The position numbers were made by a program, and so were the translations under genes. A stretch of 64,000 nt of DNA from Trueperaceae bacterium (GTDB lineage: Bacteria > Deinococcota > Deinococci > Deinococcales > Trueperaceae). Below are positions 1-64,000 of this stretch, in pieces. The DNA lies in contig CBDCDZ010000004.1 of the NCBI GenBank assembly GCA_965215565.1, positions 576,001-640,000 of the forward strand, in the 5' to 3' direction. The notes under the pieces were generated by a model that ran no database searches, was not told where the DNA came from, and worked only from the letters and a program-made list of their open reading frames with translations. Position 1 is the first letter of the stretch, and each line of letters opens with the position of its first letter.

Positions 1-1
1 T

Positions 2-1123
2 GACGGTTTTAGCAATTTTAGGGTTTTCTTCTAGGATGTCGTTGAGCTTTTCGTAAACGACGGACTGCACCGCGCTCTGCGCCTCGGGGTTGAGGAGCTT
101 GACCTTGGCTTGAGACTCGAACTGCGGGTCGCCCAGCTTAACGGAGATGACGCACGAGATACCCTCCAAGAAGTCCTCCCCCGTCGGCGCAGGCTCACCC
201 TTCTTGACGAGGTTCTTGGTCTTGGCGTAGTTGTTCAGGACGCGGGTGTACGCCGTTTTGAAACCCGTGAGGTGCGTGCCGCCGTCGCGGTTGGTGATCA
301 TATTGGCGTAGGTGAGAATCGTCTGGCCATACGAGCCCGCGTGGAGCATCCCAACTTCGACTTCAATCTCGTCAGACGTGCCTTCGATCAGGATGGGGTT
401 GTCGTAGAGGCGTTTGCTATCCGAGACCAAGTCCTCAGCGAACGCCGCGACGCCGCCATCCTCTTTGAACTCTTCGCGCTTGACCTCTTGAGCGCGCCTA
501 TCTTCGATGATGATCTTGACGCCCGCCGTGAGGTACGCAAGCTCGCGTAAACGGCGGCGAATGCGTCCGTAATCGAAACCGGCGATGTCCTTGAAAATCT
601 CGTGGTCGGGTAAGAAGGAAACTTTGGAGCCGGTGTCGTCCTTTTTAGTTTTGCCAATCTGAGAGACGGGCTTCGTGACCTCGCCCCTGTCGAAGCGGAT
701 GAGGTGGACTTTGCCTTCGGTTTTGACTTCGGCCTCGAGAAAGACCGAGAGCGCGTTCACTACTGACGAGCCGACGCCGTGCAAGCCGCCCGAGACCTTA
801 TAGGCGTCCGAGTCGAACTTGCCGCCCGCGTGCAGCTCGGTAAAGATCACTTCGATAGCGGGGCGACCCTCTTTTGCCATCGTGCCAACGGGGATGCCGC
901 GCCCGTTGTCGCTGACGCTCGCGGAACCGTCCGCGTTGAGGACGACCTCAACGGTGTCGGCGTGACCCGCTAGCGCTTCGTCGATGGCGTTGTCGATAAT
1001 TTCGGTTAAAAGTTGGTGGTAACCGTCGATGCCCGTGCCGCCCTGCACGTACATGGCGGGGCGCTTGCGAACGCCTTCTAACCCTTTAAGAACTTTGATG
1101 CTGTCTGCGCTATAAACTGCCAA
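2..1123 (-). CDS. gyrB: DNA gyrase subunit B, 5' part (runs off window start)
   Basis: Manual translation from TTG at 1123: [25 protein letters not shown]...EIIDNAIDE...[23 protein letters not shown] upstream. Confidence 0.93.
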
Positions 1124-1501
1124 GGTGAGCCTCCGTGACTGACCATGCTGCTCATTAAAAACTCTCGCCAAACCACCTTCTGCCAACCCGAATCCAGGCT
1201 GATATAAAAGAGGTTTGAGCGTCGTAGATGGAACCAGCATTAAGGCTGGCTAAACAGTTCATTATAACACTTTTCCAGCCTCCCGAGCAAACTAGGAGAC
1301 ACGTCTACAACGGGCATTTCTCGTTTCGCAAGCTCTTGAAAAGAGGGTGGATGAGCGAAGTTTTTTGACGTTCGAAAGAGGTCATTTCCAGCTCGAGTTT
1401 GGAGGGTTCTTGCACATCGACAAGAAGCGCGGCGGCGCAGCTAAGAAGGCTCGAGTGAAGCCTTTCACATCCTTAGCAGGTCAGCCTGTAACAATACCTT
1501 T

Positions 1502-2662
1502 ATGGCACGTCCTTTCGAACAGTTCGGAAAGCTCTTGGTCTGTCTTCTTTGGCTCGTCCCTCTCGCACAGACACACGCAAATACACGTTCAAACATCACC
1601 TTGCGCGTCGGCGCGGTGCTCTCCCTGACCGGGGCGAACGCGAGCACGGGCAGAGCCCAGGACGCAGCGCTGCGCGCGTGGCAAGCGAGTGCTCAGAATG
1701 AGGGGGTTTCTATTGAGATTCTTACGGCAGATGATGGCAGTAATCCTGAACGCGCGGCGGCGCAAGCGGCGCAGTTTGCGGATGAGGGAATACACGCACT
1801 GCTCTGCTGTTCGGAGACGGCGGCGTTAGAACGCGCTGCACCCTCTATACGCGAAGCAGAGATATTGACACTGGCGCTGACCTCGCACCCTCTCGTGACC
1901 GACGCCACTCAAAATCATTGCCTTTTTAGCGTTGTGCCAGAGCGTGCAGCGCAGCTTAGAACTATAGCGCTGCGTGAAGGTGCGAACAGTGTCGCGTTTA
2001 TGGGTTTGGAAGGAGACGCGGGCGACGCAGCCGTCCGCGTCCTCATGCAGGGGGGCGTGCGCCTCGTCGCGGAGGAGCGCTACACGCCAGAGGTAGACGC
2101 GCTGACCCCCGAAGCGCTCTGGGTGGCCACCCGGCAACCGAGCGCGGTGCTCGTCTGGGGAGGTATGAGGGATACACAGCTCGCAGTGGACGCCCTCGCG
2201 CAGCGCGGCTTCGAGGGGCGCATCTACATCGACTCACAACGCTACGAAAACGCCAGCGTGTTGGAACGAGCGGACTTGCGAGGAACGGTGACAGTGACGG
2301 ACGCGGTTAGCGTCCGTAGCACGCTACCGCCCACGCAACCGACTTACGGAGAAACGCGCCGCTTCCTCTCTGCGCTCAGCGCAACGTACGGCGCGAACCG
2401 TCCCACAGCCGAAGGCGGCTACGCCTGGGACGCTATGACGCTCCTGCAGCGCGCTTTCGAGGAGACCCTCGCGTACAACCGCTTAGAGCAGAGTGGTACA
2501 GCTACCATCCGCCAAGCTTTGCGCGATTCGTTAGTCGGGCTCGGACCCGTGACGGGCGCGGTAGGGGTGTACGACTACCTCGAGACCAATCACGTCGGCG
2601 TTGCGCCAGATTCGCTCGTCGTCGCGACGCTCGAGCGGGGGCGGTTGCGGGCGGTGCGCTGA
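1502..2662 (+). CDS. ABC transporter substrate-binding protein (branched-chain amino acid/LivJ-like), orphan
   Basis: Signal peptide, VGAVLSLTG and DDGSNP motifs. Confidence 0.8.
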   Translation: MARPFEQFGKLLVCLLWLVPLAQTHANTRSNITLRVGAVLSLTGANASTGRAQDAALRAWQASAQNEGVSIEILTADDGSNPERAAAQAAQFADEGIHALLCCSETAALERAAPSIREAEILTLALTSHPLVTDATQNHCLFSVVPERAAQLRTIALREGANSVAFMGLEGDAGDAAVRVLMQGGVRLVAEERYTPEVDALTPEALWVATRQPSAVLVWGGMRDTQLAVDALAQRGFEGRIYIDSQRYENASVLERADLRGTVTVTDAVSVRSTLPPTQPTYGETRRFLSALSATYGANRPTAEGGYAWDAMTLLQRAFEETLAYNRLEQSGTATIRQALRDSLVGLGPVTGAVGVYDYLETNHVGVAPDSLVVATLERGRLRAVR

Positions 2663-2697
2663 GCGAAGCATAGACCCTCGGCGTGCTAAATTGAGAT

Positions 2698-3906
2698 GTG
2701 GCACTACTAGGACGTAAAGCGCAGACCTTGAAAGAGTCGATGCAAAACCTAGACCCTGTTCACTCCTTGGAGGTGAACGAACTGGACAAGTATTTCGTCG
2801 AGCGCGAACAGACGCCTATCTTTGAGATGGCGGTTTCCTTGGAGGACACCGAGCAGCAGAAATTCCTCTTCACAGGTCACCGGGGCAACGGTAAGAGTAC
2901 AGAGCTTGCCAAGCTCGAGGCACACCTTCAAGATAGCTTCTTCGTGGTTCGCTATGCGCTCAGAAACGTGCTCGACCTCTACGACATCAGCTACGTTGAC
3001 GTGCTCCTCTCTCTCGCGATTCAGATTATTGAAAGGGTACAAGCGCAAGGCGTCGTGCTCGAGAAAACAACGAGGGACTTACTCGAGCTTCGCTGGTCTT
3101 TTGGTAGAGAAATTGAGCAGGAGATTGAACATGGCAAGGCGCGAAGTGGTGAAGCGTCGTTTAGCATAGGTGACATTTTCACGCGCCTTAGCACGCGCAT
3201 CAGCAGTGAGTCCAGCACCCGTGAGGTGATGAGGAACAAGGTTACGCCCAATATCTCTAGGCTGTTTGAAGGGATTGACGTCCTTGCACAGGACGTGAAG
3301 CAAAAGACAGGCAGACCGCTTCTTTGCATCGTTGAAGACTTGGATAAAATCGACATTGACAAAGCAGAAGAAATTTTTTACAAGAAAACAAAATCAATCA
3401 CCGACCCCAACGTCGCTATCATCTACACTTTCCCCGTAGCCCTTCACCACAGCAACGAATTTACGCAGATAGCGCAGTCCTTCAAAGTTCAGACGCTGCC
3501 GAACTTTAGAATTGAAAATAAAGACAAGGTTGCAAGTATTCTGTTGCAGCGGTTAGAAGAACGGCTCATTAGCGATGATGCGATGGGTTTGCTCATCGAC
3601 TATGGCGGCGGCGTCCCGCGTAACTTGATTCGGCTTGCGCAAGCAGCGTGCACAAAAGCTCGAGTCGCAGCGACCACGCAGATTACAGCCGAGCATGTAC
3701 AAGACGCCATCAACAAGGAACGCAACGAATTTGACCGGATGCTTACCCGCGAGCAGCGTGAAGCGCTCAAGAGGGTGATGGAAACTCAAACCATCGACCA
3801 GACGGAGGTCTACCGCGACCTTCTTCACAACTTGAGCATCTTAGAGTACGAGAACGGCAGCTTATGGTACGAGGTTAATCCGGTTGTGCGGGGTCTCTTG
3901 GAGTAA
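2698..3906 (+). CDS. P-loop NTPase (AAA/KAP-like)
   Basis: Walker A GHRGNGKS, Walker B LCIVEDLDK. Confidence 0.8.
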   Translation: MALLGRKAQTLKESMQNLDPVHSLEVNELDKYFVEREQTPIFEMAVSLEDTEQQKFLFTGHRGNGKSTELAKLEAHLQDSFFVVRYALRNVLDLYDISYVDVLLSLAIQIIERVQAQGVVLEKTTRDLLELRWSFGREIEQEIEHGKARSGEASFSIGDIFTRLSTRISSESSTREVMRNKVTPNISRLFEGIDVLAQDVKQKTGRPLLCIVEDLDKIDIDKAEEIFYKKTKSITDPNVAIIYTFPVALHHSNEFTQIAQSFKVQTLPNFRIENKDKVASILLQRLEERLISDDAMGLLIDYGGGVPRNLIRLAQAACTKARVAATTQITAEHVQDAINKERNEFDRMLTREQREALKRVMETQTIDQTEVYRDLLHNLSILEYENGSLWYEVNPVVRGLLE

Positions 3907-3907
3907 C

Positions 3908-5440
3908 ATGCCTACCCAAGTCGAAATAGACCACGACTATAAGAGGTTGAAGGTATTGCTCGAGGATACCAACTCCTTCGTTCTCGCTTTTGTTTTGTAC
4001 CGCGATATCGAAGAGCAGCGCGAAAATGCTACAAAGCTAAGAGGTTTACTAGACCTTCCTGTCACTGAGAGGGGTCTTGAAGGCGATAACCTCAACCCCG
4101 TCTATACCTTTTTAGATTTGCCTAGAGAACCCCGCCAAGCTATTTTCTACACCTTTTTGGGCAGCAGCTTACCCGAAGGCAAAAGCGACTTCGACAAGTT
4201 CGCAGGTTACGTCAACATCCAGCGCGAAGCCTTTACCGACGCGCCTCACGCCGTTGTGCTATGGCTGCGCGAAGAGCAGCTTGTGCGTTTGATGCGGCGT
4301 GCGCCGGACTTTTGGGCGTGGCGCAGTGGAGTGTTTGATGTAAGAGGTGAATTGCAACTGGAATCGCCAGCGTACCGCGAACCTGATATTGAAGCGTTCT
4401 ATAGAGTTGAACTGGAACATTCGGCAGCACTGTACCGAGAGATTCTCAAGGAGCAATTGGCGCGTGAGCTGCCAGATTTAGCGTACATAGCGCGAACTCG
4501 GTTTCGTTTATCAGTGGTGCTTCGTAGGTTGGGTTTATACAACGAGATGGCGGTTGAAGCGCAAGAGGTTATGAAGATTGCCGAAGTGCTCGAGGACGAT
4601 ATAATACGCACTGCCGGTCTTCACGAATTAGGCGCAGCATATCAAGCGTTAGGTCATTTCAGTGAGGCTGAAGCGCTTTACCGTGAGGTCATTGATTTGA
4701 GCACGAGAGTATTAGGCAAAGAGCATCGCCTCTACACCTCTGGAGTGAGTGACTTGGCGAGCCTACTTTATGAGACAGGACGCTATAGCGAAGCCGAGCT
4801 GATGTACCGTGAGGTTATTGCATTAGGGACGCAAGGATTAGACGAAGAACACCCCGATTACACATCTTGGCTCAACGGCTTAGCAATGTTACTTGAAACT
4901 ACGAACCGTTTTGACGAAGCTGAAACGCTTTACCGTAAAGCGCTAAAGATCAACGAGGATACCGTAGGTAGAGAGCATCCCCACTACGCCTCTGAGCTAA
5001 ACAACCTAGCAGTTTTACTTGAACGCACAAATCGTTATGACGAAGCTGAACTACTCTACCGTGAGGCAGTTGAACTAACGGCTAAGACTCTAGGTAAAGA
5101 GCACCCCAACTACGCGAATAGGTTGAGTAATTTTGCGAATTTACTTGCACATATGGGGCGTTATGACGAAGCCGAGATACTTTACCGCGAAGTAGTGAAA
5201 AGGGATGAAGAGAGGCTAGGCAAAACGCATCCTACCTATGCAAAAACCTTGTACAACCTAGCAGGTCTCTTACAAAAGATGAAGCGCTATAGCGAAGCTC
5301 TTACGTCGTACCATGAGGCGTTGCGTATTCTCGTAGATATTTTTGGAGAAGGTCATCCGAACACACGCCTCGTTGCCGACAACTACAAGCTTCTCCTCCA
5401 ACAACTCGAGCAACCCTCCACCCCATCCACTTCAGGTTAA
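3908..5440 (+). CDS. Tetratricopeptide repeat protein (42-aa kinesin-light-chain-type TPRs) with N-terminal APDFWAWRSGVF domain
   Basis: About 7 repeats like LGKEHPNYA..L.NLA..L....RYDEAE.LYRE; ATG 1 nt after the upstream stop. Confidence 0.85.
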   Translation: MPTQVEIDHDYKRLKVLLEDTNSFVLAFVLYRDIEEQRENATKLRGLLDLPVTERGLEGDNLNPVYTFLDLPREPRQAIFYTFLGSSLPEGKSDFDKFAGYVNIQREAFTDAPHAVVLWLREEQLVRLMRRAPDFWAWRSGVFDVRGELQLESPAYREPDIEAFYRVELEHSAALYREILKEQLARELPDLAYIARTRFRLSVVLRRLGLYNEMAVEAQEVMKIAEVLEDDIIRTAGLHELGAAYQALGHFSEAEALYREVIDLSTRVLGKEHRLYTSGVSDLASLLYETGRYSEAELMYREVIALGTQGLDEEHPDYTSWLNGLAMLLETTNRFDEAETLYRKALKINEDTVGREHPHYASELNNLAVLLERTNRYDEAELLYREAVELTAKTLGKEHPNYANRLSNFANLLAHMGRYDEAEILYREVVKRDEERLGKTHPTYAKTLYNLAGLLQKMKRYSEALTSYHEALRILVDIFGEGHPNTRLVADNYKLLLQQLEQPSTPSTSG

Positions 5441-5451
5441 ACTAAAGCCTC

Positions 5452-6396
5452 ATGAACACCGGCATCGAGCGGATTCAGGCTGACTTAGAGGCGAACGGCT
5501 ACGTCGCAGATAGAGAAATCGCCACCGCGATTCACCTCTCTGCTAGGCTCGGACGACCTCTTCTCATCGAGGGTCCGGCGGGCGTGGGCAAAACCGCCAT
5601 CGCCAAGGTGATGGCGAGGGTTTTAGAAACCGAACTCATCCGCTTGCAGTGTTATGAGGGGTTGGACTCGAGCACCGCCATCTACGAGTGGAACTATCAG
5701 AAACAGCTCCTCCACATCCGCATGACCGAGGGAACAGGGCAGGCATTGAGCGCAAGGGAAGCCGAAATTTTCAGCCCTGACTTTTTACTCCAGCGCCCCC
5801 TCCTTAAAGCCATCCGCTCTCCTGTAGCGCCCGTTTTGCTCATCGACGAAATTGACCGCGCCGACGAGGAGTTCGAGGCGTTTCTCCTCGAGCTTCTCTC
5901 CGACTGGCAGGTCAGCATCCCCGAACTCGGCACGCTCTCAGCGAAAGAGGTCCCCCACACGATTTTAACGAGCAACCGCGTCCGCGAGCTTTCGGACGCG
6001 CTTAGGCGGCGTTGTCTGTACCTCTGGATAGACTATCCACCCTTTGATAAAGAGCTTCAAATCGTGCGGGTCAGCGTGCCGGGGCTGAGTGAGCAGATGA
6101 GCGCTCAGCTTGTGTCGGTGGTGCAGCTTCTGCGCCGTTTGACGCTGGACAAACCGCCCGGCGTAGCGGAGAGTCTGGATTGGGCGGCGGCGTTAGCGGT
6201 CATGAACATCGAACGACTCGACCGCGACGCGCTGCAAACAACCGTGAGTGCGCTCCTCAAACACAGCGAAGACCAGAGGCGCTTTCGCTCGAGCTGGCTG
6301 GATGCACTTTTGGCGGCTTTGGTGGTGCTCGAGCCCGGCAACGAAGCGCTCACCCTAGAGCAAGCCTACCGGCAGCTTCAACTTGCCCTAAAGTAG
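5452..6396 (+). CDS. MoxR family AAA+ ATPase (CoxD-like)
   Basis: EGPAGVGKT, RLQCYEGLD, LLIDEIDRADEEFEAFLLE, ELSDALRRRC. Confidence 0.92.
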   Translation: MNTGIERIQADLEANGYVADREIATAIHLSARLGRPLLIEGPAGVGKTAIAKVMARVLETELIRLQCYEGLDSSTAIYEWNYQKQLLHIRMTEGTGQALSAREAEIFSPDFLLQRPLLKAIRSPVAPVLLIDEIDRADEEFEAFLLELLSDWQVSIPELGTLSAKEVPHTILTSNRVRELSDALRRRCLYLWIDYPPFDKELQIVRVSVPGLSEQMSAQLVSVVQLLRRLTLDKPPGVAESLDWAAALAVMNIERLDRDALQTTVSALLKHSEDQRRFRSSWLDALLAALVVLEPGNEALTLEQAYRQLQLALK

Positions 6397-6438
6397 AATG
6401 TTTTCCCTCAAGCTGTTAGATGAGAGCGAGGCTTCTAA

Positions 6439-6876
6439 ATGAAAATTGCACTAGGTACAGATCATGCAGGTTATGACCTCAAAGAGGTAGTAAAGTCGCA
6501 CCTTGGTAGAAGAGGAATCACCACAATCGACTTCGGAACTGACTCAGATGCTCCCGTTGATTATCCAGATTTCGTCCGGCCTGCTGCGACAGCCGTTGCG
6601 GACGGCGCTGCAGATTTCGCCATTGTTTTTGGAGGAAGCGGCAATGGTGAAGCGATGGTTGCGAACAAAATACCAGGCGTACGTTGTGGGCTATGTTGGA
6701 ACGTATGGAGCGCACAAATGACAAAGGAACACAACGACGCGAACGTTATCGCCCTGGGCGGACGAGTGGTGTCAACCGACGAAGTCACGGAGATCGTTGA
6801 CACCTGGCTCCATGCGAAATTCGAGGGGGGGCGTCATCAGAAGCGTATCGATAAGATCGAAATACCACCAGCCTAA
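6439..6876 (+). CDS. rpiB: Ribose-5-phosphate isomerase B
   Basis: GTDHAG, DYPD, GGSGNGE, HNDANV, FEGGRHQKR. Confidence 0.93.
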   Translation: MKIALGTDHAGYDLKEVVKSHLGRRGITTIDFGTDSDAPVDYPDFVRPAATAVADGAADFAIVFGGSGNGEAMVANKIPGVRCGLCWNVWSAQMTKEHNDANVIALGGRVVSTDEVTEIVDTWLHAKFEGGRHQKRIDKIEIPPA

Positions 6877-7009
6877 CAAGGCGTTGCAGCGTGACTTGAG
6901 TCGGTATCCGTGGGAGAAAATGCAACTAGAGGCTTTAAGCCAAAGGCTAATCGCTAACAGCTAAAAGCCAAACAGGGACAATTCTGCGCCTCGAGAGGAC
7001 CGCAACTCC

Positions 7010-8128
7010 ATGACCTACCCCGAAACCCTAGAAGCCAACCTCTTGACCTTCGCCCACCTCTTGCGCGGTCAAGGTTTTAAGGCGGGCGCGGCGGAGGTTG
7101 CGTTGGCGTTGCAGACGCTGGAGACTATCAACCCGGCGGATAAGCGCGAAGTTCAGACCTCTTTGCGCCTTCTCTTCGCGCGTAGCCCTAAGGAACGCGC
7201 TCAATTTGACGAAACCTTCGACCTCTATTTCAGCGGCTCGCTCGATATTGCGAGGACGGAAATACCGCCGCCTCAACCTCCCAAACAGAAGACGCAGAGC
7301 AACGCGGTGTCGGGTTGGGCGGAGGATGAAGAGGGCGATGAGGTATTGGAAACGATGCGCTACAGCCCTACCGAGGCTAAGCTGACGGGCGGGAGCACAC
7401 CCCCTACGAGCGAGGTAGGCGCGCTCAACCGAGCGGCGGCGCGGCTCGCGAAGAGGTTGGCAACAAAGCGCTCGAGGCGCACCGTCTCCACTTCGAAGGG
7501 TAGACGCGCCGACCTGCGCCGTTCCGTGCGGCGGAATCTCCCTCACGGCGAGATGCTCAACCTTATCTATAAGCACTACGCCCAGGGAAAAACGCGCTTA
7601 ATTTTCGCCTTCGACGTGAGCGGCTCGATGCTCGCGCATAACGCCTTTTTGCTCCAACTCGCCTACGCCTTTATGCAGCAGCGGCGACTCGGGCAGATAG
7701 AAGTGTTCGGCTTTAGCACGGAGCTTTACCGCCTCACGCCTTTTTTACGTCACAGCGGTCCTGATGAGGCTTTAAGGAGCGCAGCCCAAGCGATGCCGGG
7801 GCGCAGTGGCGGCACGAAGATTGGAAAGTGTTTGCAAAGTTTAGTCGAGCGCTACGGCGCGCTTTTAGGTCCTAAAACCGCCGTGATTATCGTCAGCGAC
7901 GGGTGGGATACGGGCGACTTAGAGACGCTGCGCGGCGCGATGCGCACCCTCCAAGCGCGGAGTCAGCGGCTCGTGTGGCTCAATCCGCTCGCGGCTGCGC
8001 CGGGATATGAGCCCACGGTTGCGGGGATGCAAACGGCGCTGCCTTACGTGGATGTATTCGCGCCGGGGCACAACCTGGAGAGTTTAGAGAGGCTCGAGCG
8101 TCACCTCAGCAGATTCGGCAAACTTTAA
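7010..8128 (+). CDS. VWA domain protein (CoxE-like), partner of the MoxR ATPase
   Basis: DVSGSM MIDAS motif, SGGTKIG, SDGWDTG, WLNPL. Confidence 0.9.
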   Translation: MTYPETLEANLLTFAHLLRGQGFKAGAAEVALALQTLETINPADKREVQTSLRLLFARSPKERAQFDETFDLYFSGSLDIARTEIPPPQPPKQKTQSNAVSGWAEDEEGDEVLETMRYSPTEAKLTGGSTPPTSEVGALNRAAARLAKRLATKRSRRTVSTSKGRRADLRRSVRRNLPHGEMLNLIYKHYAQGKTRLIFAFDVSGSMLAHNAFLLQLAYAFMQQRRLGQIEVFGFSTELYRLTPFLRHSGPDEALRSAAQAMPGRSGGTKIGKCLQSLVERYGALLGPKTAVIIVSDGWDTGDLETLRGAMRTLQARSQRLVWLNPLAAAPGYEPTVAGMQTALPYVDVFAPGHNLESLERLERHLSRFGKL

Positions 8129-8179
8129 TCAGGTACTGCACTTGACCGAGTTTAGCCGCGCAGCACGTTAAAAAGAGGG

Positions 8180-8935
8180 ATGAAAGTTTTTCTTATCGCG
8201 CTCCTTTTCGGCGCGCTTCCCTTTGCATTTGCTTACGACGAAGCCCAGCTAGACACCTTGCTTGACAAATACGTCAACAGTGAAGGGCTCGTAGACTACA
8301 CTGCCTGGAAAAATAACGACGCTGACCTCTCCGCGCTCCGCACGCTGACGGATAATCTGGCGTCCTTTGACCCCTCGAGCCTAACTGAGCAGGCACGCTT
8401 AGCCTTTTGGATCAACGCCTACAACGCCTTTGCACTCCGAGAGGTGTTGGAGCGCTACCCCGTTGAGACCATTCGTCCCGCCGACTTTTTAGGCATCCCC
8501 GAACGCTCCTTTTTCACTGAAGAGAAACACGACGTGAACGGTACCGCTTACAGCTTGGATCAGATCGAGAATGAGGTGCTCCGCGCCGAGTTTGCAGAGC
8601 CGCGTATCCACTTCGCGATCGTCTGCGCCTCGACGAGTTGCCCTGAGCTTCGTGCGGAGGCGTACACAGCGGAGAGGTTGGACGCGCAACTGAACGAGCA
8701 AACTCGGTCTTTTGTGAACGACCCCTCGAGGAACCGCTACAACGCAGAGACAGACACCGCCAGCATCAGCAAGATTTTCGACTGGTTCGAAGGCGACTTC
8801 ACCGACGTCGCCGCATCCGTTCCAGCTTATTTGACCTCTTATGCAGATGAAGAGGCGACGGCGGTTTTAGAAAGCCCCGAGCTAGACATTGAATATATGT
8901 CTTATGATTGGGGACTCAACGACCAGGCACAGTAG
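8180..8935 (+). CDS. DUF547 domain secreted protein
   Basis: LAFWINAYNA, EPRIHFAIVCASTSCP, SKIFDWF, YDWGLN. Confidence 0.88.
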   Translation: MKVFLIALLFGALPFAFAYDEAQLDTLLDKYVNSEGLVDYTAWKNNDADLSALRTLTDNLASFDPSSLTEQARLAFWINAYNAFALREVLERYPVETIRPADFLGIPERSFFTEEKHDVNGTAYSLDQIENEVLRAEFAEPRIHFAIVCASTSCPELRAEAYTAERLDAQLNEQTRSFVNDPSRNRYNAETDTASISKIFDWFEGDFTDVAASVPAYLTSYADEEATAVLESPELDIEYMSYDWGLNDQAQ

Positions 8936-8963
8936 GAACGCTGCGCCTTGCTATACTGCTCCT

Positions 8964-9461
8964 ATGAGCATCCCGCCCGAAGACCTCATCTTACAAGCCG
9001 ACCTGCTCAACGTGCGGCTGGAAATCGTGCGCGGGTTGCCTATTTGGGAGGCGAGCCCGATTCTGGCGCACCAGCTTCAAGTTGACCGCATTCGCGCTAG
9101 TATCACCCCTAAGAATTCCGAGAGTTGCGGGTGCGTTCACATCGCTGACGTTCTCTTCAAGTTCCCTGACAGCTCTTTGAAACGCCCTGATATCGCTGTT
9201 CTTTGTGAGTTACCCGAGGAGACCGAGCAGTATAAAGCCCTACCTGCCGTACCGGAAGCCGTCATCGAAATCGTCAGTGAAGGCTACGAGCGCAAAGACT
9301 TAGAACTCGCGCCGAGCTTTTATTTAGCTTTCGGCGTCAAGGACGTCGTTATCTTTGAACCGCAAACGAAGATTGTCTACCATCACCGCAGGGATGGGGT
9401 GAAGCGGCTCGAGTCTCCCGTTAAGATAGATTTTGAATGCGGCTGCGCGTGCGAAGTGTAA
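8964..9461 (+). CDS. Uma2 family (PD-(D/E)XK) putative endonuclease
   Basis: RPDIAV...PEAVIEIVS...KD; ATG preceded by TATACT at 6 nt (leaderless). Confidence 0.82.
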   Translation: MSIPPEDLILQADLLNVRLEIVRGLPIWEASPILAHQLQVDRIRASITPKNSESCGCVHIADVLFKFPDSSLKRPDIAVLCELPEETEQYKALPAVPEAVIEIVSEGYERKDLELAPSFYLAFGVKDVVIFEPQTKIVYHHRRDGVKRLESPVKIDFECGCACEV

Positions 9462-9474
9462 TCCCGCGTAACCT

Positions 9475-9891
9475 TTAGACCTCTTGCGCCCGCTTCTCCG
9501 GCACGGTCTCCTGCAAATATTTCACCACCTCTTGCGTGCTCGCCCCCGGCGTGAAAATCTCCGCTACACCCATCTCTTTGAGTTTAGGCAAGTCCTGATC
9601 GGGGACGATGCCGCCGCCGAAGACGATGATGTCTCCCGCGCCTCTCTCTTTAAGCCCTTCTAAAATCTCTTTGAAGTAGTGCATGTGCGCCCCCGAAAGG
9701 ATGGAGAGCCCCACCACGTCTACATCCTCTTGCACGGCGGCGTTGACGATCATCTCGCTCGTCTGCCGGAGTCCGGTGTAGATGACTTCCATGCCTGCAT
9801 CACGCAGGGCGCGGGCGATGACCTTAGCTCCTCTGTCGTGACCATCTAAGCCAGGTTTGGCGATAAGTACGCGAATATTGCGCTGTTCCAT
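9475..9891 (-). CDS. Cobalamin-binding subunit of methylmalonyl-CoA mutase family enzyme
   Basis: [26 protein letters not shown]. Confidence 0.95.
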
Positions 9892-9986
9892 AACGTCATC
9901 ATAGCGCAGGTGTGAGGAAGGTGGGTTGCCATTCGTCGCTCAGGGGTGCACAGATGGCTAACACCCGCGCCCGCTGGCACACGCTG

Positions 9987-10255
9987 TAGCAGGTTACTTC
10001 GTTCCGTCTCCTCCCTAAGGGAGCAGCCTACGGAAGGCTTCGCTTCGCAGAGATAGCTTCGCTCAATCAAAGTCTGTCTCACTATGTTCGGAGCTGGTTT
10101 GAGCCAATCTCACGAGATAGAACATCGTTTCACTACGTGAAAACTTCGCCCCTACAGGCTTTCAGAAAGCAGCACGCACTTGATTGTGATGAGGTTCCGT
10201 TACAGCAAGCTGCGAAATCTGCGTGATTCGCTTCTCAGTACTTCTGATACCGCTA
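9987..10255 (+). mobile_element. MITE family B copy expanded by several small inserts
   Basis: Starts TAGCAGGT, resumes CTGGTTTGAGCCAATCTCACGAGATAGAAC at 10094, ends CTGATACCGCTA; collinear with 38704-38814. Confidence 0.75.
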
Positions 10256-10303
10256 TAGCAGGGTAAGCCGAACGAGCGTCCCGCTACAAAGCGGGCGTTG
10301 CCG

Positions 10304-12013
10304 TCACTTAGGCGCTGCTCTGCTTGTTTGGGTGTCAACGGCAGGAGGTATCACTCCAATATGCACTAAGGCGTCTTCGAGCTTCAAGTAGGTGACGCGC
10401 TCGCCGTAGCGCTCGAACCAGCCCGCTTTTTCAGCGAGGTCACGTACGGGCCCCTTCATCTCGGCGATGTGTACGGTGATGTTCTGCTCGGCGAGCGTCT
10501 CCATTTCGTTCTCTAGGGTCTCGAGCGCCACCGCGTCCATGTCGTTCACGGGCGAAAAGTCGAGGATAATGTGGTCTAAGCCGGGGCGATCCGCGACGGC
10601 GTCATTGATAAGGGTCTCAAAGTACGACATGTTGGCGAAGTAGAGCGAGGCGTCCATGCGCGCCATGAACACCTTTTCAAAGGTCTGCGCTTCGGGGTAG
10701 CGGTCGAGTTCTAGGTAGACCCCCTCCTTCTCCAAGCGCCCCAGCTCGGCGGTGTGCGGGTAGGCGCTGCGCCCCACGAAGACGAGCAGGCTAAAGCCCA
10801 CCCCAATGAGAAGCCCCGGCACGACGCCCAGCACGAGCGTCGCGGTAAAGGTAGTCACCAGCGTCCAGCCGTCTATAGGTTTGAGCTGAAAGAGGTGAAC
10901 CGGCTCCCCGATGTCGACCAGACCCAAGACCGCGACCATGACGATAGCCGCTAAAACCGCGTTGGGCAAGTAGTAAAAGAGCGGCGTTAAAAAGAGCAGC
11001 GTGATGATGATGAGCAGCGCCGTAATCACCGAGGCGAGTTGCGTCTTCGCACCTGCTTGGTGGTTGACCGCGGTCCTCGAGAACGCCCCTGCAACCGGAT
11101 AAGCGCGAAAAAATCCGCCGACGATGTTGGCAAGCCCCAACCCGATGAGTTCCCGGTTCGCGTCGATCTTGTACTTCTCTTTGCTGGCAATCGCTTTGGC
11201 GACGGCGATCGATTCCATAAAGTTCACGAACGAAACGGTCAGCGCAATCGGCACGAGCGCGCCGAGCGCTTGGGTACTAAACGCGGGCAGCGCGAAGCTC
11301 GGCAGACCACTCGGCACCTCCGCTACGATGTTCACGCCGTATGTGTCTAGCCGAAAGAGGTAGACCGCCAAGGTGCTTAAAACGACGACTAAAATCGCCG
11401 CTGGGAAGCGCTTAGCGAAGCGCCCGAGCAGATACAGGGTCGCGATGCTTACCCCGCCGATGGCCAAAGTCACCAGGTTTGTTTCGCCGAGGCGGTTCAG
11501 CGCTTCCCAAAGGGTCTGGAAGACGTTGCCCCCTGCCAGACCGATGCCGAGCAGGTGCTGAAGCTGACTCAGCGCGATGATAATCGCCGCCGCCGAGGTG
11601 AAGCCGCTAATGACCGCGTGCGAGATGAAGTTGGTCAAAAAGCCCGCCCGCACCACACCTAGCAAGAGTTGAATGCCTCCGACCATGAGCGCCAAGAGCG
11701 CCGCCAGTCCGATAAACTCCGCACTGCCTTGCTGCGCGAGCGCTGACACGCCTGAGAGCGTGATCAGCGACGAGATTGCCACAGGTCCGACCGCCAACTG
11801 CCTCGAGCTGCCAAAGAGCGCGTAGGCGAAAAGGGGAATCGTCGAGGCGTAAAGACCGACCACCGGCGGCAACCCAGCGAGCAGGGCGTACGCCATGCCC
11901 TGTGGCACCAGCATCACCGCGATGATGAGCCCTGCCATGAGGTCAGAGGTTAGATAGCGCGGCTTGTAAGAGCCTATCCACTCGAGCGCAGGAAGCCAAG
12001 TTTTTAAGCTCAT
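10304..12013 (-). CDS. SulP/SLC26 anion transporter with STAS domain
   Basis: PQGMAYA.LAGLPPVVGLY, GSSRQL.VGP, FSRTAVN, C-terminal STAS. Confidence 0.95.
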   Translation of the reverse strand: MSLKTWLPALEWIGSYKPRYLTSDLMAGLIIAVMLVPQGMAYALLAGLPPVVGLYASTIPLFAYALFGSSRQLAVGPVAISSLITLSGVSALAQQGSAEFIGLAALLALMVGGIQLLLGVVRAGFLTNFISHAVISGFTSAAAIIIALSQLQHLLGIGLAGGNVFQTLWEALNRLGETNLVTLAIGGVSIATLYLLGRFAKRFPAAILVVVLSTLAVYLFRLDTYGVNIVAEVPSGLPSFALPAFSTQALGALVPIALTVSFVNFMESIAVAKAIASKEKYKIDANRELIGLGLANIVGGFFRAYPVAGAFSRTAVNHQAGAKTQLASVITALLIIITLLFLTPLFYYLPNAVLAAIVMVAVLGLVDIGEPVHLFQLKPIDGWTLVTTFTATLVLGVVPGLLIGVGFSLLVFVGRSAYPHTAELGRLEKEGVYLELDRYPEAQTFEKVFMARMDASLYFANMSYFETLINDAVADRPGLDHIILDFSPVNDMDAVALETLENEMETLAEQNITVHIAEMKGPVRDLAEKAGWFERYGERVTYLKLEDALVHIGVIPPAVDTQTSRAAPK

Positions 12014-12360
12014 ATGGCGTTCGTCAGGTGAGCAAAAGCGTAAAGAAGGAACATCATGGGCTCGAGCCGCCCGGATATCTGTGAAGGCTTTGGGCGTCGC
12101 TCAGGGACAGTGTGAACTGTGGCATAGGTATGGTTATGACGTAGCAATGTGACGTTTGTCAATAGATAGCCGTACAAAAGCAAAGACTACGAAAGTAGTG
12201 CGCACGTTCAGGAGTCAAGTTTCATTAGCTCGCAACTTGAATCCACGCTGTTATTCACGAATTTAGCTTCCTAACGTTCTCGTGTGCAACGCTTTCTAAC
12301 TGAACATAAAGAGGTCTGAAATCGAATTTTTTAGGAAACTCGTACTTTTTTGTGTCCAGA

Positions 12361-12629
12361 CTAATGTTGTGAGCTTTTCGGTAAGGAGACTTGATATATG
12401 TACGTGAGCGCAAAGATACCTGCAACCACTAAAAAGGCGGTCTGATTCGGTCCGGTCATTAGCCAGAAAAGAAGCTCTTGACCAAACGCCTGCCCGTTGT
12501 CCGAGTTTGCAAACATCATAAAGCCCCAATCCTTGCCCGTATCAAGTGCGAGAAAAGCGTCAAAGCCGGTGTTATCGCCGCCGTGCATGTAAAGATTGCC
12601 GAAAGGGAAACCGATCGTTTGGAAACCTA
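12361..12629 (-). pseudogene. C-terminal fragment of a serine hydrolase (beta-lactamase family)
   Basis: LGF...YMHGGDNTGF...NSDNG motif; 5' side abuts a TIR element; no N-terminal half found. Confidence 0.55.
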
Positions 12630-12744
12630 GAGGGTGTTTGAGAAATCCCCCCACCTAAACACAGGTGGGGGGTGAATGGTACAGCAAAAGCAGTAAATGG
12701 CGGACTCAAAAGGGGAAGAGGTGAACCTGTTTCCCAATACCCTC
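12630..12744. mobile_element. MITE family E (115 bp)
   Basis: Imperfect TIR GAGGGTGTTTGAGAAA / TTTCCCAATACCCTC, flanked by TA on both sides. Confidence 0.6.
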
Positions 12745-12806
12745 TAAGTTTCACCGACCTGAGTGCTTAAGCCGCTATTCTGGTCTCAGGCGGTTTAGAG
12801 AAGTAA

Positions 12807-12906
12807 TATAAGGTTACACGGCTTAGCTTGCGAGCTAAGCCGTACCCATCTGTGATGATGAGCTCTAACCCTCTCAGTTGGGGTAAGCATGTCACGCAAT
12901 TCCGTA
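12807..12906 (+). mobile_element. MITE family C copy (degenerate)
   Basis: Aligns with 33917-34018: hairpin, CCCATCTGTGATG, GCTCTAAC, GCAATTCCGTA end. Confidence 0.7.
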
Positions 12907-12920
12907 CAGCGCGCATATAA

Positions 12921-13127
12921 TACTAAAGTGAAGTTTAGATGTCGTACTTTTGACATCTAAACCGCGCGGAAAAGAGCCTTTAGCTGGGCGTATTATGCCG
13001 TTATCGACGCGTGTTGATTCAAAGATGCAGTCGCGTGGTCCCGCTCCCGCTAGACCTCTGGCTAAGGGCTTCTCAGCGCGTACCCTCAGACGCTCTCAAT
13101 TTACGACATCCTTGAATCAGGTTAGTA
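12921..13127 (+). mobile_element. MITE family A copy (207 bp)
   Basis: TACTAA...TTAGTA ends; near-identical inverted copy at 17068-17274; internal hairpin GTTTAGATGTC/GACATCTAAAC. Confidence 0.8.
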
Positions 13128-13174
13128 TAGGAAGCGCTCGAGCCTCAACTCGAGCGCTTCCTCTTTCACAGTTT

Positions 13175-16165
13175 TTAGTTTGCTTGAGCTGTGCTCGCGC
13201 CGCCCGTAATCTGGTAAAGCGTGCCACTGAAGTCTGCGAGGTAGATATTGCCCGCCCCGTCCTCGCCAAATGCTACGATGTTACCGTCCGTCTCCAGGAG
13301 GATCTCGCTCGACCACGCGCCGTCTGCGCCCTGCACCGCGCCCCACACGTTTCCGCTCGCGAAGTCACCGTAGAAGTACACGCCTACAAGCCCCGGCAAC
13401 GCGCTTCCGTCGTAGCGGTAGCCGCCTGTGATTGAGCGGCCTACCCCCGAGGAGTGGCTATACTCCAAGATGGGCAGCGTGTAGCGACTTGTATCACAGC
13501 CCGAGAGGTAGCACTGCGTTCCCTCGGTCTGGTTCCAACCGTAGTTCTCGCCGCCCGCGCTACTTGCGGGTTGAAAGTTGATCTCCTCGAACGCGTTCTG
13601 CCCTACATCGCCAATGAAGAGGTTGCCCTCGCGGTCGAACGAGAAGCGCCAGGGGTTGCGCAGGCCGTAGACCCAGATTTCAGGCCGCACACCTGCTGTG
13701 TTCACAAAGGGGTTATCCGCCGGGACGCTGTAGGGAGCGCCGCTATTGATATCGATGCGCAAAATTGCGCCCAAGAGGTTGCTCAAATCCTGAGCGTTCT
13801 CCTCTGGGCCACCGTCACCTAGAGCGATATAGAGGTAGCCGTCCGGCCCAAAGGCCAGCTCGCCACCATTGTGATTCGAGTCAGGTTGAGAGGCGGTGAG
13901 GAGCACGCGCTCCGAGCCCGCATCTGCTGCATTTGGGTTGCCCGAGACGCTGTACTCGGCAACGACGGTATCGCCCTGAAGGTCCGAGTAGTGGACGAAT
14001 AGGCGGCCGTTCTCAGCGTAGTTCGGGTGGAAGGCAACATCCAGAAGCCCGCGCTCACTGTTCGTGGCTACTTGGTCGCTGAGGTCTAGAAAGGGCTCGC
14101 CTAACACCTGGCCGTTCTGGATGATGACCAACTCGCCGCCCTTCTGTGTCACGAAGAGCCGCCCGGAGCCGTCGCCTGCATGGGTGATGGAGGTTGGCTC
14201 AGCAAGGTTGGAGGTGAGGGATGTGAGACTGATTGCGCCCGGTCCCGGTTGGGTAGGCATTGGGTCTGGTTCGGGATTTGGGTCTGGTTCGGGGTCTGGA
14301 TCTGGATTTGGCTGGGTAGGCGCTGAGCTGCGAAGGTAGTTCTCGACGTCGCTCGGATCGCCGTTCTCGTCGCCCGTCAGTACGTAGTACATCATACCCG
14401 CGTCCGACACATCACCGCTGGTATCAACCTCGTCAATTCTTGTACCCACCCATTCAGTCGCCGGGTCGCCCGCAGTTTTCATCCAGGCCCACGCTTCTTC
14501 ACCAACTCGGGTGCCCAGGTTACTGTTCTGGTCTGAAATAGCCTGAAAGTTGAGTTCGGGAAAGTCGCGCTTGATATCGTCCAGGTTGTAGATGTTGTCG
14601 GCGGCGTCATGACTGTTGTTCCACTCAGAGTGCGAAATCATCGTGACGTAGGGAAGCTTGTCGCGCTGCGCCTTGGCGATGCCCCGGTAGGCCACACCGT
14701 GCGGCCCGGCGACGACGAAGCAGAGGCGGTCCTGAGCGCTCGAGGCGTTGATCGCTCTAGCGACGCTGTCAGTCGAGCCCTCCAAGTCGCGCTGGTCGTT
14801 GTAGATATTGGACATGTCGAAGCCGCCGATGACGCGGGCCGCCTCTTCGACCGACCAAATCATTTGCTCTTCCATTGCGGGATTGTTGTCACCCAGGTTC
14901 GAGCTGTGGTCGAAGTGCACGAGCCGCTGCTGCTGACCTCTCGCGGCGAGTAGCAGAAGAGCTAAAGGGGACGCGCTCAGGTCGTCGGGGTCGTACTGGT
15001 TACCGTCCGCGCTCCAAGCGAGGCGGCTACAGCCGTAGCTGAAGGCAGGACCGAGGTTGCCGCTGGGTGCGGGCTCTGGGTCGGGCGTAGGATCCGTGGG
15101 CTCTGGGTTGGTCGGCACGCTACCTTGGCAAGCGTCGCCCTGAATGGCCTCCTCCTGGCTTACGGAGTCGCGGTAGAGGACGACGCGGTCGATCTGATGG
15201 CCGTGCGAGCGACCTGCAAGTTGCATCGTGTAGGTACCTGGCGCGCTGAAGTCGATAGCGAGCTCGCTCTTCTGCTCGCCTTGGTCAGCAGTCGCGCCAT
15301 AGGCGAAGCTGCCCTTGCCGTTCCCGTAGACCTTGACGAAGCCGCCGTAGCTGTCGCCACCGGTGGAGCCGAAGCGCGCCGCGTCAGGGAAATTGAGCCA
15401 CGAGTCGTTCGCTTTATCGCCCGCCACGTCGTCTGGTTGACGCATCGCCCAGGTAAAGCGGTACGACCCGACCTCAGTAATCTCGAGAGGTACGGTGATA
15501 ACGTCGTCTGGTTCGTTGTTGTTCTGCTCAGGGCTCAAGCCTAGCCAAGTAATGTACGCGCCGCCACTCGCACCGGCGTCACTCTGCACTTGCCACGCAC
15601 CGGAGAGGGGTAGGTCTTCCGCTTCCAGGGCGATAACGGCGCACGCGTCGGGTGACGGCTGTGGGTCGGTTGGCTGCGGGTCGGGGGTAAAGTCATCGCC
15701 GGGCTGCGGATTAGGCTGAGGCGCATTCGCTGTCTCAACCACAGTGAAGTCAAGCGTGAGAGGTGATCGCGCCTCTCCCCCAGCGTCTGATGAACTATAG
15801 GGAATCGCTGTCAGCGTGTAAGCACCAGGTCCTGGTGTCCAAGCGAGATAGTCGCCGCTGTGGTCGCCTGCTAGGGCGTACGGCGTGAAGTTCTCGGTGC
15901 GGACGACCTTGCCGTTGAGCTTGAAGACTACGCTGCCTGCCGAAACATTGGCGACGATGTTGAGCTGCCGCGATGGGAGTTCTTCCAGCACGAGTTCCGC
16001 GCCGTGACGGATCGGGTCGTGGCCTTTAATGGGCTTGTTCGTCTCCGCGTCCACAAGTGTAAAACTCGAGGCGGTGCTCGGGTCGAGCGCTTCCGTTGGC
16101 GACTGCTGGCAGGCGGCCAAAACCAGTACGAGCAGAAGCCAGCAAAGAGACGAGAGCCTGCTCAT
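13175..16165 (-). CDS. Multidomain lipoprotein with C-terminal PQQ-dependent sugar dehydrogenase (GSDH) domain
   Basis: GGAGG RBS before ATG 16165; lipobox LAAC; Pro-rich linkers; ERGLL, NHNGG.L.FGPDGYLY, GLRNPWRFSFD. Confidence 0.85.
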   Translation of the reverse strand: MSRLSSLCWLLLVLVLAACQQSPTEALDPSTASSFTLVDAETNKPIKGHDPIRHGAELVLEELPSRQLNIVANVSAGSVVFKLNGKVVRTENFTPYALAGDHSGDYLAWTPGPGAYTLTAIPYSSSDAGGEARSPLTLDFTVVETANAPQPNPQPGDDFTPDPQPTDPQPSPDACAVIALEAEDLPLSGAWQVQSDAGASGGAYITWLGLSPEQNNNEPDDVITVPLEITEVGSYRFTWAMRQPDDVAGDKANDSWLNFPDAARFGSTGGDSYGGFVKVYGNGKGSFAYGATADQGEQKSELAIDFSAPGTYTMQLAGRSHGHQIDRVVLYRDSVSQEEAIQGDACQGSVPTNPEPTDPTPDPEPAPSGNLGPAFSYGCSRLAWSADGNQYDPDDLSASPLALLLLAARGQQQRLVHFDHSSNLGDNNPAMEEQMIWSVEEAARVIGGFDMSNIYNDQRDLEGSTDSVARAINASSAQDRLCFVVAGPHGVAYRGIAKAQRDKLPYVTMISHSEWNNSHDAADNIYNLDDIKRDFPELNFQAISDQNSNLGTRVGEEAWAWMKTAGDPATEWVGTRIDEVDTSGDVSDAGMMYYVLTGDENGDPSDVENYLRSSAPTQPNPDPDPEPDPNPEPDPMPTQPGPGAISLTSLTSNLAEPTSITHAGDGSGRLFVTQKGGELVIIQNGQVLGEPFLDLSDQVATNSERGLLDVAFHPNYAENGRLFVHYSDLQGDTVVAEYSVSGNPNAADAGSERVLLTASQPDSNHNGGELAFGPDGYLYIALGDGGPEENAQDLSNLLGAILRIDINSGAPYSVPADNPFVNTAGVRPEIWVYGLRNPWRFSFDREGNLFIGDVGQNAFEEINFQPASSAGGENYGWNQTEGTQCYLSGCDTSRYTLPILEYSHSSGVGRSITGGYRYDGSALPGLVGVYFYGDFASGNVWGAVQGADGAWSSEILLETDGNIVAFGEDGAGNIYLADFSGTLYQITGGASTAQAN

Positions 16166-16577
16166 GAGCACGCCTCCGCCGGGATGATGGGTCGAGTAAC
16201 GACGTAATGGATAGGTTTCATCATGAATTCCTCCGCGTGAATTTCTTGCCAAACTTTGCCAATGATGTGCTTGAGGACCTTGACTTGGAGCGAAACTGAG
16301 GTTCGGTTGTCGCGTTACCTCAGCGGTTTAGTTCACAGAGTCCCTCTTGTCAGCGTAGCAGCGCGTAGCCTTTTAGGGAGACGTTAAGGTGAGCTAGCTT
16401 CGCCGTATTGAAAGGCGAGATCGCACCTAACGAAGACCTTGCTCGTCTACATCTACCCTTCATTTGTCGCGGTTGGGAGCAGTATGGTCGTGCTCACGCG
16501 AATCCGTTAAGTACAAATCAGCCCATAGCGCGCGCGTTGACTTAAGAGAAAGCCGCACGTCTAAGGTTGAGCAAATA

Positions 16578-16688
16578 TAGCAGGTATCATCTGGTTTGAG
16601 CCAATCTCATATAATAGAACAACGACTAGCACGCACATTGTCGGATGATATCTGCGCTATTTCAGTCCAATACTTCTGATAACCGCTA
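16578..16688 (+). mobile_element. MITE family B short form (111 bp)
   Basis: TIR TAGCAGGTATCA / TGATAACCGCTA, TA duplication; near-identical to 42257-42367. Confidence 0.85.
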
Positions 16689-17067
16689 TACTGGCACCGC
16701 GCATTGACATCGCTCTGCAAAAAGAGGCTTGACCAACGCCTATGTTCGTGTACAACGTTAAACTATCCCAATTTAGGAAAGGGAGATTCAAAATTCAAAT
16801 ACCCCTGAATGGCTGAGCTGATAGGCAAGAAGAGTGATATGGATGTGAAGCAAATAACCAACAGTTGAACGATAGGGTCTCTCAGAAAGACCAAGGCTGT
16901 CGAGCGAAGAGAACACGGTTTCTACGGTGCGATGTCCTTATGTAGGGGTTTTATTCAAGCTTAGGTGGAGGCGATCGGTTGCTACGGCGCGGGGTAACTA
17001 AGGTCAACGGCTTGAGGTGCAACGTCAGCTTTGAAGTCTTAGCTAGCGTAGCCCTTATCGGCAGTAA

Positions 17068-17274
17068 CACTGAACTGAAAGAATGACGTCGTAAATTGAG
17101 AGCGTCTGAGGGTACGCGCTGAGAAGCCCTTAGCCAGAGGTCTAGCGGGAGCGGGACCACGCGACTGCATCTTTGAATCAACGCGCGTCGATAACGGCAT
17201 AATACGCCCAGCTAAAGGCTCTTTTCCGCGCGGTTTAGATGTCAAAAGTACGACATCTAAACTTCACTTTAGTA
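17068..17274 (-). mobile_element. MITE family A copy (207 bp)
   Basis: Reverse complement of 12921-13127; TAA duplication at 17065-67 and 17275-77. Confidence 0.82.
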
Positions 17275-17765
17275 TAACAATGCGGCAAGCAAACTTGTCT
17301 AACAGACGAGGGGCACCCTTGACCCCGTGTTCATTCGCGCCTCGCAGGAGTAGTCTACTCATCAGGTTGCCAACATCGTCTAAGCCGGCACGGAGCCGAA
17401 AGCCTTGAAACGTGCTGTTATGGCTGTGGTCATATTCATAACTGCCCGCAAGTTGGATCCTGTTCGGACGGGCAAAGCCCACCACTTCTACCTTCTTGGA
17501 GTCAAGGTGAGGTTAAAAAACTGAAGTTGTAGGCTGTGCTCATTCTTTGAATCGCCTGAGTACCCACTGCGCCAGAAATTCGAGCACCGTGTTGGCAAAA
17601 GCGTCCTCTCCCAACACGGTGAGCTTTGCTAAGTGAGTAAGTCCTGGATTGGCTGTGTCAAAAAAGCAAGTTTCAAAACGTTTACAATGACCACATTTGA
17701 TAGATCTTCTATAAGAAGACGAGTGTTGCTATGAACTATTCAAAAGAAGCTTTTCCCCTTCCTAG

Positions 17766-19412
17766 TTAGATCAGCACCGGCTCCTCATACACCCCGTACA
17801 CCTCCCGCAGCACGTCCATTTGCTCACCCAACGTGCAGTAAGTATGGGCGCACTTCATAAACGCGGGCATGGTGTTTTCGCCGTTTTTAGCGGCGTTTCG
17901 CAGAGCGTTCATCGCGTCTTCAGCCGCTTGCGGATCGCGCTCTCTGCGGATACGCGCCAAACTTTCCTGTTGCGCTCGCTCGACCTCTTCGTCGAAAGGC
18001 AGTAGCGGCGTTTCGGGGCTGTCGTTGACGAAAGCGTTCATGCCGACGACGAGCCGCTCTTTGCTGTCCATCTCGCGCTGCTGCTGATACGAGGCGTCGC
18101 CGATCTCTTTCGCGAAGAAGCCCGCGTCAATAGCGCCTTCGACGCCGCCCAGCGCGTCGATTTGGTCGAAGTAGGCTAAGCACTGCCGCTCCATCTCATC
18201 GGTCAAGGTTTCCAAATAGTACGAGCCCGCGAGCGGGTCTACCGTGTTCGTCACGCCCGTTTCATACGCGATAACCTGCTGCGTGCGCAGGGCGATTCGC
18301 GCCGCCTCTTCGGTGGGGAGCGCTAACGCTTCGTCGTAAGAATCGGTGTGGAGGCTGTTCGTGCCGCCTAAAACGCCTGCTAAAGCCTGAACCGCAACGC
18401 GGGCGATGTTCACTAGCGGTTGCTGCGCGGTCAATGATACGCCCGCCGTTTGCGCGTGCGTGCGGAGCATCCACGACTTGGGATTTTTTGCGCCGTAGAC
18501 CTCGCGCATCTGCTTCGCCCAGATGCGCCTCGCGGCGCGGAACTTGGCAATCTCTTCAAAGAAGTCGTTGTGAACGTTGAAGAAGAATGAGATGCGCGGG
18601 GCGAACTCGTCGATGTCTAAGCCGCGCTCCAGTGCCTTGCGAACGTAGTGAATCCCGTCTGCGAGCGTGAAGGCAAGCTCTTGCACGGAGGTCGAGCCCG
18701 CCTCGCGGATGTGGTAGCCCGAAACCGAGATGAAGTTCCATTTAGGCACGTTCTTAGGTCCCCACTCAAAGGTGTCGATAACGAGCTTCACCGAGGGTGC
18801 GGGGGGGAAGATGTACTCCTTTTGCGCGGTGAACTCTTTCAAGATGTCGTTCTGAATCGTGCCGCCTACCTTGGAGAGGTCTGCGCCCTTCTTCTGTGCC
18901 ATCGCCAAGTACATCGCCCAGATTGCGTTCGCGGGGCTGTTGATGGTCATCGAGGTGGTGATGGCTTCGGGGTCGATGCCCTCAAAGAGCGTTTCCATAT
19001 CCGCCAAAGATGACACCGCCACGCCCATCTTGCCGACTTCGCCCCGGCTGAAGGGGTGGTCGGCGTCGTAGCCCATCAGCGTCGGCAGGTCAAAGGCGGT
19101 GGAGAGCCCTGTTTGTCCTGCATCTAAGAGGTTCTTAAAGCGTTCGTTCGTCTGCTTAGCCGAGCCGAAGCCCGCGAACTGCCGCATGGTCCAGAGCTTG
19201 CCCCGGTACATGGAGGCTTGGACGCCCCGCGTATACGGGTATTCGCCGGGATAGCCGAGTTTCTCTTCCGGGTCAAAGTCCGCTAAATCATCATGTGTAT
19301 AGAGAGGTTCCGCTTCGATGTCCGAAAGGGTGCGGAAGGGGTACTTACGCTCAGGGAACTTGGAGGTTGCCTCCTTATAGTTCTCGCTGAGCCAGGCTTT
19401 TTTAGGTTTCAT
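17766..19412 (-). CDS. Methylmalonyl-CoA mutase family, large (substrate-binding) subunit
   Basis: PGEYPYTRG, WTMRQFAGFG, GTIQNDILKE, ISVSGYHIREAG, YDEAL. Confidence 0.95.
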   Translation of the reverse strand: MKPKKAWLSENYKEATSKFPERKYPFRTLSDIEAEPLYTHDDLADFDPEEKLGYPGEYPYTRGVQASMYRGKLWTMRQFAGFGSAKQTNERFKNLLDAGQTGLSTAFDLPTLMGYDADHPFSRGEVGKMGVAVSSLADMETLFEGIDPEAITTSMTINSPANAIWAMYLAMAQKKGADLSKVGGTIQNDILKEFTAQKEYIFPPAPSVKLVIDTFEWGPKNVPKWNFISVSGYHIREAGSTSVQELAFTLADGIHYVRKALERGLDIDEFAPRISFFFNVHNDFFEEIAKFRAARRIWAKQMREVYGAKNPKSWMLRTHAQTAGVSLTAQQPLVNIARVAVQALAGVLGGTNSLHTDSYDEALALPTEEAARIALRTQQVIAYETGVTNTVDPLAGSYYLETLTDEMERQCLAYFDQIDALGGVEGAIDAGFFAKEIGDASYQQQREMDSKERLVVGMNAFVNDSPETPLLPFDEEVERAQQESLARIRRERDPQAAEDAMNALRNAAKNGENTMPAFMKCAHTYCTLGEQMDVLREVYGVYEEPVLI

Positions 19413-19555
19413 GCTTTAATTATAGAGGTTTTGTGAGGACGAACACGGTAGACGGTCGTGTGTACCGCGCGTTTTGGTACCTCTGTCGATCAACACCCCT
19501 TAGTCTCTCCGCATTCGTTGCGCCTCGCTTGCCGGTTCTGTAACCCCGTCATATC

Positions 19556-19602
19556 AAAAAGCGCCGACGTTCATGTACGTATCCTTATGAACGTCGGCGC
19601 TT
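19556..19602 (-). terminator. Rho-independent terminator of glpFKD
   Basis: Stem AAGCGCCGACGTTCAT/ATGAACGTCGGCGCTT followed by a T-run on the minus strand. Confidence 0.7.
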
Positions 19603-19619
19603 CACCAAAACCATATTCG

Positions 19620-21221
19620 TTATGCGAAGTAGCGCTGCGCCGCCTCCTGGTCTCCCTGCGTTCTACTACTGTCCCACTCGAGCGTCTGAGCTAACAGTTC
19701 GGACACACGGGAAATCGAGTTTCTCGTCGCCTCTTCGTCGAGAAAGCCGATGCGCGTGCGGCGGGCTAGAAAGTCCGTTGCGCTCCGCGCGCCTTCGTGC
19801 TTGGCGGAGTAGACGACTTCCGCCTCCAGGAAGGGCTCCCCGTGGACGAGCCGCTCGCCGAGTCCGTTCGTCGCGAGCGCGGCGACGTTGCGCGCTCTGT
19901 CGCCGTAGGCACGGTTGAGGTACTCGGCGATGTCGGCGGCGAGACCAAACTCCTGCTGGAGCTTGCCGATATCCGAGTCGGTGAACTTCTCTGCGCCCAC
20001 GAGTTTGAGCGTCTCGGTTTGTGATCCGCGCGCAGGCTTCAAGCTGCCGAGTTTTACCGCTTCGTTCACGGCGTCGAGCGCCATCTTGCGGTACGAAGTC
20101 CACTTGCCACCTGCAATCGTGAGGAGTCCCGAGTCGCTGATATTCACCACGTGGTCACGCGAGAGCCCCGCCGTATCGGACGCTTCTGGATCAGAAACTA
20201 GGGGGCGCAAGCCGGACCAGCTCGAGAGCACGTCCTCGCGCTTAACGGGTACGTCGAAGTAGCGCTCGATGTGGTTGAGGATGTACTGAATGTCCTCTTC
20301 GCTAGGCTTGGGGTTATCCTCGATATCGGCGGGCTTGTCCGTCGTACCCACCAAGGTGTGGTTCAGCCAAGGCAGCAAGAAGAGCACCCGCCCATCGTCT
20401 GTTTCGGGGATCAGGAGCCCTGTTTCGGGAGGCGAAAAGCGCTGGTCTAAGACGATGTGCACGCCTGAACTCGCCTCCAACATCCCCTTAGCGTCCGGGT
20501 CGTCCATGTAGCGAATCTTATCGGTGAAGGGTCCGGTAGCGTTGATAACGACTTTCGCCGACACCTCCCACTCATCCTCGCTGAGCCTGTCGCGCAGCTT
20601 GACGCCGCCCAGCTTGCCGTTCTCTTTAGTGAGCCCCGTCACCTCGACGTGGTTGACGGCTGCCGCGCCCTGCTCGGCGGCGGTCAAGACGATCGCCAAA
20701 TTCATGCGGGCGTCGTCGAACTGCCCGTCGTAGTAGACGACTGCGCCGCGCAAACCCTCTTTTTTAAGCATCGGAAACTGCTCTTTAGCAGCCGTGGGTC
20801 CTAAAAAGCGGCTCGGCTGCAAGTTGGCTTTACCGGCTAAGCGGTCGTAGATTTTGAGTCCAGTGGTGATGTAGGGGACCTCGAGCAGGTTGTAAATAGG
20901 CGTCAGGATAGGCATCGGCCGCGCCAAATGCGGCGCAATTTTAAGCAGCACCGCGCGTTCTTTGAGCCCGTCACGCACCAGATTCCACTGGGTACGGTCG
21001 AGGTGCTTAATGGCTTTTTCTAGGTAGCGCACGCCGCCGTGGATGAGCTTGGTGGAGCGGCTGGACGTACCCGCTGCAAAGTCGTCACGTTCAACTAACG
21101 CCACGTTCAAACCACGCGTCGCCGCGTCTAGAGCTACACCCGCGCCCGTCGCTCCGCCGCCAATCACCAGCACGTCAAACGTCTCGTTCTTCAGTCTTTC
21201 TAAGTGCGCTTCGCGGTCCAT
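19620..21221 (-). CDS. glpD: FAD-dependent glycerol-3-phosphate dehydrogenase
   Basis: GGGATGAG, GTSSRSTKLIHGGVRYL, GGKWTSYR; adjacent to glpK. Confidence 0.95.
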   Translation of the reverse strand: MDREAHLERLKNETFDVLVIGGGATGAGVALDAATRGLNVALVERDDFAAGTSSRSTKLIHGGVRYLEKAIKHLDRTQWNLVRDGLKERAVLLKIAPHLARPMPILTPIYNLLEVPYITTGLKIYDRLAGKANLQPSRFLGPTAAKEQFPMLKKEGLRGAVVYYDGQFDDARMNLAIVLTAAEQGAAAVNHVEVTGLTKENGKLGGVKLRDRLSEDEWEVSAKVVINATGPFTDKIRYMDDPDAKGMLEASSGVHIVLDQRFSPPETGLLIPETDDGRVLFLLPWLNHTLVGTTDKPADIEDNPKPSEEDIQYILNHIERYFDVPVKREDVLSSWSGLRPLVSDPEASDTAGLSRDHVVNISDSGLLTIAGGKWTSYRKMALDAVNEAVKLGSLKPARGSQTETLKLVGAEKFTDSDIGKLQQEFGLAADIAEYLNRAYGDRARNVAALATNGLGERLVHGEPFLEAEVVYSAKHEGARSATDFLARRTRIGFLDEEATRNSISRVSELLAQTLEWDSSRTQGDQEAAQRYFA

Positions 21222-21498
21222 AAAGCTCCTTTATAGAGGTGGCTCGAATAGAACTTCTCGGAGGAAAAACAAATTATATTATGTAGCAGTTCCAAAACAT
21301 ACTGAGACAGTTGAGCGCAGCTCAACGGAACCTCATCTCAGAATGTGCGTCCTACATGAGGTTCTCAAGAGTGAAAGTGTTTCTAACCAAATGATAGCTG
21401 TTAATAGTTACAGTATTGCAAAAAACGCGGCGCAGCGCCGTAGGCAGCGCTACGCTCACCGCAACGCTGCCCAACACGCCCATACCTCTGTCAGGCGC

Positions 21499-22992
21499 TC
21501 ACTTGTCGTCCCACGACTTGGCGCGTTCCAAGGCTTCGTGCCAGCGCCCTGTCAGTTCTTCGCGCCGGCCCTCCTCCATCTGCGGCTCGAAGCGCTTCTC
21601 CTCCTCCCAGAGCGACTCTAGTTCATCCTTGCCGCTCCAGAAATCCACGGCGAGCCCGGCGGCGTACGCTGCGCCTAACGCCGTCGTTTCCGTGATTTTT
21701 GGACGCACCACCTCGACGCCTAACGTATCCGCTTGGAACTGCATCAAGAGGTCGTTTTTCGCCGCGCCCCCGTCCACGCGGAGTTCTTTTAGGGGCGTGC
21801 CGCTGTCCGCCTCCATCGCCTTCGCCACGTCGTTGACCTGATAGACGATGCCTTCTAGCGCCGCTCTCGCAATGTGCCCCGCTGTGCTGCCCCGCGTCAG
21901 ACCGACGATGGTGCCGCGTGCGTACTGGTCCCAGTGGGGCGCACCTAACCCGGCAAAAGCAGGTACGAGGTAGACGCCGCCGTTGTCCTCTTCGCTCTGC
22001 GCGAGCTTCTCCACGTCTTCTGAGTTGCGGATAATGCCCAAACCGTCGCGGAGCCACTGAACCACTGCGCCTGCGATGAAAATCGCACCTTCGAGCGCGT
22101 AGTCGGTGGTGCCCTCCATCTCCCAAGCGATGGTGGACAGGAGCTTGTTCTCGGACTTAACGGCCTCTTGACCCATATTCATGAGAAAGAAGCAGCCCGT
22201 CCCGTAGGTGTTTTTCCCCTGCCCCTTCTCGAAGCAGACCTGCCCGAAAGAGGCTGCTTGCTGGTCCCCTAAAATGCCCGCGATAGGCACTTCAGACCGG
22301 AGTTGCCCCTGCGTCGCGTGACCGTACACTTCGGAGGACGACTTGACCTCGGGGAACATCTCACGGGGGATATTAAGAATGTCTAAAATCTCCTCGTCCC
22401 ACTTTTTCTCATGGATATTAAACATCAGCGTGCGGCAGGCGTTGGATACGTCCGTGATGTGGACCTCGCCGCCCGTGAGTTTATAGATGAGCCAACTATC
22501 GACGGTGCCGAAGAGCAGCTCGCCCGCCTCGGCCCTTTTGCGTACCCCGTCCACGTTGTCCAAAATCCAAGCGAGCTTGCTGCCTGAAAAGTAGGCGTCT
22601 AAAATGAGCCCGGTCTTCTCCTGAAAGGTATCCTCGAGCCCGTCCGCCTTGAGCTTGTCGATAAACTTAGAGGTGCGCCGGTCCTGCCAAACAACGGCGT
22701 TGTAGACGGGCTCGCCCGTCTTTTTGTCCCAGACGATCGTCGTCTCGCGCTGATTGGTGATGCCGATAGCTTCGATGTCCGACGAGGCGATATTCGCGTT
22801 CGCGATCGCTTCGGAGATGACACCTGACTGCGTGGACCAGATTTCGTTCGGTTTATGCTCGACCCAGCCTGGCTCTGGGAAGATCTGCTCGAACTCCTTC
22901 TGCCCGGTTCCTACGATTTCTCCGTCGTGGTTGAAGACGATGGCTCTCGAGCTGGTCGTTCCTTGATCGAGTGCGATGATATAGCTTGCCAC
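21499..22992 (-). CDS. glpK: Glycerol kinase
   Basis: [34 protein letters not shown]. Confidence 0.97.
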
Positions 22993-23061
22993 TTTCTACC
23001 TCCTAGTGAATTTGCGGATGAACCGGTATAGCTAAACCCGGCACAAAATGCGCCGCTCGCC

Positions 23062-23784
23062 TTAGCCTGGGAAGAGTAGCGCGTAGCTTACACCGCCCAA
23101 TGCCCCCCCTACGATGGGCGCGACGATAGGCACCCAAGCGTAGCTCCAGTTCGAGTCACGCTTGCCCGGTATCGGCAACAGCGCGTGCGCTAAGCGCGGC
23201 GAGAAGTCCCTTGCTGGGTTGATGGCGTAGCCCGTCGGTCCTCCTACGGAGAGCCCGATTGCCCACACTAGAAAGCCGATAAGGAGCGGTTGAATCCCTG
23301 ATCTGTCAGGCAACTCGCCCCCGTAAAAGCCGATGGCCAATACGCCGAAGACGAGCAGAAACGTCCCTATCACCTCGGTGACAAAGTTGGAGGGCAAATC
23401 GCGGATTGCGGGCGTGGTGCAGAACACGTCGAGCTTGGCTTGCGGGTCTTCGGTCCTTTCCCAGTGCGGTCTATAGGCCGCCCACACCACCACCGCACCG
23501 ATGAAACCGCCGATAAGCTGCGCGAGGATGTAAGCGGGTACCTGAGCCCATTCGAACGCGCCACTCGCGGCGAGCCCCACAGTGACCGCCGGGTTGATAT
23601 GCGCGCTGCTAAATTCGAACACGCTGTATACTGCGACGGCGACGCCTAGTCCCCACCCCGTCGTGATCACAATCCAACCTGAGCCCTCCCCTTTCGAGCC
23701 CGCCAAACTCGCCGTCGCTACCACGCCGCACCCAAAAATCATCAGCAGTGCGGTGCCTATAATCTCAGCCACAAAGAAGTTCAC
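23062..23784 (-). CDS. glpF: Glycerol uptake facilitator (MIP)
   Basis: HINPAVT and AINPARD NPA motifs. Confidence 0.95.
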   Translation of the reverse strand: MNFFVAEIIGTALLMIFGCGVVATASLAGSKGEGSGWIVITTGWGLGVAVAVYSVFEFSSAHINPAVTVGLAASGAFEWAQVPAYILAQLIGGFIGAVVVWAAYRPHWERTEDPQAKLDVFCTTPAIRDLPSNFVTEVIGTFLLVFGVLAIGFYGGELPDRSGIQPLLIGFLVWAIGLSVGGPTGYAINPARDFSPRLAHALLPIPGKRDSNWSYAWVPIVAPIVGGALGGVSYALLFPG

Positions 23785-24121
23785 TCATACTCCCCTTTGA
23801 ACGTTGTTCGCCTCACTTCACTTAGCGTTGCTCACAAGCGAGTTTCTGACACCACCCCCAACGCAACTATGGATAAAAGATAAAGCGCAACTACGCCTCT
23901 TTAGACACAGCTTTATCCATCTGTTAGCTCTCAAAGTTTCAGCGAGCATACATTTCGCTGACGGGGTCTGTCAACGCCGCAGCGGATGAGAGCGTTTTTA
24001 CTGCACGCTCATCACCGAGAGCAGAGTGACTGCTTTACGCTTATAATTTCGGAACGCGAAACTTGGTGAGGTGACGCATCAGCCGTAAGAGGTTGCTCGG
24101 CTCCGCTATACTTTGGTTATC

Positions 24122-24595
24122 ATGCTTTCGTCACCTTGTCAGAAAACACTGAAACGTAAACTTTTGAGCGGCGCTATTTTCGGTGTGACGAGTAGCGTTT
24201 TTTTCGCTTGCTTTTTCGTGTTGTTCGGTTCGGGTAGCCCTTCAAGTTTCGACCTCTACGCTCTCATACTGACTGCGCTTCCTGCTGCCACTATTGCTTT
24301 TTTAGTTACTCCAGGAGCTGATAAGCATATCGAGGACTGTTCGAAAGAGGATTCACTTTTAGCCGGTGCAGGCATTACAGCACTGACTTACCTCTCGAGC
24401 CTCGCTCTGTTGTTTTTTCACAGTGTCACCGAAACGCCGCCCAATAACTTTATAGGTTTCATTGAGCTACTCAATGACGGACTTGCTTTAGCCTGGATTG
24501 GCGCTTGGTTGATGCTCTTGCCCGCGCTACCTTTCAGCATGTTCGGCGGTTGGCTCTACAGACGCTTAGCGAAACGGACGCTCAGCACAAACTAA
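24122..24595 (+). CDS. Hypothetical membrane protein (about 4 TM)
   Basis: Hydrophobic ORF filling an intergenic gap; TATACT upstream. Confidence 0.55.
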   Translation: MLSSPCQKTLKRKLLSGAIFGVTSSVFFACFFVLFGSGSPSSFDLYALILTALPAATIAFLVTPGADKHIEDCSKEDSLLAGAGITALTYLSSLALLFFHSVTETPPNNFIGFIELLNDGLALAWIGAWLMLLPALPFSMFGGWLYRRLAKRTLSTN

Positions 24596-24608
24596 AGCGT
24601 CTCACCTC

Positions 24609-25247
24609 TTATTTGCTCTTCCCCCCACCACTCAGCGCCGCCCCCACACCAAGCAACACATAGATACTCCCGCTCACGTAGTGCTGAACGCTAAGAAACC
24701 GTCGGCTCTGCTTGAGCCAGGTGCCAAATGAGCCTGCCAAGAGCGCGTAAAGTCCGTCACTCAAGAGACCGATGACGATAAACAGCGCACCGAGCACGAG
24801 AATCTGCACCTCGATATTGCTTTTTGAGACGGCGACGAACTGCGGCAGAAAGGCGAGGAAGAAGATAGCCGACTTGGGGTTGAGCACGTTGATGACGACG
24901 CCCTCGAGGAAAATCTTACGAAGCGGTTGCAGAGTTATCTCACCTGCTTGGGGGGCGGCAGGTCGACTCAGGAGTTTATGCACACCCAGATAGATGAGGT
25001 ACGCCGCGCCTAAATATTTAACGAGGCTAAACGCAACGGCTGAGGACGCGAGCAGCGCGGAGATGCCTAATGCCGCCGCAAAGATGTGGACGAGCGCGCC
25101 GACAGCCGCGCCTAAAACAGAGACCAAGCCCGCCGTGCGCCCCTGCTCCAAGCTGCGGGCGACGACGTAGAGCACGACGGGACCAGGTGTAACAACCAGA
25201 GCGAACGCCGCGCCTGCAAAGAGAAGGAGGGTGGGGATGTCGGGCAT
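24609..25247 (-). CDS. LysE/RhtB family amino acid exporter
   Basis: TPGP, GAAYLIYLG, NVLNPKSAIFFLAFLPQF. Confidence 0.93.
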   Translation of the reverse strand: MPDIPTLLLFAGAAFALVVTPGPVVLYVVARSLEQGRTAGLVSVLGAAVGALVHIFAAALGISALLASSAVAFSLVKYLGAAYLIYLGVHKLLSRPAAPQAGEITLQPLRKIFLEGVVINVLNPKSAIFFLAFLPQFVAVSKSNIEVQILVLGALFIVIGLLSDGLYALLAGSFGTWLKQSRRFLSVQHYVSGSIYVLLGVGAALSGGGKSK

Positions 25248-25278
25248 GATTGGACCTCTTTCTGAAAACAGTTAAAAG

Positions 25279-25364
25279 CAACGAGCAATGAGTGACGAGT
25301 AAAAACTTTTTAGACTCATTGCTCATTGCTCGGAACTCATTGCTTCTCTTTCCTCATTGCTCGG
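25279..25364. repeat. Heptamer repeats (CTCATTG / CAATGAG)
   Basis: Four CTCATTG copies in 25315-25359, another at 25489, inverted copies at 25279-25299. Confidence 0.65.
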
Positions 25365-25486
25365 TAGGTGAAGGCACAGGTGATCGCTGAACAGGTGAAG
25401 GCTAAGAGCCTATAGAGCTTTGCTCTAACCTGTGCGACCGGCTTTACGCCGTAACCTGTAAAGCCTTTGAGCTTCGCTCTAACCTG
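25365..25486 (+). mobile_element. Triple-nested ~41-nt structured element (CAGGTGA...TAACCTG)
   Basis: Inner 25392-25432, middle 25377-25458, outer 25365-25486; each reconstructs to 40-41 nt. Confidence 0.8.
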
Positions 25487-25495
25487 TACTCATTG

Positions 25496-26581
25496 CTATA
25501 CTTTTAGCCGCTCGTACTCGTTTTCAGACGGCAAACCCCACACCGCCCAAAACTCGCCCGTCGCAGGTCTCATGATCGCTGCGCCGCACGACTCGACGTG
25601 GTGGGGTGGCTTGGAGGTGACGCAGATGGCGTCGGGGTCTCTCGTCACGGCTTTTAAGTCCTCTTCGGTGATGTCGCCTTTCGCTAAGAGGTTATGACCT
25701 CTTTGCAGTCGCGCTTCAGAACTCGCTTGTGAGGTCTCTTCGCGGGTGCGTTCGACGCCGCGTGTCGAAGAGGTCAGGCAGTGGTTCGTGTGAACGAGTG
25801 GTTCGTCCCCTAACTCGGTGATATGTGTACGCGTCGGCATCGCTTCGACGTTGTAGCCTCTGCCCGTTTTATCCATCAAGAGATAGTTGTGTGCGCCTGC
25901 GAGTTTGACGTCGGTGATGCAGGCTAAAGCGTCATCTGCGGTGGACTGCTCGAGCGCTTTGCGAATCACAAAAGGCCACGTCACGCCGACTTGCCCGTCC
26001 GCGCCGCCCAAGTTGTTGATGCCGATGGCGACGCCCTCGCTGTTCATGCCGATCATCCCGACGCAACCTACCGTTGTAAAGGCTAAAAACTCGGGCTTAC
26101 CTTCCAGTTTGCCGCGCAGCATGACGACGTGCGGCGTGGCGCTGTCGTGCATGTCCCAGGTTTGTCCGTAGAAACCTCTTTGATTTGCGGACGCGCTATT
26201 CGGAACGAGAAACGAGGTGCAGTTGTCCGCGCCTGCGTGAGCGGGGACTTTCGAGGAATGCGCGTTATACACCAAGTCCACGAAGTCGGTAAAACCGCCC
26301 ACGATGACCAGTTCCGCTAGGCTCAAGCCCGTCGCCTCACCGACACCTCTTAGCTCGTCCAGCAAATGCGGCGCGTAGCGCTCGTGTTCGTCCACGCACG
26401 CCTCAGCTAGCGCTAGGACCTCTTGCCTGGACAAATCTTGCCCGGACCACTTAGCGTCGCCGCTCAGCTTCACGCGCTCGCGGGTGAATTCTACGATGTC
26501 CTCCTTGAACGCCTGCCCGTGCTTGTAGCCCATCTCAAAAGAGGTGCCGGAAAGCTCCAACACCCGTAGCTTCTTCGTCAT
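25496..26581 (-). CDS. C45 family Ntn-hydrolase (acyl-CoA:6-APA acyltransferase-like peptidase)
   Basis: Autocleavage site NCTSF, GQTWD, GMNSEG, HTNH. Confidence 0.88.
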   Translation of the reverse strand: MTKKLRVLELSGTSFEMGYKHGQAFKEDIVEFTRERVKLSGDAKWSGQDLSRQEVLALAEACVDEHERYAPHLLDELRGVGEATGLSLAELVIVGGFTDFVDLVYNAHSSKVPAHAGADNCTSFLVPNSASANQRGFYGQTWDMHDSATPHVVMLRGKLEGKPEFLAFTTVGCVGMIGMNSEGVAIGINNLGGADGQVGVTWPFVIRKALEQSTADDALACITDVKLAGAHNYLLMDKTGRGYNVEAMPTRTHITELGDEPLVHTNHCLTSSTRGVERTREETSQASSEARLQRGHNLLAKGDITEEDLKAVTRDPDAICVTSKPPHHVESCGAAIMRPATGEFWAVWGLPSENEYERLKV

Positions 26582-26650
26582 AAAGGACAGTTTAACAGAT
26601 GAGGCGACGCCTCTTCGCTCATCATTTAAGGACGTGTTAGGTTAGGACGG

Positions 26651-27118
26651 ATGGACTTCGACAAGGTAGATAGAAAGATTTTGAGCATCTTGCGCGAGAA
26701 TGGGCGGGCAAGCCATGCGATGATCGCCAAAGAGGTCGGATTGAGCGCACCTGCAGTGGGCGAAAGGGTGCGCAAGCTCGAGTCGAGTGGCGTCATCGCT
26801 GGATACCAGGCGGTCTTGAACCCGGACGCATTAGGCTTGGGCATCTGCGCGTTCGTCTCCATCGCGCCGCAGCCGCGCAACCCCGGCGCAAGCCTCGTTG
26901 ACAACCTCATGACGCTGCCCGAAATCGAGGAGTTACACGCTGTCGCGGGTCAGTACAGCTACGTCGCGAAGGTGCGCGTGCCGACGACGCAGGATTTGGA
27001 CGAGTTTTTGGACCGGCTCTGGATTTTAGAGGGCGTGGAGCGGGCGCAGACGACGATGGTCTTGCGCACGAGCTTGGAGCGCCCCGTCCACCTCCCTTTC
27101 GAATTTGAAGAGGTCTAA
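26651..27118 (+). CDS. Lrp/AsnC family transcriptional regulator
   Basis: DRKIL..L.ENGR...IA..VGLS......ERVRKLE..GVI.GY. Confidence 0.93.
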   Translation: MDFDKVDRKILSILRENGRASHAMIAKEVGLSAPAVGERVRKLESSGVIAGYQAVLNPDALGLGICAFVSIAPQPRNPGASLVDNLMTLPEIEELHAVAGQYSYVAKVRVPTTQDLDEFLDRLWILEGVERAQTTMVLRTSLERPVHLPFEFEEV

Positions 27119-28297
27119 ATGACCGTCCCTAAAACGGTTCGCGCGTTAGGCGAAGACGACTTGGAGCAGATGTTCGCGGTGCGTGAGGTGGCGTTTTTAG
27201 AGTCCTCAGACCTCAGCGACCCCAAGACGCTGCAACGCTACCGAGACCGGCTCCCCTATACAAGAGGTTATTTCGACGAGGGCACGCTCACGAGCGTCTA
27301 CACCCTCTTTCCCTTCGAGATGTACCTGGCGGGTAGGCGCGTGAAGATGGGCGGTCTGGCGGGCGTGGCGAGCAAACCCGAATACCGGCGGCGCGGTCAC
27401 ATCGCTAAGTTGTTAAAGGACGCCTTGGAGCAACTGCGCGCGGCGGGCGTCGGCTGGTGCTTGGAGTACCCCTTTGACCCGCGCTTTTATGCGCGCTACG
27501 GTTGGCAGAGCGTGAAGAGCGGTGCGCTGGTTGAAGTTCCGAGTGAGAGGTTATTGAGGGGGCGTGCGCCAGACGCCGTAAGGCTCGAGCGAGGCGACGC
27601 CCCACAGCTCGAGTCGATCTACAAGAGGTGGGCGCAGGGCTACAACTTCACGCTCTCGAGAGACGACGGCGCACGCCCCGACTGGACCTGGCACGTCAGG
27701 CGTCCTTGGGAGGCGCGCGACAGGTTGATCTACAAACTAGGGGACGCCTACTGCCTCTTGGATTTCCGCGAAGATGAAACAGGGCGGAGCGTGCTGAACG
27801 TTCACGACTACGCCTTCCTTTCACCCGAAGGACGCCACAACCTCTTTGCATTTCTCGGCTCTTTTCATGGACAAGTTGACGTCGTTAGTTTGCACCTGCC
27901 GAGTGGCGAGCCGCACCTCTTGGACTGGCAAGCGTACGTTCACAAAAATGACGAGGCGTTGCAGGCTCGAGTCGTGGACGTAAAAATAGCGTTGGAATCC
28001 CTCTCGAGCACTAGAGAAACCTCTTTCACCTTGCGCGTGGCGGACGATTTCTGTGAACGGAACAACCAAACGTTCGCCGTCACGTTAGGCGAAAAAACCG
28101 AGATGGCGCTTGCCCAGACCTCTTCACCGGACCTCTCGCTCGACGTTAAAACGCTTGCACTTCTACTGTCGGGCAGCCTAAATGCGACGGAGGCGCGGCG
28201 TGCCGGGCTCCTCGAGGGAGATGTCGAAGTGGCGAGGGCGCTAGCGTCTCTCGCAGGCGAGCGAACCTCATTTATGCCCCTTTCAGATTATTTCTAA
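27119..28297 (+). CDS. Eis-like GNAT acetyltransferase with SCP2 domain
   Basis: VASKPEYRRRG, YPF..FYARYGW, C-terminal SCP2-like region. Confidence 0.88.
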   Translation: MTVPKTVRALGEDDLEQMFAVREVAFLESSDLSDPKTLQRYRDRLPYTRGYFDEGTLTSVYTLFPFEMYLAGRRVKMGGLAGVASKPEYRRRGHIAKLLKDALEQLRAAGVGWCLEYPFDPRFYARYGWQSVKSGALVEVPSERLLRGRAPDAVRLERGDAPQLESIYKRWAQGYNFTLSRDDGARPDWTWHVRRPWEARDRLIYKLGDAYCLLDFREDETGRSVLNVHDYAFLSPEGRHNLFAFLGSFHGQVDVVSLHLPSGEPHLLDWQAYVHKNDEALQARVVDVKIALESLSSTRETSFTLRVADDFCERNNQTFAVTLGEKTEMALAQTSSPDLSLDVKTLALLLSGSLNATEARRAGLLEGDVEVARALASLAGERTSFMPLSDYF

Positions 28298-28404
28298 TTT
28301 TCTGTACTTTCTCTCGGTTCAGACAGCTTCAGTCAGTATTCGAAACCCACGTGACTTAGCTTCGTAGCGAGAATCTGCGCCGAGATTCTCGAATTCTAAA
28401 ACTA

Positions 28405-28433
28405 TTGACAAATTATCTAAATGCTTGTACTAT
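28405..28433 (+). promoter_or_regulatory. Sigma70-type leaderless promoter
   Basis: TTGACA-17 nt-TACTAT, then 6 nt to ATG 28440. Confidence 0.7.
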
Positions 28434-28439
28434 TCGCTC

Positions 28440-29627
28440 ATGAAAATCTTTTTTGGTAGGACCTTACGTAAACTTCTCTACGTCCTTCCTCTCACCTCAC
28501 TCCTCCTCTCGAGCTGCTCCTCTGCACAAGCGCCCAGCGACTTGAGCAGCCCTGAAGGGGTAGAAGCTTATCTAAAAAATCAGATAAATGAGGGAAGTCG
28601 AGATGTCGCCCTCGCCGTTTACAGCGTCAATGAGGACGGCACACTCAGCTCGGACAACGCGCTCACGTATAACGAAAACGCGCCGCTGCCGCTCGCTTCG
28701 ACGGTAAAAATCGTGGTTTTAGCCGCTTACGCGCAGGCGGTGGCGGAAGGAACTTTGAACCCGGACGAAGAGGTCAGCGTGAGGGATTGGGAGGCGTACT
28801 ATCTGCCTTTTACCGATGGCGGCGTACACCCCTTGGTACTCGAGTCCTTGGGTATCGCGACGGACGAACTCGGGTTCGCAGAGGAAGATGTAAGCGTCCG
28901 CTTGGACGACATCGCGAGCGCCATGATCGTTCCGAGCGATAACGCGGCGACGGATTACCTCATGAACCGCCTTGGCGACGCGGCGTTGGCGCGCGTGATC
29001 GAGGAGAATGATCTGTCCCAGCAAGAGGTCCCGCTGAGCATCCTCGGCATGTTCCTCGCATGGCAAAATGCCGACAGTCCGCAATTCACGCAGTATCCAG
29101 AAGGTGAGTTTAGAGCCGCCGCCGAGCGCTACGAGGCACGCTACCTCACCGACGCCGCTTGGCGCGAGGCGCAGCTAGAGTGGCTACAGTCTCCCACCTC
29201 TTCTCCGAGCAGTTACGAGGAGCAAGTCGAGACGTTCCAGGCGTTTGCCAGCGGCAGCGCCGAGGACTACGCCCGCATCATGGCGGGTGTGGTGAGCGAG
29301 ACCTTTATGGGTGCCGAGGCAAGTCAGGTGATGCGGCGTCACTTGGAATGGCCCATGCAGATTCCGGGCAACGAAGAGGTCTTTCAGACATTTGGAGCAA
29401 AGGGGGGCAGTTTACCGGGCATCGTCACTGAGGCGTCGTATCTCGTCCCGAAAGAGGGCGACTTCGCGGGCGAGCCGCGCGTCGCCGTGCTCTTTCTCAA
29501 CCGTCTGAGTGAGGCGGCTTCGGGAGGTCTCACAGAGAGCTTCGCGCAGCAAACCGTCTTAATTCAACTTGCGGCAGACCGCACTACCGTAGAAAGTTTC
29601 GCTGATACAATGCGGCTTAGTGAGTGA
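28440..29627 (+). CDS. Serine hydrolase lipoprotein (class A beta-lactamase fold)
   Basis: Lipobox LSSC; S-T-V-K, SDN, KGG motifs. Confidence 0.88.
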   Translation: MKIFFGRTLRKLLYVLPLTSLLLSSCSSAQAPSDLSSPEGVEAYLKNQINEGSRDVALAVYSVNEDGTLSSDNALTYNENAPLPLASTVKIVVLAAYAQAVAEGTLNPDEEVSVRDWEAYYLPFTDGGVHPLVLESLGIATDELGFAEEDVSVRLDDIASAMIVPSDNAATDYLMNRLGDAALARVIEENDLSQQEVPLSILGMFLAWQNADSPQFTQYPEGEFRAAAERYEARYLTDAAWREAQLEWLQSPTSSPSSYEEQVETFQAFASGSAEDYARIMAGVVSETFMGAEASQVMRRHLEWPMQIPGNEEVFQTFGAKGGSLPGIVTEASYLVPKEGDFAGEPRVAVLFLNRLSEAASGGLTESFAQQTVLIQLAADRTTVESFADTMRLSE

Positions 29628-30219
29628 CACACGCGAAAATAGCAACGTACGTAAAGATGAGGTAGGAGAACTTAGGCGGCGTTTAGCAGAGGTCGAGAAG
29701 CGGGTGGGGAGGCTCGAGAACCCTACGCTCGCTCGAGCTAAGGATGAGTCCTCACCCGACGAGGTTGACTACGCGCTCCTGGACCGGCTGAGCCGCCGCG
29801 CCGCGCCCGAATACCGCAGCGAGCACGCAAAAGGCGCGGTGACCTATGCGGGCGCGTACCGCTCACCCAACGGCGAGTTCATCTGGCAGAGCGAACGCCC
29901 CGCTCCGCTCCTTTTACACGCCTCGGCGGACGAACTAAGTGTGACGCTCGCCGCCCTCGCTCACGGCGCACGCCTCACCATCGTGCAGTACCTCTTGGAG
30001 CACGGTCCGAGCGAACGCGGCACGCTGCAAGACCTCATCGGGACCGCCTCATCGGGGCAGCTCTACCATCACCTCAATACGCTTTTGGACGCGGGCGTGA
30101 TCGTGCTGCTGAGGCGCGGTGTATACAGCGTACCGGCGGAGAACCTCATCAAGCTGCTCGCGCTGCTGAGCGCGGCGTACGACTTGGGGGAGAATGCGCC
30201 CGCGAGAGGTGGCGAGTAG
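29620..30219 (+). CDS. ArsR-like winged-helix regulator
   Basis: LAALAHGARL.I...L...SSGQLYHHL..L...G. Confidence 0.8.
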   Translation: MSDTRENSNVRKDEVGELRRRLAEVEKRVGRLENPTLARAKDESSPDEVDYALLDRLSRRAAPEYRSEHAKGAVTYAGAYRSPNGEFIWQSERPAPLLLHASADELSVTLAALAHGARLTIVQYLLEHGPSERGTLQDLIGTASSGQLYHHLNTLLDAGVIVLLRRGVYSVPAENLIKLLALLSAAYDLGENAPARGGE

Positions 30220-30236
30220 CGCGCTATGCGAAATCC

Positions 30237-31559
30237 TCAGTCCGTGCCGACGACGGGCATCTCGAGCGCGTTCTTGACCGCCGACTCCAACTTGCTCAAG
30301 CCTTCGTCTAGTTCGTCATCACTCATATTGATGGGTGGGAGTAGCCGGATAACGTTGCTGTAGGTGCCGGTTGGCAAGAGGATGAGCCCGTTGTCTCTCG
30401 CGTGGGTGACGATCGCTTCGGCGGCGGCTGGGTTGGGCGTTTTGCCGTCTTCGAAGGCGAACTCGAGCCCCACCATCGCCCCCACGCCCCGCACGTCGCC
30501 GAGTTGCGCGTGGTCTTCTTGCAGCGTGCTGAGGCGCTCCCTTATCACTGCGCCGATCTCTTGTGCCCGCCCTAAAAGTCCCTCCTCTTCGATGACCTCC
30601 AAGGTGGCTAGAGCGGCGGCGCACGCGGTGGGGTTGCCACCGAAGGTCGAGCCGAGCTGACCGGGCTGAACCTGGTCCATGACCTCTTCCTTGCCGACGA
30701 CTGCCGAGACGGGGAAGCCCGAGGAGAGCGCCTTGGCGCTCGTCACCAGGTCCGGCTCTAAAGCGTGGTGGTCCACTGCCCACCACGCGCCCGTGCGCCC
30801 GATGCCCGACTGAATCTCGTCGTCGATCCACAGTGCGCCGATCTCGTCACAGTATTCGCGCAGGGCGCGTAAGAATTCGGGGGGCGCAGGGATGAAGCCG
30901 CCCTCGCCCGCGACGGGCTCCAACAAAAATGCCGCCACCTCGCCCTCGCCGACGGTGTACTTGACCATATTGCGAAGCTGCGTGAGGTCACTTTGGCAGC
31001 AGCTTCCGTCGTTGTTGCGCCCGGTGTAGGGGCAGCGGTAGCAGTACGGGTACTGGGCGCGGTAGATTTCGGCGGCGCGGGGCGCGAAGCCCGCCTTGTA
31101 GGGGTTCGCTTTACCCGTCAGCGAGAGTGCCATGTGCGTGCGCCCGTGAAAGGCGTGCGTAAAAGCGACGACGCCGGGGCGACCGGTGGCGACGCGGGCA
31201 ATCTTCACCGCGTTCTCGACGGCTTCCGCGCCCGAATTGATCAAGAAGGTCTTTTTGGGTGAGGGTCCCGGCGCGATCTCACCCAACTTCTCGCAGAGCT
31301 GGATGTAGCTTTCGTGCATCCCCACCGCGAAGCAGAGGTGCTGGAAGGTCTCGCTCTGCTTGCGCACCGCCTCCACGACTTTGGGATGCGAATGTCCGAT
31401 GTTCATGACCGCGATACCCGTGGACCAGTCGAGGTACTTGTTGCCCTCCGTATCCCACAGATACGAGCCTTCCGCCCGCTGCGGGTAGAACGGGTGGATG
31501 GAGTAGACGGCGTCTGCCACCGCTCGGGCACGCCGCGCCGCAAGTTTTTCACTGCTCAC
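30237..31559 (-). CDS. gabT: 4-aminobutyrate aminotransferase (class III PLP)
   Basis: NSGAEAVENAVK, FHGRT, EPVAGEGG, DEIQSG, AK, TFGGNP; GTG start chosen from RBS spacing. Confidence 0.85.
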   Translation of the reverse strand: MSSEKLAARRARAVADAVYSIHPFYPQRAEGSYLWDTEGNKYLDWSTGIAVMNIGHSHPKVVEAVRKQSETFQHLCFAVGMHESYIQLCEKLGEIAPGPSPKKTFLINSGAEAVENAVKIARVATGRPGVVAFTHAFHGRTHMALSLTGKANPYKAGFAPRAAEIYRAQYPYCYRCPYTGRNNDGSCCQSDLTQLRNMVKYTVGEGEVAAFLLEPVAGEGGFIPAPPEFLRALREYCDEIGALWIDDEIQSGIGRTGAWWAVDHHALEPDLVTSAKALSSGFPVSAVVGKEEVMDQVQPGQLGSTFGGNPTACAAALATLEVIEEEGLLGRAQEIGAVIRERLSTLQEDHAQLGDVRGVGAMVGLEFAFEDGKTPNPAAAEAIVTHARDNGLILLPTGTYSNVIRLLPPINMSDDELDEGLSKLESAVKNALEMPVVGTD

Positions 31560-31735
31560 ACTCAACCTCCTTTGTATTTTTACTTAATAAAGTTAAAGAG
31601 AAAGTAATTTTTCCCTTCGGTATAAAGGTAGTTTAGCCCGTTGACGACGCAATCGTAAAATTCATTATTATCTTATCACGTTCTTTGTGCGTCTCGGCGA
31701 GGTGTGAAGCGGCGCACTTTCCTATAAACTAACCT

Positions 31736-32392
31736 ATGACCTTTGATGCGATCATTTTTGACATGGACGGTACGCTTATCGACACCGACGACCTCCACTT
31801 CCGCGCCTACCAAGAGGTGCTCTTTAAGAGAGACAAGGAGATCGACCGTGACTTCTACAACGCCGAGATGAGCGGGCGCTCCAACATGGAGATTCTGCGC
31901 GACCTGTTCCCCAGTCTCTCAGACGAGGAGCGGCGCGAGATCGAGGAGGAGAAAGAGGCGAAGTTTCGCTCGTTCGCTGGAGACTTAGAGCCTAAGCCTG
32001 GTCTCAGGAACCTGCTCTCGTGGATGGACGACAAGGAGATGAAGCGGGCGCTCGTCACAAGTGCGCCGAGCGAAAACGTGGACTACATGTTGCGCTCAGC
32101 AGGTTTGGAGGGCAAGTTCCCCGTCATGGTGCTAGCCGAGCGGCTGGAGCACGGCAAACCCAACCCGCAACCCTATCAGGAAAGCTTGGAGGAGCTGAGC
32201 GTGTCGGCTGAACAGGCCCTCGCGTTCGAGGACTCTCTAGCGGGGGTCCAGTCGGCCTCGAGCGCGGGCATCTTAACGGTTGGCGTGGCGTCAACGCAAA
32301 AGCCCGAAGACCTCAAGAAGTGCGGCGCGGCGCTCGTCATTCGCGACTTTACCGACGAGGCGCTCTGGACGGTGCTGCGTTCAGAAGAGTAG
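31736..32392 (+). CDS. HAD family phosphatase (CbbY/beta-PGM-like)
   Basis: FDMDGTL, KP.P..Y, FEDS..G. Confidence 0.92.
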   Translation: MTFDAIIFDMDGTLIDTDDLHFRAYQEVLFKRDKEIDRDFYNAEMSGRSNMEILRDLFPSLSDEERREIEEEKEAKFRSFAGDLEPKPGLRNLLSWMDDKEMKRALVTSAPSENVDYMLRSAGLEGKFPVMVLAERLEHGKPNPQPYQESLEELSVSAEQALAFEDSLAGVQSASSAGILTVGVASTQKPEDLKKCGAALVIRDFTDEALWTVLRSEE

Positions 32393-32429
32393 AGGATAAA
32401 AAGAAGGATTTCGAAGCCCTGACCTCTTA

Positions 32430-32655
32430 TACGGATTCTGATTGATTACTGCATAAACTCCAACGCTTCGCGCTTCTACGGAGTCGGAGTTTCTTCCGTC
32501 CTCATCGGAATCCGTACTTTTTCATCTCGCTAGAGAGTCTTCAACCGGGCGTATCATGCCGTTGTCAGCACCCGTAGCTTTGATCTGAAGATACTACCTC
32601 CGGTTGAAGACTCTTTGCTCGGGGTAATTCCTACGGGAATTACCCGGAAACCGTA
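32430..32655 (+). mobile_element. MITE family D copy (226 bp)
   Basis: TACGGATTC...GAAACCGTA ends, TTA duplication; shares both ends with 42631-42988. Confidence 0.82.
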
Positions 32656-32716
32656 TTACTGCTTGTTTTTAGCTCGAGTAAGAATTTTGTAAGAGCTTCT
32701 GAGCTACCCTAGCTGT

Positions 32717-32770
32717 GGGTGTGAACGGTGTCCTGCAAAGGATTCTCCCAACCGTTCACACCCTCTTTTG
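32717..32770 (+). terminator. Long hairpin with T-tail (terminator or small RNA end)
   Basis: GGGTGTGAACGGT/ACCGTTCACACCC followed by TCTTTT. Confidence 0.4.
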
Positions 32771-33164
32771 TTCTCTCATTAAAGAAAAGTTTCACAATGC
32801 TCTAGCTCGTGAATATTTTGTCTCTTACGTTTCTTGATCGTCATAGATCAATACTTCGGACAGTTTTGATTAGATTTGATCAGTACGGCGAAACTTGCTC
32901 GCTTAAGGCACGAATAGAGCTGTTTTCCAGTTTAGGAATTTGCGTCTGTGACAGTACTTCTTATTTAATGCAAGTTCGCTTTTGACCTAAGTTTACATTG
33001 AGTACAGATAAGCCCGGGTAAGTCTCGCCCCTCACGTAAGGTGGGCTTGCGAAAAGTGTCCGAACGGTTGGTAGATATGAGTTTTGGTTATTGAAGCACG
33101 GTGTCGGAAGCGCTCGGGCGTGCTGTTCGAACTGCGTCATCACGGCGGTCACTGTTCAGATACC

Positions 33165-33779
33165 TCAAGATGTCTCGGTCAACCCCAACGTCGTTTCTAT
33201 AACGCCGTAGAGCGGACGCCCCATCTTCTCTTCGAAGTAGGTTTGAAGGTCTAAATACGCGCGCCAACGAGAGAGCGTGAAGTCATTGAAACCGTAGCGC
33301 AGCGTCACGTCCACAAAGCGCTTTTCCAGCGTGCAGCAGCCTGAGGGTAGGGCTAGGCAATCGCAGAGTTGGAGCAGCCTGTCGTAGTCGGTGTAGGTTA
33401 CATCCTCGAGGTAGCGCTGAACGAACGCCCTCTCCTCTTCTGAGCAGTCCCAAGCGCCTACCGCCGTCTCTACATTTCGGTTGTCGGGTATGGGAAAGGA
33501 GTGAGTTAAGCAAACTTGCGCGGCGTCCTCGAAGCCCCGCGCGGCGAGGAAGGTATAACCGTCCAGTATATGCCGGTTCGCGGTCACACCCTCGCGTCGC
33601 CCGATGTCGTGGAGGTAACCCAGAATGAAGGCTTTGTTAGGTTCCAACCCCTCACAGTGATTCGCTATTGCTTCCGCCGCTTTTGCCACGTTGATGGAAT
33701 GCTGAACCCAAGGACCGGGGTTGCGCGTTTCGGCTTCAAAGAGCAGGGTCTTTGCTTCTGCTAACGTTGGGATGTCCAT
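33165..33779 (-). CDS. HD domain protein
   Basis: W..HS, LHDIGR, H, HS, D residues. Confidence 0.88.
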   Translation of the reverse strand: MDIPTLAEAKTLLFEAETRNPGPWVQHSINVAKAAEAIANHCEGLEPNKAFILGYLHDIGRREGVTANRHILDGYTFLAARGFEDAAQVCLTHSFPIPDNRNVETAVGAWDCSEEERAFVQRYLEDVTYTDYDRLLQLCDCLALPSGCCTLEKRFVDVTLRYGFNDFTLSRWRAYLDLQTYFEEKMGRPLYGVIETTLGLTETS

Positions 33780-33790
33780 ACCGGATGATA

Positions 33791-34200
33791 TAGCACTTCC
33801 AAAATATATTGAGACAGAGTGCCGCTTTCTGAAAGCCCGCAGGGACGTAGTTTTCGCTCCGCGAAGGGTCTCAGACGAAGTCTAGCGGGATTTCACCTCA
33901 CAACGTTGCGTGCTAATACGAGGTTGCACGGAATAGTTTTGCAAAACTATTCCGTGCCCATCTGTGATGGTAAGCTCTAACGCCCTCAGTTAGGGTAAGT
34001 AAGCTATGCAACTCCGTATAATTTCTGAAAGCTGCGCAGCAGACGGAGTTTTCGCAAGGCGAATTACGAAGTTTTCCGATTACGTAGTTTTTGCGCAGCA
34101 AAAGGAAACAGTGTTTTCTACAGTGAGGGTGTTGCTCCGCATCGCTTCGCGCACTCAGACCAGATGAAGTCGCGTGGTCCCGCTCCCGCTAGACCTGCTA
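33791..34200 (-). mobile_element. MITE family B long form containing a nested family C element and small modules
   Basis: Ends TAGCACTTCC / ACCTGCTA, ATA duplication; collinear with 62565-63887. Confidence 0.78.
33917..34018 (+). mobile_element. MITE family C copy (102 bp)
   Basis: TACGAGGTTGCA / TGCAACTCCGTA TIR, TAA duplication. Confidence 0.82.
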
Positions 34201-34224
34201 ATACTGGAACCGCGTCGAACCTAC

Positions 34225-35844
34225 CTAAACAGTCTGCACCTCTTGGAGCAACTCGCGGGCGTGCGCCAGGGCGGTTTCGGTGGTGGCACCCGAGAGCATC
34301 CGCGCGAGTTCGGCTTCGCGCCCTTGCGGTTCTAAGCGCGAGATGCGCGTGGCGGTGCGCCCGCCGCGCTCGAGCTTCTCGACGTAAAACTGCGTGTCGG
34401 CGAACGCGGCGACTTGCGGCAGGTGCGTCACGACGAGCACCTGGTGGTGCGCGGCTAAGCGCTTGAGGAGCGCGCCTACCGAGCGGGCAGTCTGTCCGCC
34501 GAGCCCGGCGTCCACCTCGTCGAAGATGAGCGTCGCGGCGTCCGTGCCCGTGGCGACGTTTAAGCTGAGCATCAAACGTGAGAGTTCGCCCCCCGACGCC
34601 ACCGCGCTCAGGGGCGCGGGCGGCTCGCCCAAGTTGGCGCTGAAGAGAAAGGTGACTCGGTCCTGACCGTGCGCGTTGAGTTCGTCTCTGCGCTCCAAGC
34701 CGACGACGAAGCGGGCGTTCGCCATACCGAGAGGGCGGAGTTCGCGGGTCACAGCTTCGGAGAGGGTTTGCGCCGCTCTGCTCCTCGCTCGGGTCAAGGT
34801 GTCCGCTCCGGTTTGGAGCACCTCGCGGAGCCGCGCGCGCTCCGCTTCTAGCTCGCTCATGTCGCCTTCAGCGCGCTCGAGCCTGCGCAACTCCTCACTC
34901 GCGCGCTCGTAGTACTCGAGCACCGCCGCCACGCTGTCGCCGTACTTGAGCTTGAGACCTTCGATCTGTGCCAAGCGGCGTTCGGTAGTCTCGAGCTGCC
35001 CCGCGTCGAGTTCGAAGTCGCTCAGGAAACTGCTGACCTCGGCGCTGACGGCTTCGACGCTGGCGAGCGCGTCGCTGAGTTCGCGCCCAAGGTCCGCGAG
35101 CGTCTTGTTGTAGCGCCCCGCGCCCTGCAAGTCGCGGAGCGCGGCGGCGATGAGGTCCACGGCGTTCGACTCGCCCTCGCTGAGCCCCTGCACCGCGCCG
35201 CCCGCCCCCTGCACGATGCGTTCGGCGTGGCGCAGGCTGTCCAAGCGTTCGCGGAGCGCCGCCTCTTCGCCCGCTCGAAGGTTCGCCGCGCCGATCTCCT
35301 CGAGTTGAAACTGGAGCATGTCGAGCCGCTGCGCCCGCTCGCGCAGCGCAGTTTTAAGCGCGGCAAGGTCTCTCTCTACGTCGGTGAACCGCCGATATGA
35401 GATGCGGTATTCATGCAGAGCCTTCAGCGCGTTCGGCAGCAATAAACGGTCCAAAAGCTGCCGCTGCGCCGCGCTGTCTAGGAGCGTCTGCGAGGCGTGC
35501 TGGCCGTGGATTGCGATGAGGTGAGCGCCCACCTCGGCAAGTTCGCCTACCGTGACGAGTTCGCCATTCACGCGGGCGCTGCTCCGCCCCGAACGCTGCA
35601 AGCGCCGCGCCGCCGACTCCAAGCGGGCGTCCTCGAACAGCCCTTGGATGAGCGCGCTCTGCGCCCCGGTGCGTATCAGCGACGAGTCGGCGCGTCCGCC
35701 AATCAAAAGGCTCAGCGCGTCGATCAAGATGGACTTTCCCGCACCCGTCTCGCCCGTCAAGACGTTCAGACCAGGCGAGAGTTCTAAACGCAGTTCGTCC
35801 ACGATGGCGAAGTCTTTAAGCTCCAGAGCGACTAGCACAGGCAT
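34225..35844 (-). CDS. recN: DNA repair protein RecN
   Basis: LTGETGAGKS, IHGQH, ASGGELSR, IFDEVDAG, VTHLPQVAA. Confidence 0.96.
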   Translation of the reverse strand: MPVLVALELKDFAIVDELRLELSPGLNVLTGETGAGKSILIDALSLLIGGRADSSLIRTGAQSALIQGLFEDARLESAARRLQRSGRSSARVNGELVTVGELAEVGAHLIAIHGQHASQTLLDSAAQRQLLDRLLLPNALKALHEYRISYRRFTDVERDLAALKTALRERAQRLDMLQFQLEEIGAANLRAGEEAALRERLDSLRHAERIVQGAGGAVQGLSEGESNAVDLIAAALRDLQGAGRYNKTLADLGRELSDALASVEAVSAEVSSFLSDFELDAGQLETTERRLAQIEGLKLKYGDSVAAVLEYYERASEELRRLERAEGDMSELEAERARLREVLQTGADTLTRARSRAAQTLSEAVTRELRPLGMANARFVVGLERRDELNAHGQDRVTFLFSANLGEPPAPLSAVASGGELSRLMLSLNVATGTDAATLIFDEVDAGLGGQTARSVGALLKRLAAHHQVLVVTHLPQVAAFADTQFYVEKLERGGRTATRISRLEPQGREAELARMLSGATTETALAHARELLQEVQTV

Positions 35845-35966
35845 AAGTATAAAGGGTATAGGGGAGGAGAAAACGTGAGAGGCTACGGGAGGGTGGACTC
35901 GAGCGGCGAGCGTTATACCTGCACTAAGTCACTTCTAAGGCTTCTCATATTCGCTATACTTCAGGG

Positions 35967-36893
35967 ATGAACCAAATGGGCACCGTGCGCTATGTTGAAT
36001 GTCCGCGTGACGCTTGGCAGGGGTTGGCAGGTTTTATCCCTACCGAGGTGAAGGTGCGCCACCTCAGCGCGCTTTTAGAAGCGGGCTTTCACTCGCTCGA
36101 CATGGGCTCGTTCGTCTCACCTAAAGCCGTGCCGCAGCTCGCCGATACGGAGGCGGTCTTGGAGGTGGTCCTGGAGACGCTCTCAGCGTCACCTCGAGAA
36201 ACTTCCAAAACCAACCTCTTAGCCATCGTCGCGAACGAGCGAGGTTTAGCGCGAGCTATTGAAACGGGGGTCTCGAGCGTCGGCTACCCGCTCTCGGTCA
36301 ACGAGACCTTTCAGCGGCGCAACACGGGGCGCACCTTGGCGGAGTCGTGGGCGCTCGCCAAAAGGATGCGGCGCGAAACCGCGGCGCACGGCTTGGGCTT
36401 CACCGTCTACCTCTCGATGGGCTTCGGCAACCCTTACGGCGAAGCTTGGAAGCCCGGCGACACGGCGGACGCGGTGGCGCGGCTTAGGGAGCTAGGCGTG
36501 CAGGACATCGCCCTTGCGGATACGGTGGGCACGGCGGACGCCCGCAAGGTGGACGCGGTGCTAAGCGCGGTGAAGGAACCCGAACCGCTCGGCCTACACC
36601 TGCACGCCCGCCCGGACGCTTGGCAAGAACCCGTGGAGGTGGCCCTCTCGTACGGTCTGCGCTGGCTCGAGGGGACGCTCGCGGGGGTGGGCGGCTGCCC
36701 CTTCGCAGCGGACGACCTGGTGGGCAACTTGCCCACCGAGCGCGTCGTGCCGTTTTTAGAAGACAGGGGCTTTCGTACGGGTATTGACCTCGGGCGCTTG
36801 CCCGCGCTCGGCGCGCGCGCGGCGGCGCTCAGCGTGCGTTACGGTGCGGCTGGCGGTGCGGCTCATGAGGACCCACAAGGCGAGGCGCTGTAG
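35967..36893 (+). CDS. Hydroxymethylglutaryl-CoA lyase
   Basis: ECPRDAWQG, SFVSPKAVPQLAD, LADTVG, HLH, GGCPFA..GNL. Confidence 0.9.
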   Translation: MNQMGTVRYVECPRDAWQGLAGFIPTEVKVRHLSALLEAGFHSLDMGSFVSPKAVPQLADTEAVLEVVLETLSASPRETSKTNLLAIVANERGLARAIETGVSSVGYPLSVNETFQRRNTGRTLAESWALAKRMRRETAAHGLGFTVYLSMGFGNPYGEAWKPGDTADAVARLRELGVQDIALADTVGTADARKVDAVLSAVKEPEPLGLHLHARPDAWQEPVEVALSYGLRWLEGTLAGVGGCPFAADDLVGNLPTERVVPFLEDRGFRTGIDLGRLPALGARAAALSVRYGAAGGAAHEDPQGEAL

Positions 36894-36896
36894 CCT

Positions 36897-38633
36897 ATGC
36901 AAGACAGGTTCAACTCAGAGGTTGCCAAGAGGTTGCGCACGGTTACGCTCGTCCTGGCACTCCTCTACCTCTTCTACGCGCCGAGCCATCTATTCGTCAT
37001 AAGCGGCGCGAACGGTTTCGTCATGGCGGCGGTTGCACTGGCGTCGTCAGCGCTCTTTATCGGTCTATATAGACGCTGGGGCGCGCAGCCCGTCCACCCG
37101 GTGCGGGCGCACCCCGCCGCGGCGCTGCTCGTGAGCGTCGTTCTCGGCAACTGCTTGGCACACCTCTACCTCACCGCCGAGATCGAGCAGACCACCAACG
37201 TGCTGCTCCTTATCGTCGCTCTAGGTAGCCTGCTGCTCTCGCTACCCTGGCTGCTCGGCTGCGTCGCCATGAGCGCCCTCGCTTGGGGGCTCGTCGTTTT
37301 GGCGCTGCCCAACGCCACCTCGGACATCTTGCACTACAGCTTTGCGCTCTTCGCCGCTTCACTCTTTTCGGTGCTCATCTACGCCGTGCGCGCGCGCATG
37401 TTGGGCAACCTAGAGCGCACAGTGACGTCCTTGCGGGAGAGCGAGGAGCGCTTTCAGCGCCTCGCGGACGCCAGCTTCGAGGGCATCCTCGTCCACGACA
37501 AGGGCACGATTATTGACACCAACGCGCGGCTGGGCGCGATGATCGGGTTTGGTCCCGACGAACTCATCGGGCGGCACGTAAGCGAGTTCGTCACGGGCGA
37601 ATCGGTGGCGTTCGTACAGGAGCGCACCTCATCGGGTGAGGTGCGCAGCGAGCCCGCCGAGGTGACAGGGCGCAGGCGCGACGGCAGTTCCTTATCCGTG
37701 GAGTTGCTCGAGCGTCCCCTCCCCTACAAGGAGCGCACCGTGCGCGTGGTGGCGGTGCGTGACCTCAGCGTCTACAAGCGCACCGAAGCCGCGCTGCGCC
37801 GCTCCCAAGCCGAGCTGCGCGAGAAGAACCGCGAATTGGAGCACGCCAACCGCCTCAAGAGCGAATTTTTGGCGACGATGTCGCACGAACTGCGCACCCC
37901 CTTGACGGCGGTGCTCGGGTTTTCGCAGCTTTTAGGCGACGAGCTGTTCGGACCCCTCAACGAGAAGCAGCGCGAGCAGGTGAGGAGCATCCACGACTCG
38001 GGCTCGCACCTGCTCTCGCTCATCAGCGACATCTTGGACCTCTCAAAGATCGAGGCGGACCGGGTGAGCTTGACGCGCCAAGAAAGGGAGGTAGCCCCGC
38101 TTTTGCAGGGCGCGCTCGAGGTGGTGCGCTCGAGCGCCGACGCCAAGGGCATCCACCTCAGCGCGCAGTTAGGGGTGGGCGTCACCACCCTCTACTGCGA
38201 CGCTACGCGCGTCAAACAGGTGCTCTATAACTACCTGGGCAACGCCATCAAATTCACGCCCATTGGCGGAGAGGTGACGCTCCACGCACGTGAAGTGGAC
38301 GGCGCGTTGCACGTCGAGGTAGAGGATAACGGCATCGGCGTCGCAGCGGAAGACCTGCCCAAGCTCTTCCAGCCGTTCTCGCAGGTGGACAGCTCATTGG
38401 CGCGCAACTACGGCGGGACGGGTCTGGGGCTCGCCCTCTCGAAGCGCCTCGTCGAGCTGCACGGCGGCGAGGTGTGGGTCAGGAGCACACCGGGTGAGGG
38501 AAGTTGCTTCGGCTTCTCGCTGCCGAACATCCTTCTCGGAGAAGGTGGCGCAGTCCACGCTGAAAGAGACCACGCTGAAGAAAAGCGTGCCCAAAGCGCA
38601 GATACGCCGCTCGTAGAAACGTCGGAACGCTAG
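36897..38633 (+). CDS. Membrane PAS-domain sensor histidine kinase
   Basis: TM helices, [29 protein letters not shown]. Confidence 0.93.
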
Positions 38634-38703
38634 GAAGAATCTGGACCTCTCAGATACAAAAACCGGTTTCCTTTGATGTGACGAAATGCTATCGTTCCAT
38701 GTA

Positions 38704-38814
38704 TAGCAGGTATCATCTGGTTTGAGCCAATCTCACGAGATAGAACATCGTGCAGCACGCACTTTAAGGGATGATATCTGCGTGATTCAAGCTCAGTACT
38801 TCTGATAACCGCTA
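38704..38814 (+). mobile_element. MITE family B short form (111 bp)
   Basis: Same TIRs, TA duplication; supplies the stop codon of the adjacent gene. Confidence 0.85.
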
Positions 38815-39219
38815 TACATCTACACTGTTGAGGTTTTCGTCGAAGATGAGTCTATCGAGAGGATCATCAAGGTAGGCATAGCCTTTTGTTGTTCCATCAC
38901 TAAATACGACCATATAAGCGCTAAATGCGTTGTTCACATCTTCTTGATCTACACCAATACCGATTAAATCTAAACGTTTAAGTTGTTCTTGTAACGCCTC
39001 AATTTGTGTATCGTTGAGGCGCGGCGTATAGGAGTCAGAGTGTTGACTCAAGTCTACATCCAGCCAGTTGTCAGACCACTCATCCACTTGCGCCAGCAAC
39101 GCCTCGAACTCCGCTTCATGCTCGTAGAAATGCTGAATCATGCGGTCGTCGCTAGGGGCGCAGCTCGAGAGCAAAAGCACAAAGCCTAGCATTGTGAGTA
39201 AATTGAGATGCAAGTTCAT
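38812..39219 (-). pseudogene. Lipoprotein truncated by MITE insertion
   Basis: Lipobox LSSC; removing MITE plus one TA restores frame (...VDVHGTIAFRHIKGNRFLYL). Confidence 0.65.
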
Positions 39220-39307
39220 TATTCACAAGTCTATGTGCGTTTTATCTACAAGGTTGTGACGCCCAACCGAGCGAGTAGCGCAAGTGAACAGTGTAGAACC
39301 GCCGAAC

Positions 39308-40336
39308 TCAACTCGGCACGTCGAACCCTCGAGCCTCCAACTCCTCTTTCGCCACCTCCAAGACCTGCCGCCGCGCCTCCTCCAAGCCGGCGTGCACCGT
39401 CGCGCCCGCCGCCGCCACGTGCCCGCCGCCACCGAACGCTAAGCAGACCGCCTGCGCCGAGACGCCTTCGCGTGCGCGCACCGAAAGCTTGGTTTTAGGT
39501 CCTTCGTCGTCCGTGCGCTCTTTGAGAAAAATCGCGAGTTGCGCCCCTTCCGCGTAGCGGATGAAGCCGACGTAGTCGTCCGAGTCGTCGTCCGTTGGTC
39601 CTATCTCGTCGCGCATCGCTTGGGTGATGCGCGCCATAGCCACAAGGCCGCCGAGAGGAAACTCCACGGTGGACATCACCTTGCCGAGCATCCTGAAGTA
39701 GTCGGGGTGACGCCACTGCAGCCGATCGGTAAGTTCGGCGTAGGGCACGCCGTGGGCGATGAGAGCGCCCGCCGCTTGCAGCGTTTCGGGCGTCGTGTTG
39801 CCGAAGCGGAGGTTGCCCGTGTCAGTTAAGATGCCCGTCAAGCAGGGCGTCGCGATGGCGGGGGTCCAGGCGACGCCTAGCGCGTCCACGACGTCTTTGA
39901 CGATGTGCGCGGTAGCCGCGCGGCTCGGCTCGACGCAGGCGAGATCGCCGAAGCGGGCGTTCGTTCCGTGATGATCCACGTTGAGCGTATACGCCGCGCC
40001 CGCTAGAGGCGCGCCCTCAGCGCGATCTTCGTCCGCGACGTCCAAAATGGCGAGCAGGCACCCTTCGGGCAGCCGCTCCAGCGGAGGCGAAAGTTCGCCC
40101 TCCTCCGCCAAGAAGGAGAGGTAGCGCGGCGCGTCCAGCGGCAGCGTCGTCTCCTTGCCGAGCGCGTCCAGAGCGCGTTTGAGCGCGAGCGTACTGCCGA
40201 GTGCGTCGCCGTCAGGATCGACGTGGGCGATGAGGACAACAGGTCCGCGCCAAGCTTTGAGCGTGCGAGCGACCTCTTGGATTTTAGCGGTGTAGTTGGT
40301 TTCGCCGGAGTTGTCAACGGGGGGAGAAAGGCTCAT
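39308..40336 (-). CDS. nrnA: DHH/DHHA1 phosphoesterase (nanoRNase/pAp phosphatase NrnA-like)
   Basis: HVDPDGDALGS, VDHH, DTGNL, GGGGHVAAAG; leaderless ATG 40336 after TATACT. Confidence 0.88.
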   Translation of the reverse strand: MSLSPPVDNSGETNYTAKIQEVARTLKAWRGPVVLIAHVDPDGDALGSTLALKRALDALGKETTLPLDAPRYLSFLAEEGELSPPLERLPEGCLLAILDVADEDRAEGAPLAGAAYTLNVDHHGTNARFGDLACVEPSRAATAHIVKDVVDALGVAWTPAIATPCLTGILTDTGNLRFGNTTPETLQAAGALIAHGVPYAELTDRLQWRHPDYFRMLGKVMSTVEFPLGGLVAMARITQAMRDEIGPTDDDSDDYVGFIRYAEGAQLAIFLKERTDDEGPKTKLSVRAREGVSAQAVCLAFGGGGHVAAAGATVHAGLEEARRQVLEVAKEELEARGFDVPS

Positions 40337-40664
40337 CAGCGCAGTATACGTGCTCACTTGGAGCAAAAAATGAGTCATTTGTACCTAAAGATGGGCGTAG
40401 TGCAGAGGTGAACAAACGTTCGTGTAAGAGACCTCTTACAAAAGTGGGAGGCGGGCGCTGTTCGGCTTCCGCGTTTGCCAAGTGAGTCACGCAGTCTGGC
40501 GTTAGCCTTGCGAGTAGGAGTAGACGTACTCAGCGGATGAAGTCGTACTTTTGCAAGAGGTCTAGAGACAGTCGACGATAGGGGCGTTCATTTGCGTAAT
40601 GACGAATACGGCATAGCTCAGCGGACCGGTCTACCCTTAGAGTTAATGAGGTAACGGACAAAGG

Positions 40665-42239
40665 TTGAATACACCTACCCATACACCAACCCAAGAAAGC
40701 GAGCGAGGCGTGGAACATGAGGCTAAGGAGCAGGCGATAGCGAGGTCAGAAGAAACGGCGTCGGATCGGCAAGAGCAAGAGGTCGAAGAGACGCGGGCTG
40801 GAGAGATAGCGTCTCGAGAGACGCTAGTCGGAGCAGCTTCCGAAGGCGATGCGGGAGAAAAGCTTTACGCTGCACATGAAGACGTGACAAGTGAGGACGT
40901 AACAAGTAAAAATATGGTTGCAGCGCAGGAACAAGCAGATGAGGGGCGAGAAGGTACCGCGAACAGTGACGTGGGACCCCCCCGAATCGCCCCTACGTCA
41001 GCCTCCAGCGCAGAACCCTCACCCACATTGACCTCGTCCCCGGCGCGCACGATGCGTCGTGTTTTTCTCCTTCTAGGGCTCCTCTTCACGGTTGGGCTCG
41101 TCGCTCTGGGTACTCAGCGCTCCGAACCTCAGCCCCAACTCGTGCAGCGCGGTCTACCTGAGGTTGTCGCGCCGCAAGGGGAGTTGCTGAGCCTATTTGA
41201 AGAGACACGCCCGGCGAGCTTGCAGATCGAGGTCAGGAGCGGCAACGTCTTTAGCTCGGTGGTGCAGGGCGTCGGCACGGGCTTTTTTATCTCGCCAGAC
41301 GGTCTGGTCCTGACCGCTTACCACGTCGTCGATCCGACAAACATACGCGATTCTCGCAGCCGCGCAGTGATTGGGGTAGGTCCTGACGAGACGCGCTATC
41401 CCTTAGAACTCGTCGGCTTCGACGCTTACCTGGACTTGGCGCTCTTGCAAGCGGACGTGCCGGATGAGGTGCCTTATCTTCCCTTAGCCGGTATGTCGAC
41501 GACGATAGGCAGCCAGGTTTTAGCGATCGGTAACTCTCGGGGCGACTTCTTGGAGGGACGCACCGGTGAGGTGACGCGCCTAGACGTCGCGCCTCTACGT
41601 TCCGACTTCGCCGACACCGCCATCGAACTCACCGCCCCGCTCGCGCCCGGCGACTCGGGCGGTCCGGTCATCAACCTAAACGGCGAGGCGATCGGCGTGG
41701 TGAGCTACATCGCGCTGACGGGCGCGCCGCAGAGCGGGTTTCTCGAGCCCTTCGCGGCGCAAACGGGACGCTTCAGCTCCTTCGCCATCCCCATCTCTGC
41801 CGAGAGCGACGTTATCGCGAGCCTGCGCGCGGGTGAGCGGCGCGACATCCCCGTAATCGGCTTCGAGGTGGGCGCGCCGCGCTACGGTTTGGGCAGGGAG
41901 TATAACCCGCGCCGCTCGAGGCGCTTCGACTTGGGTCCACGCTCGGGCATCATCGTGAACACCGTGATCCCTGGGGGTCCCGCCGATGAAGCGGGGCTGC
42001 GGAGCCTCGAGGCGGAGCCTATCGCCAACGACGCCGGACAGGTCATCGACTTCGCTCTCCAGGTGGATGTGATCACTGCCGTCGATGGTCAGCGCACCCG
42101 CGACTTTTACGAGCTACTCGGCATCTTGCGGGACAAAGGCGTCGGCGCTGAGGTGACGGTCACGGTGCAGCGCGGCGACGAGACGGTGGACTTGGAGCTG
42201 GAGCTAGCTCCTAGAACTACAACCTTTAGGACTCAGTAA
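40665..42239 (+). CDS. S1C (HtrA/DegP-like) serine protease with PDZ domain; start uncertain
   Basis: GTGF, TAYHVV, DLALL, PGDSGGP, C-terminal PDZ; acidic disordered N-terminus plus TM. Confidence 0.88.
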   Translation: MNTPTHTPTQESERGVEHEAKEQAIARSEETASDRQEQEVEETRAGEIASRETLVGAASEGDAGEKLYAAHEDVTSEDVTSKNMVAAQEQADEGREGTANSDVGPPRIAPTSASSAEPSPTLTSSPARTMRRVFLLLGLLFTVGLVALGTQRSEPQPQLVQRGLPEVVAPQGELLSLFEETRPASLQIEVRSGNVFSSVVQGVGTGFFISPDGLVLTAYHVVDPTNIRDSRSRAVIGVGPDETRYPLELVGFDAYLDLALLQADVPDEVPYLPLAGMSTTIGSQVLAIGNSRGDFLEGRTGEVTRLDVAPLRSDFADTAIELTAPLAPGDSGGPVINLNGEAIGVVSYIALTGAPQSGFLEPFAAQTGRFSSFAIPISAESDVIASLRAGERRDIPVIGFEVGAPRYGLGREYNPRRSRRFDLGPRSGIIVNTVIPGGPADEAGLRSLEAEPIANDAGQVIDFALQVDVITAVDGQRTRDFYELLGILRDKGVGAEVTVTVQRGDETVDLELELAPRTTTFRTQ

Positions 42240-42256
42240 GCGTTTCACAAAAACTA

Positions 42257-42367
42257 TAGCAGGTATCATCTGGTTTGAGCCAATCTCACATGGTAGAACA
42301 ACGACTAGCACGCACATTGTCGGATGATATCTACGCTATTTCAGTCCAATACTTTTGATAACCGCTA
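42257..42367 (+). mobile_element. MITE family B short form (111 bp)
   Basis: Same TIRs, TA duplication. Confidence 0.85.
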
Positions 42368-42391
42368 TAGTAGGGAGCCCGCAAAAATAAG

Positions 42392-42421
42392 AAAGAAGCT
42401 CGGCTTTTGCCGAGCTTCTTT
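42392..42421. terminator. Bidirectional terminator downstream of tRNA-Ile
   Basis: AAAGAAGCTCGGC TTTT GCCGAGCTTCTTT. Confidence 0.75.
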
Positions 42422-42425
42422 GCAG

Positions 42426-42499
42426 TGAGCGATGGTGGATTTGAACCACCGACCTCGTCGTTATCAGCGACGCGCTCTAACCAACTGAGCTAATCGCTC
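42426..42499 (-). tRNA. tRNA-Ile (GAU), CCA not encoded
   Basis: GAGCGAT/ATCGCTC acceptor stem, D arm, CGTCG-CTGATAA-CGACG anticodon arm, GGTGG-TTCAAAT-CCACC T arm; TTGACC-18-TAGACT promoter upstream. Confidence 0.96.
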
Positions 42500-42630
42500 C
42501 CAAACAGAAAGAGAGTCTAGCATAGGGTTTCGCGCGGGGTCAAGCCCAGCGAGCCTCAGCCTTCCCCCTTTCCTAAAAGCCTTCTTTCGTCTCCTAAACG
42601 TGAGGGGCGCGTAGGCGTTCGCCCCTCTTA

Positions 42631-42988
42631 TACGGATTCCGATTGATTACTGCATAAACTCCGACGCTTCGCGCTTCTACGGAGTCGGAGTTGATTCCGT
42701 CCCTTTCAGGGGTACTTCGTGAAGCTCATCGGAATCCGTACTTTTTCATCTCGCAAGACCCTCAGCGAGAGGTATCGTTCTCCCGGAGGAGGGCTACGCA
42801 AACGGGCAGGCACAGGTGAACGCTGAAAGCGATGCGAGCGTTGCTCGTAACCTGACCCTGCCGTTGCATCTTTCAATCTACGCGCGTAGATAACGGTTCA
42901 GTGTGCAGTCGCGTGGACCGCTCCCGTTAGCTGCTGAGGACTCTTCTCCGCTCGGGGTAATTCCTACGGGAATTACCCGGAAACCGTA
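42631..42988 (+). mobile_element. MITE family D copy (358 bp) with multiple nested small modules
   Basis: Ends shared with 32430-32655; TTA duplication. Confidence 0.82.
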
Positions 42989-43088
42989 TTATGCACGCAT
43001 GATACCGTGAACTCCTACAGAGGCGCAGCTACGCTTGCTATACTCTCTATTATCATGAATCCGATTCTCATCTCAAGAGGGGTGTCAC

Positions 43089-44303
43089 GTGGCAAGGCTT
43101 AAAAAGATTCTGAGTCAGTTCTTGCTCGGCTTGGAGCGAGACTTTCACACCTTTCGCCGCGAGTTCAACCGCTTCCGGCGCGACCGCCCCTTCGACATCG
43201 TGCCGTATCTCTCGTACGGTTCGGCGGAGCGCATCTACCTCAAGGGGCGCGTAATGAAGGATAAAAGCCTCGCCGTCGTGACGCCCGACACCCCGCGGTG
43301 GCGCAATTTCGTCAACACCTATAAGCGTTTTGTGAACGACAAGGTGCCCAACGCCCGCCTAGAAATCGACTTCGCGGGGCGCAAGCACGAGGTCACGACG
43401 GACTCTAAAGGCTACTACGAAACTTGGCTCGAGCCCCCACCCAGCTTTCCCCCGCAGGACGACTGGTACGAGGTCAGCCTCACCCTCTTAGAGCCGCGCC
43501 GGGAGGACATGCCGCTGGCGAACGCGACGGGCTCGGTTCTCATCCCCTCCGGCGACGCCGAGTTCGGCGTCATCAGCGACATGGACGACACCGTCATCCA
43601 GACCGACGTCACCAAATGGCTGCGCGTCATCGGCACAGTTCTATTCGGCAACGCCTACACGCGCTTGCCCTTCAAAGGCGTCGCGGCTTTTTACACTGCT
43701 CTGCAAAAGGGTACGCAACCTGGAAACAACCCGCTCTTCTACGTCTCCAGCAGCCCCTGGAACCTCTACGACCTCATCTTGCGCCTCCTTAAAATCGAAG
43801 ACATTCCACTGGGTCCTATCATGCTCCGCAACTGGCGCAGCGGCGGCGGCGAACTCTTCCCGAGCGAGCACGGCTCGTTCAAGAAGGGTGAGGTGCAGCG
43901 CATCTTAGATACCTACAGCGACTTGCCCTTTATCCTGATCGGCGACTCGGGCGAGCAAGACCCCGAAATCTACAGCGACGTCGTGGCGAGCTATCCGGGA
44001 CGCATCTTGGCGGTCTACATCCGCAACGTCAGCGCGAACGAGACTAGGGAGACCTCGATCCGCGAACTTGCCGAGAACGTGCAGAGACACGGCAGCAAAC
44101 TCGTCCTCGCCGACGATACCTTGGCGGCTGCTAAACACGCCGCCGACGAGGGCTGGATTTTAGAGAGCGCCCTGCCCGACATCCGCGACCAAAAGACGAA
44201 GCACGACGCGCTTTTTGAAGAGCACGAGGAGACCGTCGCTACCGTCTTCGATACCTCATCCGACGCGCCCGACCTCTCGAAACCCGCCGAGGTGCAACCT
44301 TGA
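43089..44303 (+). CDS. App1/DUF2183 family phosphatidate phosphatase-like protein
   Basis: ISDMDDTV, FYVSSSPWNLY, LIGDSGEQDPEIY. Confidence 0.9.
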   Translation: MARLKKILSQFLLGLERDFHTFRREFNRFRRDRPFDIVPYLSYGSAERIYLKGRVMKDKSLAVVTPDTPRWRNFVNTYKRFVNDKVPNARLEIDFAGRKHEVTTDSKGYYETWLEPPPSFPPQDDWYEVSLTLLEPRREDMPLANATGSVLIPSGDAEFGVISDMDDTVIQTDVTKWLRVIGTVLFGNAYTRLPFKGVAAFYTALQKGTQPGNNPLFYVSSSPWNLYDLILRLLKIEDIPLGPIMLRNWRSGGGELFPSEHGSFKKGEVQRILDTYSDLPFILIGDSGEQDPEIYSDVVASYPGRILAVYIRNVSANETRETSIRELAENVQRHGSKLVLADDTLAAAKHAADEGWILESALPDIRDQKTKHDALFEEHEETVATVFDTSSDAPDLSKPAEVQP

Positions 44304-44516
44304 AGGGTGGTAAACTAGGGGCAATCTAAAAACGTGTTGGCGTTGCACGTTCACCGTAGAAAGGTGCGGGACTAACCTAAATTAGAGACGTTTGCGGTTC
44401 TCGTCTCGAGCGTAACTTCAGTGAAATAGTTTAGATTAGTTAGACCGGAGCACTTGGTACGGTAGCTTAAATAACGTCATCAAACCGAGAACACAGCGAT
44501 AACACGTAATGATTTA

Positions 44517-45644
44517 GTGGAGGGCAGTATGGCACGCTGGACAAAAGCGATTCACAACCTGGAAACGCGCGTTGACCGCTTCCGCAACGAACTCAAAAAC
44601 CGCTACAGTGACGACCCCGTCACCGTGCAGCCTTACATCAGTTACGGCACGCAGGAGCGCTTCTATGTGAGGGGGCGCGTCTTGGAGGAAAAGGCGCTCT
44701 CTAAAGCCGACGCCGACGCTTCGGCGTGGGAGAACTTCTCGAGCGCCTGGAAGCGTTTTCGCAGCGAAGAGGTGCCCCTTGCCCGCGTCAAAGTTAGGTT
44801 TGGCGGACGCGAGCAAGAGACCATCACCGATGATGAGGGCTTTTTCTACCTCTGGTTGAACGCGCCCACCCCACTGCCCCCGAGCAACGACGGCTTCCAC
44901 CAAGTCGAGGTGGAACTCTTAGAACCGCTACGCGGCAGCACGCCACCTGAGATCGACACCTTGCCCGTCGCCGTGCCGCGCGGAAATGCGCAGTTCGGCA
45001 TCATCAGCGACATGGACGATACGGTGTTGCAAACCGGCGCAACGAACGCCATCGGCATGGCGAAAAAGGTGCTCTTCGGCAACGCCAGGACCCGCGTGCC
45101 CTTCGAAGGGGTCTCCGCGTTTTACGACGCCTTGCAGCACGAGCAAAATCCAATCTTTTATGTTTCTTCAAGTCCCTGGAACCTCTACGATTTGCTCATC
45201 GAATTTCTGGAGATCAACGACATTCCGGTAGGTCCTATCATGCTCCGCGACTGGGGCATCTCCCCTACCGAACTCCTGCCGACTTCACACAGCGGTCACA
45301 AGCGCGAAGCCATCGACCAGATTTTAGAGACCTACCCGGACTTGCCCTTTATCCTCATCGGCGACAGCGGACAAGAGGACCCCGAAATCTACAAGAGCGT
45401 CGTGCACGACTATCCGGGGCGCATCTTGGGCGTCTATATCCGCAGCGTGCACGAGGAGGAGGCGCGCGGCGAAAAGATTCAGGCGCTCGCCCAAGAGGTC
45501 GAGAAAGCAGGGAGCCACCTCGTCTTGGCCAAAGACACGCTAGAGGCGGCGGAGCACGCGGCGGGGCAAGGCTGGATCAGCATGGAGAGCATCGCGGAGG
45601 TGGGGCGCAGGAAGACTCGAGATGAGCAAGAGGTGCCGCTGTAG
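44517..45644 (+). CDS. App1/DUF2183 family protein, tandem paralog
   Basis: ISDMDDTV, FYVSSSPWNLY, LIGDSGQEDPEIY. Confidence 0.9.
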   Translation: MEGSMARWTKAIHNLETRVDRFRNELKNRYSDDPVTVQPYISYGTQERFYVRGRVLEEKALSKADADASAWENFSSAWKRFRSEEVPLARVKVRFGGREQETITDDEGFFYLWLNAPTPLPPSNDGFHQVEVELLEPLRGSTPPEIDTLPVAVPRGNAQFGIISDMDDTVLQTGATNAIGMAKKVLFGNARTRVPFEGVSAFYDALQHEQNPIFYVSSSPWNLYDLLIEFLEINDIPVGPIMLRDWGISPTELLPTSHSGHKREAIDQILETYPDLPFILIGDSGQEDPEIYKSVVHDYPGRILGVYIRSVHEEEARGEKIQALAQEVEKAGSHLVLAKDTLEAAEHAAGQGWISMESIAEVGRRKTRDEQEVPL

Positions 45645-45669
45645 CGCGCCGAGCGGTTAAGATTAGCTC

Positions 45670-46428
45670 ATGCAAGGTGCTCCAGCAGAATTCACCTTAA
45701 CCGAGTCATACCTGAGCCAGCGGCGTAAGGTAGCGCGCTTGACGGTCATCTCGGTGACGGTTTTATGCGCCGTTCTCGGCGTCGTATCGCTCGTCACGTC
45801 TACTTTAGCCCTGCGAAGCGGTGCCCTTTTGCCCGGCGTAGTTTTTTTAGGCTTGAGCGCTGCCGCCCTCTTTCTCGTCTTCTCGAGCCGCAACCTCTAC
45901 AGCCGTTTAGTCGGAAACCTCGAGCAGCGCCGCGTCACGCTAGAGCGCAAACAGCTCGCAGACGCTACGGCTCAAAGGACTCGGAGCGTTGCGCTTAGAG
46001 ACATCAAGCGGCTCGAGGTCATAAGAGACCGTCAGGGCGCGTTGCTCGCGTTCAATGTACAAACAGAGACGAGCACGCTCACCTTTACGGGATTGGAAAA
46101 TATGGACGCGCTACTAGAGGCGCTCTCGGGTTTAAGTCACGTGGACGTGACGGAAGAGACCAAGTGGCTTCCCTTTAGGCACACCGAACTTCAATTCGCA
46201 TTCTATATCGGCGCGGGCGCACTTCTCCTAGCGCTCAGCGAGCTACTTGCGCCAGCGATGCGCCCATCGCTCTTCACGGTTGTGATTGTCGGTTGGTTTG
46301 TCGCTTTTGGAGTGCTCGAGCTACTCCAGAGCAGAGACGCCGACACGCAGTATCTCCGTGAAAAGCGGCGGGGCAGCTTTACGTACATTATTTTAGGGGT
46401 GCTTGTGCTGGGGCTCGAGTGGCTTTAG
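45670..46428 (+). CDS. Hypothetical membrane protein
   Basis: Multiple hydrophobic segments; co-oriented ORF. Confidence 0.6.
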   Translation: MQGAPAEFTLTESYLSQRRKVARLTVISVTVLCAVLGVVSLVTSTLALRSGALLPGVVFLGLSAAALFLVFSSRNLYSRLVGNLEQRRVTLERKQLADATAQRTRSVALRDIKRLEVIRDRQGALLAFNVQTETSTLTFTGLENMDALLEALSGLSHVDVTEETKWLPFRHTELQFAFYIGAGALLLALSELLAPAMRPSLFTVVIVGWFVAFGVLELLQSRDADTQYLREKRRGSFTYIILGVLVLGLEWL

Positions 46429-46557
46429 TTCTTGTTACACCGCAACTGTTACGCTGTAAATGGAGCAACCTACGAGCTTAGAACTTGTTGTTGCTCGAGC
46501 CCCCAGCAGACCAACCTCCCGAACACCCCGCACACTCGACTCTTGGTACAGTAAAGC

Positions 46558-47577
46558 ATGATTGAACGACTTCATCTCGCCAAACCGCGCGGCTTTTGCG
46601 CCGGGGTGGTCATGGCGATTCAGGCAGTGGAAGAGGCGGCGGACGAGTTGCGCGAACAGCGAGAGGGCTTAGCAGTCTATCACGCGATTGTCCACAATAA
46701 CACGGTGGTGGAGAGGCTCGAGGAGGGGCGCAGTGTGCAGTTCGTGGAGGACTTGGGGGAACTCGAGGGTGCACGAGCGAAAGCCGAAGCAGAGGGAAGA
46801 CAACTTGCGGACACGGTGGTCTTTAGCGCTCACGGCGTCAGCCCCAAGGTGCGCAGCGAGGCGGCCGCGTTAGGACTTGCTACGATTGACGCCACCTGCC
46901 CTCTAGTAACTAAAGTTCATTCCGAGTCGAAGAAGTACGCCCGCGAGGGCTACCATATCCTCTTGATCGGCGACTCAACGAAACACCAAGAGGTCATCGG
47001 CACGAAGGGCGAAGCACCCGAGGTGACGACAGTGGTGAGCGTCGTCGGCAACCGCAAACACGACCCCGCGCTCGCTGACCCGCACACTGTCAGCGTGCCC
47101 AACCCTGAAAAAGTCGTCGTGTTGACGCAAACGACGCTCTCGGTGGACGACGTGCGTAAAACCATCGACATCTTGAAAGAGCGCTTTCCCGCGCTCGTCA
47201 TCCCGCCCTCAGATGACCTTTGCTACGCGACGAAGAACCGTCAGGACGCGGTCAGGAGTATCGCGCCGCACGTGGACCTCTTCTTGGTTGTCACCAGCGA
47301 CTACTCGTCTAACGGGATGCGCCTCCTAGAACTCGCCCACGACCTCTCGGGTAACGCTAAGCGCATTGAAAGCGTGGCGGATATTGAGGAAGCGTGGTTC
47401 GAAGAGGTGCGCTCGGTAGGGATTACCTCGGCGGCCTCTACGCCTGACGATTTAGTGCAGGAGATAGTGGCGTTTTTTCGGGCGCAGAATGAAGCGTTGG
47501 AGCTTGTCGAGGAGGGTGAGTGGGAGAATATCACCTTTCGCAAGCCCAAGCGGGTACCTGCGCCAGTGGGTTCGTAA
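46558..47577 (+). CDS. ispH: 4-hydroxy-3-methylbut-2-enyl diphosphate reductase
   Basis: [36 protein letters not shown]. Confidence 0.96.
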
Positions 47578-47594
47578 AAGCACGCAAATCATAG

Positions 47595-48329
47595 ATGAAT
47601 CCTGTCGAGAAATTTGACAAGTCTATTCAACAGTTTACTTTTTTGAAGTGGCGGTGGCATGTACATAAAATTGGCAGAGAATTTGCACCTACAAGAGTTG
47701 ATATTTGTAGTCTTATTTTTTGCCTCGGCTCTCTTGGTCTTTTAGCTTTACTGTTTCCAATTAGAGAACGTTTGTTCACAGAGAATGCCCTTTATATCTA
47801 TTTGTTTATCATTCTCGCTGTAAGTCTTACTCCAATAATGCTCGTTTACGTTCGCGCCTTGAAGCACTCCCTCAAACGCAAATATAACTTCGAGGACGCG
47901 CCGCTTAACTCTTTAGAGAGAAAAGTGAAACTCAAAATTCTCAAAGAAGAGCTGTTCGAAAACTCGAAGGAAAAAGATGAGATTGTTACCATTCTTGAGA
48001 ACTACGTAGAAAATTTGCTCTCTTATCCCGTCGGAGGAGTAATTCTTCGACATCCTCTATCTGTGACTACTATAGTTACTCTTCCAATCTCTTTTCTAGT
48101 GAGTTTGACAGTACTCGTTATTAGACTTGATAACGATACTAACTTGAACGATCTTTGGCAACTCACGAAACTTTTGTTTGTTCTTGTCTCTCTACTCTTG
48201 CTCGTTTTCCTAATGCTCAGTCCGATAGTGGACTACTTTGTGTTAGGAAGAAGGAGATTTCTCCAAGAGATGCGGGAACTACTCATCATGCTCGAGGCCG
48301 ACCTAAAAGCTAACAATGAAAATACTTAA
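47595..48329 (+). CDS. Hypothetical membrane protein, AT-rich
   Basis: 244-aa ORF with about 4 TM; visibly lower GC than neighbours. Confidence 0.6.
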   Translation: MNPVEKFDKSIQQFTFLKWRWHVHKIGREFAPTRVDICSLIFCLGSLGLLALLFPIRERLFTENALYIYLFIILAVSLTPIMLVYVRALKHSLKRKYNFEDAPLNSLERKVKLKILKEELFENSKEKDEIVTILENYVENLLSYPVGGVILRHPLSVTTIVTLPISFLVSLTVLVIRLDNDTNLNDLWQLTKLLFVLVSLLLLVFLMLSPIVDYFVLGRRRFLQEMRELLIMLEADLKANNENT

Positions 48330-48428
48330 TTTAGGCTGGAAAACTTGACGGAAGATTGAACCCTCGAGCCCCTTCACAACTTTCAACCTAAAACGCATAC
48401 CTCTACCAAAACGGTATAACTAGGGCGA

Positions 48429-49115
48429 ATGGACGCGATGAACTCTCGAGCCCCCACCCTCAGCGTCCTCTACCTCTCTCTCCTCATCGTCTTCAACCAG
48501 TTCGCCTACCCCTTTACCGAAGTGGGCGGCGCGAGCGTCATCATCTATCAGTCAGGCTACGCGGCCATGTTTTTAGTCAGCGTCTTCATCCCCGAGGTGG
48601 GCCGTTTTCACGTCGTTTTGGCGGGGCTCACGGCGTTCGTCTTTTTTGGTTTTAGCCTCTTGTACGTTTTAGAACCTGAAGAGACGTGGCGCAACGCGGC
48701 TGTCTTTCTCTCGCTCATCCCCTTTCAAATCTCCGTCATCGTCGCTTTGTTCCGTCTAGTTTTCGGTAGACCCCGCGTCACCACCGAGGTTATCTACGCA
48801 GCGGTGAGTATCTACCTGCTTATCGGGGCGTGCTTCGTGCCGCTTTTTGGGACGCTCGAGACCTTCTCCCCCGGCTCATTTGTAGACACGCTCCACCCAA
48901 ATGAGGGCGCTGCGTGGCAGCAGCTTATCTACTTCAGCTACGTGAGCCTCACGACGCTAGGCTTTGGCGATATCTTGCCCGCGTCTTCCTGGGCGCGGTC
49001 ACTGGTGAGCTTAGAAGCGGTTATCGGCGTGCTCTACTTGGCGATTTTGATGGCGCGGTTAGTAGGTCTCTACGGGCAGCGGTGGTTGCCTGGTGAAGAC
49101 GCCGACGAGAATTAG
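48429..49115 (+). CDS. Potassium/ion channel family protein (Ion_trans_2)
   Basis: YFSYVSLTTLGFGDI.P pore motif. Confidence 0.88.
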   Translation: MDAMNSRAPTLSVLYLSLLIVFNQFAYPFTEVGGASVIIYQSGYAAMFLVSVFIPEVGRFHVVLAGLTAFVFFGFSLLYVLEPEETWRNAAVFLSLIPFQISVIVALFRLVFGRPRVTTEVIYAAVSIYLLIGACFVPLFGTLETFSPGSFVDTLHPNEGAAWQQLIYFSYVSLTTLGFGDILPASSWARSLVSLEAVIGVLYLAILMARLVGLYGQRWLPGEDADEN

Positions 49116-49125
49116 TCACCGTGGA

Positions 49126-50331
49126 TTAGTCGCCGAGAGCCACCTCCGCAGCCTCCGCGTCGCCGCCCCAGCCAAACCAGACCCACAGCCCGTAGACCAT
49201 GTTGACCAATAAAAAGGCGAAGAGGAGCAGCAAGAACAAGACGGGGTTAAGTGCTGGCCCAATGCCGACGAGGAGCGCCGCACCCCCTGCCGCGACTTTG
49301 AGGAGCGGGCTGACGACGGGGTGGCTGGGCTCGCTCTCGGTGCGCACGAGGGTCAGCTCGAGCAGCGCCACGCTCATCATAGCCACCCCTAAAAATCCGC
49401 CAATGAGCCGCTGCACCTCACCGCTGAGTACACCCTCCGCCGCAATCACGTTCGTCACGCCCGCGCCGACGGCGGCCACCGCGATAACAAAGGGCAGGTG
49501 CAAGTAGCTCCATAGCACCGTCCAGCCGCCCTGCTTAGGACGCCGCCGTCCGATAAAGTCGAAGTAGAGCCACCAGAGTCCGAGGCCCAGAGCGACCCCT
49601 AATGCAGCGCTGACGAACTCGGACGCGCCAGAGCCCTCCGCCTCCGCCAGCCCGTTGACGACGCCTACGACCGTTTCCCCCAGCACGACGATGGTAAAGA
49701 GCCCGAAGCGCGTCGGCAAGCGAGCGGTGCTAAAGGCGGGCAGCTTGCGCTGTAAGGGAGCGGTCACGATAGGGGCGAGCAAATCGGTGACGAGCGCCGT
49801 CCCGAGCAAGACGAGGTTGAAGGGCGGCGCTACGAAGACGGACGCCACCACGAGCCCGACCGAGAGGCTAAAAGCGCTCACGTACCACCGTCCGGTCTGC
49901 CTAAACGCAGGCGAAGCCACCGTCGCCCAGCCCCACATGAGGGTGATGACCGCCCGCGCCGCCGCATAGGAGAGGGCGAAGCCCGTGTAAGTCGCGCCGA
50001 GCCCATCATGGGCGTAAACAGCCATACCAATCACAGGTAGCATCAGCGCGTAGAGGTAGAGCCGCATCTCGACGCCTTCGGTTTCGAAGCGCTCACCATA
50101 AAAGGTGTCGCCAATCCAGACCCACCACACCGGAATGAAGAGGAACAAAAAGGTGCGCACGCCCGCCGCGTCCGGGTGCGCGGTCAGATGATGGGCGAGT
50201 TCGGCGATGACGGCGACGAAGAAGAGGTCGAAGAAGAGGTCCAACCAGCCGACGCCCCGCGACTCGTCGCCGCTGTGAAGGGTGGGAGCTTGCCAAGCGC
50301 TGCGTCCGGGGTGCAATTTACTGTCAGCCAT
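49126..50331 (-). CDS. Low temperature requirement protein A family membrane protein
   Basis: WLDLFFDLFFV, RFGLFTIVVLGE, WWLYF, YLHLP. Confidence 0.88.
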   Translation of the reverse strand: MADSKLHPGRSAWQAPTLHSGDESRGVGWLDLFFDLFFVAVIAELAHHLTAHPDAAGVRTFLFLFIPVWWVWIGDTFYGERFETEGVEMRLYLYALMLPVIGMAVYAHDGLGATYTGFALSYAAARAVITLMWGWATVASPAFRQTGRWYVSAFSLSVGLVVASVFVAPPFNLVLLGTALVTDLLAPIVTAPLQRKLPAFSTARLPTRFGLFTIVVLGETVVGVVNGLAEAEGSGASEFVSAALGVALGLGLWWLYFDFIGRRRPKQGGWTVLWSYLHLPFVIAVAAVGAGVTNVIAAEGVLSGEVQRLIGGFLGVAMMSVALLELTLVRTESEPSHPVVSPLLKVAAGGAALLVGIGPALNPVLFLLLLFAFLLVNMVYGLWVWFGWGGDAEAAEVALGD

Positions 50332-50412
50332 AGGTTCTCCAAAATGCGCCCCCGGTTTTTACTATGATACCCGAGTACACCTACCTCGGTCACGATTTAT
50401 TGGAGTCCCACC

Positions 50413-50994
50413 TCACAAGAGCCCTAACGCCCGCGCCCTGTTTACCGCCCCCATGCGGTCCCTTACTTCCAACTTGTTATAGACGCTCGCCAGGTACGTC
50501 TTGACCGTCTCCGGGCTAAGGTCCATGGCTTGCGCAATCGCTTTGTTGCTGCCGCCCGCGCCCAAGAGGTGGAGCACTTGCAACTCCCTGGGCGACAGCT
50601 CGGGCAAGGTCACGTCGGGCAACCAGTCGCGCCCCGGCTCGGACATCATCTTGGTGAGGCGCGCCGTCAGCTCGGCGGGGTCCGTCTCTTTGGAGAAAAA
50701 GCCTTGCGCGCCCGCGTCGCGCGCGGCTTGGACGACGGCTTCCTCCTCGAACGTCGTGAGCATGGCGACGAACACCTCGGGGACGCGCTCCCTAATCGCG
50801 CGGCAGGCGTCGATGCCGTTGCAGCGGGGCATCTTGACGTCTAAAAGGACGATATCCGGCTGGTGGATTTCGCTCTGCTCGATCGCTTCGACGCCATCCT
50901 CAGCTTGCCCCACCACCTCGAAGCCTTGCGCGGCTAGCGCGTAGGAGAGACCGACGCGAAAGAGCGGGTGGTCATCCGCTATAAGGATACGCAT
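50413..50994 (-). CDS. NarL/LuxR response regulator
   Basis: ADDH, LLDVKMP, LSPRE...SNK.IA....SPETVK. Confidence 0.93.
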   Translation of the reverse strand: MRILIADDHPLFRVGLSYALAAQGFEVVGQAEDGVEAIEQSEIHQPDIVLLDVKMPRCNGIDACRAIRERVPEVFVAMLTTFEEEAVVQAARDAGAQGFFSKETDPAELTARLTKMMSEPGRDWLPDVTLPELSPRELQVLHLLGAGGSNKAIAQAMDLSPETVKTYLASVYNKLEVRDRMGAVNRARALGLL

Positions 50995-52070
50995 CCGGGT
51001 CCTCCCTCTTGCTGCAAGTAGACTAAGAGCACCGTGCCAGACGGTCCCGTGGTCTCCGTGACCAAGCGTCCGCCGTGCGCCTCGATAATGCGGCGGGCGA
51101 TGAAGAGCCCTAAGCCGCCCGTGCCAGCGGCGTAGCGCTTGCCCGCGATGTCGATGGGCTGGGCGTTAAAAGGTTGGGCGAGCTGCTCTAAAGCCGCGGG
51201 CAAACCAGGACCGTCATCACTGATGCGGATAACGCCGGGGAACAGCTCGAGCTTAATCTCACAGCTCGCGTAGCGCACCGCGTTCGAGACGAGGTTGTAG
51301 AGCGAGCGCTCCAGTTCCCGCGCGTCCACCTTCGCCCGCGCTTGTCCGCTAAACGCCACCTGAATCCCGCGCTCTTTCGCGAGCGGCTCCGCCCGGCGCA
51401 CCACCTCCCCTACAATCTCTTCTAAGTTGTGCGTCTGGCACTTGAGCGGCACGTCTTGGCGCTCGAACTTGTGCGCGTCCACCATCTTCTGCACCAAATC
51501 CACGAGGCGCATGTTCTCGTGCAAAATCTGATCGACTAAGTAGACGCGCTCTTTACGCGAGAGCGTGTCGTCGTCGCGAATGACCGCGAGCAGGTGGTTC
51601 GCGGCGACGAGGGGCGTTTTGAGGTCGTGCATGAGCGTTGCCAAAAAGGACGAGCGGCGCGACTGCTCCACAGTGACCTGTTGCAAGAGCGCGTCGAACG
51701 AAGCGCTGAGCGCGGAGACCTCTTGCGGCGCGCCCGCTTCGGTGACGAGCCTGACCCCGAGTCGGTCCGACTTGCGCTGCAACGCGCTGACTTGTGTGCC
51801 CAACCGGAAGAGCGGCGCGAGCAGTTGGCGCGAGAGGACGTAGCCGATACCCGCCGAGAGAACCGCCACAGCCACGAGCCAGAAGACGAGCAGGAACCAA
51901 AGCCGCGCCGCCTCCTCCGAGCTGTCATTCACGCGGGGGAGCAGCACCGCCAATACGGTGACGAGGTTCGGCAGAAACGAGAGCACGCCGATCACGAGCG
52001 CAACCTGCATCTTCAGGGTGGGAAACCGGGGCGTTTCGCGCTTTGGACCAGGGGGAGAAGGGGCGCTCAC
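50979..52070 (-). CDS. Sensor histidine kinase (HAMP), cognate of the adjacent regulator
   Basis: HDLKTPL, NLVSNA, DDGPG, GGLGL. Confidence 0.9.
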   Translation of the reverse strand: MSAPSPPGPKRETPRFPTLKMQVALVIGVLSFLPNLVTVLAVLLPRVNDSSEEAARLWFLLVFWLVAVAVLSAGIGYVLSRQLLAPLFRLGTQVSALQRKSDRLGVRLVTEAGAPQEVSALSASFDALLQQVTVEQSRRSSFLATLMHDLKTPLVAANHLLAVIRDDDTLSRKERVYLVDQILHENMRLVDLVQKMVDAHKFERQDVPLKCQTHNLEEIVGEVVRRAEPLAKERGIQVAFSGQARAKVDARELERSLYNLVSNAVRYASCEIKLELFPGVIRISDDGPGLPAALEQLAQPFNAQPIDIAGKRYAAGTGGLGLFIARRIIEAHGGRLVTETTGPSGTVLLVYLQQEGGPGCVSL

Positions 52071-52082
52071 CCCTTTTCTATA

Positions 52083-53870
52083 TCACTCCCCCGACGAGAG
52101 GACAGCCAAAAATGCCTCTTGCGGCACCTCGACGCTGCCGAGCTGCTTCATGCGCTCCTTGCCCTTTTTCTGCTTCTCCAGGAGCTTGCGCTTACGGGTG
52201 ATGTCGCCGCCGTAGCACTTCGCCGTGACGTCTTTGCGAAAGGCGCGCACGGTTGCCCGCGCCAAAATCTTGCCGCCGATCGCCGCTTGAATCGGCACGG
52301 CGAACATCTGCCGGGGAATGACCTCCGCCATCTTATCCACGATCTTGCGCCCGATGCCGTACGCTTTGTCGCGGTGCGCGATGATCGCTAAAGCGTCCAC
52401 CTTCTCCTCGTTGACTAAAACATCCACCTTGACGAGTTGACCGGGACGATACTCGAGCGGTTCATAATCCATCGAGGCGTAGCCGCGCGTTAAACTTTTT
52501 AAGCGGTCATGGAAGTCGTACAAGATTTCGCCGAAGGGAATCTCGTAGCGCAGCTCGACGCGCCGCCCGTGGTAGACCATGTTCTTCATATCGCCGCGCC
52601 GGTCTTGGAGGAGCCCCATCACGTTGCCGACGTACTCCTCAGGCACGTAGACGTTGAGCTTCACGAAGGGCTCTAAAATTCGCTCGACTTCGGTGGGCTC
52701 GGGCAGCTCGGCCGGGTTCTGAATGCGCATGGTGGAGCCGTCTGTCAGCTCGATCTCGTAAATCACAGCGGGCGCGGTGGCGATGAGCCCAAGATCGAAT
52801 TCGCGCTCCAACCGCGCCTGTACGATGTCTGCGTGCAGGAGACCCAGGAAGCCACAACGAAAGCCGAAGCCTAACGCCTCACTCGTTTCGGGCTCAAAAG
52901 TAAAAGCGGCGTCATTGAGCGAGAGCTTTTCTAGCGCCTCGCGCAAGCGGGGATAGTCCTCCGAGTCGGTGGGGTAGAGCCCCGAAAAGACCACGGGTTG
53001 CGCCGCCTTAAAGCCAGGGATGACGTTTTCGGTAGGCTTGCGCGCGTGCGTAATCGTGTCGCCTATCTGCGTGTCCTCGATATTTTTAATGCTCGCCGTA
53101 AGCCAGCCCACCTCGCCCGGACCGAGTTCGTGTGCGACAGCTAAGCTCGGCTCAAAAAACCCGACCTTATCCACCTCGAAGGTCTTGCCCGTCGAGACGA
53201 TCTTAATTTCATCGCCCTTCTTGACAGTTCCGTCCAAGACGCGGAAGAAGGGGATGACCCCTTGGTACGAGTCGTACACAGCGTCGAAGATGAGACACGA
53301 GAGCGGCGCGTCCCTGTTGCCAGCAGGCGGCGGCAAATGCTCCACGATGGCTTCTAAAATCGCCTCGACGTTCTCGCCCGTCTTCGCCGAAACCGCCACC
53401 GCGAAGTCGCCGGGGATACCTACGACTTCCTCGAGTTCGGCAATCGCACCCTCCACGTCAGCGTTCGGCAAGTCGATTTTGTTGACGATAGGCAGCACGT
53501 CCAGACCGTTGTCCACCGCCAGATACGCATTCTGGATGGTCTGCGCCTCGACCCCTTGCGAAGCGTCGATGACCAAGAGGACGCCCTCGCAGGCGCGCAG
53601 CGCGCGTGAGACCTCATAGTTAAAGTCCACGTGACCGGGCGTGTCGATGAGGTTGAACATGTAGCGCTCGCCATTTTTCGCCTGATAATAGAGCCGCATC
53701 GGGCTCGCCTTGATGGTGATGCCGCGCTCGCGCTCCAACTCCAAGGTGTCCAACATCTGGTCACGGCGGTTGCGCTCGCTGACACTCTGGGTCAGCTCTA
53801 AAATTCTGTCGGCCAAAGTTGACTTGCCGTGGTCTACGTGCGCGATGATCGAGAAGTTGCGGATTTCCAT
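52083..53870 (-). CDS. lepA: Translation elongation factor 4 (LepA)
   Basis: [22 protein letters not shown]...[20 protein letters not shown] 7 nt before ATG 53870. Confidence 0.97.
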
Positions 53871-54241
53871 TGAGGACATTGTACCGGAGAAGTGCGTTGC
53901 GCACTGATACATGCGCGCATAGTGGGAATTTGTACGTGCGCGCGTTCTTGCGAGAATCATAGCGCGGACGTAACACGAGTTGGAATAATCGTTGCAACCC
54001 CAACGAAACGAACGTGAAGGTGCGCGAAGATTCCTAGACTCATCTTCGCCCTCCATTGTTATAAGGCACCTCTACAACGCTCGGTTCTGCGGAAGGGGTT
54101 CGCTATAATCTTTCAGATTTATGAGGTGAGCGCGTAGCATTCCATTTGGAGATCATACGAAACATAAAGAAGCACGAACGATGAAGCCACGATTTCTAAT
54201 TTCTTACTTTTTTCGTCCCTTTGTGAGGTTAATCTATACGC

Positions 54242-54802
54242 ATGAACGTGCCTAGTTTTTCACGCTTCCGCTCCGGTACACCCGCGCCCTTTCCTTCTGG
54301 GGAGAGCGTGTCCTATAGCGAGGTGCAAAAGAGCGGCTTACAGGAGCATTACATCCGCATCATCCACAAGCTTGTGACCAAGGGAGAGGTAGATAAGGCG
54401 CAAGTGAATAGGTGGCTCAAGCGCGCCGCTTCGGAAGACCGCGCCGAGAGCCGCAAGGTGAGAGACGAACTCGAGGCAACCCAACCCGCGCCCGTAGTGT
54501 CTGCTGCGCCCTCATCGGCGTCTAGCACATCGCCATCCGGGGGTGCTCGCACGACGCGGGCAACAACCCGTGGCTCAACGTTTACCGGCGCGAAACGCGG
54601 ACGCGCCGAAAAGCTCCTCACACTCGTCTCGAAGGGCAATCATAAAGAAGCGGTCAAAGCGGCTCAAACGTACGCCCTCTCCCCCACCCAGGTCTCACAA
54701 GCTGCGCTCCGCCCCGGACAGTCCGCCGAGGCGCACACAGTCAAAGCGCCGAGTAAAGTAGCGAGTAAGTTGATCACGACGGGATACTGGGCGACGCAGT
54801 AA
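54242..54802 (+). CDS. Hypothetical protein (two domains, S/T/A linker, basic C-half)
   Basis: 186-aa ORF with GAGG upstream; no recognised motif. Confidence 0.6.
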   Translation: MNVPSFSRFRSGTPAPFPSGESVSYSEVQKSGLQEHYIRIIHKLVTKGEVDKAQVNRWLKRAASEDRAESRKVRDELEATQPAPVVSAAPSSASSTSPSGGARTTRATTRGSTFTGAKRGRAEKLLTLVSKGNHKEAVKAAQTYALSPTQVSQAALRPGQSAEAHTVKAPSKVASKLITTGYWATQ

Positions 54803-54886
54803 GCGCGGCGCTCTCTTCGCGGTCTCAAGGTGACCTCTCACTGAGGTCTGTTCGCTCTCCGGTTTCTCGGAGCATAACTCAGGTAA

Positions 54887-55220
54887 TACGAGGTTGCATG
54901 GCTTATAGCAGGTATCATCTGGTCAGAGTGTACGAAGTTTTGCGAAGCAACACTCACACTTTGTAAAACGATGTTTCGCTTTGCGAAAACTGCGTAACTA
55001 GCACGCACTTCAAGGGATGAAATCCCGCAACGGCAGGGCGGCCTGCCCGTAACGCTAGTCCTTGCGGACAGAGATCTGCGCTCATCCGTCTCAGTATGTT
55101 GTGGAACTGCTATTAGTTTGCAAACTAAGCCATGCCCTTCACGGATGGGACGTAAACTCGGCGCTTCGCTGAAAAGTTAAAACGCTCTCAGTAAGGATAA
55201 GTAAGCCGTGCAATTCCGTA
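54887..55220 (+). mobile_element. MITE family C copy interrupted by a family B element
   Basis: TACGAGGTTGCA...TGCAATTCCGTA, TAA duplication. Confidence 0.8.
54906..55112 (+). mobile_element. MITE family B long form (207 bp)
   Basis: TAGCAGGTATC...GGAACTGCTA, TTA duplication. Confidence 0.82.
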
Positions 55221-55367
55221 TAACTGCTTCAGCACCTCTTCGGCACTTTCTCAGATGAGCGCCGTTAGGTAAGCTCGAACCGCCGTTAAAACAGATTTCG
55301 GCAGGCTTCCCTATGCAAAAGACCCCTCGTGAGAATTTTGTCAGAAGGGTTGTCCTAAAGTACATTC

Positions 55368-55472
55368 AGGCAGGGCAACACCGTGAACCGTCATCGACTA
55401 CACCGTGCATCATTACGAACGCCCTGCCTCTCCTCTCTCGCCCCCTTCACTCCTCGAGGGGGCTTTTATTTT
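55368..55472 (+). ncRNA. Candidate small RNA
   Basis: TTGTCA-17-TACATT promoter (55338-55366), stem-loop, CU-rich stretch, GC hairpin plus T-run. Confidence 0.45.
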
Positions 55473-55625
55473 TCTCTCACCACGCGGATGTGTTAAAGAA
55501 ATAACCGGGACGCGCGCTGCATCCCGGCTAAGATTTTGAAGCAACATCATCAAGGTTCAACGCACAAACATCATGCTTGCATTTTAAGAAAGCGCTAAAC
55601 AGAACATCGTACCCGAAAAGGGTAT

Positions 55626-55979
55626 TTAGTAAGCTGAGCGGCCGCCCCGTTCGGCGTTGACTGTATCCAAGATGCCGCTAATTTCAGATGCCAAGTGCGG
55701 CTCTTGCGCGCCGAAGTCGGCGAGTTGCTGGCAGATTGCGCTCACGCCGGGCTCGTTGCCGATTTCCGCTTCGTAAACGATGCCCATCTGCAACTGCTCT
55801 AAGATTTGCTGCGCGTCCTTCATAAGCTCCCCTAACCTCGATGCTTTAATTTCCAACATCTTACGGTGCATAAACACGTGCGCCGTGTGAAATTCTTCCC
55901 CACGCTTCACCGATATGAAAATTTTACATCTGGCTACGAAAGCGCCCCCGCTTCTTAGAACGATTATGCACTGCGCCAT
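55626..55979 (-). CDS. Hypothetical protein
   Basis: 117-aa ORF, globular composition; start uncertain. Confidence 0.5.
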   Translation of the reverse strand: MAQCIIVLRSGGAFVARCKIFISVKRGEEFHTAHVFMHRKMLEIKASRLGELMKDAQQILEQLQMGIVYEAEIGNEPGVSAICQQLADFGAQEPHLASEISGILDTVNAERGGRSAY

Positions 55980-56088
55980 ACCGTCCGATTGAAGTGAGGC
56001 TTACCCTATAGGGCTTATAGCCCCGCGCACGTCAGTACGTGCAGACTACTCTATCCGACACCCGGACGCTCGGGGTATAAAAGTAGAC

Positions 56089-57018
56089 ATGGCGAAACCC
56101 CGCATCATCCTCGACTGTGACCCCGGTCATGACGACGCGCTGGCGCTGCTCGTCGCCGCGCAGCACTGCGACGTGCTCGGCGTGACGACGGTGAGCGGCA
56201 ACGTGCCGCTCCACCTGACGACACATAACGCGCTCATCACCACGCAGATTTTGGGCTTGGACGTTCCCGTTCACGCGGGCGCGACGAGGCCGCTCGTCGC
56301 AAAACCCAAGCACGCCGAATTCATTCACGGCGAGACCGGTTTAGGGGGTCCCGAGTTGCCACCGCTGGAGCGCGAAGCGCGGAGTCACGACGCCGTCAGG
56401 TTCATCATCGACACCGCCCGCTCCGAAACGGACCTCTGGCTCATCGCCACGGGACCGCTTACCAACATCGCGCTCGCCCTGCGCAGCGCCCCGGACCTAG
56501 CAGAAAGGCTCACCGGGATTTCGCTCATGGGCGGCTCGGCTACCTTTGGCAACGTGACGCCCGTCGCCGAATTCAACATCTGGGCGGACCCCGAGGCGGC
56601 GGAGGTGGTTTTTGGCTGCGGCGCGCCCATCCTCATGTCCGGGCTCAACGTGACGCACCAGTTCATGATTCGCCCGGAGGACATCGCCGAGATTCGCGCC
56701 ACCAAAAGCGCCGCCGCGACGTTCTGCGCGGACATGCTCGAGTTCTACTGCCACGCCTACGCCGAAAAGTTTTATGGGCGCGCCGAAGGACCCCTCCACG
56801 ATCCCTGCGCCGTACTCGCCGTGACGCACCCCGAGCTTTTCGAGTTCGGCGCACGTCACGTGGGCGTCGAAACGCAAGGGCGGCGCACGCGGGGCATGAC
56901 GGTGGTGGACGAGCGCGGCGTGAAAGAGGTGGCAGCGAGCAACGCGCAAGTGGCGTATAAGCTTGACCGGGAGGGAGCGCTAGAGGTATTTTTAGAGGCG
57001 ATTCGGGCTTACAGTTAA
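56089..57018 (+). CDS. Inosine/uridine-preferring nucleoside hydrolase
   Basis: DCDPGHDD, TGPLTN, GNVTPVAEFNI.ADPEA, LHDP. Confidence 0.94.
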   Translation: MAKPRIILDCDPGHDDALALLVAAQHCDVLGVTTVSGNVPLHLTTHNALITTQILGLDVPVHAGATRPLVAKPKHAEFIHGETGLGGPELPPLEREARSHDAVRFIIDTARSETDLWLIATGPLTNIALALRSAPDLAERLTGISLMGGSATFGNVTPVAEFNIWADPEAAEVVFGCGAPILMSGLNVTHQFMIRPEDIAEIRATKSAAATFCADMLEFYCHAYAEKFYGRAEGPLHDPCAVLAVTHPELFEFGARHVGVETQGRRTRGMTVVDERGVKEVAASNAQVAYKLDREGALEVFLEAIRAYS

Positions 57019-57116
57019 AGAGGCTAACTTTTGTCGAGTTTCCGCGCCCCTTTGCAAGTAAAAGCGAGGTGATATTTTATATAGCGGCATAATTCAGTTA
57101 CTGACAAACTCATGCT

Positions 57117-57569
57117 ATGAAACATTTTCTATTCATTTCTCTCATCGGTTTTTTAGCAGCGTGCGGTTCAACCTCAACTCCAGTAGATGCTGCGCCGATA
57201 TACCCAAGCATTGCTGATACGTGGAGCGATTCGAATGTCGAAATGAGCGTATGTGGAATAAGAGGTTCGGTTCGCCTCACCCTCAATCTAAACCAAAACG
57301 ACAATCAGCTTAACGGGACAGTGCAATGGCGTAGCGCCGACGGAAGCGTTGTCACAGAGACATTCACAGGTAAAATCACAACTGCCGGACGCATCACGGG
57401 TACTGGCTACGGCACAAGCAGTGACGCTCAAGACGATACCGACTTTGACATGCAGGTCTCGAGTGATGGAACATCTCTCGGTGGCTCGGTAGCCAGCGCA
57501 GCTAGAGTCGAATGTCCAGATGGTAGCCTTCAGCGTGGCACAGGGCAAGTCAACTTTGAGCGAGAATAG
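57117..57569 (+). CDS. Hypothetical lipoprotein (beta-rich)
   Basis: Lipobox LAAC. Confidence 0.65.
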   Translation: MKHFLFISLIGFLAACGSTSTPVDAAPIYPSIADTWSDSNVEMSVCGIRGSVRLTLNLNQNDNQLNGTVQWRSADGSVVTETFTGKITTAGRITGTGYGTSSDAQDDTDFDMQVSSDGTSLGGSVASAARVECPDGSLQRGTGQVNFERE

Positions 57570-57749
57570 TTGAGTTAGCACAATCCGAAATACAACCATG
57601 AGCGGTAGATTTCTGCGGGTACCAAGTAGAAACTTACCGCTCAATTTTTGGTGCCTAAACAACGCACCCAGAACTAATCTGTGAGCTACGCCGATCTTCA
57701 TCTTCCCATACAGTAGAATAGGCTCAATACTCTGTTTAGGGAGATACTT

Positions 57750-58430
57750 TTGATCGAGTTTCACCGCGTTACTAAAACCTACCCGCGCACCCACACGCAC
57801 GCGCTTAGAGACGTCAACTTTCGCATTCAAAAGGGCGAATTTCTCTACATCACCGGGCATTCGGGCGCGGGCAAGTCCACCCTCTTGTCGCTGCTGCTAC
57901 GCCGCATCAATCCTACTGAAGGCAGCGTCTACATCTTGGGGCAAGACTTGAGCAAACTGCGCGAGCGCCGGCTGCCCCTCTTGCGCCGCAGAATCGGGAT
58001 GGTCTTTCAGAGCCACCGCCTGCTGCCGCACCTGAGCGCGGTGGATAACCTGACGTTCGCGCTCCGGGCGATTGGTGAGCGCGGCAACTTCGAGCAGCGC
58101 TCATTGGCGGCGCTGCGCCAGGTTGCGCTAGCGCATAAGCGCAAAGCTTTCCCCGTCGAACTCTCCTTGGGTGAACAGCAGCGCGTGGCGATTGCGCGGG
58201 CGATGGTCACGAACCCGCCGCTGCTCCTCTGCGACGAGCCCACGGGCAACCTGGACCCCGACACGAGTTGGGAGATTTTGGAGCTGCTCAACGACTTCAA
58301 CATCAAAGGGACCACCGTGATCGTAGCGACGCACGCCAAAGAGCTGGTGGACCAACTGCGCCGCCGCACCATCGTGCTGAGAAACGGTCAGGTCGTGCGC
58401 GATGATGAGGTGGGCGGGTACTCGCTTTAG
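57750..58430 (+). CDS. ftsE: Cell division ATP-binding protein FtsE
   Basis: GHSGAGKST, LRRRIGMVFQ, LSLGEQQRVAIARA, DEPTGNLDP..S. Confidence 0.85.
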   Translation: MIEFHRVTKTYPRTHTHALRDVNFRIQKGEFLYITGHSGAGKSTLLSLLLRRINPTEGSVYILGQDLSKLRERRLPLLRRRIGMVFQSHRLLPHLSAVDNLTFALRAIGERGNFEQRSLAALRQVALAHKRKAFPVELSLGEQQRVAIARAMVTNPPLLLCDEPTGNLDPDTSWEILELLNDFNIKGTTVIVATHAKELVDQLRRRTIVLRNGQVVRDDEVGGYSL

Positions 58431-58441
58431 GTACGGGTAAG

Positions 58442-59266
58442 GTGGACATCGGGCGAATCGGCAAATATCAAGAGGTTGACGAGCAAGGATTTTTACAGAG
58501 CGTCGGCGACGCCGCGAATATTCAGGGTGTGTGGTTGAAGGCCGTGCAGATACTCGAGCGGGCGTACCTAGAGCGCTGGTCCAACGTCCACAGCCTCTAC
58601 ATCCGGGGGTCCTTAGCCAAAGGAACGCCCATTGAATACGTGTCCGATATCGACAGCTTCGCGGTGATGGAGCCTGGTTGGGATAATACGGTAACGTATG
58701 ACGAGGTAAGGGTCTGGGCGGAAGAGGTCGAACGGGACATTCGGAGTGCGTTTCCTTTCGTCACCGGGGTTGAGGTGGGGCTCGAGGCGTACGCGGGCAT
58801 CCTCGAGCGACATAACCCCTACACCTTCATCCTCAAAACGGAAGCCGCTTGTGTGTACGGCGACAGTTTAGCGAGCGAGGTTGCACCTTACCGACTCGGT
58901 CCTCAGATAGCCTTTCAAACCAAACACTTTCAGCAACACCTAGACCTCTTCTTAAACGAGTATCCGCAGGAACCCGAGGCGGAAAAGGCTGACTTTATAG
59001 CCTGGCTGATGCGGCGCTTTCTGCGCTTAGGGATGGAACTCGTGATGCTCAAAGAGGGGCGCTATACCCGTGACCTCTATCTCTGTTACGAGAGTTTCGC
59101 GAAACACTATCCCGAGCAACAAGAGGCGATGTATAGGGCGCTCGAGCTAGCCCTCAACCCCGACGTGAGCCGAGAAACCGAGCGCTTCGTCGAGGCGTTC
59201 GGTGCATGGTTGGTGCGAGAAGCTGAGCGCTACCTTGTAGAAACAAGCGCAGATTCTGGGAGATAG
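58442..59266 (+). CDS. Nucleotidyltransferase domain protein
   Basis: YIRGS......SDID Pol-beta-like motif. Confidence 0.75.
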   Translation: MDIGRIGKYQEVDEQGFLQSVGDAANIQGVWLKAVQILERAYLERWSNVHSLYIRGSLAKGTPIEYVSDIDSFAVMEPGWDNTVTYDEVRVWAEEVERDIRSAFPFVTGVEVGLEAYAGILERHNPYTFILKTEAACVYGDSLASEVAPYRLGPQIAFQTKHFQQHLDLFLNEYPQEPEAEKADFIAWLMRRFLRLGMELVMLKEGRYTRDLYLCYESFAKHYPEQQEAMYRALELALNPDVSRETERFVEAFGAWLVREAERYLVETSADSGR

Positions 59267-59424
59267 CGTCAAGACTGCAGGTACATTTTGTAGGATACGT
59301 ACGGTAGCGGCTCTAAATCGAATGCTCTCTCTGCTATCTCTACATATTGAACAGAGGGGCGAACAAGGGGTTGAAACCCCTTGCTTTAATATTCGCGTCA
59401 TCTCAAAGCCACTACTCACCCGCA

Positions 59425-61356
59425 TTACTCAGCGCTGACCTCGGCGTAGCTCGGCGTGAAGAGAATCCAGTGCTTGTAGGGGGCTAACTCGATCGTCTCA
59501 CCATTATCTGCAACGAAGGTAAAGCCGCCTTGTGAGGTCCACGTGCCGGGGAGCGCCTTGCCGCGCAGATAAAGCGCCGCGTCGCCGCCACGGTACGGGA
59601 TGTATAAACGTCCTTCCGGGTCGCCGGGCAGGGGCTGCGCTACGATGTCGGCGACGACGACGGCGTCCACGAGCACGTCTTCGCCCCTAGCATCCGAGGC
59701 TTCGTCCCCATTTCTGAGCCAGCGGTACTGGGCAAGCTGCGAGACGTAGCGAAAGCCGCTCGAGTAGGCGGACGAATAGTCCACCACGACGCGCTCCGCT
59801 CCAGGCGCGTTGTCGGCGGGGCGATAAGCGGAGCCGCGTAACACGCTGGAGGCGTCAAGCTCGAGACGAGTGACGGCTTGCCTGAGCGCGTCCCCGCTGG
59901 CGTAGGTGCTGTAGGGCGCACGTTGGTCGCTCACCACGAAGAAGGGGTCCGCCTGCTCCGCTTGCAGGGCGTCCAGCGTCGCGTCGCCTCTGGCGATTTC
60001 GTTCAGCGCACCGGGCGAGCCGCCCACGTGCACGAGCGTACCGTCCATCGCGCTCGCCGCCTGAACGAAATACGGTCTCGCGCTGCGAATAGGTCCGACT
60101 TCGCTCGGGGTGCTGTTAGGGTTGTCGTAGACGCTCATGAGCCGTGTCAAGCCGCCCTCCACGGGCATTTCGTAAATCGCGCCCGCCTCGCGCAAGCCCG
60201 TCTGCGGGTAGCCGAGCGCGTTGTCGAGTATAGCGGCGATGGGCTGGCTCCGGCTCACTTCATAAGGTGTGCGGCTCGCCGGGGCTCCGGTAGCAGCCGT
60301 CTCTACACTAGGCGCAGCCGCCGCGCCTGCGTTGTTCGCCTGCGCCGCGTCCTGCGACTCGGTTTGCCCCGTATCCGCCGCGTTGCCGCCGAGCGCATCG
60401 GCGTCGGCTCTAGCGGCGACGTCGCCGGACTGCGTCTCTTCGGCGTTGGGCGTTTCGGCGGCCACTTGGTCGGGCACATTCGCCGTAGCGGTGGCTTGCG
60501 GGCTCGGCACGGGTTCAGCCTCCGTCACCTGAACGCCCGGCGTCGCCGCTAGAGGACGCGCGCTCGGCACGGAGACCTGCGCCTGCGGCGTTGGTACAGG
60601 TTGGGCGCTCGGCGCGGAGGCTTGAACTTGGGGTGTAGGAATCGTCCGCTCAGGCACCGACGCGCTCGCCTCGGGCGTCGGCACTGGACGCGCTTCGGGT
60701 ATGGACGCTTGCGCTTGCGGCGTCGGCACGGGTTGGGCGCTGGTGACGGAGACCTGGGCACTCGGCTCGGGTACGGCGACGCGCGACGGGACCTCTACGC
60801 GGGGCGTGAGGGCGACGCTGCGCGCTTCGGGCACGGCGGCGGCGGCGCTTGGTTGAGGAATCTGGATAGGCTCAGCGAGGGGTTGGGGCTCCAGTTCTAC
60901 CTCTTCCACTTCGGGCAGCGTCGTAGCGGCGTCTTGTGGGGGTAGATCGAGCGGTTGCGCGTCTGGCGCGGGCACGCTCGCTTGGGGAGCGAGCGGCGGC
61001 TCGCTTATGGGCTCGTTCTGCGCTCGAGGTGCATCGGGCGCGGCTTCCGCCTGCGCCTCCGGCGCTGCGGTGTTCGGCGCAGGTGCTGTTTCGGGCGTGC
61101 GCGGCGCACCCGCCGCCTCGCTCGCCACCTGCGGCTCGGCGGCTTGCGGGGCGGGCTCAGCGGCGGCGGCAGCGTCGCTCGGCTCCGCCTGCTCGCTCGG
61201 ACCGAGTTCTAAGACGATGAAGTTCTCGGGCTCTAGGGGTGTCGGCGCGACGTAGGCGTAGATAACGGCAAAGATGCCCGCGAGGTGCAGGAGTAGCGAT
61301 AGGAGCAGCGCCCGCCGCTTCTCCTTGTCGCGCCAAAACTGTCTCTCGCGCTGCAC
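59425..61356 (-). CDS. TonB-like membrane-anchored Pro/Ala-rich protein with C-terminal DUF3048-like domain
   Basis: TM with SLLLH motif, ~15-aa PVPTPQAQ repeats, LDN...PQTGL..A..IYE.PVEGGLTR, GPIRSAR, HVGGS. Confidence 0.8.
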   Translation of the reverse strand: MQRERQFWRDKEKRRALLLSLLLHLAGIFAVIYAYVAPTPLEPENFIVLELGPSEQAEPSDAAAAAEPAPQAAEPQVASEAAGAPRTPETAPAPNTAAPEAQAEAAPDAPRAQNEPISEPPLAPQASVPAPDAQPLDLPPQDAATTLPEVEEVELEPQPLAEPIQIPQPSAAAAVPEARSVALTPRVEVPSRVAVPEPSAQVSVTSAQPVPTPQAQASIPEARPVPTPEASASVPERTIPTPQVQASAPSAQPVPTPQAQVSVPSARPLAATPGVQVTEAEPVPSPQATATANVPDQVAAETPNAEETQSGDVAARADADALGGNAADTGQTESQDAAQANNAGAAAAPSVETAATGAPASRTPYEVSRSQPIAAILDNALGYPQTGLREAGAIYEMPVEGGLTRLMSVYDNPNSTPSEVGPIRSARPYFVQAASAMDGTLVHVGGSPGALNEIARGDATLDALQAEQADPFFVVSDQRAPYSTYASGDALRQAVTRLELDASSVLRGSAYRPADNAPGAERVVVDYSSAYSSGFRYVSQLAQYRWLRNGDEASDARGEDVLVDAVVVADIVAQPLPGDPEGRLYIPYRGGDAALYLRGKALPGTWTSQGGFTFVADNGETIELAPYKHWILFTPSYAEVSAE

Positions 61357-61360
61357 GAAC

Positions 61361-61774
61361 TTAATTGCCGCCCGTCGCGATGGCGACGCGCTGCGCCCCA
61401 GCTTGCTTGATCAAGTCCATCACCCGTACGGGCAAGCCGTAGCGCACGCTCTGGTCAGCGCGGAGCACAACCGTATCCGACGCGCTCGACGCCAACACCT
61501 CGCGCAGCACCCCGACGAGGTCCCCCTCGGACACCTGCGCGCCGCCCACGAAGATCTGATCGTCTTGATTGATGGTGACGGTTGGCAACTCCGAGGACTG
61601 TGCCTGGCTGCTCTGCGCTTGGGGCAAATCGACAGGCAGCCCCGACTCGAGCGTGATGAACGTCGTTGAGACCATGAAAAAGATGACGAGCAAAAAGACC
61701 ACGTCCACCATCGGCGTGAGGTCGAGCCCCAGCCCGGTGCGGTTGCGGCGGCTAAGTCGCCCGAATCGGTTCAT
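61361..61774 (-). CDS. exbD: Biopolymer transport protein ExbD/TolR
   Basis: LTPMVDVVFLLVIFFMV, LRAD..V.YG..V.VMD. Confidence 0.9.
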   Translation of the reverse strand: MNRFGRLSRRNRTGLGLDLTPMVDVVFLLVIFFMVSTTFITLESGLPVDLPQAQSSQAQSSELPTVTINQDDQIFVGGAQVSEGDLVGVLREVLASSASDTVVLRADQSVRYGLPVRVMDLIKQAGAQRVAIATGGN

Positions 61775-62435
61775 AATCGTCCTCTACGTCTCCTTCGCTC
61801 CGTCTCTCTCGGGGGCGGTCCTCTTTGCGCCCCGAGACCACCTCGACGACGTTGCCCATCAGCTCTTCGCGGCGGCGCTCGATCTCCAAAAGGATGTTGT
61901 CCACGCGGCTCGAGAGGTAGTTGTAGCCGATAAGCGCCGGAATTGCCACGATGAGCCCCGCCGCCGTCGTCACGAGCGCCTGCCCAATGCCGTCCGCTAG
62001 TGCGGCGGGGTTGCCCGTGCCCTGCTGCGAAATTTCTGAAAACGCAACGATCATCCCCGTGACCGTACCCAAAAGCCCTAGAAGCGGCGCGATCTGCGCA
62101 ATCGTCCCGAGCGGGCGCAAGCCTTTCGTAAGCTGCTGCTCCTCCTCCAACGTCGCCTCTTGAAAGGCGGCTTCGACGGCGGCGCGTCCGTAGGGCAGGC
62201 GTGTCAGGGCAGCTTTGAGCACCCGCGCGATGGGTCCGCCATGATTTTCGCAGGCGACGAGCGCCATCTCGAGGTTGCGCTCGCGCACGGCGGCGTTGAC
62301 CCGCACCATCAGCCGGTCGACGTCCATGCGCTCTTTAGAGAGCTTCAGAAAACGCGCGAAAAAGAGGTAGAGCGCGTAGAGCGATACCAGGAGGATGGCG
62401 ATGAGAACAGGTCCACCACTGCGAAGAAGGTCCAT
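61752..62435 (-). CDS. exbB: MotA/TolQ/ExbB proton channel protein
   Basis: APLLGLLGTVTGM, GIGQALVTTAAGL.VAIPA. Confidence 0.9.
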   Translation of the reverse strand: MDLLRSGGPVLIAILLVSLYALYLFFARFLKLSKERMDVDRLMVRVNAAVRERNLEMALVACENHGGPIARVLKAALTRLPYGRAAVEAAFQEATLEEEQQLTKGLRPLGTIAQIAPLLGLLGTVTGMIVAFSEISQQGTGNPAALADGIGQALVTTAAGLIVAIPALIGYNYLSSRVDNILLEIERRREELMGNVVEVVSGRKEDRPRERRSEGDVEDDYEPIRAT

Positions 62436-62768
62436 AACGTCTGTATCCTAAGCGCCTCGGGGCTTAATCAGATGAGAGAGTGTAGGGTGCGCCATAGTCC
62501 TCTTTACTTTAACGCGGGAGCGACTGTCACGCTAGGTCTAAGATAACGTGTGTAAGGGTTCTATTAGCAGTTCCAAGACATACCGAGACGGATGAGCGCA
62601 GGTCTCTGTCCGCAAGGACTAGCGGGATTTCATCTCATAACGTGCGTGCTACTTTCTGAAAGCCCGCAGGGACGCAGTTTTCGCAGAGCGAATGACGTAG
62701 TTTTCCGAAGGAAACGACGTTCTCAAAAGTAAGAGTGTCTCAAACCAGATGAACTTAGTATAGAGTTG

Positions 62769-63707
62769 TCAAGCCCCCTTCCACCTCTGTGGGTGCTGCT
62801 GAGTGACTTGCAGCATGAAACGAAAGAGTTCTCTTGCGAGATAGGTTTTGAGACTTCTTAGAGCAGCCCGGCGGGTCTTGCCTTGCTGCTGTTTCTTGTC
62901 GAGATAGGCTCTTGTCGGTTCGCTGTGGCGCAGTCTGACTTGGGCAATCATGTGAAAGGTGCGGTTGAGCCGACGGTTGCCGCCGATGTTGAGTTGCCTT
63001 CTCTTCTGACCACCAGAAGAGCGCTCGACAGGCGCACAACCTGAATACATGGCAAAGGCGTGTTGTGAACGAAAGCGTCGGATGTCACCTGCTTCAGCAA
63101 GTAGCGTGGCGGCGTGAACGACGCCGACGCCAAAGACCTCTAAGAGTTCAGGCATCAGTTCGTCAACGAGGGCTTTCATCGCCTGCTCGAGCGTCTTGAG
63201 TTGTTCTTTAAGCACTGCAATAACGGCTTCGACGGCTTGGCGAGCCACCTCTAGCTCAAGGCTCGCTAAGCTCAGCTTGTGCGCTGTAAGCTGTTTAGCT
63301 AGCGCTTCTCGGGTGCGGGTCAGATGTTTGAGGTCTTCAACCGCTTGCCGAGGTGCAAACGTAGTCAGCTCAGGATTAGCCAAAGCAGCCCGAGCTACGT
63401 TTTCAGCGTCTACCTCATCACTCTTCTTGCGTCCTCTTTTGCTGCGGTACTGACTCGTCAGACTCGGACTAATGTCCACAACCTTATGGTCCTGCCCGAG
63501 CAACGCTTGACTCAACCTCCGAGCAAAGGGGTTATTCGCCCCTTCAATAGCGCACCGCTGAACGTCATAGCGCTTTATCCAGTGCTCCAAAGTTGCCAAG
63601 CCCTCAGCCGTATTCGTAACGGTGCAGTGACCTAATACCTTGCCCTGTTTATCTAACGCTGCTGCGGTATGGCTCTGCGGATGTGGATCAACCCCTATAA
63701 TGACCAT
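62769..63707 (-). CDS. IS110 family recombinase/transposase
   Basis: DEDD RuvC motifs GVDPH, IEG, KSDEVDA; Tnp domain GVG...A..L.AE.GDI.RF, RSSG, GNRRL; AAGGAGG RBS. Confidence 0.95.
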   Translation of the reverse strand: MVIIGVDPHPQSHTAAALDKQGKVLGHCTVTNTAEGLATLEHWIKRYDVQRCAIEGANNPFARRLSQALLGQDHKVVDISPSLTSQYRSKRGRKKSDEVDAENVARAALANPELTTFAPRQAVEDLKHLTRTREALAKQLTAHKLSLASLELEVARQAVEAVIAVLKEQLKTLEQAMKALVDELMPELLEVFGVGVVHAATLLAEAGDIRRFRSQHAFAMYSGCAPVERSSGGQKRRQLNIGGNRRLNRTFHMIAQVRLRHSEPTRAYLDKKQQQGKTRRAALRSLKTYLARELFRFMLQVTQQHPQRWKGA

Positions 63708-63724
63708 ACAACCTCCTTAGGTTG

Positions 63725-63865
63725 CTGCTCACGGTAGCTGCTTATCCGTCTATGAGGCTACTAAGCGTCTTAGTATCAGGCAAGCTCCGTGTAGCTTAGT
63801 GAGCGAGGTGTGCAGTTCATCTGTTAGCCCTAAAGCTGATACTTGCTGGGCATCACCTCGCTTCT
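63725..63865 (-). ncRNA. Predicted IS110 bridge RNA
   Basis: Two stem-internal-loop domains whose loops match the target and donor sequences. Confidence 0.82.
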
Positions 63866-63889
63866 CTTAATATACGGATACCTGCTATG

Positions 63890-64000
63890 TACTAAATCCT
63901 CTGCGAAATAGACTTAGAGTAGAGGAGTAGGCTAAAGTAGAGGATGAACGTCGAGAAGCTAAAGAGACGCCCGAAGCACTTACACAACTTCACAGGTTTA
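63890..64000 (+). mobile_element. Possible left end of another IS (IS5/ISL2-like), truncated by window end
   Basis: TACTAAATCC end; ORF from 63944 MNVEKLKRRPKHLHNFTGL resembles HTH_Tnp_4-type N-termini. Confidence 0.35.

Follow-up and report, generated by a model that had tools for sequence, protein, structure and literature searches.

The small dispersed repeats (SDRs) of the Nostocaceae are reportedly 21-27 nt long, keep their structure by compensatory change, and are said to be nested in their own copies and to lie within heptamer repeats and mini-transposons. SDRs have no known mover, and copying through RNA and a reverse transcriptase is said to have been proposed for those of Nostoc. 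SDR5 is described as inserting precisely in HIP1 (PMC5861425, PMC4390886) and SDRs as confined to the Nostocaceae (PMC5861425). REP doublets (REPIN/BIME), double-foot REPs and TnpA-REP/RAYT are treated in PMC6006769, PMC8266576, PMC3116915, PMC3733652 and PMC3686654, and the literature covered also includes PMC3184786 and PMC2884548; the dissemination of REPs is said to be still poorly understood (PMC8266576). MITEs such as Correia, RUP and ERIC measure 70-300 bp and carry 15-30-bp inverted ends (PMC3733652).

Here we describe a family of non-coding elements of 40-43 nt, devoid of genes, found in a 64,000-nt stretch of DNA from a Trueperaceae bacterium (the window, which belongs to genome G000). 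In kind the element is like the Nostoc SDRs and the double-foot REPs, and it is a member of neither. The likeness to SDRs, which was part of the original prediction, holds for very small size, a compensatory fold, self-nesting, a place in heptamer repeats and precise insertion. It does not extend to length (40-43 nt against a reported 21-27 nt) or to clade, the SDRs being described as Nostocaceae repeats (PMC5861425); the element has terminal inverted ends and two hairpins, and its evidence favours DNA over RNA. With REPs and REPINs the element shares two short motif-plus-hairpin halves in inverted arrangement, a motif and its reverse complement at the ends, and occasional in-frame copies in genes. 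However, its foot is YAGG whereas that of REPs is GT[AG]G, no cognate RAYT is flanked by it, and it has tens of copies rather than hundreds, stems that vary freely, and nests of its own. Like MITEs, it is non-coding, dispersed and bounded by inverted ends, but it is half the minimum MITE size, its ends span 5-7 nt, it makes no duplication, and no insertion sequence with matching ends occurs among the repeats of at least 400 bp in G000. With IS200/IS605 and Helitrons it has in common hairpins near the ends, the lack of a duplication, A|T as the commonest junction and tandem copies; its ends, though, are symmetric rather than polar, there is no strand bias, and carriers have no common Y1/Y2 gene. 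The Deinococcus SNRs are larger, at 60-215 bp (PMC11276467). The kind of element is thus already known (SDR-like, REP-like), while the family itself is real and apparently undescribed: no description was found in the literature searched, which included few subscription papers, and REP tables in supplements could hold a related repeat.

Layout of the nest and extent of the family

Three left ends and three right ends, with the stems between them, were confirmed where a triple nest had been predicted (Table 1). The two parts of the outer copy add up to 40 nt and those of the middle copy to 41 nt, and the right part of the middle copy begins with T where the uninterrupted form has A. The inner copy, which was in the training set of the covariance model, also scores 23.5 bits on the minus strand. 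The nest lies between the acyltransferase and LysE genes, within the heptamer-repeat block. The copy proposed at 42813-42854 proved to be a genuine family member; together the window yields two matches against 0.07 expected by chance. When inner layers were removed by script, each layer folded with DNA parameters into a closing stem and two hairpins. The intact nest as DNA gives nested junctions (z -5.3, with none of 200 shuffles as good), and as RNA its minimum-energy fold differs (z -3.3). At gathering score, Rfam 15 found only tRNA in the window and no known structured RNA at the element, and a scan of 25200-25600 found neither promoter nor terminator.

Table 1. Positions in the window of the nested copies, the separate copy and their surroundings.
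Feature	Position	Strand	Evidence or remark
Composite of three nested copies	25365..25486	+	sequence and genome parser
Left part of outer copy (constant left end, then 5' arm of hairpin 1)	25365..25376	+	
Left part of middle copy (left end, then 5' arm and loop of hairpin 1)	25377..25391	+	
Inner copy, intact, 41 nt	25392..25432	+	covariance model, 47.3 bits
Right part of middle copy (3' arm of hairpin 1, then hairpin 2 and right end)	25433..25458	+	
Outer copy, right part	25459..25486	+	
Fourth copy, intact, 42 nt	42813..42854	+	covariance model, 37.7 bits; outside training set
Host repeat block, inverted and tandem heptamer CTCATTG	25283..25364, resuming 25487-25497	.	
Neighbour gene, LysE-type translocator, not part of the element	24609..25247	-	
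Neighbour gene, AAT-family acyltransferase, not part of the element	25496..26581	-	stop 10 nt from nest

The nest is not an assembly artefact, because contigs from another study's run contain its flank on the left and reach across that on the right, and contig ends left loose in the runs of three studies gather at its internal boundaries (25391-25393 and 25431-25434). The fourth copy is housed in a short repeat, itself part of a repeat mosaic that follows a tRNA downstream. This mosaic, about 400 nt of stacked small repeats at 42550-43080 of the window, is missing at the orthologous place in G001 and G002.

The expectation of further copies was borne out. A recursive structure parser returned 45 hits in G000, compared with 5 and 3 in two order-5 Markov controls; after four hits were dropped as chance, 41 units at 27 loci remained. 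Counting right ends more loosely gives 66 at 38 loci, with none on three small contigs, while a generic junction scan of the same genome gave 200 hits against 166 in the control and was mostly noise. The consensus runs from a fixed left end, YAGGT[G/C]A, through hairpin 1 (mostly 13 nt), a linker of 0-4 nt and hairpin 2 (mostly 11-13 nt) to a fixed right end, TAACCTR. The core measures 38-41 nt (43 in one case), to which the two end bases are added. The base before YAG is A at 42, C at 15, G at 5 and T at 3 of 65 sites. Directly upstream of the copies at G000:C4:186919 and at L019 lies a near-duplicate of the 7-nt left end.

A covariance-model search matched 12 of the 101 genomes of the family Trueperaceae, nine of which are true carriers (G000, G001, G002, G042, G152, G164, G174, G187 and G140, the last unpublished). 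Of the other three, two have single hits that lacked the architecture on inspection; single model hits outside the clade likewise lacked it where inspected (all but L229 and a few weak ones). Phylum-wide, four of 141 genomes matched, two being carriers and two having single chance-like hits. In a GTDB-wide search, each of the 15 records that matched the commonest subtype has Trueperaceae or Truepera in its title. Exact-pattern scans gave no hits in metagenome contigs (two subtype patterns) or in viral contigs (one subtype pattern). The carriers are one group of Truepera-like bacteria, kin to each other, a caveat to the enrichment of IS110 and topoisomerase IB given below; the unpublished G140 is one of the nine carriers in these tallies.

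Covariation, fold and substrate

The stems had been predicted to change in compensation. In the two hairpins they do: all nine pairs change on both sides, with a score of 0.53 that none of 500 shuffles reaches and slid controls at 0.13 or below, in a sample of 11 ungapped variants with a structure chosen by the analyst from the same sequences. This calculation relied on alignment A3; alignment A4, which holds both strands of some copies and was fitted to the model, was set aside. The closing stem, on the other hand, shows no such change, four of its five pairs never varying, and its outer Y and R bases are independent (27 C-G, 15 T-A, 14 C-A and 12 T-G; p 0.13). As the hairpin pairs covary and the ends are constant, it is shape that is kept in the hairpins and sequence that is kept in the ends. 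Given an invariant closing stem and outer Y and R bases that vary independently, the predicted three-way junction is a plausible fold, obtained by modelling as DNA, rather than a proven one. In such modelling, 74 of 77 variants, all selected for having stems, form the junction on both strands as DNA, and 62-63 do so as RNA.

The loops point to the nature of the moving form. Those of hairpin 1 hold 76 A to 22 T and those of hairpin 2 hold 15 A to 55 T; the two are often exact reverse complements, and the halves of the element are mirrored on opposite strands (a pseudo-dyad). Each strand therefore reads end, A-loop hairpin, T-loop hairpin, end, and the covariance model also scores the reverse strand of copies. 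Purine-N-A triloops, a kind of loop that is stable in DNA, are frequent. Since the halves mirror across strands and both strands fold alike, a DNA substrate is favoured over RNA. The original prediction had left movement as ssDNA or as RNA side by side; it is the RNA half that is weakened, by the mirrored loops and by the reverse transcriptase family PF00078, which was matched in one (G001) of six carriers searched. Copying through RNA and a reverse transcriptase, as is said of the Nostoc SDRs, would explain host contexts that are the same as for SDRs, as well as variable tandem spacers of 1-3 nt and ±1 junctions, which reportedly resemble template jumping. However, the scarcity of the enzyme, the predominance of mirrored triloops, and an RNA fold of the nest that is weaker than and different from its DNA fold make this route quite improbable.

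Insertion, nesting and target sites

The element is almost certainly mobile. A search for filled and empty orthologous sites found empty orthologues in G000 for two G001 sites (L028 and L019), and empty paralogues of filled host repeats were found as well. At the G001 orthologue of the nest the element is absent and there are fewer heptamer units. No target duplication occurs at any site, as had been claimed, whether judged from empty orthologues, from paralogues or from homologous proteins. Duplication of TA was ruled out as well, empty host repeats having 2 nt where filled ones show A and T.

Nesting can be followed in stages. The outer copy stands uninterrupted, without inserts, at G001:C1:480524; the same copy holds an uninterrupted middle copy at L128 (G001); and the triple nest is present in G000 in two different host repeats. 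The whole composite recurs at G000:C4:2335175 in a different host repeat, and a composite with an internal deletion lies near C4:1417980. This series, together with the triple in two host repeats, indicates that nests are built up one insertion at a time and then travel as a unit. Hairpin 1 accepts 82 nt of cargo in its loop. Covariation, empty sites and the stage series together uphold the picture of a tiny, nested, mobile element that conserves its structure, and we count movement by an enzyme in trans among the supported claims.

Insertion is mostly exact and sometimes off by one base. Sixty sites were compared with homologous proteins, most of them without an informative hit. Exact removal restores a gap-free frame at four (three IS3-like, one IS5-like); the other tested sites include an ambiguous case, a site with one base too few and a site with one too many. 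By eye, an integrase motif in the unpublished G140 and an IS3-like gene in G152 are split exactly, as are two ordinary G042 genes (42 nt, in frame). One codon of IS3-like transposases is occupied in three genomes with different junction bases. The same position seems to have been struck repeatedly in diverged IS copies (G000:C4:3669994, L182 in G002, L234 in G187, and L079). Tandem arrays have spacers of 1-3 nt, the 1-nt T spacer coming from the unpublished G140, and a G000 tandem that joins two different variants suggests that one copy inserted at the end of another and that a base was lost in the process.

Could the element have spread without being mobile itself, hitch-hiking with other DNA or multiplied by slippage and by gene conversion between host repeats? 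Many copies lie within the same host repeats, and a double nest with identical flanks occurs at non-orthologous places in G000 and G001 (L089, L152). Many other copies, though, lie within transposase genes or ordinary genes that are unrelated and share no flank homology, different variants occupy one site in both orientations, and covariation implies that the shape is under selection. Insertions in unique coding sequence already largely refute purely passive spread, which we regard as exceedingly unlikely; among paralogous host repeats, copies may in addition spread passively, carried along as passengers or transferred through gene conversion.

The flank profile (96 rows, with six chance rows removed) is mirrored, with GCA before the element and TGC after it, and the preferred target is a loose palindromic (G)CA|TG(C) in either orientation. 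Among 65 distinct sites, 28 have CA on the left and 26 TG on the right (random expectation about 5% each), 42 have either and 12 both, counts that hot spots inflate; the commonest junction is A|T (27 of 65). Targeting of hairpin loops, which had been proposed from the nest, holds for the triple nest but not in general: 15 of the 65 sites lie in a perfect hairpin of at least four pairs (random 14%) and six in one of at least five (random 4%), with perfect hairpins alone being scored and several of the hairpin-located sites being cases of self-nesting.

Candidate movers and proposed mechanism

Gene searches suggest that the carriers have no gene in common for a reverse transcriptase, RAYT, Y1, Y2 or Ku, so that the proposed correlation of the element with HUH/RAYT or reverse-transcriptase genes was not found. 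RAYT was matched in three of six carriers and not in G002, G042 or G152; the RAYT of G000 and G001 has its own, different REP, which occurs 27 times in G000, and the 1.5 kb around the gene are free of the element. The search for Y1_Tnp found nothing in G001 and G002, Y2 is missing from the carriers, and Ku was in none of five. No autonomous partner was found in G000 among 127 half-sites and all repeats of at least 400 bp. Several HUH-related loci are present. A RAYT-like gene (G000:C4:3590035-3590556, L072) lies between mutS and mutL, is syntenic in G001 and has a REP inside its own frame; a 1322-aa frame resembling a type IIG restriction-methylase (G000:C4:3784709-3788675, L001) encloses a Y1 (HUH) domain, after which come palindromic repeats that stay in frame; and at G187:C1:25058-25388 a model hit, probably an insertion into the gene, lies directly after a truncated IS200 tnpA match.

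The IS110 family, also named as a possible correlate, is present in eight of nine carriers, and also in 32 of 92 non-carriers. An IS110-family recombinase acting in trans would fit with the G000 copy and its hundreds of short derivatives, which share a 5-nt word between derivative end and element end, and IS110 is said to leave no classical duplication. IS110 also has the same core dinucleotide at both junctions, but none is shared here, the flanks being mirror images rather than direct repeats; variable stems would be ill-suited to recognition by RNA pairing, and the G042 copy of IS110 is in two pieces. We consider this recombinase a very unlikely mover.

Capture by a host enzyme, in which a type IB topoisomerase or a repair ligase would take up folded, blunt-ended ssDNA into nicks or breaks with no dedicated transposase, is improbable but agrees with junctions that differ by a base. 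A topoisomerase IB gene occurs in eight of nine carriers against 23 of 92 other genomes (Fisher p 3e-4, inflated by kinship), and both element strands terminate in CCT-purine, loosely like the site of the vaccinia enzyme. Those 23 genomes have the gene without the element, however, and the 99% complete carrier G042 has no match. The absence of Ku from the five carriers searched speaks against capture as well, and capture alone leaves copy-making and the repeated hits at one IS3 codon unaccounted for.

The reading that we put first may equally well prove right or wrong: a non-autonomous element of folded ssDNA, cut and joined by a two-site enzyme acting in trans, probably by phosphotyrosine chemistry. 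The moving form would be a folded single strand, from either strand of the element. Each half, read on its own strand, would present a fixed end and a hairpin with an A-rich loop, the ends being recognized by sequence and the stems by shape. Folding would let the two ends meet, whereas a duplex of 41 bp would hold them apart, and the enzyme would then join them into one phosphodiester bond of the target. The chemistry, the least certain step, might be HUH-type strand transfer, if IS200/IS605 and REP/TnpA-REP are taken as models; the substrates that HUH enzymes bind are short hairpins in ssDNA that have a 5' motif (PMC6006769, PMC8266576). Against an HUH enzyme stands the fact that no HUH gene tracks the element among the carriers. 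Y1 transposition is precise, whereas here junctions can be off by one, the middle copy shows a change from A to T, and the copy at L019 is 43 nt long. Replichore orientation is without bias (21 of 40), unlike IS608 and ISDra2, which favour the lagging template (PMC6006769). The folded-ssDNA reading as a whole has against it that no autonomous element with the same ends was seen and that the closing stem lacks covariation.

It is possible, though we rather doubt it, that the element is instead the substrate of an undescribed chemistry. An enzyme outside the RT, Y1, Y2, RAYT and DDE groups, or a moonlighting host enzyme (e.g. topoisomerase IB), would scarlessly insert, wherever a loose CA|TG site offers itself, any DNA framed by a pair of 7-nt ends and a pair of short stems, and would put up with 80 nt or more of cargo in a loop. 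If so, the same machinery may move the other folded inserts of 21-42 nt in these genomes and solve the SDR problem. The family bears on the open question of how elements below 50 nt move. It offers defined ends, a target consensus, natural stem variants, nesting stages, tolerance of cargo, and a clade with and without the element, which suffice to design binding and mobility assays and to hunt for the enzyme by gene presence; a scarless 41-nt cassette with cargo would also be a lead for a tool.

Other small repeats were noticed as well. G000:C4 has short elements by the hundreds whose ends match those of its IS110, and one of them lies at about 42255-42370 of the window. A spot in the end of these derivatives is plain in 208 copies and holds varied hairpin inserts of 21-25 nt in about 28. 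Among the inserts are a double mini-hairpin, seen in 10 identical copies, and a set whose stems covary; these inserts are further SDR-sized families. In G042 a second element of about 40 nt, with a closing stem, two hairpins and different ends, is nested in hairpin 1 of the family (L130, L176), and a third candidate small element lies close by at L130. A twin-hairpin unit at G000:C4:928905, 2756431, 3556043 and 4325426 also serves as host for the 40-43-nt element, and another small repeated twin-hairpin unit occurs at G000:C4:2507971 and 4291666. At G000:C4:4339136-4340279, a lone CRISPR repeat stands 1.1 kb beyond a 10-repeat array, and the gap between them holds small genes and four element copies within 250 nt.

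What the first reader, a model, noticed from the sequence alone, without database searches (positions are those of the whole stretch)
62741..63887. IS110 bridge recombinase programmed against the terminal repeat of a resident MITE family
Seen: sister MITE-B copies read TAGCAGGTA-TC-ATCTGG. Here that sequence (minus strand) is split at TC by the IS, with the dinucleotide on both sides (62751-52, 63877-78) and no TIRs. The non-coding end upstream of the recombinase has a stem AGCGAGGUG/CACCUCGCU (63862-54/63810-02). It encloses AGCAAGUAUC (63847-38; 9/10 identical to left target + core AGCAGGTATC), a small hairpin AGCUUUAGGGCU, and CAGAUGA (63823-17; exact reverse complement of core + right target TCATCTG). 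Established: this is the left/right target-guide layout of IS110 bridge RNAs such as IS621, which targets REP repeats. Inference: this element has a TC core and uses another mobile element's conserved end as a multicopy safe harbour, breaking that MITE's TIR.
Basis: partly seen in the sequence, partly recalled or inferred. Interest (0 to 1): 0.92.

Follow-up and report, generated by a model that had tools for sequence, protein, structure and literature searches.

The report
Bridge-RNA insertion sequence targeting a MITE end
This is a small jumping gene of the IS110 family whose own guide RNA steers it into one exact spot at the end of another, far more abundant, miniature mobile repeat; it is a clear natural example of a mechanism already described in 2024, not a new kind of system.

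Summary
Window 62753-63876 (minus strand) is a 1124-bp IS110-group element. Its 312-aa recombinase carries PF01548 and PF02371 and matches the IS621 transposase. Its 169-nt left end folds into two stem-enclosed internal loops.

All 7 genomic copies sit at TAGCAGGTA-TC|IS|TC-ATCTGG, each with a unique left flank. The intact 17-mer occurs 209 more times, as the outer end of a ~111-nt MITE-like repeat.

I also found the donor guides, both handshake dinucleotides, the ATAC/GTAT subterminal repeat and a promoter that exists only at the circle junction.

In 19 homologous elements from related genomes the guides covary with their own flanks (10.3 of 13 cognate against 4.6 non-cognate). A 75%-identical relative targets a related repeat end with the TC core 3 nt further in.

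Bridge RNAs, IS110 targeting of REP repeats, IS1111 in a Coxiella MITE and IS4321/IS5075 in transposon inverted repeats are all in print. There is no RNA or activity evidence.

Unexplained: every occupied site is of the ...ATCTGG-TTTGAG subtype, against 70 of 209 empty sites.

The parts
62753..63876 (-). IS110-group insertion sequence, 1124 bp. Assigning one TC copy to the flank is arbitrary.
   Evidence: 7 full genomic copies end exactly here: 6 identical and 1 with one mismatch.
62769..63707 (-). Recombinase gene, 312 aa: DEDD RuvC-like domain plus Tnp domain with the conserved serine (S231).
   Evidence: PF01548 at 6.4e-22 and PF02371 at 1.3e-20. IS621 transposase 8wt6 at E 2.9e-16, with the SSGG motif aligned to its ESGS motif. 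S241 is the catalytic serine of IS621.
63708..63876 (-). Left non-coding end, the predicted bridge RNA gene (169 nt): target-binding loop, donor-binding loop, then a hairpin over the ribosome-binding site.
   Evidence: MFE -57.6 kcal/mol, z-score -3.58. The scaffold is conserved in 19 homologs. No Rfam match.
63854..63862 (-). 5' arm of the stem closing the target-binding loop (AGCGAGGUG).
   Evidence: Pairs with 63802-63810. RNAalifold found 15 of 17 predicted pairs with a compensatory change.
63802..63810 (-). 3' arm of the stem closing the target-binding loop (CACCUCGCU).
63838..63847 (-). Left target guide AGCAAGUA + core UC.
   Evidence: 9 of 10 identical to the left flank AGCAGGTA-TC in 7 of 7 copies. 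Homolog guides match their own flanks at positions -9 to -1 in 13-19 of 19, against 4-5 of 19 further out.
63826..63837 (-). Small hairpin between the two target guides (AGC UUUAGG GCU).
   Evidence: The G-C and C-G pairs are invariant in 19 of 19 sequences.
63817..63823 (-). Right target guide CAGAU + core complement GA.
   Evidence: Exact reverse complement of TC-ATCTG on the right flank of 7 of 7 copies. Homologs match at positions +1 to +7 in 17-19 of 19.
63815..63816 (-). Handshake dinucleotide AC of the target-binding loop. It is complementary to GT, the last two bases of the right end.
   Evidence: The first handshake base pairs with the last right-end base in 10 of 11 distinct homolog combinations. 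The concept comes from passages read.
63780..63795 (-). 5' arm of the stem closing the donor-binding loop.
   Evidence: 13 pairs are 100% paired in 4 sequences, 5 with compensatory change. Slid controls give 17-47% paired.
63727..63741 (-). 3' arm of the stem closing the donor-binding loop.
63769..63777 (-). Left donor guide GAUACUAAG. It is identical to the right-end tail ATACTAAG.
   Evidence: It covaries with the right-end tail across homologs: ACTAAG, ACCAAG, ACCAGG, ACTAGG, ACTTG. Pairing with the core is not evident for this guide.
63745..63753 (-). Right donor guide AUAGACGGA. It is the reverse complement of the core plus left-end start, TCCGTATAT (8 of 9).
   Evidence: CGGA goes with left ends starting TC|CG and CAGA with left ends starting TC|TG in the homologs.
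63743..63744 (-). Handshake dinucleotide UA of the donor-binding loop. It is complementary to TA, the last two bases of the left target.
   Evidence: The first base pairs with the last left-target base in 10 of 11 distinct combinations.
63709..63724 (-). Hairpin CAACC-UAAGGA-GGUUG enclosing the Shine-Dalgarno sequence, just before the ATG.
   Evidence: Part of the MFE fold. Inferred to limit translation.
63869..63874 (-). -10-like hexamer TATATT at bases 3-8 of the left end.
   Evidence: It forms TTGACA-18 nt-TATATT (11 of 12) only across the circle junction. No promoter-like site is found in the integrated copy.
62767..62772 (-). -35-like hexamer TTGACA in the right end, overlapping the stop codon.
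   Evidence: TTGAC is present in the right ends of the homologs.
62753..62768 (-). Right non-coding end, 16 nt, ending ...ATACTAAGT.
   Evidence: The long left end and short right end are typical of the IS110 group (passage read).
63877..63878 (-). Core TC, left copy.
62751..62752 (-). Core TC, right copy.
63879..63887 (-). Outer 9 nt of the interrupted repeat (TAGCAGGTA), the left target.
   Evidence: The DNA beyond it is unique in each of the 7 copies.
62565..62750 (-). Rest of the interrupted MITE-like repeat. It is a long variant of about 197 nt in all, starting ATCTGGTTTGAG and ending GGAACTGCTA.

Best explanation
Window 62753-63876 is an intact IS110-group insertion sequence that works like IS621.

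Proposed mechanism:
1. Its left end encodes a bridge RNA of about 150-170 nt.
2. The first internal loop carries a left target guide (AGCAAGUA-UC) and a right target guide (CAGAU-GA). They read the bottom and top strands of the 14-15-bp site (A)GCAGGTA-TC-ATCTG.
3. The second loop carries donor guides (AUACUAAG and ACGGA). They read the element's own joined ends, ATACTAAGT-TC-CGTAT.
4. The DEDD/serine recombinase exchanges strands at the TC core, helped by the two handshake dinucleotides (AC and UA).
5. Excision to a circle joins a -35 box in the right end to a -10 box in the left end. That switches on the RNA and the recombinase.

The target is the outer end of a very abundant ~111-nt MITE-like repeat, so the element has hundreds of presumably harmless landing sites. 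Each insertion splits that repeat's terminal inverted repeat 11 nt from its tip.

Shown here: element anatomy, site specificity, guide/target and guide/donor covariation, and stem covariation.
Inferred: that the RNA is made, that it binds the recombinase, that the element is active now, and that the sites are harmless.
For: Site specificity. 7 of 7 full copies are flanked by TAGCAGGTA-TC and TC-ATCTGGTTTGAG, with unique DNA to the left. One partial copy and 4-5 short end remnants show the same junctions.

Target abundance. There are 209 empty exact 17-mers and 230 copies of AGCAGGTATCATCTG in the genome.

Protein. PF01548 and PF02371. IS621 transposase at E 2.9e-16, with the serine motif aligned.

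RNA structure. The fold z-score is -3.58. 15 of 17 consensus pairs show compensatory change in 19 homologs. In the donor loop, 13 of 13 stem pairs are kept in 4 sequences, 5 of them compensatory.

Guide/flank covariation. The cognate score averages 10.3 of 13 (n=19, range 8-12). The non-cognate score averages 4.6 (n=328). Identity is confined to positions -9 to -1 and +1 to +7/8.

Natural retargeting. The G282 relative (75% aa identity, 3 copies) has guides AGGUAGCA-UC and GACCA-GA and sits at CAGG(T/A)AGCA-TC-TGGT(C/T).

Handshake bases. They pair in 10 of 11 and 10 of 11 distinct combinations.

Promoter. The circle junction gives TTGACA-18-TATATT (11 of 12), against 0 promoter-like sites in the integrated copy.

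Agreement with print. The layout matches the published rules (passages read).
Against: - No RNA data. No listed sequencing run is RNA, and the runs held are contigs, which cannot show circles or transcripts.
- Rfam has no matching family.
- The left target guide has one mismatch to every occupied site (A where the target has G). The only 2 guide-perfect sites, AGCAAGTATCATCTG, are not among the occupied sites.
- The left donor guide does not visibly pair with the core, unlike the published IS621 model.
- All occupied sites are of the TTTGAG subtype, against 70 of 209 empty sites. The guides do not explain this.
- Two pairs of copies share 52 and 77 nt of otherwise unique right flank. Not all 7 right junctions are therefore independent.
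Confidence: 0.88

Rival explanations
1. The copies spread mainly by recombination rather than RNA-guided insertion. Either gene conversion or homologous recombination between repeat copies carries the IS along, or the repeat with the IS inside is moved as a unit by the repeat's own transposase.
For: Two pairs of copies share 52 nt and 77 nt of right-flanking repeat DNA. That DNA occurs nowhere else in the genome, even allowing 5 mismatches. The copies are identical, or differ by one base, over 1124 bp.
Against: Homology on the left side is only 11 nt before unique DNA begins, in all 7 copies. The repeat bodies to the right fall into at least 5 different contexts and diverge after the shared stretch. 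Transposition as a unit is therefore not supported. Recombination also does not explain why homologs in other genomes carry guides matching their own, different flanks.
Confidence: 0.06
2. The recombinase protein recognises the target directly, and the guide-like matches in the left end are coincidence or only donor-end similarity.
For: No RNA has been observed. One guide position mismatches every occupied site. The TTTGAG bias hints at a determinant outside the guides.
Against: The guide positions change together with the flanks across 19 elements while the scaffold stays fixed. The match is confined to the expected positions. The stems covary like an RNA. The handshake bases covary with the non-cognate DNA.
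Confidence: 0.03
3. The element is a recent but now silent fossil: intact in sequence, but no longer excising or inserting in this strain.
For: There is no direct evidence of activity. The genome holds decayed relatives, namely an element with a stop codon at C4:~420860-421990, a partial copy and short remnants. The copy in the sister genome G002 has a 78-nt insertion in codon 3.
Against: Six copies are identical and one differs by a single base, all with open reading frames. That argues for very recent spread.
Confidence: 0.1

Closest known systems
IS621 of Escherichia coli (IS110 group; bridge RNA; Durrant et al. 2024 PMC11208160; Hiraizumi et al. 2024 PMC11208158; passages read)
   Same: - DEDD plus serine recombinase (E 2.9e-16 to PDB 8wt6).
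- Long left end and short right end.
- Bridge RNA with target loop first and donor loop second.
- Left guide equals the top strand; right guide is its reverse complement.
- Core included in the target guides and the right donor guide.
- Handshake dinucleotides.
- ATA...TAT-type subterminal repeat.
- -35 in the right end and -10 in the left end.
- Target is a multicopy interspersed repeat.
   Different: - Core is TC, not CT.
- The right target guide is 7-8 nt (IS621: 4 nt in the analysis described).
- The left donor guide shows no pairing with the core.
- The target is the end of a ~111-nt MITE-like repeat, not a REP.
- The protein is only distantly related.
- Nothing has been tested experimentally here.
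ISPpu9 / ISPpu10 / ISPa11 of Pseudomonas (IS110 family in REP sequences; Tobes & Pareja 2006 PMC1525189, tables read; PMC12288879, abstract and passages; preprint 10.64898/2026.03.19.712850, abstract only)
   Same: Every copy sits at one position of an interspersed repeat: 7 of 7, 7 of 7 and 6 of 6 there, 7 of 7 here. ISPpu10 is reported to need a target feature beyond base pairing. That is a possible parallel to the TTTGAG bias here.
   Different: The host phylum, the repeat type and the core dinucleotide differ (AG for ISPpu9). No downstream small-RNA module like ssr9 is seen here.
IS1111 in QMITE2 of Coxiella burnetii (stated in the MITE review PMC10969869, passage read; primary paper not read)
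   Same: An IS110-family element uses a MITE as its insertion target.
   Different: IS1111 belongs to the other subgroup, with the guide RNA in the right end and long subterminal repeats. There the recognised feature is described as the MITE's palindrome, not its terminal repeat.
[quoted passage not shown]
   Same: An IS110-family element inserts at a fixed position inside another mobile element's terminal inverted repeat and so breaks it.
   Different: The subgroup differs. The target is a large transposon rather than a miniature repeat, and there are far fewer target copies per genome.

Membership tests
IS110 family, IS110 group (IS621-like bridge recombinase elements) | [quoted passage not shown] | tested here: met
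   E 6.4e-22, residues 4-149. The KKSDEVDA motif aligns with KTDTVDA of IS621.
IS110 family, IS110 group (IS621-like bridge recombinase elements) | C-terminal Tnp domain (PF02371) with the conserved catalytic serine | tested here: met
   E 1.3e-20, residues 188-268. S231 in ERSSGG aligns with the serine of YESGS in IS621. S241 is the catalytic residue there.
IS110 family, IS110 group (IS621-like bridge recombinase elements) | No terminal inverted repeats, no target duplication beyond a shared core, and only a short subterminal inverted repeat | tested here: met
   The ends are CGTATATT... and ...ACTAAGT. The shared core is TC. The subterminal pair is ATAC...GTAT. The published pattern is ATA...TAT.
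IS110 family, IS110 group (IS621-like bridge recombinase elements) | Long left non-coding end upstream of the gene and a short right end | tested here: met
   169 nt against 16 nt. The rule is as stated.
IS110 family, IS110 group (IS621-like bridge recombinase elements) | Left end folds into two stem-closed internal loops supported by covariation | tested here: met
   15 of 17 pairs compensatory; 5 of 13 compensatory, 100% paired.
IS110 family, IS110 group (IS621-like bridge recombinase elements) | First loop carries guides matching the left target (same sense) and right target (reverse complement), each including the core | tested here: met
   9 of 10 and 7 of 7 in the window element, at 7 of 7 copies. 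Cognate against non-cognate score 10.3 against 4.6 of 13.
IS110 family, IS110 group (IS621-like bridge recombinase elements) | Second loop carries guides matching the joined right and left ends, each including the core | tested here: inconclusive
   The left donor guide AUACUAAG matches the right-end tail and covaries with it. The right donor guide ACGGA matches TC+CGT including the core. The left donor guide shows no match to the last right-end base or the core.
IS110 family, IS110 group (IS621-like bridge recombinase elements) | Handshake bases 3' of the right guides pair with the non-cognate DNA | tested here: met
   AC pairs with GT and UA pairs with TA in the window element. 10 of 11 and 10 of 11 across homologs.
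IS110 family, IS110 group (IS621-like bridge recombinase elements) | Sequence-specific insertion at one site | tested here: met
   7 of 7 full copies, plus a partial copy and remnants, sit at the same TC.
IS110 family, IS110 group (IS621-like bridge recombinase elements) | Circular intermediate whose junction forms a sigma-70 promoter for the RNA | tested here: inconclusive
   By sequence only. The junction gives TTGACA-18-TATATT (11 of 12), and 15 of 23 loci have a junction-spanning match. None is found in the integrated copy. No circle has been observed.
IS110 family, IS110 group (IS621-like bridge recombinase elements) | The RNA is expressed, binds the recombinase and directs recombination | not testable with these tools
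   No RNA run is listed, and the runs held are contigs only.
MITE (the target repeat) | Short non-coding element in many copies with terminal or inverted repeats | tested here: met
   209 exact and 441 near-exact (up to 3 mismatches) left ends. The canonical length is 111 nt in 74 of 126 elements of the main class. The ends are TAGCAG...CTGCTA, with inner repeats CAGGTATCATC / GATGATAYCTG.
MITE (the target repeat) | Evidence of insertion with a target duplication | tested here: inconclusive
   TA lies at both tips, compatible with a TA duplication. One copy interrupts an IS630-type transposase reading frame. I did not find an empty-against-filled site pair.
MITE (the target repeat) | An autonomous parent element with the same ends | tested here: not met
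   Among ORFs lying between repeat ends, no recurring transposase turned up. The IS630-type genes present do not carry these ends. The search was limited to this genome.

The most novel reading that the evidence does not exclude
The IS lineage and the repeat family may be locked in a hyperparasite relationship with a recognition layer beyond the guides.

- Related IS in different genera of this family keep retuning their guides to track the same repeat terminus. The window element cuts at GCAGGTA-TC-ATCTGG. The 75%-identical G282 element cuts 3 nt further in, at CAGGTAGCA-TC-TGGTC.
- All occupied sites here belong to one repeat subtype (TTTGAG after the target), against 70 of 209 empty sites.

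The second point would mean that target DNA context or structure gates insertion, as recently claimed for ISPpu10. It would also mean the IS selectively disables one lineage of the repeat.
Probability: 0.2. Interest if true: 0.55.

Novelty: new member of a known kind. Interest (0 to 1): 0.33.

Why it matters
- It adds a cleanly annotated natural bridge-recombinase system from a Deinococcus-related lineage. It has a TC core, a 7-8-nt right target guide and more than 200 natural target copies in one genome.
- A close relative is retargeted by a 3-nt register shift on a related repeat end. That gives a natural example of guide reprogramming.
- The subtype bias of occupied sites gives a simple test bed for asking whether IS110 targeting depends on more than base pairing.
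- It does not change what is known about how these elements work.

Tried and rejected
- Rfam (E up to 1) on 61000-64000: no match. No curated family covers this RNA.
- The search for related loci with the single protein in genome contigs: 120 pattern hits, none confirmed. Homologs came from the genome search instead.
- Sequencing runs: no RNA holder is listed. All 4 runs laid are Logan contigs, so transcript ends, circle junctions and empty sites could not be seen, and contig depth cannot be read as copy number. Two runs of the same species label held almost none of the stretch.
- Parent of the repeat:
  - The IS630-type genes (PF13358; 3 hits, one below the cut-off) do not carry the repeat ends.
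  - Pairs of inverted ends 0.5-4 kb apart mostly enclose host genes.
  - ORFs between a left and a right end show no recurring transposase.
- Explaining the TTTGAG bias by a longer right guide: the reverse complement of the guide region matches only TCATCTG and then diverges. A bulged alignment gives at most one extra pair. Rejected as unconvincing.
- Pairing of the left donor guide with the core: looked for in all 19 sequences and not seen.
- The second, decayed IS110 element (C4:~420860-421990, stop codon in the ORF) matches its flanks only partly, 8 of 13. It is kept in the counts but is weak evidence on its own.
- L050 (G362) has an aberrant right junction (core GG) and scores 8 of 13. It is kept in the counts.
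- Site C4:269803, with 8 nt of left end followed by the inverted right part of a repeat, is a doubtful remnant.
- Earlier notes of this scan: nothing on this element or repeat.
- Searches for prior print of an IS110-family element targeting a MITE found the Coxiella IS1111/QMITE2 statement, but nothing on this organism or repeat.
Full report
**The element.** On the minus strand the window reads ...ACATAGCAGGTA-TC-CGTATATTAAGAG...CTATACTAAGT-TC-ATCTGGTTTGAG.... The 1124 bp between the two TC copies (62753-63876) hold one ORF, 62769-63707, of 312 aa. The ORF carries PF01548 (DEDD_Tnp_IS110, 6.4e-22) and PF02371 (Transposase_20, 1.3e-20). It matches the solved IS621 transposase (8wt6, E 2.9e-16) and ISCro4 transposase (9t56, 2.7e-14). 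Its ERSSGG motif aligns with the YESGS motif that holds the catalytic serine of IS621. The non-coding left end is 169 nt and the right end 16 nt, which is the IS110-group arrangement (passage read). There are no terminal inverted repeats, only ATAC...GTAT flanking the donor site, as published for this group.

**Site specificity.** The genome (4.49 Mb, 4 contigs) holds 7 full copies, 6 identical and 1 with one mismatch. All 7 are flanked by TAGCAGGTA-TC on the left and TC-ATCTGGTTTGAG on the right. The DNA left of TAGCAGG is different in every copy. The same junctions are found at other sites:
- one partial copy (C4:3452692-3453283);
- three sites where the repeat end is followed by only 9, 19 or 23 nt of the left end and then by repeat interior;
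- one doubtful site with 8 nt of left end;
- one site with only the last 9 nt of the right end.

**The target.**
- The uninterrupted 17-mer TAGCAGGTATCATCTGG occurs 4 times in the window, with 0 expected in 100 shuffles.
- In the genome it occurs 209 times exactly. A further 86, 90 and 56 sites carry 1, 2 and 3 mismatches.
- It is the outer end of a repeat whose commonest form is 111 nt, TAGCAGGTATCATCTGG...GGAACTGCTA. 74 of 126 elements of the main class end at 111.
- The repeat has an inner inverted repeat, CAGGTATCATC / GATGATAYCTG, and optional hairpin modules.
- TA lies at both tips. One copy interrupts an IS630-type transposase frame. Both observations fit a mobile MITE.
- I found no autonomous parent, so 'MITE-like' is the safe label.
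- The end motif GCAGGTAKCATCTGG is present in 5 of 5 related genomes tested: 97, 87, 46, 18 and 4 copies, with 0 for the reversed control.

**The RNA.** The left end folds (MFE -57.6 kcal/mol, z -3.58, 0 of 200 shuffles as good) into two stem-closed domains plus a hairpin over the Shine-Dalgarno sequence. I then collected homologs with the genome search. 6 of 61 relatives matched at E<=1e-20, and 18 of 364 genomes of the phylum at E<=1e-40, both counts including the window's genome. I aligned 19 left ends.

The alignment shows a fixed scaffold: GCCC, 8 variable bases, UC, (A/U)GC, a hairpin, GC, variable bases, GA, A(C/U)UGC. RNAalifold predicts 17 pairs, 15 of them with compensatory changes. 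For the donor-loop stems I named a structure on the four closest sequences. 13 of 13 pairs are kept in all four and 5 show compensatory change, while slid controls give 17-47% paired. That sample is small.

**Guides against flanks.** I took 8 variable left-guide positions and 5 variable right-guide positions by alignment column and scored each element's guides against flanks.
- Against its own flanks: mean 10.3 of 13 (n=19, range 8-12).
- Against other elements' flanks: mean 4.6 (n=328). The high non-cognate values, up to 11, come from near-identical sister elements.
- By position, identity to the flank is 13-19 of 19 from -9 to -1 and 17-19 of 19 from +1 to +7. It falls to 4-5 of 19 beyond -9 and to 2-7 of 19 beyond +8.

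The site read is therefore about 14-15 bp, (A)GCAGGTA-TC-ATCTG. Mid-guide mismatches at -5 to -7 are common in the set, and the window element's single A/G mismatch lies at -6.

**Natural retargeting.** The clearest case is G282 (75% aa identity, 3 copies). Its guides are AGGUAGCA-UC and GACCA-GA, and its flanks are CAGG(T/A)AGCA-TC and TC-TGGT(C/T). That is a related repeat end cut 3 nt further in. That genome has only 6 empty sites of this form.

- GAUACUAAG (63777-63769) equals the right-end tail ATACTAAG and covaries with it across homologs.
- AUAGACGGA (63753-63745) is the reverse complement of TCCGTATAT (8 of 9). CGGA goes with left ends starting CG and CAGA with left ends starting TG.
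- The left donor guide shows no pairing with the last right-end base or the core. This departs from the IS621 scheme.
- The dinucleotides that follow the right guides behave as published handshake guides. AC is complementary to the right-end GT and UA to the target TA. The first base pairs in 10 of 11 and 10 of 11 distinct combinations.
- The integrated copy has no sigma-70-like site. The computed circle junction gives TTGACA-18-TATATT (11 of 12). 15 of 23 loci have a junction-spanning match.

**What is not shown.** No RNA run is listed, and the runs held are contigs. Expression, circles and current activity are therefore inferred. Rfam has no family for this RNA.

**Unexplained.**
- (a) All 7 full copies and the partial copy lie in repeats that continue TTTGAG after ATCTGG. 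These make 6 distinct contexts. Only 70 of 209 empty exact sites continue that way. The short right-end remnant is the one exception. The guides do not reach these bases.
- (b) 52 sites of a subtype, AGCAAGTATCATTTG, would match the left guide perfectly and the right guide with one G-T pair. None carries an IS among the junctions found.
- (c) Two pairs of copies share 52 and 77 nt of right flank found nowhere else, even allowing 5 mismatches. Gene conversion from the IS into the adjoining repeat is my best guess.

**Comparison with print.**
- Bridge or seek RNAs of IS110/IS1111 elements and their guide logic: PMC11208160, PMC11208158 and PMC11187229, passages read.
- IS110-family elements occupying every copy at one position of REP repeats (ISPa11 6 of 6, ISPpu9 7 of 7, ISPpu10 7 of 7): PMC1525189.
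- IS1111 using a Coxiella MITE as target: review PMC10969869; the primary paper was not read.
- IS4321/IS5075 targeting transposon inverted repeats: title only; the paper is not held.
- A target determinant beyond base pairing has been claimed for ISPpu10: preprint abstract only.
- Four literature searches found nothing on this element or repeat.

**Verdict.** This is a new member of a known kind, of moderate-to-low interest.

Noticed in passing
genome C4:160182(-), 687468(+), 3341777(+), 269803(-), 695978(-); outside the window: There are short remnants of the IS at the same repeat site. 8-23 nt of the left end, or 9 nt of the right end, are joined directly to repeat interior. Small shared motifs (GCGA, GGTG) lie at two of the junctions. 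They look like microhomology deletions of former insertions.
   Followed up: partly
window 62753-62700 and genome C4:681666; also C4:2530238 and 3105979: Two pairs of IS copies share 52 nt and 77 nt of right-flanking repeat sequence. That sequence occurs nowhere else in the genome, even allowing 5 mismatches, and the flanks then diverge. Gene conversion spreading out of the IS is possible.
   Followed up: partly
L025 (G002:C2), about 1411-1520: The single copy in the sister genome sits at the same target. It carries a 78-nt insertion after ATGGTCAT (codon 3) that contains a GATGATACC-like repeat fragment. That makes a mobile element inside a mobile element inside a mobile element.
   Followed up: partly
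genome C4:~179860-179950; G277:C1:417511-417621 and 334637-334695: The repeat's terminal motif also occurs as head-to-tail arrays: period about 27 nt in the window's genome, and 32 and 22 nt in G277. Their origin is unknown.
   Followed up: no
genome C4:~420860-421990 (L040): A second, decayed IS110-group element (56% aa identity, stop codon in the ORF). It has the same RNA scaffold, a TC core and different guides, and it lies next to an IS630-type gene fragment.
   Followed up: partly
L021:771-881 (genome C4:~1933083): A 111-nt copy of the repeat interrupts an IS630-family transposase reading frame. This is direct evidence that the repeat has been mobile.
   Followed up: partly
window 62565-62752 and other copies: The repeat is modular. 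Copies differ by the presence or absence of short hairpin cassettes (for example TTTCCTTCGGAAAAC, TTCGCTCTGCGAAAAC, GTGTACGAAGTTTTGCGAAGCAAC). Lengths therefore range from about 80 to more than 200 nt.
   Followed up: no
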